NCBI RefSeq assembly: GCF_036365525.1
Contig: NC_090396.1
Location: 28,496,283 to 28,560,282 of the forward strand
Direction of reading: 5' to 3'
From: Heterodontus francisci
Lineage: Eukaryota
DNA length: 64,000 nt
Part shown: piece after piece, positions 1 through 64,000 of the stretch
Numbering within the stretch: the first letter of the stretch is position 1
How the letters are laid out: every line of letters begins with the position of its first letter
Position numbers and translations under genes: made by a program
Notes under the pieces: generated by a model
The model's database searches: none
Seen by the model: only the letters and a program-made list of their open reading frames with translations
What the model was told of the DNA's origin: nothing

Positions 1-74
1 CACCATGATAAAAAAAAACTCTAATCTCTCTCATAGTGCTGTTTCTGCGCACTCAATAAGAAGTGGTATCGTAA

Positions 75-380
75 ATAGTAGATGGGAGCAAAAAGTTTCA
101 AAAGGACAGATAGATTGAGTGAGTGGGCAAAAATGTGGTAGCTGGAGTTCAAGTGGGAAAGTGTGAGGTCATCCACTTTGGACCTAAGAAAGACAGATCA
201 GAGTATTTTCTAAATAGGGAGAAGCTAGAAACTGCGGATGAGTAAGATTTAGGGGTTGAAGTACAAAAATCACTAAAAGCTAGTGGGCAGATAAAAAAGT
301 AATTAAAAAGACCATTGGGATGTTGGGCTTTCTCTCAGGGCTGGAATATAAATGGGTGGAAGTTACATTACACATGTACA
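75..380 (+). mobile_element. CR1 ORF2 fragment
   Basis: KCEVIHFG-type motif (aagtgtgaggtcatccactttgg). Confidence 0.6.
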
Positions 381-424
381 GACTTGGCTTTTATTTCCAT
401 GAGTATAGGCGAAAGAGATGAATT

Positions 425-1485
425 CCAGAGGTGAGATGTGAGTGACTGCCCTTGATATCAAAGCAGCATTTGAGCGAGTATGGCATCAATGAGCTCTAGC
501 AAAATTGAAGCCAATGGGAACCAGGAGAAAAAGTCTCCACTGGTTGGAATCATACCTAGTGCAAAGGAAGATGGTTGTGGTTGTTGGAGGACAATCATCT
601 CAGCCCCAAGGCATCACTGCAGGAGTTCCTCAGGGTAGTGTCCTAGGCCCGAACGTCTTCAGCTGCTTCATCAATGACCTTTCTCCATCATAAGGTCAGA
701 AGTGGGGATGTTCGCTGATGATTGCACAGTATCCAGTATCATTCACGACTCCTCAGATACTGAAGCAGTCCGTGCCATCATGCAGCAAGACCTGGATAAC
801 ATTCAGCTTGGGCTGATAAATGACGAGTAACATTTGTGCCAGACAATTGCCAGGCAATGACCATCTCCAACAAGAGAGAATCTAACCATCTTCCCTTGAC
901 ATTCAATGGGATTACCATCGCTCAATCCCCCACTATCACCATCCTGGGGGTTACCATTGACCAGAAACACAATTGGACCAGCCACATAAATACTGTGGCT
1001 ACAAGAGCAGGTCAGAGGCTGGAAATTCTGCAGTGAGTAACTCACCTCCGGACTTCTGAAAGCCTGTCCACCATTTACAAAGCACAAGTCAAGGGTGTGA
1101 TGGAATACTCTCCACTTGCCTGGATGGGTGCAGCTCCAACAACAGTCAAGAAACTCGACACCATCCAGGACAAAGCAACCCGCTTGATTGGCACCCCATT
1201 CACCGCCTTCAGCATTCAGTCACTTCTCCACTGGCACAAAGGGACAACAGAGTGTACCATATACAAGGTGCACTGCAGCAACTCACTGAGATTCCTATGA
1301 CAGCACCTTCCAAATCTGCAACCTCTGCCACCTAGAAGAACAAAGGCAGCGGATGCATGGGAGCGCCACCACCTGCAAGTTCCGCTTTAAGTCACACACC
1401 ATCCTGACTTGGAGCTATATTGCTGTTGCTTCACCGTCGCTGGATCAAAATCCTGGTACTCCCTCCCTAACAGCACTGTAGGTGT
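425..1485 (+). mobile_element. Fragment of the same CR1-clade LINE family as 60438-62068
   Basis: Colinear RT ([25 protein letters not shown]) with stops. Confidence 0.88.
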
Positions 1486-1649
1486 GTATTCCAGGTGTTG
1501 ATCACTTATTGTGCTAAGAAGTATTTCCTGATATTAATTCTAAAATTACCTTTTACCAGCTTGAACTAGTGTCCCCTAGTTCTATTTTTGCAGTTGTAAC
1601 TTTTGCTACACTGTTAACAATCTCATAACTATTATCTCACCTCTCAGAC

Positions 1650-2000
1650 CTTTCTAGGATGAAGAGTAGATAGGGAGAAACTGTTCCACTCATGAAAGGG
1701 TCGGGAATGAGAGGGCACAGATTTAAAGTAATTGGCAAAAGAAACAAAAACAACAGGAGGAAAAACTTTTTCATGCAGCGAGCAGTTGAGATTTGGAATG
1801 CACTGCCTGAGAGTGTGGTGCAGGCAGGTTCAGTCGAGGCATTCAAAAGGTAATTAGACTGTTATCTAAAAAGGAAGAATGTGCAGGGTTACAGGGAGAG
1901 GACAGAGAGCACTAGGCGAATTACTCATTTGGAGATCTGGTGCAGACATGATGGGCTGAATGGCCTCATTCTGTGCTGTAATAATTTTGTGATTCTGTAA
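1650..2000 (+). mobile_element. CR1 3' end
   Basis: WNALPESVV motif; tail atgggctgaatggcctcattctgtgctgta...gattct. Confidence 0.75.
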
Positions 2001-4836
2001 TGAAAAGCACAAGTTTCTGCAGTATTTCCTCATAACTCAAGCCTTAGGGATCAGTCTTGTCGCTCTTCTCTTCAATACCTGAATGCCTCTCTCGTTTCTT
2101 GGTGACCACAACTGAATGCATTATTCAAGGTGTAGTCTAACCAGAGCACAGTCCAGGTTGTTCACTATCCCCTTTGGCTTATATTTTATTGTTGTGGCTG
2201 TATAGTTCAACATCCTATTGGCTTTGTTCTTTACCACAGATTAAGAGCGTGCAGGTAGAGCGGGAATGGGTGACCGCTAAGCAGTCTAGAAAGACCAGGC
2301 CAGTAGTGCAGGAGTCCTCTGGGTCTGCCTCACTCACTAAACAGTTTTCTGTTTTGGATAGGGTGATGGTCCATCATAGGAATATAGCAAGAGCCAAATT
2401 TGTGGTACAACAAGTGGCTCAGCTGCACAGGTGGGGGGAAGAAGAGTGAAAGGGCAATAGTGGTAGACAATTTGATAGTGGAAGACAAGCGTTTCTGTGG
2501 TCATGGACATGATGTTGCCTCCCTGGTGCCAGTGTCAGGGATGTCACAGAATGGCTGCAGGACATTCTTTCAGGGGAGGGTGAACAGCCAAAAATCGTGG
2601 TCCACATTGGCACCAATGACCATAGGTAGAAAGAGGGATGAGGTCCTGAAAGCAGAATTTAGGGAGCTAGGAAGGAGATTGAAAAGCAGGACATCTAAGG
2701 CAATAATTTCAGGATTATTCCCAGAACCACATGCTAGTGAATATAGATATAGGAAGATTGAGCGAATTAACATGTGGCTGGAAAAATGGTATAGGAGGGA
2801 GGACTTTAGATTCCTGGGGCATTGGGACCGGTTCTGCAACAGGTGGGACCTGTACGAGATGGATGGGTTACACCTTAACAGGACCGGGAGGAATATTTTC
2901 GTAGGGAGATTTGCTGGTGCTGTTGGGGAGGGTTTAAACTAGTTTGTCAGGGGGTTCAGATAGGAGAAAAACAAAGCTGGTTATGGGAAGTAGAAAAGCT
3001 GTGAATGAAAGTGGAAAGCAGCAGAAACAAATGCTGGAACCAACCAGGGACAAAATACAGAATAGAGTTAAAAAGGTGGAATTAAAGGCACTCTATCTGA
3101 ATGCACGCAGCATTCGCAACAAGGTAGGTGAGTTGATGGTGCAAGTAGAAGTAAACGGGTATGATTTTATTGCCATTACAGAGACGTGGCTGCAGGGTGA
3201 CCAAAACTGGGAACTGAATATTAAAGGATATTTGACATTTAGGAAGGGCAGGCAAAAAGGAAAAGGAGGTGGGGTAGTGCTGATAATAAGGGATGGGATC
3301 AGTGAATTAGTGAGAGAGGATGCTCGATCGGAAGAACAGGATGTAGAATCTGTTTGGGTGGACCTAAGAGACAGCAAGGGGCAACAATTATTGGTAGGAG
3401 TGGTTTACAGGCCACCAAACAGTGGTAATGTAGGGAATGATATAAATAAGGAAATTAGAAGTGTATGTATCAGGAGCAATGCAGTAATCATGGGTGATTT
3501 CAATCTACATCTAGACTGGGTAAATCTAATGAGCACCAATGATGTGGAAGAAGAATTCCTGGAATGTGTCTGAGATGGTTTTCTGGAGCAATATGTTGAG
3601 GAACCAACTAGTGAACAGGCTATTTTGGATCTAGTATTATGCAATAAGAAAGGGTTAATTAATAATCTGGCGGTAAAAGAACCTTTAGGGAAAAGTGACC
3701 ATAGTATGATATAATTTTCCATTAAGTTTTAAAAATGCGTAGATCAATCAGAAATTAGAGTCTTAAATCTAAACAAGGGCTATTATGAGGGTATGAGGAG
3801 CAAGTTGACCATGATGGATTGGAAAAATACATTAAAAGGTTTGATGGTAGATAGGCAATGGTTAGTATTTAAAGAATTATTGCATGGTTTTCAAAAAACA
3901 AACATTCCTTTAATGCAAAAGAGCCCATAAGGGAAAGCAAGTCAGCCGTAGCTAACAAAGGAAGTTAAAGATAGTGTTAGATCAAAGGGGGAAGCTTATA
4001 AAGTTGTCAAAAAAGTCATAAGCTGGAGGATTGGGAGAATTTTAGAATCCAGTAAAGGAGGACCAAGAAATTGATAAAGAAAGAGAGAATAGAATATGAA
4101 CATAAACTAGCAAGAAATATAAATATGGATTGTAAAAGTTTCTATAGTTATGTAAAAAGGAAAAAAATTGGCAAAGACAAATGTGGGTCCATTAAAGGCA
4201 GAGACAGGAGAATTTATAATGGAAAATAGAGAAATAGCAGAGAATCTAAGTAATTACTTTGTGTCGGTCTTCACGGAGGAAGATACAAGACGTCTCCCTG
4301 AAATAATTGAGATCCAAGGGTCTAGTGAGAATGAGGAACTGAAAGAAATTAGGATTAGTAAAAAAGTAGTATTGAAGAAATTAATGGGACTGAAAGTTGT
4401 CAAATCCCGAGGACCCTATGATCTTCACCCTAGAGTGTTGAAAGAGATGGCTACAGAGATAGTGGATGCATTGGTGATCATCTTTCAAAATTCTCTTCAT
4501 TCTGCAATGGTGCCTGCAGATTGGAAGGTTGAAAATGTAACCCCACTGTTTAAGAAAGGAGGGAGAGAGAAAACGGAACTACAGACCTGTTAGCCTGACG
4601 CTGGTAGTTGGGAAAATACTAGAATCTATTAGAAAGGATGTGATTACTGGACTCTTAGAAAATCATGGTCTGATTGGGCAGAGTCAACATGGAGGTATGA
4701 AGTGGAAATCATGTTTGACAAACTTAAGAGTTTTTTGTGGGTGTGACTAGCAGAGTGGATAAGTGGGAACCAGTGGATGTGGTGTATTTGGACTTTCAGA
4801 AGGCTTTTGATAAAATCCCACATAGGCGGTTACTAT

Positions 4837-5749
4837 TGTTACGACCAGGTGAGAAGTGGTTTAGGGTTTCCCCTCAGCCTTTGCCTGGTTTCACCGTAAC
4901 AGGATTTAATTTTAAAACACAGTGTTTTCAGCTCTTCTTTAGTGAATCCTTGTTCACTGCTCCAATTGTAAGTCAAAGAAATCAGACAGGTTTCCTTAGA
5001 TTTGAACAAGAAAGGTGGAAGTTTATTAATCTTAAACTCTAATCCTGTTAACGACTACGAATATGCAACGTGACCATGCTAGCATGCATACGTAATAAAA
5101 GCACACGCAGACAGAGAAAGAAAACGTAGAAGGAATAGAGGGGAAAGATTTGACGCAATATCAGGGTTATAATTTCAATTCTTTGAGTTCAATGTGGAGT
5201 CTTTGGTTGCCAGTGAGTCTTGCAATTCGTTGGGGCCCAGTTCAAACTTCAACTTGTCTTGATGTCAGAGTCTTTTCTCTCTTGAGGTTTACATGTCTTC
5301 CGCGGATCTGGTGGCTTGGGAGAAAGTGAGAGAGAGACAGCCAGGAGAGCGGCTTGCTTGTTCGATCTTCAGTTGCAAACTGCCTCTGTCTTTGTGTGTG
5401 GCACAATTCAAAAAACCTGAGGTTGCCCAGCAGGTTAGTCCTGTGACTAGCTCCTTATTTGGAACAGTCTTTCCTGTGAGGTTTGTGGATTGGATTACTT
5501 TAGCAGTCTCTGGAATGTGCTTCCTTACACCTTCAATGTCTGGTGATCAAAATCCATTTGGGTTAATTGGAGCAGGGAATAGTCATTTGTCTCCACAAGC
5601 AGCATCTCTTAGTATGCAAATGTCCTTCCAGTCCAGTGTCTGGTGATCTTCAAACAAGTCATTTCTTTACTCCAGCAACAGTTTAAACTCAATGTTCATA
5701 TGACAGAATTAATATGCCTCATTCTTGGCAGGTGGGGGTCTGCGTAACC
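4837..5749. mobile_element. Solo LTR (family A), copy 1
   Basis: TGTTACGACCAGG...GGTGGGGGTCTGCGTAAC interrupts CR1 RT at HRRLL|CKIKAHGI; imperfect TSD CTAT/ATAT. Confidence 0.8.
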
Positions 5750-5942
5750 ATATGCAAAATTAAAGCACACGGGATAGGGGGTAATATACCAGCACGGACT
5801 GAAGATTGGGTAACAGACAGAAAGCAGAGAGTAGAAATAAATGGGTCAAGTTGTGACCAGTGGGGTACCGCAAGGATCAGTGCTTGGGCCCCAGCTGTTC
5901 ATGATCTATATCAATGATTTGGATGTGGGGACCAATTGTGAT

Positions 5943-6886
5943 TGTCATGCAGACCCCCACCTGCCAAGAATGAGGCATATGAATTTCATCATATGAATAT
6001 TAATTTTAAACTGTTGCTGGAGTGAAGGAATGACTTATTTGAAGATCACCAGACACTTGGTTGGAAGAACATTTGCATACTAAGAGACAGTGCTTTGAGA
6101 GAAAAAGGAATTGCTCACTTATTCAATTAACAGAGATTGGTCTGGGCAATGGTTCCACATCTTGTCAGTACGAGACAGCACTACAACAAAACACCACCCC
6201 CTCCCCCCCAACCCCACCCCGACCAAGAGCTTTGAAATCCACAAACGCAGGAGTGGTTAAGCCAGTTAGTCATATGACTAACCTGCTGGCCAACTTGGAA
6301 TTTTGAATTCTGCCACATAGAAAGGAACGGAAGGCAGTTTGCAACTGAAGCTGGAACAAGCAAGCCGCTCTCCTGGCTGTCTCTCTCTCTCTGCTTTCTC
6401 CCAAGCCACTGGACCCATGGAAGACTCGTAAACCTCAAAAGAGAAAAGACTCCAACATTGAAACAAGTTGAAGCGTGCACTGGGCCCCAATGATTTGCAG
6501 GACTTACCGGCAACCAAAGACTCCACATTGAACGTAAAGGACTGCAATTATAATCCCGATATTGCCTCAAACCTTTCCCCTTTATTCTTTTCTACTTTTT
6601 CTGTCTCTATCTGCGTGTGTCTTTATCACGTATGCTTGCTAGCGTGGTCGCGTTGCATATTTGTAGTCGTTAACTGGATTAAAATTTAAGATTAATAAAC
6701 TTCCACCTTTTTTGTTTAAATCTAAGGAAACCTGTCTGATCTCTTTGCCCTACAATTGGAGCAGTGAACAAGGATTCACTGAGGGGGAGCTAAAAACACA
6801 GTGTTTCTAAGATTAAACCCTCTTAGGGTGAAACCAGGCAAATGCTGAGAGGGAACCCCGAGACCCCTTATCACCTGGTCGTAACA
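5943..6886. mobile_element. Solo LTR (family A), copy 2, opposite orientation to copy 1
   Basis: TGTCATGCAGACCCCCACC...CCTGGTCGTAACA, a reverse-complement homolog of 4837-5749; TSD GTGAT/GTAAT; inserted just before KFADD. Confidence 0.85.
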
Positions 6887-8119
6887 GTAATATTTCCAAG
6901 TTTGCAGATGACACAAGACATGGTGGGAATGTGAGTTGTGAGGAGGATGCAAACAAGGAGATTTGGACAGGCTGAGTGAGTGAGCGAGAACATGGCAGAT
7001 GGAATATAATGTGGATAAGTGTGAGGTTATCCACTTTGGTAGAAGGAACACAGATGCAGAGTATTTCTTAAATGATGAAAGGGTGGAAAGTGTTGATGTC
7101 CAAAGGGACCTAGGTGTCCTTGTTCATAAGTTACTGAAAGCTAACATGCAGGTGCAGCAAGCAATTAGGAAGGCAAATGGTGTGTTAGCCTTTATTGCAA
7201 GAGGATTTGAGTACAGGAGCAAAGAAGTCTTACTTCAATTGTATAGAGCATTGGTGAGGCTACACCTGGAATATTGTGTGCAGTTTTGGTCCTCTTGCCT
7301 GAGGAAGGAAATACTTGCCATAGAGGGAATGCAGCGGAGTTCATCAGACTGATTCCTGGGATGGTGGGATTGTTGATTGAGGAGACTGGGCCAGTATTCT
7401 CTGGAGTTTAGAAGAATGTGAGGTGATCTCATAGAAACTTACAAAATTCTTAAAGGGATAGACAGGGTAGATGCAGAAAGGATGTTTCCTCTGGCTGTGA
7501 GGTCCAGACCCAGGTGACACAATCTCAGAATAATGGGCAAGCCATTTAGGACTGAGATGAGGAGGAACTTCTTCACTCAGAGGGTGGTGAATCTTTGAAA
7601 TTCAGTGTTATCCAATGAACTGCCACATGTAGCTCACTGTGAATCCAGATGTGGCCAATCACCTATTAGTAAATAAAAAGAGTGATAGATACTGGGAAAC
7701 TTGATATTCATATTTTCACACCATATGCCTTTGTTGGTGAAGTGGTAAGACAAAAAAACAGCATATGATGCATCATATTCGCGGGCTATACTTCAGCCCT
7801 TCTATCTCACTCCTACCAGAGTGTGACGATGGAAGGCCATGGAATGTTGGTCTTTTTCAAGTTCAATCTCAGACATATTAAATAGGGACCAACTTCCCTG
7901 GCATTTCAGTGAAATAATAGTGGCTGCTGCGGCATCTTGCTGAATGACTTACAGTGAACAAATGTGTAAAAATTGGGGGAAGGACCATGGTATTAAAAAA
8001 AAAACTAAAGGTATCGAATTGTTGTGTGTCTCCTAGCATTTCAAAAATGTATGATGTGTCAAATGTTTGAAATTGATGCAACTTGAGAATTGAAAGGCTC
8101 TGAAATATTTCATTAACAG

Positions 8120-8242
8120 GCCTCACCGGATTGGATAAACGCTTTGTGGCATTCAATGGAGGTTTCAGTCAGGAGCAGTTGGTTTGGCTAAACAAAGTAC
8201 TAACTTTCTCAGATAGTAACCAGGAGAAGGTTACAGTTGCTG
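8120..8242 (+). CDS. ADPRM: ADPRM (Mn-dependent ADP-ribose/CDP-alcohol diphosphatase), penultimate coding exon
   Basis: ttaacag| acceptor and |gtaagt donor, 123 nt, phase 1-1. Translates (G)[40 protein letters not shown], matching recalled human [32 protein letters not shown]. Splices in frame to 25681. Absent from the ORF track. Upstream exons lie outside the window. Confidence 0.93.
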
Positions 8243-8307
8243 GTAAGTCATGGTTTAGAAAAATATATGTAAGCATAGAACTTTTATGCATATGTCCATA
8301 AGACAGT

Positions 8308-11020
8308 CTTCTTCTTTGGCCTCCTTGTCTCGAGAGACAATGGGTAAGCGCCTAGAGGAAGTCAGTGGTTTGTGGAGCAGCGCCTGGAATGGCTATAAAG
8401 GCCAATTCTAGCGTGACAGACTCTTCCACAGGTGCTGTAGATAAAATTGGTTGTCGGGGCTGTTACACAGTTGGCTCTCTCTTTGCGCTTCTGTCTTTTT
8501 TCCTGCCAACTGCTAAGTCACTTTGATTCGCCACTCTTTAGCCCTGCCTTTACGGCTGTCCGCCAGCTCTGGCGATCGCTGGGAACTGACTCCCACGACT
8601 TGTGGTCAATGTCACAGGACTTCATGTCGCATTTGCAGATGTCTTTAAAGCGGAGACATGGACAGCCGGTGGGTCTGATACCAGTGACGAGCTCGCTGTA
8701 CAATGCGTCTTTGGGGATCCTGCCATCTTCCATGCGGCTCACATGGCCAAGCCATCTCAAGCGCCCTGGCTCAATAGGGGATGTTGGCCACCTCAAGGAC
8801 TGAGTTGGAGATACGGTCCTGCCAAGGATTCTCCGGAGGCAGTGAAGATGGAATGAATTGAGACGTCGCTCTTGGCTGACATACGTTGTCCAGGCCTCAC
8901 TGCCGTAGAGCAAGGTACTGAGGACACAGGCTTGAAACACTCGGACTTTTGTGTTCTGTGTCAGTGCGCCATTTTCCCACACTCTCTTGGCCAGTCTGGA
9001 CCTAGCAGCAGATGTCTTTCCCATGCACCTGTTGACTTCTGCATCGAGAGACAGGTGATAGTTGAGCCTAGGTAGGTGAACTCTTGAACCACTTCCAGAG
9101 CGTGGTCACCGATATTGATGGATGGAGCATTTCTGACGTCCTGTCCCATGATGTTCGTTTTCTTGAGGCTGATGGTTAGGCCAAATTTGTTGCAGGCAGC
9201 CGCAATCCTGTCGATGAGTCTCTGCAGACACTCTTCAGTGTGGGATGTTAATGCAGCATCGTCAGCAAAGAGGAGTTCCCTGATGAGGACCTTCCATACT
9301 ATGGTCTTCGCTCTTAGACGGGCAAGGTTGAACAGCCTGCCATCTGATCTTGTGTGGAGGAAAATTCCTTCTTCTGAGGACTTGAACGCATGTGAGAGCA
9401 GCAGTGAGAAGATGATCCCAAATAGTGAAGGTGTGAGAACACAGCCCTGTTTCATGCCACTCAGGATAGGAAAGGGGTCTGATGAGGCACGCTATGCTGA
9501 ATTGTGCCTTTCATATTGTCATGGAATGAGGTGATGATACTTAGTAGCTTTAGTGGACATCCGATCTTTGCTAGTAGTCTGAAGGGACCACGTCTGCTGA
9601 CAAGATCAAAGGCTTTGGTGAGATCTATGAAAGCAACGTAGAGGGGCATCCGTTGTTCGTGGCATTTCTCCTGTAGCTGGCGAAGGGAGAACAGCATATC
9701 AATGGTGGATCTCTCTGCTCGAAAGCCGCACTGTGCCTCAGGGTAGACGCGCTCAGCCAGCTTCTGGAGTCTGTTCAAAATGACTCGAGCGAAGACTTTC
9801 CCCACAATGCTGAGCAGGGAGATTCCACGGTAGTTGTTGCAGTCACCGCGGTCACCCTTGTTCTTATAGAGGGTGATGATATTGACATCGCGCATGTCCT
9901 GTGGTACTGCTCCCTCATCCCAGCACAGGCAAAGCAGTTCATGGAGTGCTGAGAGTATAGCAGGCTTGGCACTCTTGATAATTTCAGGGGTAATGCCGTC
10001 CTTTCCAGGGGCTTTTCCACTGGTTAGAGAATCAATGACATCACTGAGTTCCAATTTTGTTGGCTGTTCGTCCAGCTCATCCATGACTGGCAGAGACTGC
10101 GAGAGTTGTGTACCTATCACAACCTCTGCATCACCAACTCGTTCTTTCATACTAAACCCTGTCACCAGGTTTCATGGAGGCACCCAAGATTATGCTGTTG
10201 GCACCAGCTGGACCTCATCACAAAACAGTGTCCAAATCATGCGCAGCTTCCAGAGTACAGACTGCGACAGTGACCACTCCCTGGTGTGCAGCAAAGTTAG
10301 ACACAAACCAAAGAAGCTGCATCACTCCAAGCAGAAGGGCCACCTGCGCATCAACACTAACAGAATTTCTTATCCACAGCTGTTACATAAGTTTCTAAAT
10401 TCACTTGAAAAAGCCCTTCAAAACACTCCTCCTGGGGATGCAGAGACGAAGTGGGCCCACATCTGAGACGCCATCTATGACTCAGCAATGACCACCTTTG
10501 GCAAATGTGAGAAGCAGAATGCAGACTGGTTTCAATCTCACTTTGAAGAGATGGAACCTGTCATAGCCACTAAGCACACTGCACTGTTGAACTGCAAAGC
10601 AGCCCCCAGCAAGTTAACATCTGTAGCACTTAAAGTAGCCAGAAGCGCTGCACAAAGAACAGCCAGGCGCTGTGCACATGACTACTGGCAACACCTATGC
10701 AGTTGTATTCAGCTGGCCTCTGACACCGGAAACATCAGAGGAATGTATGATGGCATCAAGAGAGCTTTTGGGCCAACCATCAAGAAGATCGCCCCCCTCA
10801 AATCTAAATCAGGGGACACGATCACTGACCAACGCAGGCAAATGGACCACTGGGTGGACCACTACCTAAAACTGTACTCCAAGGAAAATGTTGTCACTGA
10901 TTCTGCCCTCAATGCAGCCCAGTCTCTGCCAGTCATGGATGAGCTGGACAAACAGCCAACAAAATCAGAACCGTTGATTCTCTAGCCAGTGGAAAAGCCC
11001 CTGGAAAGGACGGCATTACC
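8308..11020. mobile_element. RTE-clade LINE with 5' inversion (3' part on minus at 8308-~10100; 5' part on plus at ~10101-11020)
   Basis: RTE RT (NYRGISLLSIVGKV, AFIDLTKAFD, KQGCVL, LLFADD, RLRWLGHVSRM); (GAA)n tail; 12-bp TSD CCATAAGACAGT at 8296-8307 and 11021-11032. Confidence 0.92.
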
Positions 11021-11236
11021 CCATAAGACAGTATCAATCATACAATATTATAGATTTGACTGGAATCAAAAATCAACACACTAGGATCGCTGTCTGTTTG
11101 TACAACATCTCAATGAAAGCTTTGGCTCAAATATTAAATGTTTTTCACAAGGAATATTGCACCATATTTAATGAGGGAAGAATAGTTTATTCTTAAATTG
11201 TTTACCAACAGTTCAAAGCTAATTGATAATCCCCTT

Positions 11237-12274
11237 TGCTACAAGGGGTTTATTTTTGTACTAAAATCTTAGAAGTCTGTGTGTTTTAAAAAACTGAAAA
11301 AGGATTTTCAGTGGACATGGATACCTGCAAATAGCTGCATTTTTTGGATGTTGACTTTGTATACAATAGGAAAAGCAAGCAGTTTCAAGGAAGCCAGCCA
11401 GGGATTTTGACCTCCTCAGAACAACACTTTGAATGACAGGGAGACTATGTCTGGTCATGTGATCAGTTCAGGATGGCTTACTTTCACTTTCGACCCTTTT
11501 AAAAACCAGTGAGTTGGACAAAGAGCAGGCATTTGAAATTTGGTTTTTGACCTACCTGCCTGGAGATCAAAGTGGAAGACCCAGAAAAAGACCTCTCTCT
11601 ATATAGGAGACTTGCATCTGTATTTGAAAGGTGGCAGATTCCTGTTGCCTCCTGTCTCTGAAGAATTCCTGCATTCAGTGTAGTTCCTGTTGCCTCCTGT
11701 GTTTTTGGAAATCCTGGAACCTGAAGAAAGCTTCTGCTGCTGTATTGCTGCTGTGAGTCCAAAGTAGACTTGTTGCTACACCCCTGCTGAAAGACCTATG
11801 TGACACCTGCTGTAGTCAAATTGCCTTGAACGCCTACCCATCACAGACTGCTCAACAGCCTTGCCGGGAGAGACTTAGAGTGCATCTGACTATTCGACTC
11901 TAGGACACCTCACTCAATTGAAGAATTTCCTACCAGAACGTGACAAACTGAATTGTTTTATTATCACTTTTAAAAAGCTGTAAATCAAAAATCATTTTTT
12001 TGCATGTGTGTGTGTGTGCATGAGGGCTAGGGAAATAAGGAGCTTTTCATATATATAGATTTATCTCATTAGTGGTTAAGCCTTATTTTTTTCCTAAGAA
12101 ATAGTTAATGTTGTTGTTGTTTAAAGAAACCTGGTTGGTGTGCTTTTTTCTGGGGGACAAATGGAATATTTAATTGGCTATTCTTCGGTAGGTTGGAAAA
12201 TGTATTGATATGCTGTGACCCATGGAGAAGTGGGACTAAATTAACAGTGGATTTCTCCCGCCATGGTCAAAACA
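11237..12274 (+). mobile_element. Solo LTR related to the Gmr1-like Gypsy LTR
   Basis: TG...ACA with CCTT on both flanks; its 3' end is a reverse-complement homolog of the LTR ends starting at 27960 and 30105. Confidence 0.7.
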
Positions 12275-12898
12275 CCTTTCATTAACACATGCATTGGGAT
12301 TGTGCTAGTTACTCCAAACATTTCTAGGTTCCCAAGTTACCAGTTTTCTGATTACTCATTACACACAACATACAGAAGAAATGTTCGCCTATTTGTTTAC
12401 AAATTGAGACACTTTTAACTATTGAAATCATGATTTTGCTAACCTTATTTTTCTTTTAATGTAATTTTCTTTTTAACATTTAAATATGTTATGAATTGCA
12501 AAGCAAACTTAGAAGTTTTAATTTATTTTCATTTGCTAGTTTTTTTTTGTGTTTTTTGATATCAGTCATTTATGGTGTTAAATAAAAACAACTTGAATAT
12601 TGTTAATCATTCCCTGCTCCACTCCCTCATCCCCATTGTCTTCAAATGAGGAAGGCCTAAAGCTCATAGAGGTCAATAAAACGATGATTGCCACCGAATG
12701 CGGCAAAGTTTCCCGGGTGAACACGCCTGCAGTCTTCCACCTAACCATAATGCCCAGCCCTAATAGGCCTGTACACACACTGTGCATAGGACTCATTATG
12801 AGGAAAAAACAATGAGGGGTGCTTCCATAATGTACCTGGAGCATCTTACAGCCCCACAGCAAATATTTGTCATAGAGTCATTACAGCACAGAAAGAGG

Positions 12899-13248
12899 CC
12901 ACAGTGGCGCAGTGGTTAGCACCGCAGCCTCACAGCTCCAGGGACCTGGGTTCGATTCCGGGTACTGCCTGTGTGGAGTTTGCAAGTTCTCCCTGTGTCT
13001 GCGTGGGTTTTCTCCGGGTGCTTCTGTTTCCTCCCACAAGCCAAAAGACTTGCAGGTTGATAGGTAAATTGGCCATTATAAATTGTCACTAGTATAGGTA
13101 GGTGGTAGGGAAATATAGGGACAGGTGGGGATGTTTGGTAGGAATATGGGATTAGTGTAGGATTAGTATAAATGGGTGGTTGATGTTCGGCACAGACTCG
13201 GTGGGCCGAAGGGCCTGTTTCAGTGCTGTATCTCTAATCAAAAAAAAA
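12899..13248 (+). mobile_element. HE1-like V-SINE
   Basis: tRNA-like A/B boxes (GTGGCGCAGTGGTTAGC, GGTTCGATTCC), V-domain (TGTGTGGAGTTTGCA...GGTTT...TTTCCTCCCAC) and CR1-type tail GGGCCGAAGGGCCTGTTTCAGTGCTGTA. Confidence 0.9.
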
Positions 13249-13755
13249 GTCCATACCAGCTCTCTGTAGAGCGATCCAGTCAGTCCCATTGCCCCATTTT
13301 ACCCCCCTAGCACTGAAAGTCTATTTCCTTCAAGTGTCCATCCAGTTTCCTTTTGAAATCACTGATCCTCTCCCCATCCACCACCCTCATAGGCAACTGG
13401 CCAGATTTTACCTTAGGCGGACAGGAATTCGCCACCGATGTAAAAGTCGGTGGCGAACCCGCTTCCACCTAGCCTGGACATCCATCCCGCATTTTACAGG
13501 TCCCCGGGCTTTAATTGTCCCGAGGTGGGACTTCCAGCTGCTTGAGGGAGAAAATTCTGCCTCAGTGAGCTGCCGCCCAATCAGTGGGCCGGCAGCCCTT
13601 AGTCCCAGCAGTGCCACTGGGAGCGGTGGCCACTGCTGGGACTGCAGCCCAGCCGATGACATGGTGGCAGGAGGGAAGGTAAGTTGGGCATGCCTCACCA
13701 GGGACATCAGTCATGCCCTGGTGAGGCTAGGGTGGTCATTTGGGGGGGGGGGGGG

Positions 13756-14364
13756 TGTTGTGCCTAATACGCACTTCCTCTTAAAGAATCCGCGGAATCC
13801 GATTGGTGAAAAGTATATCGATATTTTATTCACATACTAAATCATCAAATACAAGCTCTCACTACTTGTACAGTATACTACCCATCAAGACACTGGGTGA
13901 TCAGTCTCGGACTTGCAGCTGCTGTTCTGTTCTCTGAGCCCCTGGCTCAGGGTATCTTCTCAAGTGTTCTTCCCCGTGGTTCTTGGACCTTCCCTAGTTT
14001 CAGTCAGGGGTTAAATCTTGTTTCCAAGACCCTCCCCTCTTACTCATAGGGGTCTGGCATAATGACATAATGATAATTCCTTATTTGGCTCAGTGAGCAC
14101 CTGTTCAAAACTTCACAGTTTCCCGTTATCTACTGTGAGTCAGATCTTATCTAGTATCCATGACGACCCCCTTTATCTGCTACATGAAAGACAGGGTCTG
14201 GTGTCATCAATATGTCTTATCTATACTGTTTACAATTCCTCGGCCATCTGTGTGCTGTGGCCCCATTCTACTCATAGCCCCTATTGTTTAACACAATTAT
14301 TTATTGTTGTGTGACTAGCCCATTTGTTTTAACTAAATTTTTGTGTGTTTTTACTGGGTCTACA
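13756..14364 (-). repeat. 3' LTR of ERV (609 bp)
   Basis: Same termini as the 5' LTR; preceded on the minus strand by the PPT; AATAAA on the minus strand near 13825-13830. Confidence 0.95.
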
Positions 14365-14375
14365 GTCCCCCCTTT
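14365..14375 (-). promoter_or_regulatory. Polypurine tract
   Basis: AAAGGGGGGAC directly abuts the TGTAG start of the 3' LTR. Confidence 0.85.
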
Positions 14376-14643
14376 GATCCTGCAGGGCTATGCCCAAGGG
14401 ATCACACTCTCATGTCTCTTAGGTAGTACACTTGTCCAATTACAATTTCATTTTCAAAGCAAAAGCATAAGCAGTGTAATGTTAAAGAAAGCACAATTTA
14501 AACATCACTATTACATAATCAATCAATTGTGTGAACATAATACAGTGCAATTTCATTCTTAGAGTATGTTGATCATTCATTAATTCATTTTCAGTATATA
14601 CGAATAGGTTATACAATTACCCTCTTGTTACATAACTAATTGT

Positions 14644-16051
14644 CTATCTTTTATAGAACAAGTTCGAATACTGATCACCTTTAAGATAGCTGTCCAACCT
14701 GTGTTCATACATCCTCTCACATTGCCTAATTAATTTCAACAAAATGTACTGTTGCTCACCAGACAAGTCCGGTTATGTCCATACTGGTACTCCTCTGCCG
14801 TGGTGGGTAAGCAATATCTCCCCTTTCCCATATAGGCCACATGGGTTACCCCTGACAATGCTTTCCTAGTTTCCATGGTGCAATAGACAGTGGCATTAAC
14901 TCCACATTTTGATTCTTCTGTTTTATATATAGGATGAGGACATATGACCACCTGGTTTTCCACACTACACTCAGACAATGTTGTTCCAACTACCTCTTTT
15001 CCAATTTCCACAACATAGGGTAAAATATCATGGTATTTTATGTAATCTTTTCCCCTTATCACCCCTATATTTTCCACTTTATATAACTGCATCCCTAACT
15101 TATCTCTCGGAATTACAGGTATTCCCAATACTACTCCAATACTCATAGATCTTGTACTTACACACTCCTGACCCTTCCATACCTTAACAAGTTTTCTGAG
15201 TTCTAACCTTCTGGTCCACATTTTCCAAATCTATAGTATTAACAACTGAAGTTAAAGACTGTGACTACGTCATTAACTAAACTACGTTTACGTCTCTTTC
15301 CCTTTATTATTCCCTCATCACCAAATTCTTGTCTCAGCAATTGTTGCAGTCGTACCTTATACAACTCTCGGGTCTTCTCAGGGCACCAGCCAGGTAGCTG
15401 GATATCTGAGATATTTAATATTACTGGTACCAACTCATGCTGTATATTATCACATACAATTTTATTTTTTATTATCGCAAGTCCATTTTCTGGTCCTGCA
15501 GTTAAGGCAGGGCAAGGGAGATCAGTCACTTGTGGCTGCTGGATTGTAACCCTCCTCATTAGTAATTCGGGTGTGGGGTTAACCGTGGTGGTTGGAGCTT
15601 CTAGCCCGATTACACTCACGACCTGAAGTAGAAACTGTCCTTTTTTATTTTTCCCAACGCAGTCGAGCCAATAACCCTATCACTGTGCGGCTTCACACAC
15701 AGTGGTCGGTTCTTACAGTCTTTATCATCACATTCCCATACAGGAAATTTGGGGCCACCTGGTGGGTCCCGTAAGGTGGTTCCCTTTGGGCATTCGACAC
15801 ATACCCACTGTCTGATAGTAACATTTACAAAATAAGCCCACTGCTCCCACCGCTCGTCCCCAACTGCAACTTCCCATAGCCCCTGATAGTTGCCATGTAC
15901 TTCTACTGAGTCAGACAATGTCATCTGTATGTCCTCCCCTGAATCAGTTCCCGTTACAGCACTTGATGTTATACGGTCTGTCATCCTCCTTCAACGCGTT
16001 GATGGCTACAGCTGCAGCAGTCATCACGAGCAATAGATACCAAGGTTTCAT
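14644..16051 (-). pseudogene. env: ERV env, class I fusion protein of Mononegavirales F-like type; disrupted and internally deleted
   Basis: Splice acceptor (atcttacag|) 8 nt before the ATG at 16051; signal peptide MKPWYLLLVMTAAAVA; F2-like block; furin site KRRKR followed by SLVNDVVTVFN; Cys-rich F1-like block; remnant tail ...YSNLFYKR*. Confidence 0.8.
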
Positions 16052-16101
16052 TCTGTTACCTGTAAGATCAAGATAACACCTGCTCTTATTTACAGTTCTC
16101 A

Positions 16102-19100
16102 TTAGTGTACCCCAGCTGGGTCAAACTCATCATCACTTATGCGGATTAATCGACCCCGTACCCCTAGTTCTGATGGACCATTACCCTGTGGTTTCCCCAT
16201 TCGCCTCCACTCTGTTTGAAGGTGTGGTTTAAGCTGTTTCCTTTTTGAACGGACAGCTGGTTCCACATTTAATTTCTCTGTTTTGATGCTACCTTTCTCA
16301 ACTTCTGTGACTCCAGAGGAAGTGGCTTCCCCTGGGTCCTCTAGAAACATTCTCTGGAATGCAAAACTTAAGTTTTCCATATCATCCTCTAAGAACTGAG
16401 GACTCTGATCCTGTCCATTTCCTCCATGGGCGGGAGCGTTTCCCACTTGCCCCATCTCTACCTCTCCTAGTGCGTCTGACTGTACATGGTGTTGATGGCT
16501 ATTCTGTATTCCGAATAGTTTAAGTTGGTTCACCTGGTACCAGCGTGCCCTATCGTTCTCCATCATTACCTTGTACACTGACGGCCGGCTTTATCTATGA
16601 TACGGTATGGCCCAGCGTATTTTGGGGACAAAAAAGTTCCTGTCTGTTGGATTCGGACCATAACTTGTTGCCCCACATCTAGTTCTACCATCTTTATCTT
16701 TCCATCAAAATATGCCTTACTTTGTTTCTGTTTCCGTCCCATTTGTACTGCTGCTATCTTCTGAGTTGCCCACAAATGCTCCAATAACTGATTCATAAAT
16801 TTCTCACGGGTTAGGGCAGTTATCTCAGGTTCAGAAAGGTCTAACCCCAACAGTGTTACTATCCCTCGCATTTGTTTTCCCGTCATTAGGGCATGGGGGG
16901 GTAAATCCAGTCGAGCTGGATACCATGTGACTGATTACCATCAGGACGTAGGGTCGGACCTTATACCAAGTTGAATTATTTTGCTGCACAGTCTTTCTCA
17001 ACATTCCCTTTAAAGTCCTGTTGATTCTTTCTACAATCCCACTTGACTGAGGGCGATAGACTATATGGAATTTCTGATCAATCGCCAACATAGTCATCAC
17101 ACTCTGCATCACTTCAGCAGTGAAGTGAGACCCTTGATCTGATTCTATGCTTCGAGGCAACCCCCATCTGGTAAAAACATGCTGCACTAAAATATCAGCA
17201 GTTACCCGTGCTGTGTTACTCTTTGTGGGAAAAGCCTCTACCTATTTAGTGAAAGTATCAATAATCACCAGTACATATTTAAATCCTCCCCTGCATGGAG
17301 GCAATGGCCCCACATAATCAATCTGCAGATTCGTCCACGGCCCTTCTACCGGACGTGTGTGTCGTAATTCTCCTTTCTGTGTGTACTGGTCTGGATTATT
17401 TTGAGCACAAATCAAACAGTTTTCCACATAATGCTTCACATCTCCTCCCATTCCTGGCCACCAACACAATTCCTTTATTCGACCTTCTGTAGCCTCCATC
17501 CCTTGGTGTCCTTGTACATCATGACACTGATAAATTATTTGATTTCTATCCTCTATCAGCACTGCATATTTTCCTTCCTTCAGTACCACTCCTGTCTCTG
17601 ATTGTATCTTCGACCTCCATCTAGAATACTCTTCTGGCCATTTTTCTTTTCTGTATCTGTTTTAGTATGGGATCTTGGCTTTGTGCCTCTACCAGATCTT
17701 CAATCTTAAGCTGGGAGACTATCACTGCGCTTATGGGGTTCGTGTCATCTCCCCTCGGATCCCAATATTTCCCTGCTCTTGGTCCGGTCTTTGCTAACTC
17801 ATTGGCTCTCTTATTTCCTTCAGGACTCTCTTAACTATGAGCCTTTACTTTAATGATCCCGTACTGACCTTCCCCTTTTCTTGCTGCATTTACTATCCTC
17901 TGCAGTAAGAGGGCAGACAGCAAAGGTTTTCCATCTGCCGACACAAAACCTCTCGCTTTCCACAGAGGTAGGTACTCGGTTAAACTGTTACACACATACA
18001 TACTATCAGAATAAATGTCAACTGGTGGGGGAAACGTGTGGTTGTGTCACCATAAAAGCGACCGCAGCTAGTTCTGCACCCTACGCACATAGACTCACGG
18101 GTAACTGTAAGGCAATATCTTTAATAGGTGTTCCATTATGATCCTGTACATGTAATCCACATCCTGTCTGCCTAATCCCATCCTCCATTGGAGAGGAACC
18201 GTCAATAACATTTTTTAGAGCTGGTTTGATTTCTGGCTCTTTCCCATGTACACCCCCCAATGATTTTGACACAAAAGGTCCCTTGAGGGCCTTTGCCTTT
18301 TTTACTGAAATGTCTCTGCCTTGCAAGAGTAAGGTCCACTGAGCAATACGATTCTGACTAACATTACCATTCCTCAGTCGTCCATCCAGTAACAACCGGA
18401 TAGGCGTGTGTTCAGTTAGAATAGTTACCGGGCTGAGGCCGACAATATAAGTAAAATGTTGAACTGCCCAGAAGACGGCCAGCAAATGCTTTTCACACAC
18501 TGTAAAAGCTCGTTCTACTGATGTTAACAAGCGAGACACGTACGCCACTGGACAAAAATCGACCATATTTTTCCTGAAGCAATAAGGTAGTATCTGTGGT
18601 AGCAACCTCGAGGGCAAAGGGTAGGGATGGGTCCGGCACCTGTAGCGCTGGGGCTGTGGCTAGTGCCTGTTTTAATTCTGCAACTGCTGACGTACACTCT
18701 GGTGTCCATACCCACTCGGAGTTCTTCTTCAGGAGATCATATAAAGGGGCTGCCTTTAAGGCAAATCCATCAATATGGTTCCTGCAATACCCAACAAGGC
18801 CCAAAAATGATCTCAGAGCTTTAATATCTTGTGGTAGGGGAAGTTCGAGGATTGTCTGTACTCGCTTTTGCTCTATCTCGTGCTTTCCCTGTGTTACCAC
18901 TATTCCCAAATACGAAACCTTTTCTTTCAATATCTGTGCCTTTTTCGGGTTAACTTTCACTCCGACCTTCCAAAGGAGTTGAAGGAATTCCTCCAGTAGC
19001 TCGAAATGCTCTTCCTTACGCTCCGTTTGGAGAAAAAGGTCATCCAAAAATTGGATCAAACATTCTGATAGGGAGAAAGGACTTAACCCTTTTGCCAACC

Positions 19101-20050
19101 GCTGGTGGAATATTGATGGACTATTATGAAATCCCTGGGGGAGACATGTCCAGGTGTACTGTTGTCCCTGGAACGTAAACGCAAATTTATATTGATGCTG
19201 TTGTGCCAGTGGTATGGACCAGAACTCGTTACTAATATCCAACACGGTAAACCATTTAGACTGTGGGAACTGCTTCATTATCATTGCAGGGCTTGTAGAA
19301 ATAGTCGGTGCTGTCAAGGGTGTGACCTTATTTAATTCTCGATAGTCAATAGTCAATCGCCATGATCCATCTGGTTTACGGACGGGCCAAATAGGAGCGT
19401 TATTGGTGGATGCCATTGGTCTTCATATCGCCTGTTGTAGGAGACTGTCAATGACCTTCCTATCTCCGCCTGTTTGGGGAACCCATACTGTTTCTGGGGT
19501 CGATGATCTGGCCCCTCAATTAGGACGTCGCCTGTCATCCGTCCGCAATCATGCTTGTGAGTTGCAAACACCGAACGGTGTTTTTCAATAACTTGCGCTG
19601 CCGCATCAGCAGTCATGTCCTCTGGGTTTAACCCCAATTCTGCCATCGCGCAGATTCTCTCTGTGTATTGACCCGTTTGGATCATACCAGAGAAACCCTG
19701 CACGTTCGGCATCTTCCAGATGCAACAATTCACCGGATCAAAAGACAAACCTTGTTTCCTCATTACATCTGATCCCAAAATGTTCTCCATCAATTGTCCC
19801 AACTTGACGATCACATGTGTACGGTTAAAACAATAATTTTCAAATCTGAATAGTAATGGTTTCATTTCAATCCCTGTTTGAACATGGCCTGTAAAGCCAC
19901 TTAACAGCACTTTATTCTGGGTATGTCAAGAAGGGTCTGTTCCTTTAGATTGCTTCAGGACTGTCCGGGATCCACCGGTATCCCACAAAAACATAGCGAG
20001 GCAGCCTCCTACCTCACTTTTCACCACCGGTCGCCCAAACGGATCCCATC
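16102..20050 (-). pseudogene. pol: ERV pro-pol (PR, RT, tether, RNase H, IN), disrupted
   Basis: PR FLWDTGGSRTVL (DTG at 19974-19982). RT PIWPVRKPDGSWRLTIDYRELNK, LPQGFHNSP, FLDD. Tether PVAYVSRLL...EKHLLAVFWAV. RNase H VIDGSS...AELAAV...KVKAH...GNKRANELAK. IN HHCC (HDVQGH...CLIC), D-D-E (LQIDYVG, ESDQGSHF, GIVERIN) and GPY motif. Confidence 0.92.
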
Positions 20051-20199
20051 TCCCTTTGCAAACCCACTCCACCGAGGCCTGACACCATCAATCGTCCCAG
20101 CCTGTATCGAGATCAGAATTACAGGTAACCAACTTGGTTAACCCTTCCTTCTGTCCAGCCCTTCTCCGGATTTCACTAACAGGAGCCATAGGATGATAT

Positions 20200-21900
20200 C
20201 GACCACCCTCGCACTCCGGCTGCTGAGTCACCGGTCTCCTGGCCCCTTCCAAAGGCAACGGAGGGTATAGGATACTTCTGGTTCTCCTTCCCTTATATGT
20301 TGCTGGGGTGCATTACAATCACGAACGAAAATGTCCTTGCTTCCCGCAATTAAAACATCTGCCGATTATGGGCAGGGGGGAATTGTTCCTGGCCATCGCT
20401 CTACCTCACCCTACTTCTTCTTCATAAAGGGGTGGTGGTGGTACCCTAGCTGTGCGACCTCGACCTTTCCTGGGCCCCTCATTTCTCCATACTGTTCCCG
20501 GGCCCCTCGGGTGAAAGGCGCTGATTTTGCCCTTTCACTTGTCTTTATTGGTTTCTCGTTTTCCCAGGCCTCTTTCCCATACATGAGTCATATGTCGGAG
20601 AGCCCACTATTCAGTGTGGGTTTGGTCTTCCAGATCAGAACTCTCACATGCATTCTGACTACTCTCATTAGAATGAGCTGTCAACATGCGCACCCATCTA
20701 GATGTGTTATTCCCAAGATTAGTTCTGCCTAGTCTGGGCCCATAAACTCCATTGAAATTATTCCATAATCGATAGGCAAACACCACCAGATGCTCATTCA
20801 ACCCCTGCCGGCACTTATGCAAGCCTTCTGTGGGATCCCCTTTATTACACCCTGATGCTGCCAATATTGCTGCCTTCATTTCATCTGGGGTACCCTCGCC
20901 CCCTTGCTGTGCTTGTGGCAATGCAGAGAAGAGTATGGGAGCAAAACACATTCCCAATAGTTTAACCTCCTCTTTATTGTCCAATCCGTGTAGAGCCCGT
21001 AAATGGGTTATAGCTGCAAAGGTAATGTACAGGTCCCCTTCTCCATTATACTTAGGGACCTCCTTCTGCATTTCTGCCAATTGAGTGATCGTATATGTTA
21101 GTGTTTGCCCCCTTGGACCCCGTCTATTCGACTAGTTATCAATGGTGCCATAGGTAAGGCCAGGGTGGGGGCAGACAGCTCAGTTGGGGGTTCAGGCGGT
21201 TCGGGAGATGGATCATCCCATGAACCGTTTTCATCGTTATGGTACGTACTGGCCTGGTCTGCCAAGTCGGTCCACTTAATGTCGTCATTGTCATCATCCT
21301 CCCTATCCACAAACGCGCATATTATACCCCTTTGCGCTGAGAGTTGAGACTGTAGTTTATTTATCTCCTGCTGACATTTTGTATGATCCGCTGACTGGTA
21401 CGCCTGCTCCGTCTGAGTGGTTGATAACTGTCATTGCGGTCTGTAAGTCAGAGCATTTCTGTTCCGTTCTTGTGAGCTGTTCCTTTGCCTTGTTCGCTTC
21501 CCTCTCAGCCTTACTGCGTCGGTACTCAGCCTTTTCAACTTGAGACTGGAATTGACTTAAAATGCACTACCTGTGCTGCACTAACTGACTCTGCCTTCAG
21601 GGCCCTATCACGCCACTCATTCTTTTCTTTTTCTGACTTTTGCAACTCCTGCTTCAATCTTTCGGCTTCACTCTCTTTTTCATCTAATTCCCTCATACAA
21701 GCAGTGGCTTTCACTAACATAGGTGCCCTTTTGGCTTGGTGGGTACGCGCATCCTCCCATTGCTATACCCCAACGGACCCCTGGCCCGTGTATTGTAAAC
21801 TCTATCCACGAGGGCTACTTGCCCTTCAAATATTTCCGGAGCTCCAACTCCCATGCTGGCCTGGCCAGGGCTATAATTACTCAATCCGATCTGTCAGACT
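20200..21900 (-). pseudogene. gag: ERV gag (disrupted)
   Basis: Coiled-coil segment (ELDEKESEAERLKQELQKSEKEKNEW), acidic/Pro-rich linker, capsid-like block (EVPKYNGEGDL...LHKCRQGLNEHLVVFAYRLW), and zinc knuckle CFNCGKQGHF(fs)VRDC at about 20315-20357. Boundaries approximate. Confidence 0.8.
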
Positions 21901-21972
21901 CGTAATTTTGTTTATAATTTAGTTCAAACTCAGCGAGGCTATTCAAAATAATTTGAAATAGCACTACAATTG

Positions 21973-21990
21973 AGTGCTGTTCGGGCACCA
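21973..21990 (-). promoter_or_regulatory. Primer binding site, tRNA-Lys(UUU/Lys3)-like
   Basis: TGGTGCCCGAACAGCACT, 4 nt after the 5' LTR, versus canonical Lys3 PBS TGGCGCCCGAACAGGGAC (13 of the first 14 nt match). Confidence 0.8.
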
Positions 21991-21994
21991 ATTA

Positions 21995-22644
21995 TGTTGT
22001 GCTTAATACGCACTTACTCTTAAAGAATCCACAGAATCCGATTGGTGAAAGGTATATTGATATTTTATTCACATACTAAATTATCAAATACAAATTCTCA
22101 CTACTTGCACAGTATCAAAACTCAAAGTACAAGCTCTCACTATTTGTACGATATACCACCCGTCAAGACACGAGGTGATCAGTCTCAGACTCGCGGCTGC
22201 TGTTCTGTTCTCTGAGCCCCTGGCTCAGGGTATCTTCTCGAATGTTCTTCCCCGGGGTTCTTGTACCTTCCCTAGTTTCAGTCAGGGGTTAAATCTTGTT
22301 TCCAAGACCCTCCCCTCTTACTTACTCATAAGGGTCTGGTATAATGACAATGATAATTCCTTATTTGGCTCGGTGAGAACCTGTTCAAAACTTCACAGTT
22401 TCCCATTACCTACTATGAGTCAGATCTTATCTAGTATCCATGACGACCCCCTTTATCTGCTACATGAAAGACAGGGTCTGGTATCATCAATATGTCTTAT
22501 CTATACTGTTTACAATTCCTCGGCCATCTGTGTGCTGTGGCCCCGTTCTACTCATACCCCCCCATGTTTTAACACATTATTTATTGTTGTGTGACTAGCC
22601 CATTTGTTTTAACTAAATTTTGATGTGTTTTTGATGGGTCTACA
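21995..22644 (-). repeat. 5' LTR of ERV (650 bp)
   Basis: Minus strand reads TGTAGACCC...CACAACA; homologous to 13756-14364; carries an extra ~40-bp tandem copy near 22085-22155. Confidence 0.95.
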
Positions 22645-24749
22645 GGGGGTGGGGAAGGGGGGCGTCTTGGGTCCCAGGGGTTGGGAGTGGGGGTGGCCCT
22701 CAATTGGGCACCCTGTGCCCGACTGCCATGGCACCCCACCGGCACGCAGAAAGGCCAGCAGCTATTGCTGGGTGGCCTTTCATGTCCCCAGCATGCCCGC
22801 TTGCCACGGGTAAAATACCCGTGGAGGCTGGCGATGCTGGCCAATTAAGGGCCTTGATTGGCCTTGGACGGGCAGGCTGACCTTTTTTCCGACCGTCGTA
22901 AAGTTGGCCGGAGGCAGGAGCGGGGCGAGGAGGCCTCCGGAGCCTCCCATTCAATTTTACTCCGCCCCCACTCCCAACCCCTGGGACCCAATAAAATTCA
23001 GCCCAATGAGTTCCAGCTCATCACCACTTGCTGGGTGAAAGAGTTCTTCCTCACATTCCCCCCTGCATCTCTTGTCCAAAATCTGTGTTCCCTAGTCCCT
23101 GTACCATCAGCTAATGGAAACAGTATTTCTTTGTTAACCTTACCTGTCATAATCTTGTACACCTCTATCAAATCTCCTCTCAATTTTCTTTGTTCCAAGG
23201 AGAACAACACAAGCTTCTCCAATCTAACCTTGTAGCTAAACTTCCTCAACCCTGGAACCATTCTGGCAAATCTCCTCTGCACCCTCTCAAGGACGCTCAT
23301 ATCCTTCCTAAAATTTGCTGACCAGAACTGGATGCAATAGTCTAGTTGTGCCATAACCAGACCTTTATAAAGGTTCTGCACAATTTCCCTGCATTTGTAC
23401 TCAATACCTCTATTTGTGAAGCCAAAGATTCCATATGCTTTGCTAACTACACTCTAAATATGGCCTACCACCTTCAAAGATCTATGGACGTGAATCCCCA
23501 GGTCCCTCTGTTCTTGCACACTCTTTAGAACTGCACCATTAAGTCCATATTAGCTCCCCCATCTCTTCTGCCAAAATGTTCACACTTCTCTGTATTAAAT
23601 TCCATCTGCCACTTGTCTGTCCATTCTGCTAGCCTATCTATGCCCTGTTGCAATCAATTAGTATCATTCTCACTATTTGCTTCCAAGTTTGGTATCATTG
23701 GCAAATTAAAAAATTTACTCTGCATTCCAATGTCCAAGTCATTTATATATAGCAAATAAAGCTGTGATCCTAGCACTGAACCTTGGGGAACACCATTGTC
23801 TACCATCCTCCAGTCTGAAAAACGACCATTTACCACAACTCGCTGTTTTCTGTCCTTTAGCCAATTTTTTATCCAAGAGAAACTGTACCTAACCCAATAT
23901 ATTTTTACAAGCTTCTTGTTGATGTATTCAATTCATCACCTTGAAATTTCCTAACCATCACCACCACTAGTGACAGAGCAGCAGTACTTTACTGAACTGT
24001 TGTATAGTGCAAAATGCTCTCATCAGCTATACCAAAGTTTGGTGATGTCTGTAATTGTGTTGTTCCATGTTTATCACAGTTCAACTGGACAATGCTCTGA
24101 ACAGCATGAGTTAACTATTTTGATGTAGATTCCTGATCTTATCTGAATAGAGACCTTAGGCAGACGCTGAAAGTCTACCTAGATCAACAAGAGGAGGATG
24201 GAAGAAATCCAGTAATTCTTAGGTGATACAATGCTTCATCTTTCAAAGTCTGTAGATTGTAGAATTGACCCTATTACAGTAACATTGATGCCAACAAGAG
24301 TGCTGCTAACAAGAGACAAAGATTAAGAACAATTGGTACAAGTGATTGTGAGTGCCTAAGTGACAACAGAGAGTGATGAACTAAGCAAATGCTCCCCCCA
24401 CCCCTGGCCAGAAATGGACCCAAAACACCTAACCTTGTATTTCGTAATGAACTACTGTCTGACCTGTTAGTTTTCACAACTTGCAGGTGAGCACATGTGG
24501 AACATACACCTGTTATGGATGGGATCTTCCACATGCCATCTGGTTCGAGAACTGAGCAGCACACAGATAGAGTGAAAATCTGGCTCATCGATTTCCACCT
24601 AATTGCACAAAGACTACAGCTCTAATAGCATTGTATATTTTTTTTTATCAAATATTATTCTATACATTACATTAATTATTGTGGAATGCCATTTATATGT
24701 GGTCCTATTATAACTATTTACAGGGTAACAATAACTCATCTTTGATTAT

Positions 24750-25390
24750 GGGAACTTAGGAACAGGAGTTGGCCATTTAGCCCCCCCAGTCTCTTCTGCC
24801 ATTCAGTGAGATCATGGCTGATCTGCGATCTAACTCCATATATCCACCTTTGCCCCTTAATATCGTTGGACAACAAAAGCCCATCAATCGCAGATTTAAA
24901 ATTTACAGTTTATCTGACATAATTGCTGTTTGCAGAAGATAATTCCAAACTTATTGCGCCCTTTTTGTTTCTTAATTTCACTCCTGAAAGGTCTGGCTCT
25001 ACTTTTTAAGACAATGCCCCCAGTCCAAACTCCCCAACAAGCAGAAATAATTCCTATCTATCTACCCTGTCTGATCCCCTTAGAACATTGAAAATGTCGA
25101 GCAGATCACCCCTTGACCTTCTAAATTCCAGGGAATACAACTCTAGTTTGTGTAATCTCTCCTCGGAATTTAACCCTTGGAGCCCTGGTATCATTCTTGT
25201 AAACCTATGCTGCACTCCCTCCAAAGCCAATATATCCTTCCTGAGGTGTGGTGTCCAGAACTGAGCACAATACTCCAGGGTGTGATCTAACCAGGACTTT
25301 GTATAGCTGAAACATGACTTCTACCCCTTTATATTCTCGTCCTCTAGATATAATGGTCATCACTCTATTTGTTTTTTTCACAATTATGAT
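24750..25390 (-). mobile_element. CR1 3' end
   Basis: LYKVLVR...LEYC-type motif; tail ggaacttaggaacaggag seen on the plus strand. Confidence 0.75.
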
Positions 25391-25680
25391 CAAGTATAGT
25401 CATATTAAATGGTTTGTTTAATTTATATTGAACTCTTGGGGGAAACAGAGCACTGAGAGGTAGTTATAGAATGTTGGGATAACCTTTTGTACGGTGAATT
25501 CCATATACTCCACCAATGCACACAGACACTTCCTGAAAATCATTATCTAATCAACCCAGCAGTATATTTCACTTCAGCTTGTGTGTGTGATGACTGAAGC
25601 CATAACTATCTGATCCAGCATCATCAAAGGTGCTGACAATGTCGGATCACACAAATAAAATCTTTGTCTTCTTCTTGCAG

Positions 25681-25976
25681 CTCATGTTCCAATCCATCCA
25701 TGTTCTACAAATTCACAAGGTGTTGCCTGGAACTATGAAGAGATCCTCTCCGTATTGTACGCACACAGTAGTGTAGTGTGTTTTATGGCAGGACACGATC
25801 ACGATGGTGGCTACTACTTGGACGATCATGGAATTCACCATCTTACCTTTGAAGGTGTGATTGAAACATCACCAGAGAGCCATGCATTTGGAACTATCCA
25901 CGTATATAGTGACAGAATGATTTTAAAGGGAAGGGGCAGGATTCAGGACAGGATTCTACACTATAGGAAAATCTGA
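25681..25976 (+). CDS. ADPRM: ADPRM last coding exon
   Basis: Polypyrimidine tract plus cag acceptor ending at 25680. Translates (A)HVPIHP...AWNYEEIL...VVCFMAGHDHDGGY...EGVIETSPESHAFGTIHVYSDRMILKGRGRIQDRILHYRKI*, with the calcineurin-like metallophosphoesterase GHxH motif and an ADPRM-type C-terminus. Confidence 0.95.
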
Positions 25977-26237
25977 ATCGATTTATATATTAATACATGG
26001 CACATATGTTAATGTTCCATCCCATATGAATGTAATGTGGTAGGTGTGATTAAAATTAGATCAAGAGCTGTCACGTATAGTAGAAGATACAGATTAAATT
26101 CTCTAATCATGTAAGTCCAATGCTCTGTTTTGTGTCAGAATCGTTGCCTTTATTTCAAGATCAATTGAATGCGACCTCTGGCCTTGCATTCTTCATAATC
26201 AAATTTTGTCCCACATTTTCCGAGTTTCTTGCCCACT

Positions 26238-26655
26238 TAGTTATCAGTCTTGGCTTACTGGTAGAACGCTTACCACTGATCCAAAAGGTTTTGGTTCAAT
26301 CTCACTCCAGAGGCTTCAGCGCACACTGCGTGCTGCACTGTCAAAAGTGCTACCTTTTGGCTGAGATGTTAAACTGAGGCCCTGCCTGGCCTCTCAGGTA
26401 GATGCGAAAGATCCCATGGCTCTATCGGAACAGCAGTCGGGTTCTTCCAGTTCCGGGCCACTATTTATCCCTGAATCAACATCACTAACAAAAAACAGAT
26501 TATATGGTCATTATGTGATTACAGATAATGTGGGAACTTGCTGTGTACAAATTAGCTGCTCTATTTCCTATATTCAAAAGTACTACTTTGGTTGTCGGGT
26601 GCTTCGGGACATCCTGAGGTCATGAAAGCTGTTATCTAAATGCAAGAACTTCTTT
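26238..26655 (+). mobile_element. SacSINE1/DeuSINE-like SINE (likely in the ADPRM 3'UTR)
   Basis: Degenerate tRNA head, Deu-domain-like gagatgttaaactgaggccctg...aaagatcccatggc, tail taaatgcaag. Other copies at about 35670-35990 (-), 36565-36935 (-), 38570-38985 (+) and 51800-52185 (+). Confidence 0.7.
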
Positions 26656-27959
26656 TCGTAGAAATTTTAAAATGTTGTTCAAAATAGTCATGAGGGTACC
26701 ACTTGGCAGGCGACTCCCAATCAGCTCTCAGGCTGATCCACAAGCATGGCCATGCTGGTAATTGATGCACTCTGGTCTCTTTCAGTATGTCATCACTTTC
26801 AGTATGTCAGCATGCCAGGGGCAAGGCAACCCTAATAGGGTAATTGCAGTCATAAAAACATTTAAAAGCAAACCTTTTATCGATGTGTATATTTTGAAGA
26901 GAGAGTGGGGGAGTACTTCAAACCAAAGGTGCATAGCTACAGTTGTTTCTTACTGGTAATACATAGGTTCATTTTGTTTTCATGCAGTAATTTGTCTCAT
27001 TATACAGTACAATGATAAGTCTATTCTTCAACTAATATTAGGCCATTGTTTGTTTGCTAATACAACCATTATAGATTGAGAAGGATAACCAGCAAATACA
27101 AATATACAAATTGAAAACGTGCCCAACAATGTGGATCAGCACTTAAAATTTCTTCTAATGAGCTACTGGTCCCCATTTGAAAAAGGGCTGATAAAATATT
27201 TGTTTGTAATGAAATGCCCCCACAATGAAAAAAAAAAGTCTCCCGCTAGCCTGCGGGACAGGCAGGAGAATGCAGTGTAAACACAGGCACTGAAAGGCTT
27301 GCATGTCAGAATAGGGTAATAGATCATTAGGACCCTGAAATTCCAATTCTAGCATAATCGAGCCTTGTGTCACAAAAGTCCCAGTGCTGCCATGTACCCG
27401 CAGTGCAGCAATGAGCTGTCTCAAATTTTCCAGCAGCTCATTTGAATAATTATTCATAAATAACTATTCCATTTTGCCCTTGCGCAGGGAGCAATCACAA
27501 TGGGAGAAGCGGAAACTTGCGCCAGCAGATCCAAACTAAAGGGCTGTGTGCACTTAGAGTGGAAATAAATGGAAATATTCGTCAAGCTTCAAAATCAATT
27601 TCAGATATTTTCAATCTTGGCCAAAATTGGGAAGGAGGCAATAGGTGTCAGGCATAAAACAAGTGGAAGAAAACCCAATGTGGATGCAAAATGACTGCGT
27701 AGTAAAGTGCCTCATTTGTGAGGCAGTTCAACGGACATGAAGCCGCACAAGATGGGTGCCTCGTTCCCAGAGGATGTTAAATGCACACTGTACACACTAG
27801 CAGCAAGAGGTGAAACTAGATGCAAAAGATAACAGCATATTTAATGTGATTTGGCAAGCAAACAGTCCCTAACAGTTTCATATATTGCAAGGGTGGCCTG
27901 AAGATTGTTTGTGAAGTTTCACTCATTCCTCACCCATGCCAAGCCCTTCACATAATCTT

Positions 27960-30788
27960 TGTTATGACCGAGGCGGGAGCAATGCACTGTCAATTCAGTC
28001 CCATCACTCCCAGGTCACAGCATATTCTTAAAGTTTTCCCACCTAACTGGAAAACAGCCAAATTAAACAGGTGTGTGTCCCATTCTGTATAACTCTGGAT
28101 CAGCTTGCTGTGCTACAGTGATAGAAGATCTGTTAAACATCTCATTTGGATTATCTAAATCCCCAGCTATCTGTGGTGCCACTTTTACCTCTGTCAATGG
28201 AACATTGCTCAGGTGACTATACACGCAGGAAATATTCTCAGAACTTGTTCCGGTAATTGTTCAGTTTCTTTAACTTCACTTGGTTCCTCTGTAAACTGAT
28301 ACTTTTGAGTCAGCCAAATCATTTCCTAGGAGTAGATCAATTCCCTCTACAGGCAAACCGTGGACTACTACAGTTACCATCCCAGATATTTAGTCACTCT
28401 CTTGGCGCACTTTATATAAAGGTACAGGTATATACTCCCCACCAATTCCATTAACTAAAACTTTAGCGTTCAAGGCACTCTCTGGTGGAAACGTTACACC
28501 TTTCCCCAGCAAGAATATTTGGGTTGCTCCTGTATCCCTGAGTATATCGGTTTTCTTGCCTCACTTAAAGTATATGGAGTTACTTTCCCCTTTGACAAAA
28601 ATTAATTATAACTTTCCAGTATCTAATTCTTAACGTCTACACTCACTTTAGTTTTTGTATCTGGTTTTACAGCTGCCGTTAAAGCTACAGCCTGGTCTGC
28701 TGTACTGTCAGTCAGAGCTACTTCCTCTGCATTAGCTTTGTGTACCCCAACAAGTCCTATGGGTTTACCTCGTAACTTCCAGCATTCTGAACCAAGATGA
28801 CCAGTTTTGTGGCAATGACAACACTTCAACTTGTGAACCTCACTTGTAACTTCAGCACCTTTTCAGGCCTGAGGTGGTGATCCTGGGGCATTCCCAGCTG
28901 TTCCTTCTTGTCCCTGGCTACTTGTCTTCCTTTCACTTTCCCACTTTCTATCCTTCTCGGGTTTATGGGGGTGACGGACAAAAGGTTTTGGCTTCTTCAC
29001 AAGCTCAAAATCATCAGCAATTTCTGCTGCTTGCCTAGCTTTCAAAACTTTCAAGTTATCTACATGAGTTCTCATATGTAGTTTCCATCTTTAATGCCCG
29101 TATCCAACGGTCAAAATGAATTTGCTTCACCCTCTCACATTGTAAAAACATCTGCCCAGCCAATCTCTGTAAGTTTCGAAACTTCTAACAGTAAGTTTCA
29201 GGGACGAACTCATAGGCAGTGAGAATAGCCTTTTTTTGCCATTTTATAATCTGCAAAAGCCTCTTCGGAAAGCATGGCATAAACTTCATGAGCTCTGCCT
29301 ATCAACCTGCTTTGCATTAGTAGTGTCCAGCTTTCCTTTGGCCATTTCATTTGTTCAGCTATTTTTTCAAAAGATGTGAAAAATCCTTCTCCATCCCTTT
29401 CCTCAAACTTAGGAAGAGCTTGTATAAGTTTAAACAGCTTTTTGCTGAGCCCTGGGCTGAATTCAGTTTCTTCCTGACCAGAACTTTCCCTGGATTCAAG
29501 ACTACCCCTTTGTCTTAGTTCCATCTCTTTTAACCTAAATTCCCTCCCTTTCTCCCTTTCAAATTCAAGTTTTCTTATTGCTATTTCTTTTTCCGTTTCT
29601 TGTTGAAGCCTAAGTTTGCTCATTTCTTGTTCCTGCTAGTTTTTTTCATTTGTAACTGAATCTTAGCCAATTCAACTGCATCACTCTGAGTTATCTTCTT
29701 CTTCCAATTCCAGATGTTAGGCTATTAGGTCAATTATCACTGCTTTTTTAGCACCTGATTTCAATTCTAACCCCAATTTTGCCGCCAACTCTTTTAGTTT
29801 ATTCTTGGTTAAAGTTGTCAAGTCACTGAGGGCACATTCTCCTTTCCCAGAAACTCTGCTGCAACTGCTAATGCCATTCTGATGATACAGCCTTTACCCT
29901 TATATACAAGAAAACTGGTTCCTTTTATGTTTCTCTTTCAAATTATTAATCCCCTTATAATTCACGTAATTGGCTCTAGATTTGGATCCCGACAATTGAG
30001 TCTCCAATTAATATGATTCCAGACATGAGAGCAATTTTTATGACCCCAGAAGCAAGAGCAATTAATATGATTAATATGATCCCAGAGATGAGCCCCCAAT
30101 TAGATGTTACAACCGAGGTGGGAGCAATGCACTGTCAATTCAGTCCCATCACTTCACAGGTCGCAACACCTTATTAAAGTTTTCCCACCTAATCGGAGAA
30201 CAGCCAAATTAAACATTTTATTCAACCCCCGGAATAAAATACACCAAACCAGGTATCTTTAAACAACAAATTAACTATTTATTAATAAACTAAATCATAA
30301 ACACTATTAAGATAAATTTATGTCTTAAGACCTTATAACTTCTTATTCAACCTAAACCCCCCTTTACATTCAAAAACTGTCAGTCAACCAGTTTTTGTAA
30401 AAAATGGGGTTTCTTAGGAATAAAATAAGTAGCAGGGATTTAAGTCCTGGTGAGTTATGTTCCCGGTTGATGAGGTGTCCCAGGGTAGAATAATCAGATG
30501 CCACTCGAAGTCTCCAGGCGAATTTGACGAAACAGTCTTTAATAGATAGGCAAAGTATTTCAGCTGCAGCAGGCACTTCTTTGGGCTCCGGATCAGGCTG
30601 GTTTCAGCCTGTCACTGCACACAGTCAAATTGAAACATTACAGCACATCTCCTGCTGTTGCCTAGGGAACAGGCTGGCTGTGGCACTGTTCTCAAAGAAT
30701 CTAAAAAAACTTCTCTTTATGTCTTAAAGGTACACTGTTTTTAGACAGAGTCTTAAAGGCATGCTGCTTTAAACAAAGTTCCATGACA
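27960..30788 (-). mobile_element. Gmr1-like (SCAN-gag type) Ty3/Gypsy element, internally deleted (no RT/IN)
   Basis: 5' LTR at 30105-30788, 3' LTR remnant at 27960-~28070, TSD TCTT/CCTT. tRNA-Pro-like PBS TGGGGGCTCATC. Gag LPKFEERDGEGFFTSFEKIA...WPKESWTLLMQSRLIGRAHEVY; knuckle CCHCHKTGHLGSEC; protease ILRDTGATQ at about 28520-28546. Confidence 0.85.
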
Positions 30789-31899
30789 CCTTATACCTCG
30801 TTCCTTGCAACTACTCTTCAGGAATGTACAATCTCAAGTTTCCAAACACAGAATGGGAAACCATGCCTCTTATCTTTCAATGCTATAACATCTCAAGTCA
30901 CTTTATAATAACCTAACAGCATGAAGCACAGGCAGTTACTGCCATGTCAAGCAGGTCTAGGCCTAAGCTTGGACCTCACTAGTATGAGCACATTGGTAGC
31001 GCAGTAAGCTTTTCAAAATGTGCAAGTAACTGAATAGAACGATTTACAATGTAAATTAAACTTGATGAGCGGAACACAAAAGTGTCCATAAAAATCTCGT
31101 AATTGCAATGGCCAGCAAGGCTGTGCAAAGAAGCAACATTATGTCACAATGTCAACAAAGTTCACTCAAACTAAAAAGTTTGTGAAGAATTGCTTCCCTA
31201 TTAGTAAATGCCTACTGTATTGTGTTGTTTTAAAACTGCTGACTTAAAGTAGTTATTTCACAATAATAATACATTACAACCGCACTCATTTTCCATTCTG
31301 GATGTGCAAAATAAATCACGTTTTATTTTTGGAGCAGTATACATCTATTAGACACAGCAAGCCTGTTGCTTTCTGCTAGACCAATGGCACCTGCCAAAAA
31401 GGGGTGGGTTTGTTAGGTCTAATAATATTTTCCAATTCTAAAATTTGTTGTATTATGATTGCAGTTAGAAATTTTCAGCTTCTGAGACTTATTGATGCCC
31501 ACTCTGTCAAATATAAATGTGTTTAGCCCACTAAGGCCATGAAAACGTCACTGTAAAAATGTTTCAACCCAGATTAAATATTCAAGACCTGGAACACAGC
31601 TTCAAACTGCCACCTCTGACTCGGAGATGTCAAAATGACACTTACATTGTAAAATTAACATAATTCACACTAATTAAAATTTAAATTAATTAAAAGTAAA
31701 ATTTCTTCAGAAATTATACCATCTAAACAGAAAAATGTGCTTGAATACAAAGTAGTTTTCTATCACAAATCAAAATTATCCAGACCAGCAGCTCTAAATA
31801 AAAAATAAAAACTGGAGGCTCGGGTAATTATTCTGATCAATCTACCTCAGTCTAGTTCTGAGGCCCTTCTCCTGGTCCCATTGTTGGCTTACATTCAGC

Positions 31900-32029
31900 C
31901 TAGATGGTGTTCCTACAGTGGTCTGGCCAAGATGCTCGCAGTTCTTTATTGATGTAGTAATATAGCCATGTTATGAATGGCAGGACTGTAATGAGAACTG
32001 CGATGGAAAGCCTGTAGCCGCCAAGATAC
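31900..32029 (-). CDS. TMEM220: TMEM220 last coding exon (6)
   Basis: ttttccag| acceptor; YLGGYRLSIAVLITVLPFITWLYYYINKELRASWPDHCRNTI* (human ...YINKEMRSSWPTHCKTVI). The six exons sum to 525 nt (174 aa plus stop) with all phases consistent. Confidence 0.95.
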
Positions 32030-33769
32030 CTGGAAAATATAAAATCCAATTAAATTCATCACCAACTGAGATTGCACAATGGAATAATACTATAAAGTAT
32101 CGAAGTAGTGCACCGCCCTTTATTAATTTGAAATATATAATCCAAATAAATCCTACCTATTGGGTAAAGGATGGCAATCTAATTTTGAGTGGCGATTTGT
32201 TAACTAGTTCATCATTAATCGGTAACATACCATGACCCAGCATAAAATCTTGGGTCCTTGTAGATATGAAGCACTGTGGTCACAAACATTCCTCCTCATA
32301 GGTTTCCACACTTGCAAGTTAATGAGAAAGCACTTTGCTTCTAAACTATTTCCTTTGACATTACTGTTCTCCTTTAATATACATTTAACACACTAAGAAT
32401 GCAATCAGGAAATGAGACAGGCAGCTAGATGGCTGCAGAAACCACAAAGAGAGGTTTCTCCAATCAAACATGGAAACCAAATGATTTGACAGCCATTCTA
32501 AAGAGGCAGCTTCATGACCATTACCACAGCAAAATCATTAAAGTTGTGTCATAGGTCTTTATCATGAAACTGGAGTGATAATCAGACAATGTTAGATATC
32601 ATGGCTTTCCAAGCTGCAGCACTGAGCCATTTGCCAAGTTCAGGACTGTTGATAGAAGGCAACCTTCAGTTGCTAGTGCTTGTCCTGTTCTGATAATCCT
32701 GCATTAGTGCTGTAAGTGTACACCTACAAAGCTTTGTCATTTAGGCCGGGTCTGTGTTGCTGTGGAAACAGGACACAATGTGATCCAGAAGTGAGGGCAA
32801 AGAACTTAGGCTACAGTGTAAATGGGAATGAGCCCTGTAAATGCTGTCTGACAGATTAACTACAGATTTGAGAATCCACAGGACTATGAGTGACAAGATT
32901 TGAAAAATATTTGCTATTTGGCAGCATCTCAAGTATTTACTTTTAAACGTGGCACTAACTTCAGCTCATGATAATATTTGATACAATGAATCGTTGCATT
33001 TTAACAGTTAGGCACTGGTAATCACTAAGTGAGTTATCCTAAGTGCATTTAAATTGAAAAATTAATGGCAACAAGATGGCACTGTATGTCAGAACACTAA
33101 CAAGCAGCACTAGCGTGGCAAGTCACAGGTTTAATCCACCCTCGCTGTTCAATTTCTAATTGACGTTGTGCAAGGCAAAGTTTGCAGCATATCCCTGCAG
33201 GGCAGCACAGCAGATGAAGGGAGAAGACTGGCTGGGGTGTTCTTGCCCGGTTGACTTTCAGCTCATATCTCCAGAGGGGAATGGTGAACCAGGCCATCTA
33301 TCCAATGTCCATGGCCAAGACTAAGAATAAGGAAGAACATAGAAAGAATGGGGAGAAAGGGAAGGATGCATATGCTGCATTGGAAAGTCAATTTTCTCTT
33401 TTTAATAATATATACAGAAATGTGCTGTTTATACCAGATATGGTTGCATCCTACGCAAAATCACTGGCATAAATAGTTGATCAAAAAATGATCAACAGAG
33501 CTAAATGGTAGAAAAAGCAAAATTTAACTCAAATATTTCCATAAATGCAGGAGAGATAGCAGCAATTTTAAAGGGTTAGTGGATCCCTTTGGGTACAGTG
33601 CAGAATGAAACAGTTGTAATGTTTAGCACCTTGCCTGTCCCTTTAAGACCACTGGAACCTTTAGCATAACAAATGGCAGGACTGTAGTCAAACCACAATA
33701 CTGCCTTTATGTTGTGTACAACACTGGTCCTGCAAATGAGGCTGATAGGATGTTATAGTGTGATACCTC

Positions 33770-34175
33770 TTTTTTATTCTTTCATGGGATGTGGGCATCA
33801 CTAGCAAGACCAGCATTTGTTGCCCATTCCTAATTGCCCCTGACAATTGAGTGGCTTGCTAGGCCATTTCAGAGGGCAGTTAAGAGCCAACCACATTGCT
33901 GTGGATCTGGAGTCACATGTAGGCCAGACCAGGTAAAGACGGCAGATTTCCTTCCCTAAATGACATTAGTGAACCAGATGAGTTTTTACAACAATCGATC
34001 ATTTGTTTTCATGGCACTATTACTGAGACGGGCTTTCAATTTCAGATTTTTATTAATTAATTGAATTTAAATTCCACCAGCTGCCATGGTGGGATTTGAA
34101 CCCTTGTCTCTGTGACATTAGCCTGAGCCTCTGGATTACTAATTCAGTGACATTATCACTATGCCACCATCTCCC
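33770..34175 (-). mobile_element. tRNA-derived SINE sharing its 3' tail with the CR1-clade LINE at 60438-62068
   Basis: Head tggtggcatagtg...gggttcaaatccc; tail gggcaattaggaatgggcaacaaatgctgg...gcccacatcccatgaaagaat; related pieces at about 34743-34890 and 39395-39690. Confidence 0.7.
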
Positions 34176-34237
34176 AGAAGGTTCACTGATAGGTGGCAAA
34201 ATGCGCAGATCCAATTGCACTGAAGGAAGTGAGCTTT

Positions 34238-34593
34238 GGGCGGCACAGTGGCGCAGTGGTTAGCACCGCAGCCTCATAGCTCCAGGGACCCGGGTTCGAT
34301 TCCGGGTACTGCCTGTGTGGAGTTTGCAAGTTCTCCCTGTGTCTGCGTGGGTTTTCTCCGGGTGCTCCGGTTTCCTCCCACAAGCCAAAAGACTTGCAGG
34401 TTGATAGGTAAATTGGCCATTATAAATTGTCACTAGTATAGGTAGGTGGTAGGGAAATATAGGGACAGGTGGGGATGTTTGGTAGGAATATGGGATTAGT
34501 GTAGGATTAGTATAAATGGGTGGTTGATGTTCGGCACAGACTCGGTGGGCCGAAGGGCCTGTTTCAGAGCTGTATCTCTAATCTAATCTAATC
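34238..34593 (+). mobile_element. HE1-like V-SINE
   Basis: Near-identical to 12899-13248; (CTAAT)n tail. Confidence 0.9.
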
Positions 34594-34649
34594 ATAACTA
34601 CATACTCGATCTTTGGTAGTCCTATATTGGAAAGCATAACCTTGCATTG

Positions 34650-35225
34650 AACATACGAATTAGAAGTAGACCATTCAGCCCATCGAGACTGCTCTGCCAT
34701 TCAATAAGATCATGGCTGATCTGTTTGTGGCTCGAATTCCACACTGAGACTAGCTTTCAATTTCAGATTTTTATTAATTAATTGCATTTAAATTCCACCA
34801 GCTGCCATTGTGGGATTTGAACCTGTGTCCCAGTTGCATTAGCCTGGGCCTCTGGATTATTAGTTCAGCAACATTACCACTATCATCTTACCATCTACCC
34901 CCCCATAACCTTTGGTTCCCTTGCCTAACAAGAATCGATCTACCTCCGCCTTAATAATATTCAATGACCCTGTTCCAAAATCCCTCAGAGAAACAATTTC
35001 TCATCTCTGTCCAAAAAGAGCGACCCCTAATTTTAAAGCAGCGATCCCTAGTTCTGGACTCACCCACAAGAGGAAACATCTTTTCCACATCCACCTTGTC
35101 AAGACCTTTCAGGATCTTGTATACGCCAATCAAGTCTCCCCTCACTCTTCTAAACTCCAGTGAAAACAAGCCCAGTCTGTCCAACCTTTCCTCATAAGAC
35201 AACCCGCTCATTCCAGGTATCAATG
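34650..35225 (-). mobile_element. CR1 3' end with a SINE-head insertion (about 34743-34890)
   Basis: GLSYEERLDRLGLFSLEFRRVRGDLIGVYKIL. Confidence 0.8.
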
Positions 35226-35389
35226 AAATGAAAAGCTTCTAGGTTTTAGGAGTATTGGACAGAATGTTGTTGGAATGATTAAAGGAGATGGAACCTAGAT
35301 TATGAGTTATTCATATTATTTCTTTGTTTAAATATCCAAGGTCGTATCCTGTCTGATGATTTGTTTGAAAAATAATGAACTATACTCAC

Positions 35390-35449
35390 TTTCCTGAATG
35401 CCGACACAGAAGAATCCATATAACAATGATAACTAACCCCAAAAACTCC
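35390..35449 (-). CDS. TMEM220: TMEM220 coding exon 5
   Basis: tttgcag|...|gtgagt; EFLGLVIIVIWILLCRHSG(K) (human [20 protein letters not shown]); 60 nt. Confidence 0.92.
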
Positions 35450-36289
35450 CTGCAAAACGAAACAGAGTAAGAATCATAATGGTTCCATTTAGTATTCTCA
35501 TGAAAAAGCATTGCGATTTGACGGTCGTGAAGCAATTGTTGAATCATACAATAATATCCCATGTAAAAAAGAATTTACAGAATAAAAGAAATGGAAAAAG
35601 TTTAATTTAAAAAACCACAGTGATAACAGACAATTACTCTCCTTTTGTCGGTAATTCATGCCGTCATTCATGAAAAAAACTTGCAATTATATAGCACTTT
35701 CTACTTTCCTTGGGACAGTGCTGAGCACTGTTTCTTTACGTACTCTTGTTATATAGGTAAATCCAATAGCCAATTTCCACACAAAGTCCCATGAACAGCC
35801 ATGGAGATATTTTACAACCTCCTGGCCAGCCAGACAGGCCTCAGTTTAACACCTCATTTGAAAGACAGCAGCTCTGACAATGCAGCACTCCATCCATACA
35901 GCACTGCAGTGTCAGCCTAAATTACATGAGGCTTGAACCCACAATCTCCTGATTCAGAGGTGTAACTGACACCAACTGAGCCAAACTAATTTACCCAGTC
36001 TACCCTGTACATTGTCAAGTGGCTGGACCAAGATCTACTTGGGTACAATGCCTCGGAGCATCTACCTCTGTCCAACCTCTTCGACAAGGAATGTGCGTGA
36101 CGTGGGAAGACACAAAAGGGAAAAAGTAAAATGAAATGAAAGGGAGCACAAGATAACAACTACTTGCATTTATATAGCACATTTAATGCAGAAAATGAAC
36201 AAAATATCCGTGCTTTAAAATGAATGATTGACATGCAGTGAAATATTACTGTTTGTCTCAGCGACATAGTTAAAATGGAAGCTGCATAC

Positions 36290-36413
36290 CGTCCCTCCTC
36301 TTCTTGGAAAATGCTGCTCTTTGCAGCTCGATGAAGACGCCAACCCCACAGGATTGCTACCATGGAACACATGTACATGTGCAATTCTGAAAGACTTTTC
36401 CAGATGAAGTGCT
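36290..36413 (-). CDS. TMEM220: TMEM220 coding exon 4
   Basis: tttgtag|...|gtatgc; HFIWKSLSELHMYMCSMVAILWGWRLHRAAKSSIFQEEEGR (human NVIWKSISAIH...ILHEEEGR); 124 nt. Confidence 0.92.
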
Positions 36414-37169
36414 CTACAAAAGTTAAAAGTGATGATAAACTGAGAAAAAAAAACATGATTCAGACAGGCATGGTTCTTCACTATATGAGCTGCTTTACAG
36501 GAATTTCTTAAAATCATTGTGTTTCATAGTTTATCCCATTCCTTTCACAGCTAACAGCATGGAAGAACTTGCATTTATATAGTGTCTTTCATAACTTTGA
36601 GGCATCCAAAAGGACATCACAGTGCTTTTAAAGTGTTATTGCTGTTGTAATGAAGGGAAATGCAGCTAACAATTTTCACACAGCAAGGTCCCACCATGAG
36701 ATAAATGACCGGTTAATCTGTTTTAGTGCTTTTGGTTGAGTGATAAAAAGCTGCCCAGGATAATACCCTGCTCTTCTTCAAAATAGTGCCACCTGAGAAG
36801 GCCTTGGTTTAACTTAATATTTGAAAGACAGCAGCTCCATCAGCCTAGAATATGTGTTCAGATCTCTGGAGTGGGGCCTTAACCCACAATTTTCTGACCC
36901 AGAGATAAGAATGTCATCAGTGAGCTAAGGCTGACACCATTTACAACGCTGCTCTCTCCTCCACCAAGCCCAGCAAAAGTGGCCACACACCTTGGGTTAA
37001 AAAAAATGGGTCAGTGCCCGCGAATATTTTTGTTGACTTAAAACTGGATAGTTGTTAGAGAGTCAATGACAAAATAGTTAGCAATCAAGTGTGCCCTGAG
37101 TTTCAGTGGCTGAATTACATAAATTAGATTTAACAAATTGAAGTTGCAACAGAACTCCTTTTTAAAAAA

Positions 37170-39130
37170 AAAAGTTATCTGGCACTCATCCAGGCAAGTA
37201 GACAGTATTCTATCACACTCCTCACGTATCCCTTGTAGATAGTGGAAGGCCTTTGGGGAGTCAGGAGGTGAGTCACTCACTGCAGAATGTCCAGCCCTTA
37301 ACCTGCTCCTCTAGCCACAGTATTTATGTGGCTGGTCTTGGTTAAGTGTCCAGTCAATGATGACCCCCAGAATGACAATGAGGGGGGTTCGGTGATGGTA
37401 ATGCTGTTGAATGCCAAGGAGAGGTGGTTAGATTCTCTCATTGCCTGACTCTTGTGTGTTGTGAATAGTACTTGCCACTTTATCCACCCAAACCTGAGTG
37501 TTGTCCAGGTCTTGAAGTATGGGGGCACAGACTGCTTCATTATGTGAGGAATTGTGATTGGAACTGAACACTATAAAATCATCAGCGAACATCTCCACTC
37601 TGAACTTATGATGAAGAAAAGGTCATTGATGAATAAGCTGAAGATGGTTGGGCCAAGGACACTATCCTGAGGAACTCCTGCAGCGATGTTCTGCCGCTGA
37701 GATGACTGGCCTCCAACAACACTTCATGCTAGGCACACATCCAACCAGTGGAGCGTTTTCCCCCTGATAACCATTGACCTCAATTTTGCTAAGGCTGCTT
37801 GATGCTACACTTGGTCAAATGCTGCCTTGATGTCTGGGGTAGTTATTCTCATTTCATATCTGGAATTCAGCTCTTTAGCCCATATTTGGACTTGGGCTGC
37901 ATTGAGGTCTGGAGCCGTGTGGTCCTAGAGGAATCCAAACTAAACATCAGTGACCCGGTTATTGCTGAGTAAGTGCCATTTAACAGCACTGTCCATGACA
38001 CCGTCCATCACTTTGCTGACCATTGAGCATAGGTTGATGGGACAGTAATTGGCCGGATTGGATTTTTCCTGCTTTTTGTGGCCAGGGTGTACTCAGGCAA
38101 TTGTCCACTTTGCCGGGTAGGTGGTGTAGTTGTGTTGGAACAGCTTGGCTAGGGGTGCAGCTAGTTTTGGAGCTCAAGTCTTCAACACTAAGCCATGATG
38201 TTATTGGGGTCCAGAGCCTTTGCTGTATCCAGTGCACTCAGCCATTTCTTGATATCATCTGAAATTAATTGAATTGGCTGAAGACTGGCTTCTGTGATAG
38301 TGGGGACCTAGAAGGAGGCCAAGATGGATCACCCACTCAATACTTCTGGCTTGAGATGTTTTCAAAGGCTTCTGCCTTGTATTGTGCACTCATGTGCCAG
38401 CCATCATTGAGGATAGGGATGTTCATGGACCCTCCTCCTTTCGTTTGTTGATTAATTGTTCACAACCATTCACAACTGGAATTGGCAGGACTGCAGAGTT
38501 TTGATCTGATCTGTTGGTTGTGTCTCCAACTCTAGCATGCTGCCTCCACTATTTAGGAAGCATTAAGTTTAGGTGTGGCTCAGTTGGCATCATTCTTGCC
38601 TCTGAGTCAGAAGGTTCCACTCCAGGACTTGAGCACAAAAGTCAAGGCTGACACTCCTGTGCAGTACTGAGGAAGCACTGCACTGTCAGAGGTGCCCCTG
38701 TCTGCTCTCTCAGGTGGATGTAAAAGATCTCATGGCACTATTTTGAAGAGCAGCAGGGGAGTTTTTCCCAGTGTCCTGGCCCATATTTATCCATCAATCA
38801 ACATCACAAAAACAGAGTATCTGGTCAATATCACATTGCTGTTTGTGGGAGCCCGTTGTGAGCAAATTGGCAGCTGCGTTTTTCACATTGTGACAGTGAC
38901 TACACCTCAAAACCATTTCACTGGTTGTAAACTGCTTTGAGTTGTCCAGTGGTCATGAAAGGTGCGATATAAATGAAAGTTTTTTTTGCATGTAGTCCTG
39001 TGTTGTAGCTTCACCAGGTTGGCACTGCATTTTTAGGTACCCATGGTGCTGCTCCTGGTATGCTCTTCTATACTCTTCATTGAACCAGGGTTGGTCCCTG
39101 GCTTGATGGTCATGGTAGAGTGAGGGATAT
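37170..39130 (-). mobile_element. Older fragment of the same LINE family, interrupted by a SINE at about 38570-38985
   Basis: Reverse-strand homology to 60438-62068 (e.g. gctgaagatggttgggccaaggacac). Confidence 0.75.
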
Positions 39131-40946
39131 GCCAGCAATGTGATTGCCTCTTAACTGCTCTCTGAAACATCCTAGGAAGCCACAGTTGTATCAAACTGTA
39201 GCAAAAAACAATACGAATAAAACCAGATGGACCACCTGGTATCGAGCTAGGCACAGCACACAACAGACACACACCCAGCCCAGTTGACCCTGCAAAGTCC
39301 TCCTCACTAACATCTGGGGACTTGTGCCAAAATTGGCAGAGCTGTCCCACAGACTAATCAAGCAACAGCCTGACACAGTCACACTCACTAGTATGGCTAG
39401 GCCATTTCAGAGGGTAGGTAAGAGACAACTATATTGCATTGAGTCTGTAGTCTAGTATAGGCCAGACCAGGTAAGGATGGCAGTTTTCCTTTCCTAAAGG
39501 GCATCACTGAACCAGCTGGGTTTTTGCAACAATCTGGTCACGATGGTCGCCATTAGTGATGCTCACTTTTATTCCAGATTTAATGAACGAACTGAATTTA
39601 TATTCCCCACTGTCGTGATGGCAACTTATGTCTCCAGATCCTTCAGCCTGACCTTCTGATTACTCACCAAGTAACATAACCACTACGCTAATGTAACTGA
39701 AATACTTATTACTGCTCCACCAGAAAATACACATTTCTCATTTTTTAAAATGTCTTTACCAATCTCTATTCTTCCTTGCACACAATTATTAATGGTACAA
39801 AAAGCAATATTGAAAAAATACCACATGAATGGAAATAGAAACTTTGAGCAGCAAATACACTTGTTTTAGGGCTGTTTCTGAAATGTGACGGTCAGAGAGA
39901 TTGTGAAAGAGATTGTCCAACTTTGAATGTGCAATATAGCAGACTTTAAACACAGATTTGGTATTCTTTTGGTGGGAGGGGTTGTTTCAATCGTTCACAG
40001 AATAAGGAAAACAACTGCACTGAATAATGTGCACAGACCTGCATCACAGGGAAACCTGACAACTGCTGAGTCACTAATACTACAGGAAATTAAGATGGAT
40101 GATTTCCCCTGTTGTGGAAGGCTGCATGTTCTGAGCTTCCATGTACTGAGAGAAAGAAGGGAGCTGATAATACTGGCAATGTACTTTTCAGAACGTGTTG
40201 CTGGTTGAACGGGGTGATCAGGTAAGTTGCAGCAGCTAGTTCTTTGGCAGAAAAATGACATAAGACAAATGACAAATTAAATATTTTGCTTTTCTACATC
40301 GGCCATGTTTACAGCTTTTATGAATGAGATACAAGAAGCAGTAGTTGTTATATAGTTGCCAATTTACTGACAAAGCAGGGGCAGCTGTTTCCTGTGGACT
40401 TGAGATCACTAGGATTTAGACTGAATATTTCTCATTCTAATTACATGCAGACCCCTTTACAACCATTCGAGAGACCAGACTATCACCGTATTAGACTGAG
40501 CTACATAAAAACGTTCCACAACAACTTATATTTATATAACCTAGCCTTTAACCTATTAAAACGAGGTACTTCACAGGAGTGTAATCAAACAAAATTTGAC
40601 ATTGAACCAGAGAGAGACCAAAACCTTGGTTACAGAGGTAGGTTTTAAGGAGCAATTTCAAAAGACAGTGGTAGAGATGTAGGGAGAAAATTCCCTTGGG
40701 GCCTGAACAGCTGAAAGCATAGCTGCCAATAATGGAGCAATGAAAATCGGGGATGCGCAAGAGGCCATAGTTGAAGGAGTGCAGAGATTTCAGAGGGTTG
40801 TGGAGCTGGAGGAGGTTACACAGTTAAAGTGAGGCCATGCAGAGATTTGAAAACCAGAATGAGAATCTACAGACCATCATTGTTTGGATTCAGCTGTAAA
40901 TATAACCCAATGGAGATACTGACTTAAGTGATACTATGCTTTCTAC

Positions 40947-41007
40947 CTGTGATTGGTGGATTTAGCCCAACAAGAAAGGCTAATGCAGCAGGGATTACAT
41001 AGGCAAC
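40947..41007 (-). CDS. TMEM220: TMEM220 coding exon 3
   Basis: aacag|...|gtagaa; VAYVIPAALAFLVGLNPPIT(E) (human [21 protein letters not shown]); 61 nt. Confidence 0.92.
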
Positions 41008-41142
41008 CTGTTGGTGAAAAGAGAACAATTAAAGGTGATTTTATGATGATAAATTCCTTTGAGCTTTACTATGCATGGACATATAATCCAAATGTTACTG
41101 AACACATTTTAAAGAGTCCACTCTGTAATTAAATATACTTAC

Positions 41143-41172
41143 GATCCATATTCCTGCATCTGGATCATTAAT
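41143..41172 (-). CDS. TMEM220: TMEM220 coding exon 2
   Basis: cacag|ATTAATGATCCAGATGCAGGAATATGGATC|gtaagt gives INDPDAGIWI (human VNDPDAEVWV); 30 nt. Confidence 0.92.
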
Positions 41173-41389
41173 CTGTGGACAATTAAAAAAAGAGATTACA
41201 TTTTTTATAATTGTTTTGACATGGAGATTCAGAATGGTTTGTTTTTCAAGCTATTTCATTTTAATTACAGTACAAGGTGACCAGTTGCATTTGTGTACAA
41301 GACCCATTTAGCAAACCTGTAAGTATTTTCCTTCACAGGCAATATAATGGAGCTTCTGCAATATGGTGATGGGTGACTGTGTCAGTGTC

Positions 41390-41555
41390 GTTTAATTATG
41401 TATGTCAGGCAGCATCTGTGGAGAGAGAAACAGAGTTAATGTTTCAAGTCTCTGATTTCTGTGACCTCTCCACAGATGCTGCCAGACCTGCTGAGTATTT
41501 CCAGAGTTTTCTGTTTTTATTTCAGATTTCCACCATCTGCAGTGTTTTGCTTTCA
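41390..41555. repeat. Short shark interspersed hairpin-like repeat (possibly Penelope-terminus derived)
   Basis: ggcagcatctgtggagag...ctctccacagatgctgcc inverted pair; related copy at about 55080-55180. Confidence 0.5.
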
Positions 41556-44500
41556 GACTGTTTCCTGACAACGTAGCCAAGCGCTGCCGCCATCACTGTG
41601 GTCTGAACTGCGTACATGCGCAGAAAGCTTTCATCCTGCCAGTATGATGCTCTGCATGCGCAGCCAACATCAGCACCCGAGAAGAGAACGGGGAGCGGAG
41701 AAAGGATGGGAGGGATTACGGGGCCAGAGAGGATCTCTTCCCCACCTGTCTGCTTTTAAACTTGACACACAAAAGCAAATTCACAATGTGATCCTCCCAC
41801 GATCGTTGCATTCACTTCCCCTCTCCCAGCTCCTTCCCCACCGGCACTGCTCCCACCCTCCTCCACCCCTGGTTCCGCACCCTCCCAAGCAATGATTGCA
41901 GGAGGGAGTGGTGAACAGAAGTGGCGACCGTGGAGGGAGTGGGGAACTGTCTGGGGGGTATGGAGGCGGCAATGTGAGGAGGTTTAAGTTCAATTCGCTT
42001 TTTGTGTGTCAAATTGAGCAGCGCCATCTTTATTACTGGCAGCTGCCTGAGACGGCACAGACAGTGACCTTTCAGTCGGTGAGGCTGCATTTGGGCATGT
42101 GCCAGTACTGCGCCACCTAGTCGTAGCATTGTCAGCAAACGCAGCTTTTTGCTTTTGTGTTGTTTAAGTGTGTACCAGAGTAGTTTAAATAATCATACAA
42201 ACTTAACAATAGAACATAAATCTGCTTCCAAATTTCTGCTAACTACATACTTCCTAGAACTTGCATAAAATTGAACCATTAATAATTGTGTGTTAAGAAG
42301 CCAGCATTTCGACAATACATAATGGAAAGCACTAGGGTGCGCTGTTTACCTTACACTGAGGAAGTGCTCAGTACATGTAAGTACTACAGTGTATTGTGTT
42401 GCGGATTTTGGCGGCATGGCAGATCAAATATTTGAAATACTTCGCTAGGTTATAACAGCACCAATATTGGTACTTAATTTTGATTTCTGGGGTTTCCCAC
42501 GACTTCAATATATCTGTGTTCCCACAGTATTAAGTCTCACTTTTATATCCTACCAAGTTTATGTATTTTAGTTCATAAGAAAGTACTGACATTAGAATTA
42601 TAAATCCATAATCTGATTCCAAACCATTAATTACCTCTACTTATGGGTTGCATAAACGTTGCCCAGCATGAGCTCAGTTTACTGCACCAACTGTACCAAT
42701 AAAGCCAAAAAATGTTTATTCCCACAGAAAACAATTGGAAATCACAATGGCTTAAAAATTATCCTTTTTGCTAACATTTTATAAACTACTGTTGACTCAC
42801 TTGTAACCCTTCTATGACTAAGTGTCATAACCATAATTATTATGATCTGACACAATCGTGACCTTTTCCTTGCTGCTATAATTTTCATATCACAAAAATC
42901 AGTCAGTTATTTAACTTTAAAAAGGCTGCGAATAATATCAATAATGGAAAAGCATATTGAAAATATGTGGTCTTCAGCTGATATGTTTTGTCTGTCTAAT
43001 TGTTCTGGCTCCCGGTCAAACAATGCCTTGGTTTTAAAATTCCCACCCTTGTTTTCAAATGCCTCCATGGTTTCTTTGCGCATCCCCAATTTTAATCGCC
43101 CCACCATTGGTGACCATGCCTTCAGCTGCCTAAGCCCGAAGCTCTGGAATTCCCTTTCTAAATCTCTCTGACTCTCTACCTTTCTTTCTTCCTTCCTTTA
43201 AGATGCTCCTTAAAATCTACCTTTTTGACCAAGCGTTTGGTCATTTGACCTAATAATGCTTTTTGTAGCTCAATGTCTAATTTTGCCGCAAAACGTTTTA
43301 CTATCTTGACGGCGTTACATAAACATAAATAGTTGCAGTTATCTTAGAGATATCTTGATATATGAAAAGGTGTTGCCAAATCTACCTTCACTTTACCATA
43401 AAAACAACACTGACAGATGTTTCATGCTGAGGTCTTATGAACTGTATGGCACTCGAGGCACAGAAGAGTGGTATAGTGAGCTTTTGTGTCTGATGCTCTG
43501 GACACAGCAAGTCTGTTGTAACTAAATCAGAAGCGAAGGGCAACATATCTCAAGTAAAAAAAAAAGTAAAGCAGTCAGGAAGGAAAAGACCCCACTTCCA
43601 TCTCAACGTCTTCTAGCAGCAGCGGAGGGACATTGGCAAAAAAATTCGGGAATTCAAAAAACAAAAATGTGTATTAAAAGGTGCAATGGTGAATCTTGTG
43701 ATAGTATAAATTAAGCTTGTAGTCTAAATGCAAGTAACGTTATGCAGCCTGTTTTGAGATGCTGCAGCAGAGCCAATAAGCTTGTGTTTATTTTAGAAGT
43801 TCTCCGATCACCAGACTTTGAACTGCAAATAATGCATGTGAATGACTTTGGTGTCACCATCATTTTCCTCAGAAGGTACGGCTGCATGAAAAGCTTTGTT
43901 TATCCTGAAATAGCAGCCTCCCACCCTCCCCCACAAAGTACCTTCAAGACCCTATCAACATATTTCATTATTTCTGGCTTTGCTGCAAACCACTGTACAT
44001 GTTCCGTACTCTGTATTCTGAACTCCCAAACAAATCATAAATTTACATGGACAGGTACAAAATTGCCAGCCTTTTTATTCTCTAATTTTCTCCTGCTGAT
44101 TCTGAGAATCTAGTTCCATGGCAGCTGGCAGCTCTCTGGTACCTCAATCAAGTGGCTATTCCTAGTCAAATCAGGCCATTTTAACAATAGTCCCCAGTCT
44201 TGTACTCACATATATCCACACATAACAACTACTTTCATTTATATAGCACTTTAACATGGTAAAGCATACTCGGACAAAATTTGAAACTGAGCCACATAAA
44301 AAGATATTAGGACAGATGAGCAAAAGATTGGACAGAAATGTGGGTTTTAATGAGTGTCTTAAAGGAGCAGAGGGCGGCAGAGAAGCTTAGTAAGGCAGCT
44401 GAAGGTATGGTCGCCATTGGTGCGGCGATGGAAACTGGGGAAGCACAAAAGATCAGAATTGGAGGAGCATGGAGGGTTGTGGCACTGGAGGAGGTTACAG

Positions 44501-45800
44501 AGATAGGGAGGGGCAAGGTCATGAAGGGATTTGAACAAGAATGAGAATTTTAAATTTGAAGCATGGTCAGACCGAAGCGATTGTAGGTCAGCCAGCACAG
44601 GGATGATGGGCGAACTGGATTTGGTGTGAGTTAGGATACGGGCAGCAGAGTTTAGGATGAGATTAAGTTTATGAAGAGTGGAAAGTAGGAGGCTGGCCAG
44701 GAGAGCACTGGAATAGGTGAGGTAATGGAAGTAAACAAAAGAATGGATGAGGGTTTCAGCACTTTGCAGCTGTAGTTCTTGGGTTGGAGATGGAACCCTA
44801 GCCCATTCCTCCTCTCCTGCTCTCCCTCCCACCACGCTCAGAGATACTAAGGCCAGTTGTAACATGACAACTGCTTTTCTACCTGAGATCACTTGACACA
44901 AAATGTTGATGGTAGAATTACTAGCGTCTAATGCATTAACTATGTAATTTTGATTTGAGTGTTATTCCATACCTGCTTCTGATCATGTAATTTAGTTCCA
45001 GTTTTTGTATAAATAGGAACATTAAACAATTGATATGCTGCATCTTCTATCACATGTTATGCTAACCTACAATGGCTCCAGATTTTAGTATGAGATTTTA
45101 TTCGTATACAACAACAACTTGCATTTATATAGCACCTTTAATGTAGTAAAATGTCGCAAGGTGCAAAATTTGACATCAAGCCACATAAGCCTGCTCAAAG
45201 AGTTAGGCTTTAAGAAGCCCCTAATAGCAGAAGACAGAGGTATAGAACTTTCGGGAGGGAATTCCAGAATTTCAGGCTGAGGCAGTCAAAAGGACAGCCT
45301 CCATTGGTGGAGCGATTAAAATCAGAGATCTGCAAGAGTCTCACGATCACCATATTTCCTCAGAAATGAAGAGCAGAACAAGACAGAAGGAGGAAAGGAG
45401 AATGTAATTAAAATGGTAATAAACTAATGTAAATGGTGAACTGACTGATTGTTGGATGAAAATTATTATTATACTGGTCTTATCTGGCATCATTGGATGC
45501 CACACAGATATTGAGTTATAGCCTTAATCGTCCTGGAGTCACCCTGAAACTTACCCTTTTGGGTTAAGTATCAGTGGGACAGTGAACTGCTTTAAAATGG
45601 AGACATAGTGACATCTGGGGGAAGTGATCATTGACTTGCTGATGGTCACACTCAAGCTGAACTTTCAGAGCGTAGAATCCTTCCTATGCTTGTAGGTAAC
45701 TACAATGTGCAAGGGAGTGCGCAATGTCAGTTGGGTGCAATCTTATGCACTCCACACCACCCCTTTCAGGAATTCTACCCAGCCCTCTCTTGTTGACAAA

Positions 45801-47110
45801 AGGCTGGATTTTGTGGCCAGTAGTGATGACGATGCTCACCCCTGACCTTGAAGAAAGCTACCTACAAAGATCTAGGAATCTCTGTGATGTGGATTTCCCC
45901 TTTTCCAATGTTAATTTCATTCTGGTGCCAGCTGTGCAGGATATCAGGCATCCGGCAACAGTGATGTCATCAATCGGGCTAAGCAGCCAATCACATTGAA
46001 GAATTCTCACAGCTAGAAAACCAGGAAGTAAAATGCACTGATTATCTTTCACTTTCAAATCATCTTATAGAGAGTGAAATAAGGACTGAGGTTTACACGT
46101 GGGATTAAGGTGTAAGCTAAAATTCTGACAGCAATTTCTAGACTCCGCACACGTGCAGATTAACGCAGTTATCCAGAAATAGCAGTCAGTAATTCTATGG
46201 TTAGCACCGCAGCCTCACAGCTCCAGCGACCCTGGTTCAATTCTGGGTACTGCCTGTGTGGAGTTTGCAAGTTCTCCCTGTGACCGCGTGGGTTTTCGCC
46301 GGGTGCTCCAGTTTCCTCCCACAGCCAAAAACTTGAGGTTGATAGGTAAATTGGCCATTATAAATTGCCCCTAGTATAGGTAGGTGGTAGGGAAATTGAG
46401 GGAAGTTGGGGATGTGGTAGGAATATGGGATTAATGTAGGATTAGTATAAATGGGTGGTTGATGGTCGGCACAGACTCGGTGGGCTGAAGGGCCTGTTTC
46501 AGTGCTGTATCTCTAAATAAATAAATATGCTTCTGAGGAACTGCCAGATTGCAATCAATAAGGAAATAAATTAAATTGGTGAGAACATCTACTCTTACAA
46601 AAGTTATAACTTGTTAAATGAGAGAGTGTAACTAACTGGGTTAACAGTGGACTAACTTCATAATTACTGCTAAATACCTTCACTGGCCCGGAGAAACTAA
46701 TTTTATAATTGTGGAATGTCAAGTTTCTCCATTATGATAAAATTTCCTATATTTCTAAATAAATATATATATATATAAAGTTTGTGTATCTTTACTTTAG
46801 TTTTTATCTTAAACCAATCATAATCATTTATTTCACAATCTGAAATATTAAATTAAAAGTGAAGGACATTAATTGCTTTTAGCTTCCTGGTTTGCAGTGT
46901 GAGAATACTTCAGAGAGATTGGTTACTTACCCTGGTTAATGACATCACTGCTGCTGAATGCTTGGAGATCCCCTGATTTGCTGTTAGATTTAAATTGCCG
47001 TCAGGAAAGGGGAAATCCATGCCACTGAGGTCGCGATATCTTTGGAGGCAACTTTCTTCAAGATCAGTGGCAGGTACTATTGCTTCACTACTGACTGCAA
47101 AATCCAGCCT
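45801..47110. mobile_element. Long-TIR MITE (Harbinger-like termini)
   Basis: AGGCTGGATTTTG...CAAAATCCAGCCT; about 250-bp inverted arms (the ORF track shows DLEES on both strands); related partial copies at about 47125-47505 and 49640-50175. Confidence 0.75.
46197..46526 (+). mobile_element. HE1-like V-SINE inserted in a MITE
   Basis: Same head, V-domain and tail; slightly 5'-clipped; (AAAT)n tail. Confidence 0.88.
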
Positions 47111-48200
47111 ATTATATTGAAAAGATCGATGGAATGCCTTTAATGGAGAATTTTGACATCTCACAAATATAAAATTAGTTTTTCAGGGCCAGAGAGGTTG
47201 TTCATCAGTAATTATGAACTTATTACATTGTTTAAAAACCCAGCTACACGTCATTTTACAAGATGTAACTTTTTTGAGGGCTTTTACAGTGAGACTAGTA
47301 GGGTAAGAGTGGAATCAATTCAAGTGATTTCTAAGATTTCCAAGTGCAGGGACTCCAGCAGCGCATCCTGTGAAGGAATGGGAATTATTGACAGCAACTT
47401 CTGGATTTCCATGTTTAACCGAGCATGCGTTGCTATCAGTTTCACAATTGTAATGATGGTGAACGTTGACAGTTTCACCCTCATTACAACCTCAGAATCC
47501 AGACCATTACGATAAAAAAGACAAAGGCCCTTCCCCAAAGATTTACCAATTTTTCGTGATGACAAGCATCTCTTTCAATCCATTTCTTACAAAGTAGATC
47601 CTTTTAGAGTCATTTACAGCACAGAATGAGGCCATTCGGCTCATCAAGTCCATGCCAGCTTGCTGCGAAGCTATCCAGTCAGTCCCACTCCCCTGTTCGA
47701 TCCCTGTAGCTCTGCAAGTTTATCGCCAAGTGGCCATCCAATTTCCTTTTGAAGTCATTGATGTCTTCACTTCCCCCATTCTTGTGGGCAGCGAGTTCCA
47801 GGTCATTATTTGTGTGTCTCTAAACTTTTTGTTTCAAACATTAATGTTCTCATTTGGCCTGATGTGGTTATTTTGACGCAGACTGGTACTGGACATACCA
47901 AAGGAGTTCAGATAACCCTTTTCATAGAATTGAGGAAGATGGTAAATAACCTGAATGCAGTTAACTCCCCATGAACAAACTGGACCCAGAGGCTGAAACT
48001 AGCCTGGCTGAGTTTTTCAAACTCTTGTTAGTTACTGTGAAAAAAGAGGATACCAGTCCCAATAATCAGGAGCACCCATTACAATCGGGAAGCGAAGTTG
48101 GACTTTAGCATGTTGTCCGACTGTGTGTGGAGTGGATGGTCGAATGGTGGTTGAGGTTTGCTTTCCTGCTCAGTTCGCAAGCAGTTGACAGGAAACTTAC

Positions 48201-48320
48201 CTGCACATAGGCGGCAAGTGCAAAAAAGAAAGCCATGCAGAAGTTGCAGACTTTCCAGGATATGCGATAAAGCGGCGGAGGAGGCGAGTTGCAGAGATGT
48301 TGCTGTGATTTCGCTTCCAT
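48201..48320 (-). CDS. TMEM220: TMEM220 coding exon 1
   Basis: MEAKSQQHLCNSPPPPLYRISWKVCNFCMAFFFALAAYVQ then a gtaagt donor; matches human WRACNGLMAAFFALAALVQ; 120 nt, phase 0. Confidence 0.92.
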
Positions 48321-48420
48321 GTTCCTTCCGCTTCATATTCGACCCTGTAAGTTTATGCTGGTGACGTGTTGTGTGGGGCCCACCCCTTACGCTTGGCGTC
48401 CCTTGAGGGTGAATGCAATA
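48321..48420 (-). promoter_or_regulatory. Putative TMEM220 5'UTR/core promoter
   Basis: Local CpG enrichment around exon 1 (about 48080-48400) and an ETS-like GCGGAAG just upstream of the ATG. Inferred from position. Confidence 0.4.
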
Positions 48421-50414
48421 TTAATTCAGAAGTTTGCCAAAGATACGAGATCAGTGCAGGCTGGATAGCTGAATTTTTTCAGAAAGATCATACCAAAAGG
48501 TGCCCATGGAGTTTCACCCCCAACATGAGGCAGCACCGTCAGGGTGGGGGTGGGCAAAAACTGTCTTTTAATTCCAGTAAAAGTTGGGAAATGAATTGGA
48601 GCCAAATGAAATCAGTCTAATCTAATTTGCAGAATAAACTGCAAGCACACATTGTCTTGACATGACCCAGGCAGAAGTTTTATGACTTGTGGTTATGCAG
48701 ACCCCTGACACTCCATCCGTTTGCCAGGGGCAGCTTACAGTTTAAAAGAGGTTTTGTTTAAAAAAAAACCACCCAACTGTGAACAGTTTTAAAAAAATTT
48801 CTGCAGTATCCTCGGTTTTTAAAAATGTGACCCTGTTCATATTATTTGCTCCATGAAGGTTGCTTAATGTTGATCAGTAGTTTGTTAATAAACAGCGTGT
48901 TGCTTTACTCGGTAAAGCCATAGTGTAAGGTTGATCTCTTCCTGGGCCTGTTCCAATAGATAAACATCCTCTGTTTATGACCCAGTCTTAGAAAATTCTT
49001 GTCAGCAGTGAAGTAAGTTATGCTCAGTAGATGGACCAGACGAGACAGTTTCGTATGCTGCCAAGCGTTTTTTTTTTGCAGGTATAATGTTGCGATCAGC
49101 TGCATCAGTGTCACAGACAGTCATCCTCACTTGGGGCTACGAAGTGACCTTAAAAAAAAAAGAGCTCCAATGACTTTCTAAAAGCTGGATTTAATTCCAG
49201 CCCAGCTACTAATGTTCTGTTTTGACACAGAAATTACAAAGGTTATTAGCTCATATATTTGGAAGGGGGCATTGAAATCGGTCATACAACCTACACACTG
49301 AATTTTCAAGAATGGGACCTCGTATGTGTGCTGCTTTTCTGAAACTGTCACCAGGAGATGGCATACACTGTTACTAAATTATTTATATAGTAAATTAAAA
49401 ATACCATGTAAAATCTTACACTTACAAAAGGGAATGGGATTAAGACACCAGAGCAGTCAAATTACTGCTATAGTTAACTTCACAACTTTTAGCTGCTGCT
49501 CCTTGAAGCTAATTGGCCAACAACCCCACCCCCTACCTCTCACCTGCTCCTAATGGACAGCTGAGGAAACAGGGGTCCCATAAAAGACTTTGGGAATCTA
49601 TTGCTGCATAATGACCCCCTCCCCAGCTCCACCCAGAAGGCAGTCAATGGAAATCAATTGAATTGATGAGAACTTCCACTTTTACATTGTTAGTCTCGCT
49701 GTAAGAACCATTGATAAGGTAATACCTGATTCCATCGTTACTGCTAAACACCCTCACTGGCCCTGAAAAGCTAATTTTATATTTGTGGAATGTCACATTT
49801 TCAAAAAATTAAAAATTCACATTTTTAAAAAGGTACTTTTCTTTTTTTAAGTTCATTTATCTTTACATTAGCTTGCATCTTTATCCAATCATTTATTTTG
49901 CTATTGAAAACTTATATTAAAAGTGAAGGATATTAAGTGCTTTTAACTTCCTGATTTGTTGTGTATGAAGATGCTTCAATTTGATTGGTTGCTTGCCTGT
50001 TTGCTGACATCACTGCTGCTGCCAGCCACGACATTCCCTTGACTTGGCGCAAGATTTCAACTATCGTCAGAAGGGGTAAAACCACGCCACGGAGATTGCT
50101 AGATCTTTATGGGCAGCTTTCTTCAAGGTCAGCAGCAAGCATCCTTTCTTCACCACTGACTGCAAAATCTGGGCCAATAGTAATTTGTGATGAATTTTGT
50201 CTGAGAGAAACGTCACTGTTCAGCCAACGGAACTTGTTTCACTTCTTGCAGCCAGTTTCATTGTACAACATTCCCAGATCAGGTATACAATGGAACAGAT
50301 ACAAGGTAGAAATTCTTCTACGCTGGCCAATCTAGTTGCCTTGACATTAGCTTCAGACGATAACCCACGATGGATATTTTCATTTCCTGCACCAGCTGTT
50401 TTTGAGTGAATCTG

Positions 50415-51356
50415 TGTTATGACCTCAGTTGAGACCATTAACGTTAAAACCAGGTATATGAATTTCCCAGACCAATTTAAAGAAATACATGACAAGATTT
50501 CACGTTTTAAGACATTTACCAAAACTACAAAACTAAAAATCAATATTAACTAAACAGTACTTTGTAAGTAGCTAACACACTAAATTACAGAGAACAGTAT
50601 TTTTCCTGAACTTATCAAAACACTTGAAAACTCCACATCACATTTATACATAAACAGTGTCCATATTGAAGCAATGTCTTTGCAGTTAAAATTCCCAAAC
50701 TGCTCCCAGTCACAATGGGTTGGATCTCCCAGGCCTTTCTCAAAGTCAATGGCCTCTTCACTCACTTCTTCCAAGCACTTTCAACCTGGACTTCCATGAA
50801 TGTGATCTCTGGTGACCCTATTGGTCTTTTCCCTCTGCAAACCTCAGTTTCCAAATTGGGTTCAAGTCTTCACAGCCTTTCGCTGTATCAATGTCTTGAG
50901 AACAGTTGTTTTCTCTCTCTCTGTCTCTCCTGAGGCTGCCAACACCGTTTTTTTGCCTTCTACTCTGGCTGACAGCCTCCAGAATCAAAGGTTAATAGTC
51001 ACTTGCCTTTTTCAATACGCGAAGTCCACAAGTCTGGCCACAGCAGAACCCAGGCCTTCCTTTGTTTCCAGGTGTTAAAAATTTCAACTGGAGTTTGCAT
51101 CTGTAGTGCCCCAGCTCCTTGTTTACGATCTGAGAGTCTGGGAGAGTGAAAATCATTATCTTTCAAGTGTTACAACCTTACATTCTGCTTTCAAAAGGGT
51201 CTTTGATCTGGGTTCTTTGTTTGCATGGCAACCAAGACCCCTGGCTTGTTTCTGGATAGACTTGGCACATGTCTCTTGCAACTCCATTTTACACTGCATT
51301 AAAAATCACAGTTTTTTAAAAACATAATTATGCTACAAAGTCCAGTATTCATAACA
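50415..51356. mobile_element. Probable solo LTR
   Basis: Perfect 8-bp inverted termini TGTTATGA...TCATAACA, 942 bp, non-coding; no clear TSD. Confidence 0.5.
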
Positions 51357-52409
51357 GACCGTCACTATTGCCATGAGGGAAGAATAGTTCAATGTTGCTT
51401 ACAAGCGCTTATTAGTTGAGGTTTTTGAATACCTGACTTCCCATCATGGTTGTGACAAACAAAATTCTTACGAGGAACAAGGTCACTGCTGCCTTTAACT
51501 AAAGGAATGCAGTCCTTAAAACTTAGGCTTCCTCACAATAAAATAGTATAGTAATATCGTAGTTACAATACAGACTAGGAATCCAGAGGATAAGTTCAAA
51601 TCCTGACACTATGTCAAGTGGTAAAATTAAATTCAATAAATCTGGTTACTTGTGGGCTAAATTAACAAAAATAAAAATAACCATGTGGACAGCCAGATTG
51701 TCTCAAATTCCATAGAAGTTTCCAACACAGAGGAAGGCCATTTAACTCATCGTGTCTGTGTAGGCTTTGTTAGAGCAACTCAAAACTGATGTCACCCTTG
51801 GCTCCAATAGTAGCACTATTGGACTTATGTGGTGACTTGAACATATAATTTACACTTTAGTGTAGTACTGAGGGAGTAATGCACTGTTGGAGATACTGTC
51901 TGTCAGTTGAGTTGTAAGACCAAGGCTACATCTGTCTTAAGTGGTTGCAAAGGATCCCATGGCATAATTTGAAGCAGAGCAGGAGGGCTGTTGTCGCAAA
52001 CATTTATCCCTTAACTAACATCTCCAAAACAGATTAACTAGTCTTGTATCACAGTACTGTTTACCAAGAGCAAACTGGCTGTTGTGTTTCCCTACACTAC
52101 TCTTTTAAAGTAGTTCATTAGTGCAAAGTGCTTTGCAATGTCCCAAGATCACAAAAATCCCTACCTTAATGCAAGTTCTTTCTTTTAATCCCTCTAACTT
52201 GTGCTTCTCCTCATTATCTTCTTCTGCTTCAAATATTTAGCTAATTTTTTCTTAAAAGATGTAATGATCTCTGCCTGAAACATTCCCTGTAGTGAAACAT
52301 TCCCTGCTCTTTTAATGGTTTTGCTCAATCTTAATGATTACTCCTCGTCACGGACTCTCCAACCAGAGGAAACAGTCTTTCCCTAATCACTCTTTTTAAA
52401 ATTAATTTT

Positions 52410-54080
52410 TGTGATGGGGACATCAATGGCAAGACCAGCAATTATTGCCCATCTTTAGCTACTCTAAGAAAGTGATAGTGGGCCTTCTTGAACTGTTGCA
52501 GTCTGTGTGATGAAAGTTCTCCGACAGTGTTGTTAGGTCGGCAGTTCCAGTATATTGACCCAGTGATGAAGGGATGGCAGTATATGCTCAAGTTTGGATG
52601 GTTTGTGAGTGAGGGAAATTTGGAGGTTATGGTGCTCCCATGCACCTACTGCCCTGGTCCTTCTTGGTGATGGAGGTTTCAGGTTTGGGAGATGCTGCTG
52701 ACGCAGCTGCTGCAGTGCATTCTATAGATAGTACACTCTGCAGACAAGGCAGTGGAGGGGGTGGCCGTTCAGTGTACTGGACGAGGTGGCAATCAAGCAG
52801 GCCACTGTAATAGTGTTCAACAGCTTGAGTGTTGTTGGAGCTGCAGCAATCCAAGCAAATGAAGAGTATTCCATCACACTGTGGACTTATGCTTTATAAA
52901 TGGTACAGAACCTTTGAGGTGTCAGAAGATGAACCACTCACCACAGCAGTCTCTGACCAGCTCAATTAGCCAAGCCATTTGTGTGTGATTCTGGTCAATT
53001 GTGACCCCCAGGTTGTTGATAGTGGGGCATTTGGCCATTAAATGTCTTGGTTGGGTGGGTGGGTGGTGGTTGGACTTTCTCTTGTTGGAGATAGTTATTG
53101 CCTGGCACTTTTGTGGCATGTATGTTACTTACTACTTAACAGGGGTGGGGCTAATTGACCACCAACCACAACCATCTTCCTTTGTACCAGGTGTGACTCC
53201 AACCAGTGAAGAGTTTTCCCCCTGATCCTCATTGACTTCAGTTTTACCAGAGCTACTTGGTGCCATATTTGGTTGAATGCTGCCCTCATGTCAAAGGCAG
53301 TCACTCTCACCTCACTTGTAGAATTCAGCATGTGTCCAAATCTGTAATGAGGTCTGGAGCTAAGTGGTCCAAGTGGAAACCAAACTGAGCATCAATGAAC
53401 AGGTTATTGATGAATAATTGGCATTTGATAGCACTGTTGATTACGTTACTTTGCAGATGATTAGGAATAGGTTGCTAGGGTAGTTTAGTTTAGTTTAGTT
53501 ATACAGCACTGAAACAGGCCCTTCGGCCCACCGAGTCTGTGCCGACCATCAACCACCCATTTATACTAATCCTACACTAATCCCATATTCCTACCACATC
53601 CCATCATTTCCCTACCACCTACCTATACTAGGGGCAATTTATAATGGCCAATTTACCTACCAACCTGCAAGTCTTTTGGCTTGTGGGAGGAAACCGGAGC
53701 ACCCGGAGAAAACCCATGCAGACACAGGGAGAACCTGCAAACTCCACACAGGCAGTACCCAGAATTGAACCCGGGTCACTGGAGCTGTGAGGCTGCAGTG
53801 CTAACCACTGCGCCACTGTGCCACCCATTGGCTAGGTCAGATTTGTCCTGCTTTTTATGGACAGGACAGACTTAGGCAATTTTACACATCATCAGATAGA
53901 TCCATGTTGTAACTGTACTAGAACATCTTGGCGAGAGGCACAGCTAGTTCTGTACCACAGGTCTTCAGCACTACAACTGGGATTCTGTCAGGGCTCTCAG
54001 CCTTCACTGTACTCTGCCATCTTTTCATGTCATGGAATAAATTTAATTGGTTCAAGACAGGTATCGGTGATGGTGGAGGG
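52410..54080 (-). mobile_element. Older fragment of the same LINE family, interrupted by an HE1 SINE
   Basis: AFDMRAAFNQIWHQ, KMVVVGGQ, VVLKTCGTELAVPLAKMF; tail near 52410. Confidence 0.75.
53481..53826 (-). mobile_element. HE1-like V-SINE inserted in a LINE
   Basis: Reverse complement of the same family; (CTAAA)n tail. Confidence 0.88.
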
Positions 54081-54349
54081 GGCAAGGGATTTAAACAAGA
54101 GGATGAGAATTTTAAATTTGACACATTGAGGGACTGGGAGTCAATAGAGGATGGAGAGGACAGGGGCACTGGAAACAAGCTTGGGCATTAATCAGTAAAG
54201 GAGTAGAAAGCTATCTCTATCATGTGTCAATGCTTAGAGGGCAATCAGATCTTGTGCTCCTAACTTTATGCACCCTTGTCAATCATCTCCCCCCCCCCTC
54301 CCTCACGACCACCATCACACTCTCCCTCAACACCACCTCCTCCCTCACC

Positions 54350-55070
54350 ACCACCTTTATTTATATAGCGCCTTTAACAAATTAAAAAAGTCACAAGCTG
54401 CTTCACAGGAGCATTATAAAACAAAATTTGGCACCAAGCCACACAAGGAGACATTGTCAAAGCTTGGTCAAAGAGATAGGTTTTAAGGAGTATCATAATG
54501 GAGGAAAGCAAGGTAGAGAGGCAGAGAGGTGTAGGAAGAGTATTCCAGAGCTTGGAGCGTAGGCAACTGAATGGTGGAGCCATTAAAATCAGGGATGCTC
54601 AAGAGGCCAGAATTAGTGGAGCGCAGATATCTTGGAGGGTTGTGGGCCTGGAGGAAATAACAGAGATAGGGTGTGGCGAGGCCGTGGATGAGAATTTTAA
54701 AATCAAGACGTTGCTTGACTAGGGGCTAATGTAGGTCAGCAAGCGCAGGTGTGATTGGAGAATGGGACTTGGTGCAAGTTAAAACACAGGCAGGAGTGTT
54801 TTGGATGACCTCAAGTTTATAGAGGGTAGAATGTGGGAGACCAGCTAGGAGTGCATTGGAATAGTCAAGTCTAGAGGTAACAAAGGCATGAGTGAGTGTT
54901 TCAGCAGCAGATGAGCTGCGACAGGGCTAAATTGGGCAATATTACAGAGGTTGAAATGGACGGTCTTAGTGATGGTGTGAATATGAGATTGGAAGTTCAT
55001 TTCAGTGTCAAATGTGGCACCAAGGTTGCAAACTGACTGGCTTAATCTCAGACTGTTGCCAGGGAGAGGA
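54350..55070 (-). mobile_element. L2-like LINE 3' fragment
   Basis: FSC...KLWNTLP...LLKTYLFDQA motif; tail gctatataaa. Further copies at about 40515-40865 (-), 43000-43340 (+), 44225-44770 (-) and 45110-45340 (-). Confidence 0.7.
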
Positions 55071-56049
55071 ATTGAGTTTCAGTTCTGACAAAGGGCCTCA
55101 ACCTGAAATGTTAACTCTATTTTGCTCTCCACAGTTACTGCCCGACCTGTTGAGTTTTTCTAGCATTTCCTGTTTTTATTTGCATTCTTTATCCCTCTGA
55201 CTAACAGACCGTATATCTTAGGCTCCAACCAAGCATAATTGTGAAACACTAAGAATGCAATTGCATTAATGGCCATCAATTATTCTCGGATGACTTTTTT
55301 TTTTAAAAGGATGGGTATTCAGTAAATTTCTATTACAAACGAGAAGTTTATACACATAAAAGAATCAAAGAAAAGGCCTGGTTCAATTTTAATTTATACA
55401 CTAGATTAGAAATTTACCTATGAAACTCTAAATGGTACCAGAAATATTAATCATTCCTTGGAATTTAGATCAGTGACCTGAAATAGATCCCATTATTCTG
55501 ACATAACTTCTAATACTGGATTGTGGAAAAACCTCAGACAGGAACATAAAGTCTAATAGTTTCCAGAATACTGCAGTTCCTGCATTTCATTTAAATGTGA
55601 ATTCCTCAAAAAGCACACACCTGCTGGGTTATGCATCCTGACGCAAAGTTTTTCTTGATGTGGTTTCAAGCAAATCCGGGAATTAAGCTACCACTACAAA
55701 AGTATATTTTCATCCCAGCAGTCCTGGCAGGATTTACACTGCCAGCATCATAATGGGATTAATTCAAAGCCAAACACCACAGTGCAACCAGGGTGTTAGA
55801 GCACAATTAAGGGGAAAAGATGTAATTGAAATTCATAAAATCATAAGTACTCAGGGCTGGAAATGATAATTATAAACAACAGCCCAAAGCTATTAATGCA
55901 CCATACCATTCCCCATTTAAAAAATTGAATTTTCATGACTATCCTTTTATTTCAGCTGTTTTTAACATATCTTTAAAAACATTTGCTGTCAGAGTTGAGG
56001 AATTACTAAGCTTAACGCTGTGAAGAAGCAATATAAACAAGCAGCATAA

Positions 56050-58300
56050 CCGCTCTGCTTTTGTACTTAATACCTCTATTTATGAAGCCCAGGATCCCAT
56101 ATACTTTGCTAACCACTCTCTCAATATGTCCTGTCACCTTCAAAGACCTATGCACATGCACCTCCAGGTCCCTGTCCCTGCACACTCTTTAGAAATGTGC
56201 CATTAAGTCTATATTACCTCTCCCTAGCCCTTCTGCCAAAATGCATCACCTCACATGTGTCTGTATTAAATTCCATTTGCCATTTGTATCCCCATTCTGC
56301 CAGCTTATCTATGTCCTATTACAATCAATTTGCATCATCCTCACTGTTGCTACTCCTTCAAAGTTTGCTATTATTGGCAAATTTTGAAATTTTACTCTGT
56401 ATTCCAATATCCAAGTCATTTATATACATCAAAAAAGCAGTGGTCCTACCACTGAACCTTGGGGAACACCACTGTCTACTATTCTGTAGTCTAAAACATA
56501 ATCATTGACCATGACTTGCCTTTTTCTGTCCTTAAGCCAATTTTTTAATGCCAGGTGACACTGACCTTTCCATTCGATGAGCCTCAATTTTGTTAACCAG
56601 CCATTTATGTGGTACTTTGTCAAACGCTTTCTTAAATTCATATAGACAACATCCTTTGCATTCCCTTCATCAACTCTCTCTGTTACTTCACCAAACAACT
56701 CAATTAGATTAGTCAAACATGATCTGCCTTTTACAAATCCATGCTGGCTATCCTTAACTCAAACCTCTCCAAGTGTCTGTTGATTTTCTTCCCCGATTAT
56801 TGTTTCTAAAGCCTCACCCACCACTGATATAGTAACTGGTCTGTAATTACTAAGATTGTGCTTACACCCTTTCTTGAATAAGAGTGTCACATTTGCCTCT
56901 CTCGAATCCTCTGGCACATACCCATATCTTTGGAAGATTATGGCAAGCCCTTCTGCTACATCCATCCCCACTTCCTTTAGTAATGTGGGATGCAAGCCAT
57001 CTGGATCAGATGATTTATCAACTCTAGGATAGCCAGCCTTTGCAGTATGTCCTGTCTCTCAATTTTCACCCCATTCATTCGCTCTACCATCTCTGCTTGA
57101 CCAATATTTTGTTGGCATCCTCTTCCTTAGTAAACACCGATACAAAATACTCATTTATTATTCTACCCTTGCACTGCACCTCTAAGCATGTATCACCCTC
57201 TTTGTTCCCAATAGGACCCACCCCACCTCTTACTACCCACTTACTATTTACATGGTGGTAGAAGACTTTTGAGTTCCCTTTTATGTTGACTGCCATTCTA
57301 TTCTCATATTCTTTCTTTGCCAGTCTTACTTTCCTCTTCACTTCCCATCTTAACTTATTGTATTTGACCCATTTCCCACTGGAAGAATTCACCTGACCTG
57401 CATTATACACCCTTTTTTTTGTTACATCATAGTCCCTATCTCCCTCATTATGCAAGCAGCCCTGGCTTTGGTTTCCCTGCCTTTCACTCTTGTTGGAATT
57501 TACATAGCGTGTACTTGAAGCATCTTTTCCTTGAAGATCACTCATTGTTCCATTACAGTTTTTCTCGTCAATCTTTGGTTCCATTTTGCCCTGGCTAGAT
57601 CCCCTCTCATCCCATTGAAGTTATCCCTCTTCCAATTTAGCTGCTATACTTTAGATTGTTCCTTGCTCTTCTCCATTACCAGTCTAAACCTTGATATTAT
57701 CACTCCAACCCAAGTGTTCCCCCACAGACACTTGGTCCACTTGGCTCAAATCATTCCCAGCACCAGATCCAGCAATGCCTCTTTCCTGGTTGGACTGAGA
57801 CAAACTCGTCAAGGAAGTTCTCCTAAACACATTTCAGAAAATCCCTGCTCCCCCCCCCCCCCCATCCTTTATTCCAATATCCCAATCGATATTTGGGTAA
57901 TTATAATCCCCCAATATGACCACTCTATAGTTTCTTCATAGCTCTGTGATTCCCCTGTAAATTTGCTCCTCTGTCTCTCTCTCACTTGGAGGCCGATAGA
58001 ATACCCCCAGTAGCATAAGCATACCCTTTTTTACTTCTCAACTATAGCCAAATGGATTCTGTCCTTGTCCCTCAGTTCACCACACTTTGTGTATTTACAT
58101 TAATGTATTGCAAATCTGTCTTTGTGTTCCTCATAGTCCTACTTAGTCTGCTCCTATCTAATATGGCACTATTTCCTTCTCTACTACTATCCAATGCTCT
58201 CACTTTATGCACAGTTTTCCTACTTCCATATGCTGGTGCCCATCCCCCTGCTAATTTAGTTTAAACCCTCCCCAACCACATTGGTGCCAGTCCGGTCAAA
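56050..58300 (-). mobile_element. Decayed, internally deleted CR1 (ORF1 end through RT)
   Basis: GEGLN* ORF1 end near 58260; NEYFVSVFTKE, NYRPV, GVPQGSVVGPLLF. Confidence 0.85.
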
Positions 58301-58581
58301 GTGCAATCCACTGCATATAATCCATTTTTGATACTCGTAACTCTCCGCTTTCTTTCCTTGCTGAAGAGAGCATAGAACTCCAAGAAGAGACAGAGAACTA
58401 GGGGTGGCCTTACAGTGAACGCTACTGTGACTGCTGCTGTGGAGGCAGCCCTGGCGATCAGTAGTGTGATGGAGTGCCTGGCCATTGGTGATGGAGAGAT
58501 GGAAATCTCCTGGCTATCTGGTGACAGAATTAGATCACACTGCCACATGACATGTGACACTCAAGTTGATTTGCTGTCACC

Positions 58582-59396
58582 TGTTACGACCAGATGAGAA
58601 AGGTGTCTAGGAGTCTTTTACTATCTTTATCTGGTCTTATTGTAGCAGGGTTTAATTTCACACAGTGTTTTGAGCTTCCCCTTTTGAATCCTTGTTCACA
58701 GCTTTCCAATTATAAGGCAAAGAAATAAGCACACCAGGTTTTCTTTAGGTTTAAAGCAGAAAAGTGGAATTTATTAAACCTTAAACTTCAACTCTAATAC
58801 GGCTAACGCCCATGGATATACGATACACCCATGCGAGCATGCACGTGCGATACACAGATGCAAATAGGGACAGAAAAGAAAGAAAAATAAAATGGAGGGG
58901 TTTGAGGCAGTCTCCAAAAGGGAGTTTCTTGTTACTGTTTGAGTTTCCAGCTCGCCGTAGAGTCCTTGATTGTAGACAGCTCTTACTTTTCATTGGGGCC
59001 CAGTATTCTTCTTAAACTTTGTTCACTGTAGGAGACTTTTCTCTCTTGGGGTTCACATGTCTTGTATGGTTTCTGAAGCCGGTGAGAGCAAGATGAGAAC
59101 AGACAGGAGAGAGGTCTTCTCAGTCCAGGAGAAAAGTGTTTTCTGATTTCAAATTCTTTGTTGGAAGTTCAAATTCAAAAAACTCCAAGTCAGTCATGTG
59201 ACCAAACTGGTCTGACCATGTCCGTGTGTGTATTTGGCCATCTTGGTAGTTTACCTGGAATGCTTCAATGTCTGGTAATCAAAAGTCCATTGTGGATTAA
59301 ATTGGAGCAGGGAATAGCTCCTTTGTCCATTGAAGTACTTGTCTGTTGATATGCTAATGTATCTCTCATTCTTGGCAGGTGGGAGCTTGCCTGATG
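58582..59396. mobile_element. Solo LTR (family A-related), copy 3
   Basis: TGTTACGACCAGATGAGAA...TCTTGGCAGGTGGG; homologous to 4837-5749; flanks CACC/TACC. Confidence 0.75.
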
Positions 59397-60437
59397 TACC
59401 ATTAACTTAAATATGAACATCTGTGCAATGTTGACTTTGAACCCTTTTTTTGTGTCAGTTCTAACTCATGTCTTTCATCCTCCACAGATCCTTCAAGTGT
59501 GATGCAGGAGCTGGAGTGAGAGAAGGCCGAGGAGTCTTCAAAGGAGGATGTGCAGTCTGATGAAGCAACATTGGATGACACGTGCACCCTGCACCAGCAC
59601 AGATACACATACCTCAGTGGGGACTTCAAGGGAGCTAGCTAAGGTGACACATAGTGATACACACATCAAAAATGAGCAGAGTAGCTGTTGGAGACAGGGA
59701 CACCAGTGGAGAGTCCCCGATGGAGGGCACAGGAACCTCCAAGCTCTGCACAGCTTGGACGCAGATGCTGAGCCTCGGGGGTCATCCACGGAGAGGACAA
59801 TTCTGAAGCAGAACCCCTCACATTTTCTGGTGCTATCAGCCTTTTGAGAGGCATTGCATACCCTTGGAGAGAGACTGCAGGAGTACCTCTCTAGTATGAG
59901 TGCTGTGATATCTCAGGCATTTGCGCTGATGTTCACCTTCTGGAAAGAGTAGCCACCTGCACGGAGAATAAGACGCGATAGCTAACCGAGTGTTTGCTTG
60001 CTCTGACCAATGGCCTGCACACTCAATCTGACAGTTTAAACAGGATGGAGGAAAGTCTCGCCTTGGCCGTCCATCATAGTGCACTCCAGCTCTGGGCTAG
60101 CAGTGAAGTGTGGGTGGGCCATGAGGGGGAAGGTGGAGAAAGAGTACAAGGAAGTGGGGACTCTGCTCAAGGTGCCCCCACTTCTCATCCACTGCACTCT
60201 CCTGCCTCAGACAAAGCCCCATCTGCTGATTTCCACCCCATAATCAAGTCTGCCCCTGCAGAAGCACAGGCAGGGCAGTCTTTGGCAGGGCCCCAAAACC
60301 CAGAGGACATCTGCCACCGGCATCTCATCTGTCAGAGCAGGGGAATGAGCAGCCTGCCTCCAGCTCTGCTGAAGTCAGAGGCAGCACCACGTAGCGGAGT
60401 CATAGGAAACGGAAGAGGAAGACTTTTTTGCTGCATA

Positions 60438-62068
60438 AAGGAATTCCCCAGCATCACAGATGCCAGACTTAAGCCAATTCGATTCACGCGATATCAAGAA
60501 ACGACTGAAGGCACTGGATACTGCAAAAGCTACGGGCCCTGACAATATTCCGGCAATAGTACTGAAGACCTGTGCTCCAGAACTTGCCGCGCCCCTAGCC
60601 AAGCTGTTCCAGTACAGCTACAACACTGGCATCTACCCTGCAATGTGGAAAATTGCCCAGGTATGTCTTGTACACAAAAAGGACAAATCCAAACCGGTCA
60701 ACTACTGCCCCATTAGCCTACTCTCAGTAAAGTGATGGAAGGTGTCATCAACAGTGCCATCAAGCGGCACTTGCTTAGCAGCAACCTGCTCAGTGATGCT
60801 CAGTTTGGGTTCTGCCAGGGCCACTCAGCTGCTGACCTCATTACAGCCTTGGTTCAAACATGGACAAAAGAGCTGAACTCAAGAGGTGAGGGGAGAGTGA
60901 CTGTCCTTGACATCAAGGCAGCATTTGACCGAGTATGGCATCAAGGAGCCCTCACAAAACTGAGGTCAATGGGAATCAGGGAGAAAACCCTCCGCTGGCT
61001 GGAGTCATACCTAGCACAAAGGAAGATGCTTGTGGTTGTTGGAGGTCAATCATCTGAGCTCCAGGACATCACTGCAGGAGTTCCTCAGGGTAGTGTCCTA
61101 GGCCCAACCATCTTCAGCTGCTTCATCAATGACCTTCCTTTAATCATAAGGTCAGAAGTGGGGATGTTCGCTGATGATTGCACAATGTTCAGCACCATTT
61201 GTGACTCCTCAGATACTGAAGCAGTCCGTGTAGAAATGCAGCAAGACCTGGACAATATCCAGGCTTGGGCTGATAAGTGGCAAGTAACATTCGCGCCACA
61301 CAAGCGCCAGGCAATGAACATCTCCAACAAGAGAGAATCTAACTATCTCCCCTTGATATTCAACGGCATTACCATCGCTGAATCCCCCACTATCAATATC
61401 CTGGGGGCTACCATTGACCAGAAACTGAACTGGAGTAGCCATATAAATACCGTGGCTACAAGAGCAGGTCAGAGGCTAGGAATCCTGAGGCGAGTAACTC
61501 ACCTCCTGACTCCCCAAAGCCTGTCCACCATCTACAGGGCACAAGTCAGGAGTGTGATGAAATATTTTCCACTTGCTTGGATGGGTGCAGCTCCAACAAC
61601 ACTCAAGAAGCTCGACACCATCCAGGACAAAGCAGCCCGCTTGATTGGCACCCCATCTACAAACATTCACTCCCTCCACCACCGACGCACAGTAGCAGCA
61701 GTGTGTACCATCTACAAGATGCACTGTAGCAATGCACCAAGGCTCCTCAGACAGCAACTTCCAAACCCGCGACCTCTACCAACTAGAAGGACAAGGGCAG
61801 CAAATACATGGGAACACCACCACCTGCAAGTTCCCCTCCAGGTCACACACCATCCTGACTTGGAACTATATCGCCATTCCTTCACTGTCGCTGGGTCAAA
61901 ATCCTGGAACTCCCTTCCTAACAGTACTGTGGGTGTACCTACCCCACATGGACTGCAGCAGTTCAAGAAGGCAGCTCACCACCACCTTCTCAAGGGCAAT
62001 TAGGGATGGGCAATAAATGCTGGCCTGGCCAGCGACGCCCACATCCCATGAATGAATTTTTAAAAAAA
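60438..62068 (+). mobile_element. 5'-truncated CR1-clade LINE (young), RT ORF 60460-62003 with one frameshift
   Basis: [35 protein letters not shown]; 423-aa open segment; tail GCCCACATCCCATGAATGAAT. Confidence 0.92.
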
Positions 62069-62079
62069 CTTGGCTGTTT

Positions 62080-63100
62080 ACAACAATGGCACTGTGCTAA
62101 TGTATTTGAAAATGTTAATGAATGATCAAGTTTATTTCAAGGCTCCATTATTCAGTCATCTCCATTGCTGCCTCCTGCCTTCCAAATGGCCATTTGCTTT
62201 AAAAATAGTATGCTCGGAGTGGAAGATGAGCAAAGGGTGTGAACAAGATCGAGGGATTATTTGTGTTGAGTGTGGGTGGGGCAGTGGGTTCAGCATTGTT
62301 GTGCCATATGGCTACACGCTCAGGTTATCTGAGCTGTGCCTGGACGAGTCAGTTGTAGGGCTGCTCTGGCAGGTAGATGAACAGCTGCAGGCATCCTGGC
62401 CACACTCAGGTTCCTCATCATCTCCTTCAGATGTTACTGGCGCATTATGAAGACATAGTTGCAGCTTGCATGATATCTTGCACAGACAGGCATGAAAAGC
62501 TTCCAGTGGCTAAATACCAGCTGAACATTGATGGAATGGAATCCCTTTCAATTAACAAAGACTGCTGGTTGATCTGAGCGAGCCTTGATCAGCATGTGTG
62601 CAATCTATGACTCTCTGTACCTGTGGGAATCCAACCAGGGCAACAAATCCGAGAGCACTGTCATTCTGTCTGGCATCAAAAGCGAAGTGGACGTAAATAG
62701 CGGCTCTGGTAAACGTGGCATGCGCCACCTGGGAGATGCACTTGTGGGCAGCAGATTGTAAAATCCTGCAAACGTCACCAGCAGATCTCTGAAAGGAGTT
62801 GGAAGAGAAGAAATTCAGGAGTGTGGTGACTTTGACAGCCACTGGCAATGCGTGCCCATCTGGCACTTTGAAGGAGGTCCTGATCCAGGATTCTGCAGAA
62901 GTCAGCAATGAGCTGCCATGAAAATGTGAGCCTTCTGAGGCACTGCTGCTCTGTCATGTTGAAAAAGCTGATCCTCTGCCTGTGTTGGGGATATTGCCTT
63001 TTTCGAGCTGGAGTTCTGCGCCCATCCCCTCTGCCCAGTGGGATGGCTTGTGGTTGAGGAGGAGGTAGCTGATGCTGCTGTTGGTGTTGCTGTGCCTTTC
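62080..63100 (-). pseudogene. PIF/Harbinger transposase (HARBI1-like DDE nuclease) remnant
   Basis: GHALPVAVKVTTLLNFFSSNSFQ...QSAAHKCISQV...GFPQVQRVIDCTH; GFHSINVQLV near 62510-62550. Confidence 0.85.
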
Positions 63101-64000
63101 ATTCCTCAACAGACATCCAAGTTTGAGCTGCATAAGCTGCTCCCACGCTGCAGTGAAAGCTGACAGCAGATCAGAGTGAGAAAGTCCAAGAAAGCAGAAT
63201 GACCTCCAAAATGTTGGAAATCACCTCTAAAGCATTGAAAGTATACTCTTGGAATAAAAGCAAGAGCAAAAGCCTTTCATCTAAGCAAGGAAGCAGTTAT
63301 GCTATTTCAGACATTAAAGGCTTTCTGGCCTGTCAATTTCATAGAGCCATCAATCCCCGCTCTGCCCTGTTGACCCTGGTGAGTTTCAGACAGCTCCGAA
63401 ACTTGTGTGTTAAAACCAGAATGCAGGGTTAATTGTTCATTCAATTACCTTTTAATATTTTTAAATAGGAGTCCCACCATCCCCATGGGGCTTTCCCACA
63501 CACCTCCAAATACATATCGGTTAAAGGTGAAAGTGAGCAGGATCATGTTGAGTTCCCGACACAGTGGCATTTTTTGATATTGAAACCATGCACCCCACCC
63601 CCACCAGGTTAAAATTCTGCTCAATGTTTCCACCACATTTCTGCTGAAGTTACAATGCAGCAGTAAGAGCAGCTCTGAGGAAATTCCCAGCCTCTTTGTC
63701 TTTGAAGCAAGCTTGATTATTAGTTCTGTGCTTGAATGCTTCTTCAGGTTGTGGTAAATACAATAAAAACTGATAACCAATTCTTCAGTTCACTCAAATC
63801 TACCATATATCCAGATTATTACAGCAAAACAAAGCTTCACATGTGCCAAAGCTTGTGCTTATGTGAAAGATCGTCGTAAGGCTATGAAACAAGTAGTTAG
63901 ATTCAGGTAAAGATCAATGTACTCATTAGTTTAGTACTGTGCTGCTAGCTTTGTATGCCATTTCAACTTAACTTTCGGTATTTTTTTCAATTTGCAGTTT

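Follow-up and report, generated by a model that had tools for sequence, protein, structure and literature searches.

An endogenous retrovirus family of the horn shark with a canonical-type reverse transcriptase and an envelope related to that of lokiretroviruses

According to PMC9040795, the envelope proteins (Env) of canonical retroviruses and of lokiretroviruses share no detectable similarity, which is the basis of an argument for two independent origins of retroviruses, and Wang & Han there preferred two env acquisitions by retroviruses. Canonical class III-like ERVs are already known from a chimaera, as the available text of PMC4422223 reports, and neither there for CmiERV-I nor in the available text of PMC6001957 for class III / clade Huo elements is an F-type or lokiretrovirus-related Env described. 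Our literature search, whose scope stopped short of subscription papers and Repbase/Dfam, gave no account of such an Env on a shark canonical ERV. Here we describe a provirus from Heterodontus francisci, found in a window of 64,000 nucleotides (the whole stretch analysed, contig NC_090396.1), that a preliminary description had taken for full-length and lokiretrovirus-like, and as perhaps filling a host gap in cartilaginous fishes. We consider it highly probable that this germ-line provirus, now broken, belongs to a multi-copy horn-shark family, with a reverse transcriptase (RT) that goes with canonical retroviruses and an Env related to that of lokiretroviruses.

The provirus and its host locus

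The provirus lies on the minus strand, antisense to an ADPRM-like gene of Heterodontus francisci in whose last intron it sits, and its domains follow the order gag-pro-RT-tether-RNaseH-IN-env with an LTR at either end. The features, in window positions, are as follows.

8119..8238, plus strand: penultimate exon of the host ADPRM-like gene, upstream of the provirus (tblastn of P0154)
13752..13755, no strand: left target-site duplication, GGGG, within a flanking run of 14 G; its 4-bp length is the family value from solo LTRs
13756..14364, minus strand: 3' LTR, 609 bp, TG...CA
14366..14375, minus strand: polypurine tract, shared with sister copies
14644..16051, minus strand: env remnant, frameshifted, with two large internal deletions and the membrane anchor gone; signal peptide, SU, furin site, fusion-peptide start, Cys-rich TM-subunit core and cytoplasmic tail are kept
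15284..15298, minus strand: putative furin-type basic cleavage site of Env, as read from the sequence
16510..17560 (ends approximate), minus strand: broken integrase with HHCC zinc finger, core and C-terminal SH3/GPY-F-like module (Pfam Integrase_H2C2, rve, SH3_Tf2-1)
17780..18220 (ends approximate), minus strand: second RNase H, retrovirus-type, frameshifted (PF00075 in sister frame P0001, mapped over)
18325..18700 (ends approximate), minus strand: tether, a degenerate Ty3/Gypsy-type RNase H (PF17917/PF17919 and alignment)
18700..19461, minus strand: RT core of canonical-retrovirus type (RVT_1, LPQG motif, trees)
19750..20036 (ends approximate), minus strand: aspartic protease, DTG motif (PF00077 in sister frame)
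20088..20090, minus strand: in-frame gag/pro TGA, likely readthrough site (sequence)
20091..21874, minus strand: gag remnant with coiled-coil-like N-terminal region, capsid region and one zinc-knuckle remnant near 20357
21973..21990, minus strand: Lys-type primer-binding site, degenerate in this copy, with a 4-nt spacer to the LTR
21995..22644, minus strand: 5' LTR, 650 bp, TG...CA
22645..22648, no strand: right target-site duplication, GGGG
25678..25976, plus strand: last coding exon of the host ADPRM-like gene; the provirus is antisense in the preceding intron

Much of the anatomy given in the preliminary description was borne out, namely the two LTRs, the polypurine tract ahead of the 3' LTR, the Lys-like primer-binding site, and the gag-pro-pol-env order with a degenerate plus a second RNase H. 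Pfam matched RVT_1, RT_RNaseH (the tether) and the integrase in the provirus' own frames; its matches to the zinc knuckle, the protease and the second RNase_H are in the frame of a sister copy that can be mapped to the provirus. A TGG motif stands 4 nt past the 5' LTR, and sister copies have the full 18-nt site, which we take to be that of tRNA-Lys3 after the HIV-1 site. The two LTRs differ by 42 mismatches against 569 matches (K2P 0.073, 7% diverged), and the insertion is from about 16 to about 165 million years old, depending on the assumed substitution rate. The term full-length holds for the span from LTR to LTR and fails for the coding content: compared with sister copies, gag-pol falls into eight alignment pieces with shifting frames and stops, and env has two gaps, one of about 108 codons following the fusion peptide and one of about 130 codons in which the membrane anchor lay. 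This copy is no longer able to encode a working Env or Pol. The stop at the gag/pro position is found also in a second family (L035), in SnRV and in a lokiretrovirus (L062), and is absent from one sister copy (P0001). Neither the provirus nor a sister copy has a separate smc-like ORF, which is present in some lokiretroviruses, and only a coiled-coil-like Gag N-terminus was seen.

The GGGGG duplication proposed earlier has to give way to a shorter one. The target duplication of the family is 4 bp, exact in 7 of its 15 solo-LTR candidates and with one mismatch in 2 more, and none of the 15 has an exact duplication of 5 or 6 bp. The assignment to a cartilaginous fish was confirmed, as the last ADPRM exon is 100% identical over 92 amino acids to a protein labelled Heterodontus francisci and 79-90% to those of other sharks. 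The family is multi-copy, with at least 150 copies in the horn-shark genome (all 150 scored env matches, the provirus itself excluded, have 77-92% identity), and relatives of its Env were found in six further elasmobranch genera and two frogs. No RNA sequencing run is on record as carrying the element, contigs of two other organisms have LTR-like pieces, none of them informative as to whether they share the insertion, and viral contigs gave no match to the RT query or to the lokiretrovirus pattern.

Placement of the reverse transcriptase

The RT tree comprised 48 rows (3 lokiretroviruses, 37 canonical retroviruses including the provirus, and 8 Gypsy elements) and the RT plus tether tree 33 rows, with only 2-3 rows for lokiretroviruses; the references were natural lokiretrovirus, foamy, SnRV and orthoretrovirus sequences, with Odin, fish foamy-like (FLERV) and lamprey/amphibian lokiretrovirus rows left out. 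The RT tree shows two sister groups, the lokiretroviruses (100/100) and the 37 canonical rows with the provirus among them (100/98), and the RT plus tether tree recovers the canonical clade, provirus included, at 100/99. AU tests rejected a grouping of the provirus with lokiretroviruses (p=0.04 for RT, p=0.0005 for RT plus tether). Moreover, the family shares the motif LPQGF...QYVDD with SnRV, MLV and Latimeria, whereas lokiretroviruses have CPFGY...IYVDD; the provirus RT has, like SnRV and MLV, a Gln two residues ahead of the catalytic Asp pair region. These results show that the provirus RT belongs in the canonical retroviruses. An earlier RT tree without lokiretrovirus and foamy rows, which put the Gypsy outgroup inside the provirus grade, was replaced by these fuller trees.

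The ERVs closest in RT, which are annotated 'NYNRIN-like', come from amphibians and the coelacanth and fall into the basal grade of class III / clade Huo. The best named relatives over RT and tether are amphibian and coelacanth elements at 54-56%, with SnRV-like elements at 42% and lokiretroviruses at 39-40%. The RT tree joins the provirus with Xenopus, Latimeria, Rhinophrynus and Aquarana at 99/96, a clade that becomes an open fork once the tether is added; the tether-only tree resolves no relationships. SnRV is not grouped with the provirus clade in the RT tree (open fork) or in the RT plus tether tree, which draws it with eel/Astyanax/epsilon/gamma rows (91/79). Of 28,347 candidates for a lokiretrovirus RT in the horn-shark genome, the 144 that were scored had at most 41% identity to the query, and the lokiretrovirus motif pattern had no match. 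With its RT inside the canonical retroviruses, the provirus leaves the chondrichthyan host gap of lokiretroviruses unfilled, and given the genome search that gap remains for the shark.

Envelope, integrase and competing origins

An Env profile of 36 rows, made of shark and frog homologues with no lokiretrovirus row, was searched against 2,825 frame segments and found lokiretrovirus Env at E 1.2e-17 and 2.9e-17, foamy Env at 0.002 and SnRV Env at 0.3. By hhalign it matched lokiretrovirus Env at 98% (E 1e-13, 382 columns) and SnRV Env at 92% (E 7e-7, 341 columns); a shallow profile, before more homologues were added, had given E 0.003, 0.09 and 0.01 for lokiretroviruses, SnRV and foamy viruses, respectively. 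Such profile comparisons show the family Env to be related to lokiretrovirus Env, as the preliminary description had proposed. Sister frames have a signal peptide, an RXKR site, a fusion peptide, a coiled coil and a TM segment, and none of four long natural Env frames carries CX6CC or the gamma-type LQNR motif, in agreement with the ISD/CX6CC-less env noted before. TLV_coat had no match among the 36 Env members. The likeness to F proteins, also proposed there, finds support in the ESM Atlas, whose first matches from language-model features were Baculo_F and Fusion_gly clusters (0.91 and 0.93). Pfam found no fusion-protein family and no PF00523 in the Env frames, a PDB sequence search gave nothing under E 0.1, and an AlphaFold model of the shallow alignment (pLDDT 39.9) was unusable for a fold search. 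From the Atlas features, the Env is predicted to be of the paramyxovirus-F-like fusion type. Integration of the live element left a 4-bp duplication; tRNA-Lys was its likely primer, readthrough of the gag stop the likely source of its Pol, and a furin-cleaved class I fusion protein, of paramyxovirus-F type by prediction, its likely means of entry into cells.

By BLAST the integrase scores 270 bits against lokiretroviruses and 130 against SnRV, and the tether 99 and 69, and foamy viruses too lie below lokiretroviruses for both, whereas for the second RNase H SnRV and foamy viruses outscore lokiretroviruses. The homologous Env, these integrase and tether scores and the dual RNase H could speak for a true lokiretrovirus in a shark, within the lineage that is sister to canonical retroviruses. 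However, tether plus second RNase H, both found in the family, are common to all retroviruses and not diagnostic; the Gag zinc knuckle and the short protease-RT linker are unlike the lokiretrovirus frames compared, and the RNase H score and the genome search oppose it as well. With the RT trees, AU tests and RT motifs against it, membership under an RT definition is refuted, and we regard this reading as very improbable. The top PDB matches of the RT are foamy virus enzymes (177 bits), and the 4-bp duplication and the Lys primer-binding site would also fit a foamy-like (spuma) shark ERV, and foamy Env is F-like (PMC11468914). But MLV scores equally (176 bits), both RT trees set the foamy rows apart on a long branch of their own (the fish FLERV rows being outside these trees), the Env similarity to foamy viruses is weak, and the zinc knuckle, the one-frame gag-pol and the lack of accessory ORFs from env to the 3' LTR speak against it too; we regard this origin as very improbable. 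An errantivirus-like Ty3/Gypsy element that had captured an F-type env could be suspected from the arthropod Baculo_F/Gypsy clusters among the first Atlas matches and from the Gypsy-like C-terminal module of the integrase; the split of the RT from 8 Gypsy rows (100/99) refutes that identity, tether and second RNase H oppose it, and we give it practically no weight.

There remains the origin of the 3' half. One recombination could have swapped integrase and env of a canonical retrovirus for lokiretrovirus-like ones, or lokiretroviruses could have taken theirs from the shark lineage. The two regions lie side by side, and for each the best-scoring references are lokiretroviruses; the full integrase tree nests lokiretroviruses with Latimeria, frog and turtle relatives (94/85), env exchange is common among anamniote ERVs (10.1101/2021.11.23.469661), and one sister copy has 80-84% nucleotide identity in pol with an env not alignable at the nucleotide level. 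However, no starred branch in the integrase trees joins lokiretroviruses and the shark family; without 15 long or redundant rows the lokiretrovirus grouping (89/79) adjoins the Gypsy root, without starred support, which fits a slowly evolving ancestral integrase equally well. The Env tree leaves lokiretroviruses, SnRV and the shark/frog groups in an open fork, and SnRV and foamy Env are homologous too (PMC11468914). We regard this exchange as possible, though somewhat less likely than not. The lokiretrovirus integrase also lies near relatives annotated NYNRIN-like, without starred support (NYNRIN itself is absent from the tree). Because SnRV and foamy Env belong to the same Env family, the common ancestor of lokiretroviruses and canonical retroviruses could have had an F-type Env; basal canonical retroviruses of sharks and amphibians would then have inherited the F-type Env and the NYNRIN-like integrase of lokiretroviruses, gamma- and beta-type Envs would be later replacements, and env would have been gained once and not twice. 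We find this scenario quite possible while stopping short of favouring it.

Whatever the route, a canonical RT and a lokiretrovirus-related Env in one LTR-bounded provirus contradict the lack of Env similarity stated in PMC9040795, and at the level of sequence profiles the Env family links lokiretrovirus Env with that of SnRV and, weakly, of foamy viruses. This suggests that the lokiretrovirus-type Env probably arose earlier and occurs in a wider range of retroviruses than proposed. Their co-occurrence makes the number of env gains testable by the congruence of Env and RT trees in shark and amphibian genomes, and the entire class would escape screens baited with gamma- or beta-type Envs.

Comparison with known systems

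With lokiretroviruses (Wang & Han, PMC7947760) the shark family shares an Env homologous over about 380 columns, the tether and RNase H, possibly a NYNRIN/CGIN1-like integrase, and a one-frame gag-pol with a stop. It differs in an RT outside their clade with LPQG in place of CPFG, in its zinc knuckle and in the absence of a long pre-RT insert or a separate smc ORF. The SnRV reference (locus L083) was recognised by its RT motif, which matches the Wang & Han supplement. SnRV resembles the family in its RT (46% identical, LPQGF/QYVDD), its single zinc knuckle, its in-frame gag/pro stop and a homologous non-gamma Env. It differs in an integrase far more distant from that of the shark than the lokiretrovirus one, in a far longer SU and in 3' accessory ORFs; the shark Env is closer to lokiretrovirus Env than to SnRV Env.

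Foamy viruses have 4-bp target duplications and a Lys-type primer-binding site, as the shark family does. Their Env is in the F-like class I family (PMC11468914), as is predicted for the shark Env, whereas the shark family has a separate RT clade, weak Env sequence similarity, a zinc knuckle and no leader peptide or accessory genes. XtERV-S (PMC8278194) likewise joins an amphibian class III pol to a non-matching env, an env exchange in the same grade, although its own Env is gamma-type with ISD and CX6CC, and it has a Ser primer-binding site, a 5-bp duplication and no Cys-His box. The elephant shark's CmiERV lineage I (Han 2015, PMC4422223), likened here by description, has a cartilaginous-fish host and LTR-bounded gag-pol-env as well. 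Finally, the family shares with clade Huo / class III ERVs (Xu et al. 2018, PMC6001957), CmiERV lineage I among them, a canonical RT of the basal grade that holds SnRV-like and ERV-L elements.

Anatomy, setting and age of the provirus

As the preliminary description had it, the provirus is bounded by two LTRs. These differ at 42 of 611 aligned columns (K2P 0.073). Exons of the host gene ADPRM are found on both sides:

13756-22644, minus strand: provirus
21995-22644, minus strand: 5' LTR, 650 bp, TG...CA
13756-14364, minus strand: 3' LTR, 609 bp, TG...CA
about 25678-25976: last ADPRM exon
8119-8238: preceding ADPRM exon

Because the preceding exon is at 8119-8238, the provirus lies antisense within the last ADPRM intron. 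The last exon matches a protein labelled Heterodontus francisci at every one of 92 aa; identity is 79-90% for other sharks and does not exceed 74% for bony vertebrates and the chimaera, which bears out the cartilaginous-fish host. Two ADPRM paralogues carry the H. francisci label (P0154 and P0159, whose last exons are 88% identical); the gene here is one of them, and the window covers no more than its final two coding exons. The provirus seems nested in a non-autonomous repeat with inverted ends (about 13400-13755 and 22645-23005), whose right part is very high-copy in reads and includes a 30-bp inverted repeat (22667-22696/22962-22991); at 29210-29635 (minus strand) a 141-aa frame resembles a Gypsy/SCAN-type gag fragment.

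The purine tract noticed earlier is present directly upstream of the 3' LTR, and the primer site, which starts with TGG, is set off from the 5' LTR by a 4-nt spacer. This site, which we take to be of tRNA-Lys3 type, is complete in sister copies but degenerate in the window copy. The spacer (21991-21994, from the terminal CA of the LTR) was present in every copy seen, including the sister 5' LTRs L034, L040, L139, L141, L147 and L156; the gap from the purine tract to the 3' LTR is only 2 nt, making the viral DNA ends asymmetric. Window frames match RVT_1 (E 1e-33), RT_RNaseH (a degenerate Ty3/Gypsy-type RNase H, the tether), Integrase_H2C2 and rve, and P0001, a natural protein frame of a sister copy that can be aligned along the window, supplies a zinc knuckle, a protease and a further RNase_H domain (E 5e-19), all in the order expected of a retrovirus, in agreement with the two RNase H domains first reported. 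"Full-length" is correct from LTR to LTR but not for coding, as gag-pol is broken into 8 alignment pieces with shifting frames and stops, and env has two gaps, one of about 108 codons following the fusion peptide and one of about 130 that takes out the membrane anchor. The window copy is not coding-complete; it is dead.

The proposed GGGGG (5-bp) target duplication had to be abandoned. Of the 25 LTR loci examined, ten had a PBS or PPT alongside and so were provirus ends; in the remaining 15, an exact 4-bp duplication was found in seven and one with a single mismatch in two, and an exact 5- or 6-bp duplication in none. One provirus with both ends examined also showed 4 bp, which is the target duplication of the family. 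This family is abundant, with copy counts that are lower bounds: at least 150 RT matches (150 scored of 27,498 candidates), at least 150 env matches at 77-92% identity, not counting the window itself (4,812 candidates), and at least 41 LTR matches (40 scored of 1,608 candidates). LTR distances in three other proviruses were 0.039-0.061, and literature rates of 2.2e-9 (reported in PMC7947760) or 2.2e-10 (in PMC4422223) give the window copy an age of about 16 or 165 million years, respectively.

The element has proviral anatomy, leaves a 4-bp integration footprint and has spread to hundreds of sites. By analogy with retrovirus biology, it would be primed by tRNA-Lys, would make Pol by readthrough of an in-frame gag/pro stop (found in the window, a second shark ERV family, snakehead retrovirus (SnRV) and one lokiretrovirus locus, and absent in P0001) and would enter through a furin-primed class I fusogen.

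Reverse transcriptase placement

What defines lokiretroviruses is their RT, which forms the sister clade of that of all remaining retroviruses (PMC7947760). Supplement rows of that paper list six screened chondrichthyan genomes, with none marked positive. Our lokiretrovirus references were three metagenome-contig loci picked out because they show the CPFGY motif and Env layout published for the group (L061-L063, near-complete elements in public contigs, presumably of host DNA); the others were 13 foamy genomes, SnRV, alpha/beta and lentivirus loci, and gamma, epsilon, ERV-L and Gypsy proteins. The RT tree (48 rows, 260 columns) places the three lokiretrovirus rows (100/100) as the sister group of a canonical clade of 37 rows (100/98). 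This clade includes the window, which groups with the second shark family and Xenopus, Latimeria, Rhinophrynus and Aquarana elements (99/96). In the RT+tether tree (33 rows, 401 columns), where P0001 stands for the window (RT 86% identical), the canonical clade is kept (100/99) and the inner grouping of window relatives opens. Neither tree recovered a specific clade of the shark element and SnRV. Constraining the shark rows with lokiretroviruses was rejected (p-AU 0.04 for RT, 0.0005 for RT+tether), and the RT motif is LPQGF...QYVDD in the shark family, SnRV, MLV and Latimeria, and CPFGY...IYVDD in lokiretroviruses. Lokiretrovirus membership, as first proposed, is therefore not supported, since it fails on the defining RT clade in trees, AU tests and motifs, and the host gap in sharks is left unfilled. 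A lokiretrovirus RT query against the horn-shark genome reached at best 41% identity, to this same family (144 scored of 28,347 candidates), and the lokiretrovirus motif pattern had no site there.

The best home for the element is the basal grade of canonical retroviruses named clade Huo/class III by Xu et al. (PMC6001957), a grade reported from chimaera as CmiERV lineage I (PMC4422223). Its nearest amphibian and coelacanth Pol relatives (P0002-P0005) are annotated 'NYNRIN-like', and mammalian NYNRIN may owe its RNase H-integrase portion to their lineage.

An envelope homologous to that of lokiretroviruses

Sister Env frames present a signal peptide, SU, a basic cleavage site, a fusion peptide and long helices, followed by a Cys-rich core, a second helix, a membrane anchor and a tail; neither CX6CC nor the ISD motif occurs in the four long natural frames checked, as noted for the window copy. 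Searching 1.84 billion representative sequences with a profile yielded 45 Env relatives, and the 20 looked up were 15 elasmobranch (Heterodontus, Mustelus, Chiloscyllium, Scyliorhinus, Pristiophorus, Heptranchias, Rhinoraja), two frog (Pelodytes, Xenopus) and three unnamed. A profile of 36 shark and frog rows, with lokiretrovirus, SnRV and foamy rows left out, was run against 2,825 frame segments and retrieved lokiretrovirus Env at E 1.2e-17 and 2.9e-17; the best foamy Env, from frames truncated near 840 aa, scored 0.0023 and SnRV 0.31, with noise marked by a betaretrovirus-locus segment at 0.037. Profile-profile comparison gave 98% for lokiretroviruses (E 1e-13, 382 columns), 92% for SnRV (E 7e-7, 341 columns) and 23% for foamy viruses (E 9e-4, 121 columns). 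The shark Env is homologous to that of lokiretroviruses, and this part of the preliminary description is supported, but its F-type fold is a prediction: Env searches gave no Pfam F-protein or PDB match, and the sole AlphaFold model was unusable. Language-model features pointing to the Baculo_F (0.91) and Fusion_gly (0.93) clusters are a lead; foamy Env is described as F-like by cryo-EM (PMC11468914).

Within the group, env was either exchanged or diverged rapidly. In the sister provirus L031 (1790-3878), pol is 80-84% identical in nucleotides and env does not align at that level, although a profile still recognises its Env as a homologue (E 2e-8; hhalign E 6e-6); here env exchange inside the family is likely. 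The second shark family (L035-L038, L109-L118) has 71% identical RT and a related Env at about 25%; large deletions inside env are found in many of its copies, and several copies lie together on one contig (C40). Long unbroken Env frames (P0245, Chiloscyllium, 739 aa, its SU part named Ig-like in UniRef; P0251, Pelodytes, 723 aa; P0273, 749 aa) are either young ERVs or co-opted genes. The three database proteins close to Env are all labelled H. francisci, and the Fbxo15 models P0151 and P0152 from this species end in about 200 aa of family Env, membrane anchor included, either an annotation artefact or an exonised env fragment.

Integrase and the history of env

The shark integrase scored 270 bits against lokiretroviruses and 130 against SnRV, and the tether 99 and 69; the second RNase H behaved oppositely (47 and 64). 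In the integrase tree lokiretroviruses fall amid Latimeria, frog and turtle relatives (94/85); once 15 long or redundant rows are taken out, support for this drops to 89/79, next to the Gypsy branch. These scores and trees fit an exchange of the integrase-env half by recombination and fit equally a slowly evolving ancestral integrase, and the Env tree favours neither.

Our literature search found no lokiretrovirus-related Env described on a canonical class III-like ERV of cartilaginous fish; Repbase/Dfam and subscription journals were outside its scope, so an earlier naming of the family is possible. One survey of anamniote Env covered gamma and beta types only (10.1101/2021.11.23.469661), and another work announces its own vertebrate ERV analysis separately (10.1101/2023.10.26.564294). 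Canonical class III-like ERVs were already known in cartilaginous fish, and the provirus observation as a whole is partly confirmed. We consider it very probable that this is a broken horn-shark provirus combining a canonical-type RT with a lokiretrovirus-related Env. According to Wang & Han 2022 (PMC9040795), canonical and lokiretrovirus Env have no detectable similarity and two independent env gains are preferred; a single origin of env in retroviruses is an idea that we would put forward only tentatively, next to the Env similarity detected here between an element with a canonical-type RT and lokiretroviruses.

What the first reader, a model, noticed from the sequence alone, without database searches (positions are those of the whole stretch)
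14644..15619. Env resembles a paramyxo/pneumovirus F fusion protein
Seen: GLAIIKNKIVCDNIQHELVPVILNISDIQLPGWCPEKTRELYKVRLQQLL, then KRRKR|SLVNDVVTVFN-(frameshift)-SVVNTIDLENVDQKV, then GVVLGIPVI...LYKVENIGVI...LSECSVENQVVICPHP...CGVNATVYCTM...GRYC...TC...TFC. Known: paramyxovirus F2 has a beta strand followed by C-x7-Y-x3-L-x2-[VL]L (e.g. measles CTRVEIAEYRRLLRTVL), a furin site, fusion peptide, HR1 and a Cys-rich F1 domain. Inference: an envelope shared with or exchanged between negative-strand RNA viruses and retroviruses.
Basis: partly seen in the sequence, partly recalled or inferred. Interest (0 to 1): 0.8.

Follow-up and report, generated by a model that had tools for sequence, protein, structure and literature searches.

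The report
Shark retrovirus with RSV-type fusion envelope
This is a dead, twice-deleted copy of an abundant retrovirus fossil in what is likely a shark genome; its envelope is predicted to fold like the fusion protein of RSV and measles-type viruses and comes with one of two unrelated front-end domains, while its enzymes look like those of the snakehead fish retrovirus, which suggests that this kind of envelope is more widespread in retroviruses than published.

Summary
The motifs are real. They lie in the env of an LTR-bounded provirus (13756-22644, minus strand) with many copies in a 6.0-Gb, probably shark, genome. The window's env is dead: frameshifts, plus two deletions that remove most of HR1 and all of HR2/TM. 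No sequence profile links the family to Fusion_gly or TLV_coat. An AlphaFold model of a natural sister copy (pLDDT 76) matches pneumo-/paramyxovirus F (Foldseek E 1e-10; VIA Z 11-12), then foamy Env (Z 8.6). So the fold call holds, but direct exchange with negative-strand viruses is not shown: identities are about 7-14%, and lispivirus, baculovirus and walleye-retrovirus proteins score as well or better. The RT is snakehead-retrovirus-like by eye, not lokiretrovirus-like. Env starts about 430 bases upstream of the finding, with a probably Ig-like head; sister copies carry one of two unrelated heads on the same F module. F-type Env is published for lokiretroviruses and foamy viruses; I found no report for SnRV-like ERVs.

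The parts
13756..14364 (-). 3' LTR (TG...CA), flanked by GGGGG, a possible 5-bp target-site duplication (low-complexity, so weak)
14365..14375 (-). polypurine tract
   Evidence: sequence
14644..14733 (-). env cytoplasmic tail and stop, downstream of the second deletion
   Evidence: same tail in copies
14737..14738 (-). junction of deletion 2 (about 394 nt; HR2, Trp-rich stretch and TM missing); 0 colinear, 35 split loci
14739..15203 (-). Cys-rich beta part of the F-like module (F1 domains I/II equivalent)
15198..15202 (-). junction of deletion 1 (about 331 nt; most of HR1 and the central helix missing); shared with 3 other distinct genomic places
15205..15283 (-). fusion-peptide-like stretch after the cleavage site, broken by a frame change at about 15250
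   Evidence: role inferred
15284..15298 (-). furin-type site KRRKR
   Evidence: R/K-x-R/K-R found in 6 of 7 relatives tested
15299..15514 (-). F2-like subunit (long strand, Cys, helix)
15515..15620 (-). Thr/Pro-rich linker
15621..15990 (-). N-terminal head (type 1), broken by frame changes; weakly predicted Ig-like beta sandwich; replaced by an unrelated head in other copies
16000..16051 (-). env start, signal-peptide-like stretch (inferred from hydrophobicity; lower bound approximate)
16102..17661 (-). integrase (H2C2, rve, SH3-like) and C-terminal tail, in pieces
17831..18046 (-). second RNase H (PF00075)
18081..18659 (-). tether (degenerate RNase H, PF17917/PF17919)
18493..19422 (-). reverse transcriptase (FLDD where relatives have YVDD); SnRV-like by eye
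19353..21800 (-). protease and gag region in pieces (assigned by position; no significant Pfam hit; N-terminal coiled-coil-like stretch)
   Evidence: inferred
21977..21990 (-). primer-binding site, tRNA-Lys-like (tRNA identity recalled, not tested)
21995..22644 (-). 5' LTR; K2P distance to the 3' LTR 0.066 over 607 aligned bases

Best explanation
The stretch is the decayed env of a multi-copy endogenous retrovirus, likely of a shark and likely of the snakehead-retrovirus-like clade, whose Env is predicted to be a class Ib fusion protein of the paramyxo-/pneumovirus F type with a probably Ig-like head in front. Shown: provirus anatomy, many copies, two deletions and frameshifts in this copy, a furin-type site, HR/TM layout in sister copies, and two unrelated heads on the same F module. 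Predicted: the F fold. Inferred mechanism for the ancestral virus: a signal peptide takes Env into the ER; furin cuts at KRRKR, leaving head plus F2 attached to F1; the head on its Thr/Pro stalk binds a cell receptor, doing the job that a separate H/HN/G protein does in paramyxoviruses; HR1 then extends, the fusion peptide inserts, and HR2 zips back to fuse the membranes. Heads were likely exchanged by recombination at the linker, changing the receptor without touching the fusion machine. This copy cannot make a membrane-anchored Env.
For: Provirus with dual RNase H and LTRs. Model pLDDT 75.8, pTM 0.54 from a 56-sequence alignment. Foldseek PDB: best RSV F E 1.2e-10, 238 matches at E<=0.001, all rows shown are F. 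VIA wide: RSV F Z 11.5 (288 aligned, rmsd 7.5), 9 F rows at Z 10.3-11.5, foamy Env 8.6, best unrelated row 6.4. VIA second look: Z 12.2, 291 aligned, rmsd 6.4. 57 relatives at E<=0.001; the 17 of 20 looked-up representatives that carry a name are from sharks, frogs and coelacanth. RT: best hits are frog/coelacanth Pol, top 4 at 53-56%; inside a 35-row retrovirus clade (SH-aLRT 99) apart from Ty3/gypsy; MLV-type RT 2e-46 > foamy 2e-40 > Ty3 2e-25; by-eye identity over a 53-residue core: SnRV 38, WDSV 30, FFV 25, Loki-Lch 24 (rows read). Heads: a 667-nt head shares only its first 57 nt with the window's 609-nt head between anchors 87% and 93% alike; 63 matches of 89 candidates; 11 of 15 such loci carry the family's F2 at 83-92%; F2 identity 88.4% between head types against 89.8% and 89.6% within; no profile similarity between heads.
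Against: No sequence-level hit to PF00523 or to any F chain, even with 23- and 56-sequence profiles. Global TM-scores are only 0.26-0.37 and rmsd is high (monomer model; pLDDT mostly 28-57 over residues 71-170). The model is of a sister copy (L024), not of the broken window copy. The head model is poor (pLDDT 45.8; Foldseek best E 0.006; VIA best Z 4.4), so 'Ig-like' is a hint only. The tree is the quick version, holds no SnRV, loki, foamy or ERV-L reference, and leaves the window's position within retroviruses unresolved; the SnRV call rests on a by-eye count. SnRV Env is not among the named rows (4 of 50 rows are unnamed). Receptor binding, cleavage and fusion are untested. The host is inferred from named hits, not from host genes.
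Confidence: 0.8

Rival explanations
1. The element is a lokiretrovirus, the first in a cartilaginous fish.
For: F-like Env, RXKR site, dual RNase H and NYNRIN-like Pol hits fit the description in PMC7947760. The Loki-Lch Env tail seen shows a similar Cys spacing by eye.
Against: The RT has LPQGFHNSP where all loki rows read have PFG-type motifs; by-eye identity 24/53 to Loki-Lch against 38/53 to SnRV. Four motifs from the window RT and its best hits are absent from the held (cut) supplement text. The paper found 0 of 6 chondrichthyan genomes positive.
Confidence: 0.05
2. A canonical retrovirus captured its env from a negative-strand RNA virus, or from a lokiretrovirus, as a separate event.
For: The best solved matches are pneumo-/paramyxovirus F. 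The two top predicted matches are mononegavirus glycoproteins (lispivirus E 4e-15; fish filovirus E 1.6e-13). Retroviruses swap env often (bioRxiv 2021.11.23.469661, abstract).
Against: Identity is 8-15% to every group. Baculovirus F and WEHV-1 Env rank above paramyxovirus F. The family spans sharks, frogs and coelacanth and two divergent RT lineages in this genome, so any capture is ancient. No donor is singled out.
Confidence: 0.3
3. The F match is an artefact of long helices plus an AlphaFold bias towards well-known viral folds.
For: No sequence signal; pTM 0.54; helical bundles fill the lower ranks.
Against: The matches span residues 9-394, including the beta-rich part modelled at pLDDT about 90. 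F rows stand 4-5 Z units above unrelated rows, with 280-290 aligned residues. Furin site, hydrophobic peptide, HR and TM order agree independently.
Confidence: 0.05

Closest known systems
Pneumovirus and paramyxovirus F (RSV 6apb/8w3p, hMPV 7sem, hPIV3 1ztm, Nipah 8dmj; Pfam PF00523)
   Same: Predicted fold, F2/F1 layout, furin site before a hydrophobic peptide, HR1, Cys-rich beta part, HR2, TM.
   Different: 7-14% identity, no Pfam hit; an extra N-terminal head and linker; encoded by a provirus.
Lokiretrovirus Env (Wang and Han 2020, PMC7947760)
   Same: F-like Env on an LTR element with dual RNase H; RXKR site.
   Different: RT is not loki-type; loki Env hits PF00523 (E 2.2e-7 in the paper), this family does not; not found in 6 chondrichthyan genomes.
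Foamy virus Env (Fernandez et al. 2024, PMC11468914; PDB 8rm0/8rm1)
   Same: Class Ib, F-related retroviral fusogen (Z 8.6 and 7.6).
   Different: Foamy RBD is inserted between the subunits; here the extra domain is N-terminal, as in coronavirus spike; RT less foamy-like.
Snakehead retrovirus, clade Huo (Xu et al. 2018, PMC6001957), CmiERV lineage I (Han 2015, PMC4422223)
   Same: RT core 38/53 identical by eye; SnRV-related ERVs are known in a cartilaginous fish.
   Different: The passages read do not describe their Env as F-like; SnRV is an 11.2-kb complex virus, this element is 8.9 kb after deletions.
Walleye epsilonretrovirus Env (WEHV-1 Q9WHI8, WDSV A4GTG3; predicted models)
   Same: Match the model at E 4e-12 and 5e-9.
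   Different: About twice as long; RT only 30/53 by eye.

Membership tests
Paramyxo-/pneumovirus F (PF00523) | Sequence or profile match to Fusion_gly or to an F chain | tested here: not met
   no hit
Paramyxo-/pneumovirus F (PF00523) | F fold (class Ib core) | tested here: met
   predicted model of a sister copy
Paramyxo-/pneumovirus F (PF00523) | Basic cleavage site followed by a hydrophobic peptide, then HR1, HR2, TM | tested here: met
   in sister copies; most of HR1 and all HR2/TM are deleted in the window copy
Paramyxo-/pneumovirus F (PF00523) | No N-terminal attachment domain (attachment by a separate protein) | tested here: not met
   head and linker precede F2
Paramyxo-/pneumovirus F (PF00523) | Trimer that fuses membranes | not testable with these tools
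   no functional test; trimer model not run
Lokiretrovirus | RT of the loki type | tested here: not met
   motif and by-eye identity 24/53; no tree with loki rows
Lokiretrovirus | Dual RNase H | tested here: met
   (shared with canonical retroviruses)
Lokiretrovirus | F-like Env with RXKR site | tested here: met
SnRV-like clade (Huo) | RT closest to SnRV among reference retroviruses | tested here: met
   by-eye 38/53 against 30, 25, 24 (rows); ERV-L/S rows not seen
SnRV-like clade (Huo) | Groups with SnRV in a Pol tree | not testable with these tools
   no tool returned an SnRV sequence; one search lacks the reference
SnRV-like clade (Huo) | Env homologous to SnRV Env | tested here: inconclusive
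   SnRV not among the named rows or the looked-up hits
Gamma-type Env (TLV_coat) | ISD and CX6CC in TM, TLV_coat hit | tested here: not met
   ISD motif 0 of 7, CXXC 0 of 7, CX6CC-like spacing 1 of 7; no TLV_coat hit
Foamy virus Env | RBD inserted between the two subunits; foamy-type RT | tested here: not met
   head is N-terminal; RT 25/53 to FFV, MLV-type RT scores higher
Ig superfamily (head) | Ig-like beta sandwich | tested here: inconclusive
   pLDDT 45.8; mostly Ig rows but best Z 4.4, E 0.006; no Pfam Ig hit

The most novel reading that the evidence does not exclude
The F-type (class Ib) envelope is the ancestral retroviral envelope, kept by foamy, loki, SnRV-like and walleye epsilon viruses and later replaced by gamma/beta-type Env in other lineages; in sharks it evolves as a constant fusion machine with exchangeable N-terminal heads, and this genome preserves such a head exchange within one family.
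Probability: 0.4. Interest if true: 0.78.

Novelty: new variant of a known kind. Interest (0 to 1): 0.52.

Why it matters
Wang and Han (PMC9040795, passages) preferred independent env acquisition because canonical and loki Env showed no similarity, and Fernandez et al. (PMC11468914, section 10) list orthoretrovirus Env under class Ia. An F-type Env on an SnRV-like Pol, with predicted F-like walleye Env, would break that split and make the origin of retroviral env testable with a structure-based tree. Two unrelated heads on one F module, with many dated copies, would be a natural record of how a fusogen gains and swaps an attachment domain, the arrangement proposed for coronavirus spike.

Tried and rejected
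Pfam on window pieces, 6 copies, 23 aligned rows and 56 relatives: no Fusion_gly, TLV_coat or Ig hit. PDB sequence searches with one protein and three profiles: nothing below E 0.09. The word-based homologue search found only 2 horn-shark gene models. The ESM Atlas gave no answer. A viral-contig scan for a named RT reference gave one 17-residue match of no use. My first guess, lokiretrovirus, was dropped after reading the RT rows. Cartilaginous-fish foamy virus (Wang, Chen, Cui 2023) was considered; the paper is not held, and the RT is less foamy-like. No gamma-type TM appeared among the top fold rows (HIV gp41 at Z 5.5, rank 48); absence there is not exclusion. LTR dating is too loose to use: K2P 0.066 gives about 15 to 150 million years with the two rates in PMC4422223. 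The careful RT tree did not finish. No trimer model, expression or read check was run.

Full report
Setting. The finding lies in the env of a provirus on the minus strand. LTRs stand at 13756-14364 and 21995-22644, K2P 0.066 over 607 aligned bases, with a PBS, a polypurine tract and G5 on both flanks. Pfam finds RT, a tether, a second RNase H and integrase, all in pieces. The genome has 6.0 Gb. The only homologues from the word-based search are Heterodontus francisci gene models at 82%, the level seen among copies in this genome, so the host is likely a horn shark; I did not test this on host genes.

Observation. Every quoted motif is present. Against sister copies the window lacks about 331 nt at about 15200 (7 loci colinear, which are 3 distinct other places; 53 split) and about 394 nt at about 14737 (0 colinear, 35 split); some places were fetched twice. 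The first deletion removes most of HR1, the second HR2 and the TM. The shared deletion suggests that env-defective copies kept spreading (inference).

Family. The Cys-rich piece has 150 scored matches of 4816 candidates. A chimeric copy revealed a second family, 29-35% identical in Env, with 150 scored of 1944 candidates and an RT about 44% identical. A 23-row profile found 57 proteins at E<=0.001 among 1.84 billion. I looked up 20 of them: 17 are named, from sharks (Heterodontus, Mustelus, Chiloscyllium, Scyliorhinus, Pristiophorus), frogs (Pelodytes, Mantella, Bombina, Xenopus) and coelacanth; 3 are unnamed. None of 56 scanned has a viral Pfam hit. No F chain was found by sequence.

Fold. 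I folded the natural, unbroken F-module frame of a sister copy (L024, 507 aa) with a 56-sequence alignment: pLDDT 75.8, pTM 0.54, beta part near 90, residues 71-170 poor. Foldseek against the PDB gives RSV F at E 1.2e-10, and all rows shown are pneumo- or paramyxovirus F; TM-scores are 0.26-0.37. The wide VIA search gives nine F rows at Z 10.3-11.5 (best 288 aligned, rmsd 7.5), foamy Env at 8.6 and 7.6, and the best unrelated row at 6.4; the second look reaches Z 12.2. Among predicted viral structures the order is lispivirus G (4e-15), a fish filovirus GP, granulovirus F, an unnamed 928-aa protein, further arthropod-virus proteins, WEHV-1 Env (4e-12), then mumps F (3e-10), WDSV Env (5e-9) and feline foamy Env (8e-7). 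Gamma-type marks are absent: ISD motif 0 of 7, CXXC 0 of 7, CX6CC-like spacing 1 of 7. The F-type call therefore holds as a prediction; a specific exchange with negative-strand viruses does not follow from it.

Which retrovirus. My first guess was a lokiretrovirus. The RT says otherwise. It has LPQGFHNSP, while all loki rows I read have PFG-type motifs. Over a 53-residue core I counted by eye 38 identities to SnRV, 30 to WDSV, 25 to FFV and 24 to Loki-Lch. Best database hits are frog and coelacanth Pol named NYNRIN-like; coelacanth ERVs are mainly SnRV-like (PMC4977317, passages). Solved RTs rank MLV type > foamy > CaMV > Ty3. A quick tree of 87 rows puts the RT in a 35-row clade with bird gamma-like ERVs (SH-aLRT 99), apart from Ty3/gypsy, with no resolution inside and no SnRV, loki or foamy reference. 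SnRV-like is thus likely, not proven.

Heads. Of 26 loci with both anchors (most selected by the window's head, some duplicates), 25 carry the window's head and one a 667-nt head that shares only its first 57 nt. That second head has 63 matches of 89 candidates; 11 of 15 fetched loci carry the same family's F2 at 83-92% and none the first head. F2 identity is 88.4% between head types against 89.8% (41 loci, about 4 duplicates) and 89.6% (7 loci) within; 8 loci had neither head in range. The heads do not align. The second family has a third head, shared with Mustelus (E 6e-30). The model of the window-type head is weak (pLDDT 45.8) but all-beta, and its matches are mostly Ig domains at Z up to 4.4. 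A Chiloscyllium relative is named Ig-like by UniRef. Receptor binding by the head is inferred only from its position.

Mechanism. Inferred from established knowledge of F proteins: ER entry, furin cleavage, receptor contact by the head, HR1 extension, fusion-peptide insertion and HR2 zippering. Fernandez et al. describe F as a minimal scaffold that can take a receptor-binding module at its N terminus, which fits this layout. The window copy has no anchor and cannot do this.

Literature seen. PMC7947760: main text parts 1-3 of 4, supplement parts 8, 29, 70, 71 of a cut file and word searches. PMC11468914: passages and section 10. PMC4422223: part 1 of 2. bioRxiv 2021.11.23.469661: parts 1-2 of 6. 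Passages only: PMC9040795, PMC12440569, PMC13709493, PMC12193657, PMC12583693, PMC6001957, PMC4977317, PMC11521997, PMC11089739, bioRxiv 2024.03.17.585361 and 2023.10.07.561363. Not seen: Calcraft et al. 2024 and Wang, Chen, Cui 2023; bioRxiv 2021.11.05.467493 as a listing only, although it holds all my terms for epsilon Env and F and may bear on that point; bioRxiv supplements were not opened. Nine searches showed no paper that describes an F-type Env in SnRV-like or shark ERVs; subscription papers are outside the library.

Earlier scan notes. After forming my reading I found 22 notes with the same words; those listed reach the same view in other genomes, including the Ig-like head. They are not independent evidence. 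None matched by sequence, none of the 3 notes returned for this genome concerns it, and none held all words for a head exchange.

Verdict. Observation confirmed; interpretation partly supported. New variant of a known kind: F-type retroviral Env is published for loki and foamy viruses, but not, as far as I found, on an SnRV-like Pol or with exchangeable heads. Interest 0.52.

Noticed in passing
L025:1459-2346 (minus): A 296-aa frame that joins a piece of the second Env family to the first family's Env in frame: a natural inter-family chimera or nested insertion.
   Followed up: partly
L050-L065: A second F-type Env family (29-35% identical) with its own RT lineage and a third head type, shared with Mustelus.
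   Followed up: partly
P0009, P0010, P0128, P0133, P0141: Gene models of fbxo15 (Heterodontus), Niban1-like (Pristiophorus), a cadherin-domain and a caspase-domain protein include pieces of this env: exonisation or annotation artefact.
   Followed up: no
P0132 cluster: 16 members at 90% identity in Mantella aurantiaca, 12 of the 15 listed 677 aa long, suggest a young frog ERV with this Env type.
   Followed up: no
ranks 2, 7, 24: Predicted structures of a fish filovirus GP (Wenling thamnaconus) and of WEHV-1/WDSV Env match the F-type model, so these may be class Ib fusogens too.
   Followed up: no
window 21357-21762 (minus): Coiled-coil-like stretch at the start of gag, reminiscent of the smc-like ORF described for some lokiretroviruses.
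   Followed up: no
window 12900-13246, 34244-34591, 46174-46525, 53484-53827: Four copies of a roughly 350-nt interspersed repeat, two of them 99% alike over 300 nt; probably a young SINE.
   Followed up: no
window 6776-10985 and 22998-23453: Decayed non-LTR retrotransposon pieces (CR1- and RTE-like by recalled motifs) flank the provirus.
   Followed up: no
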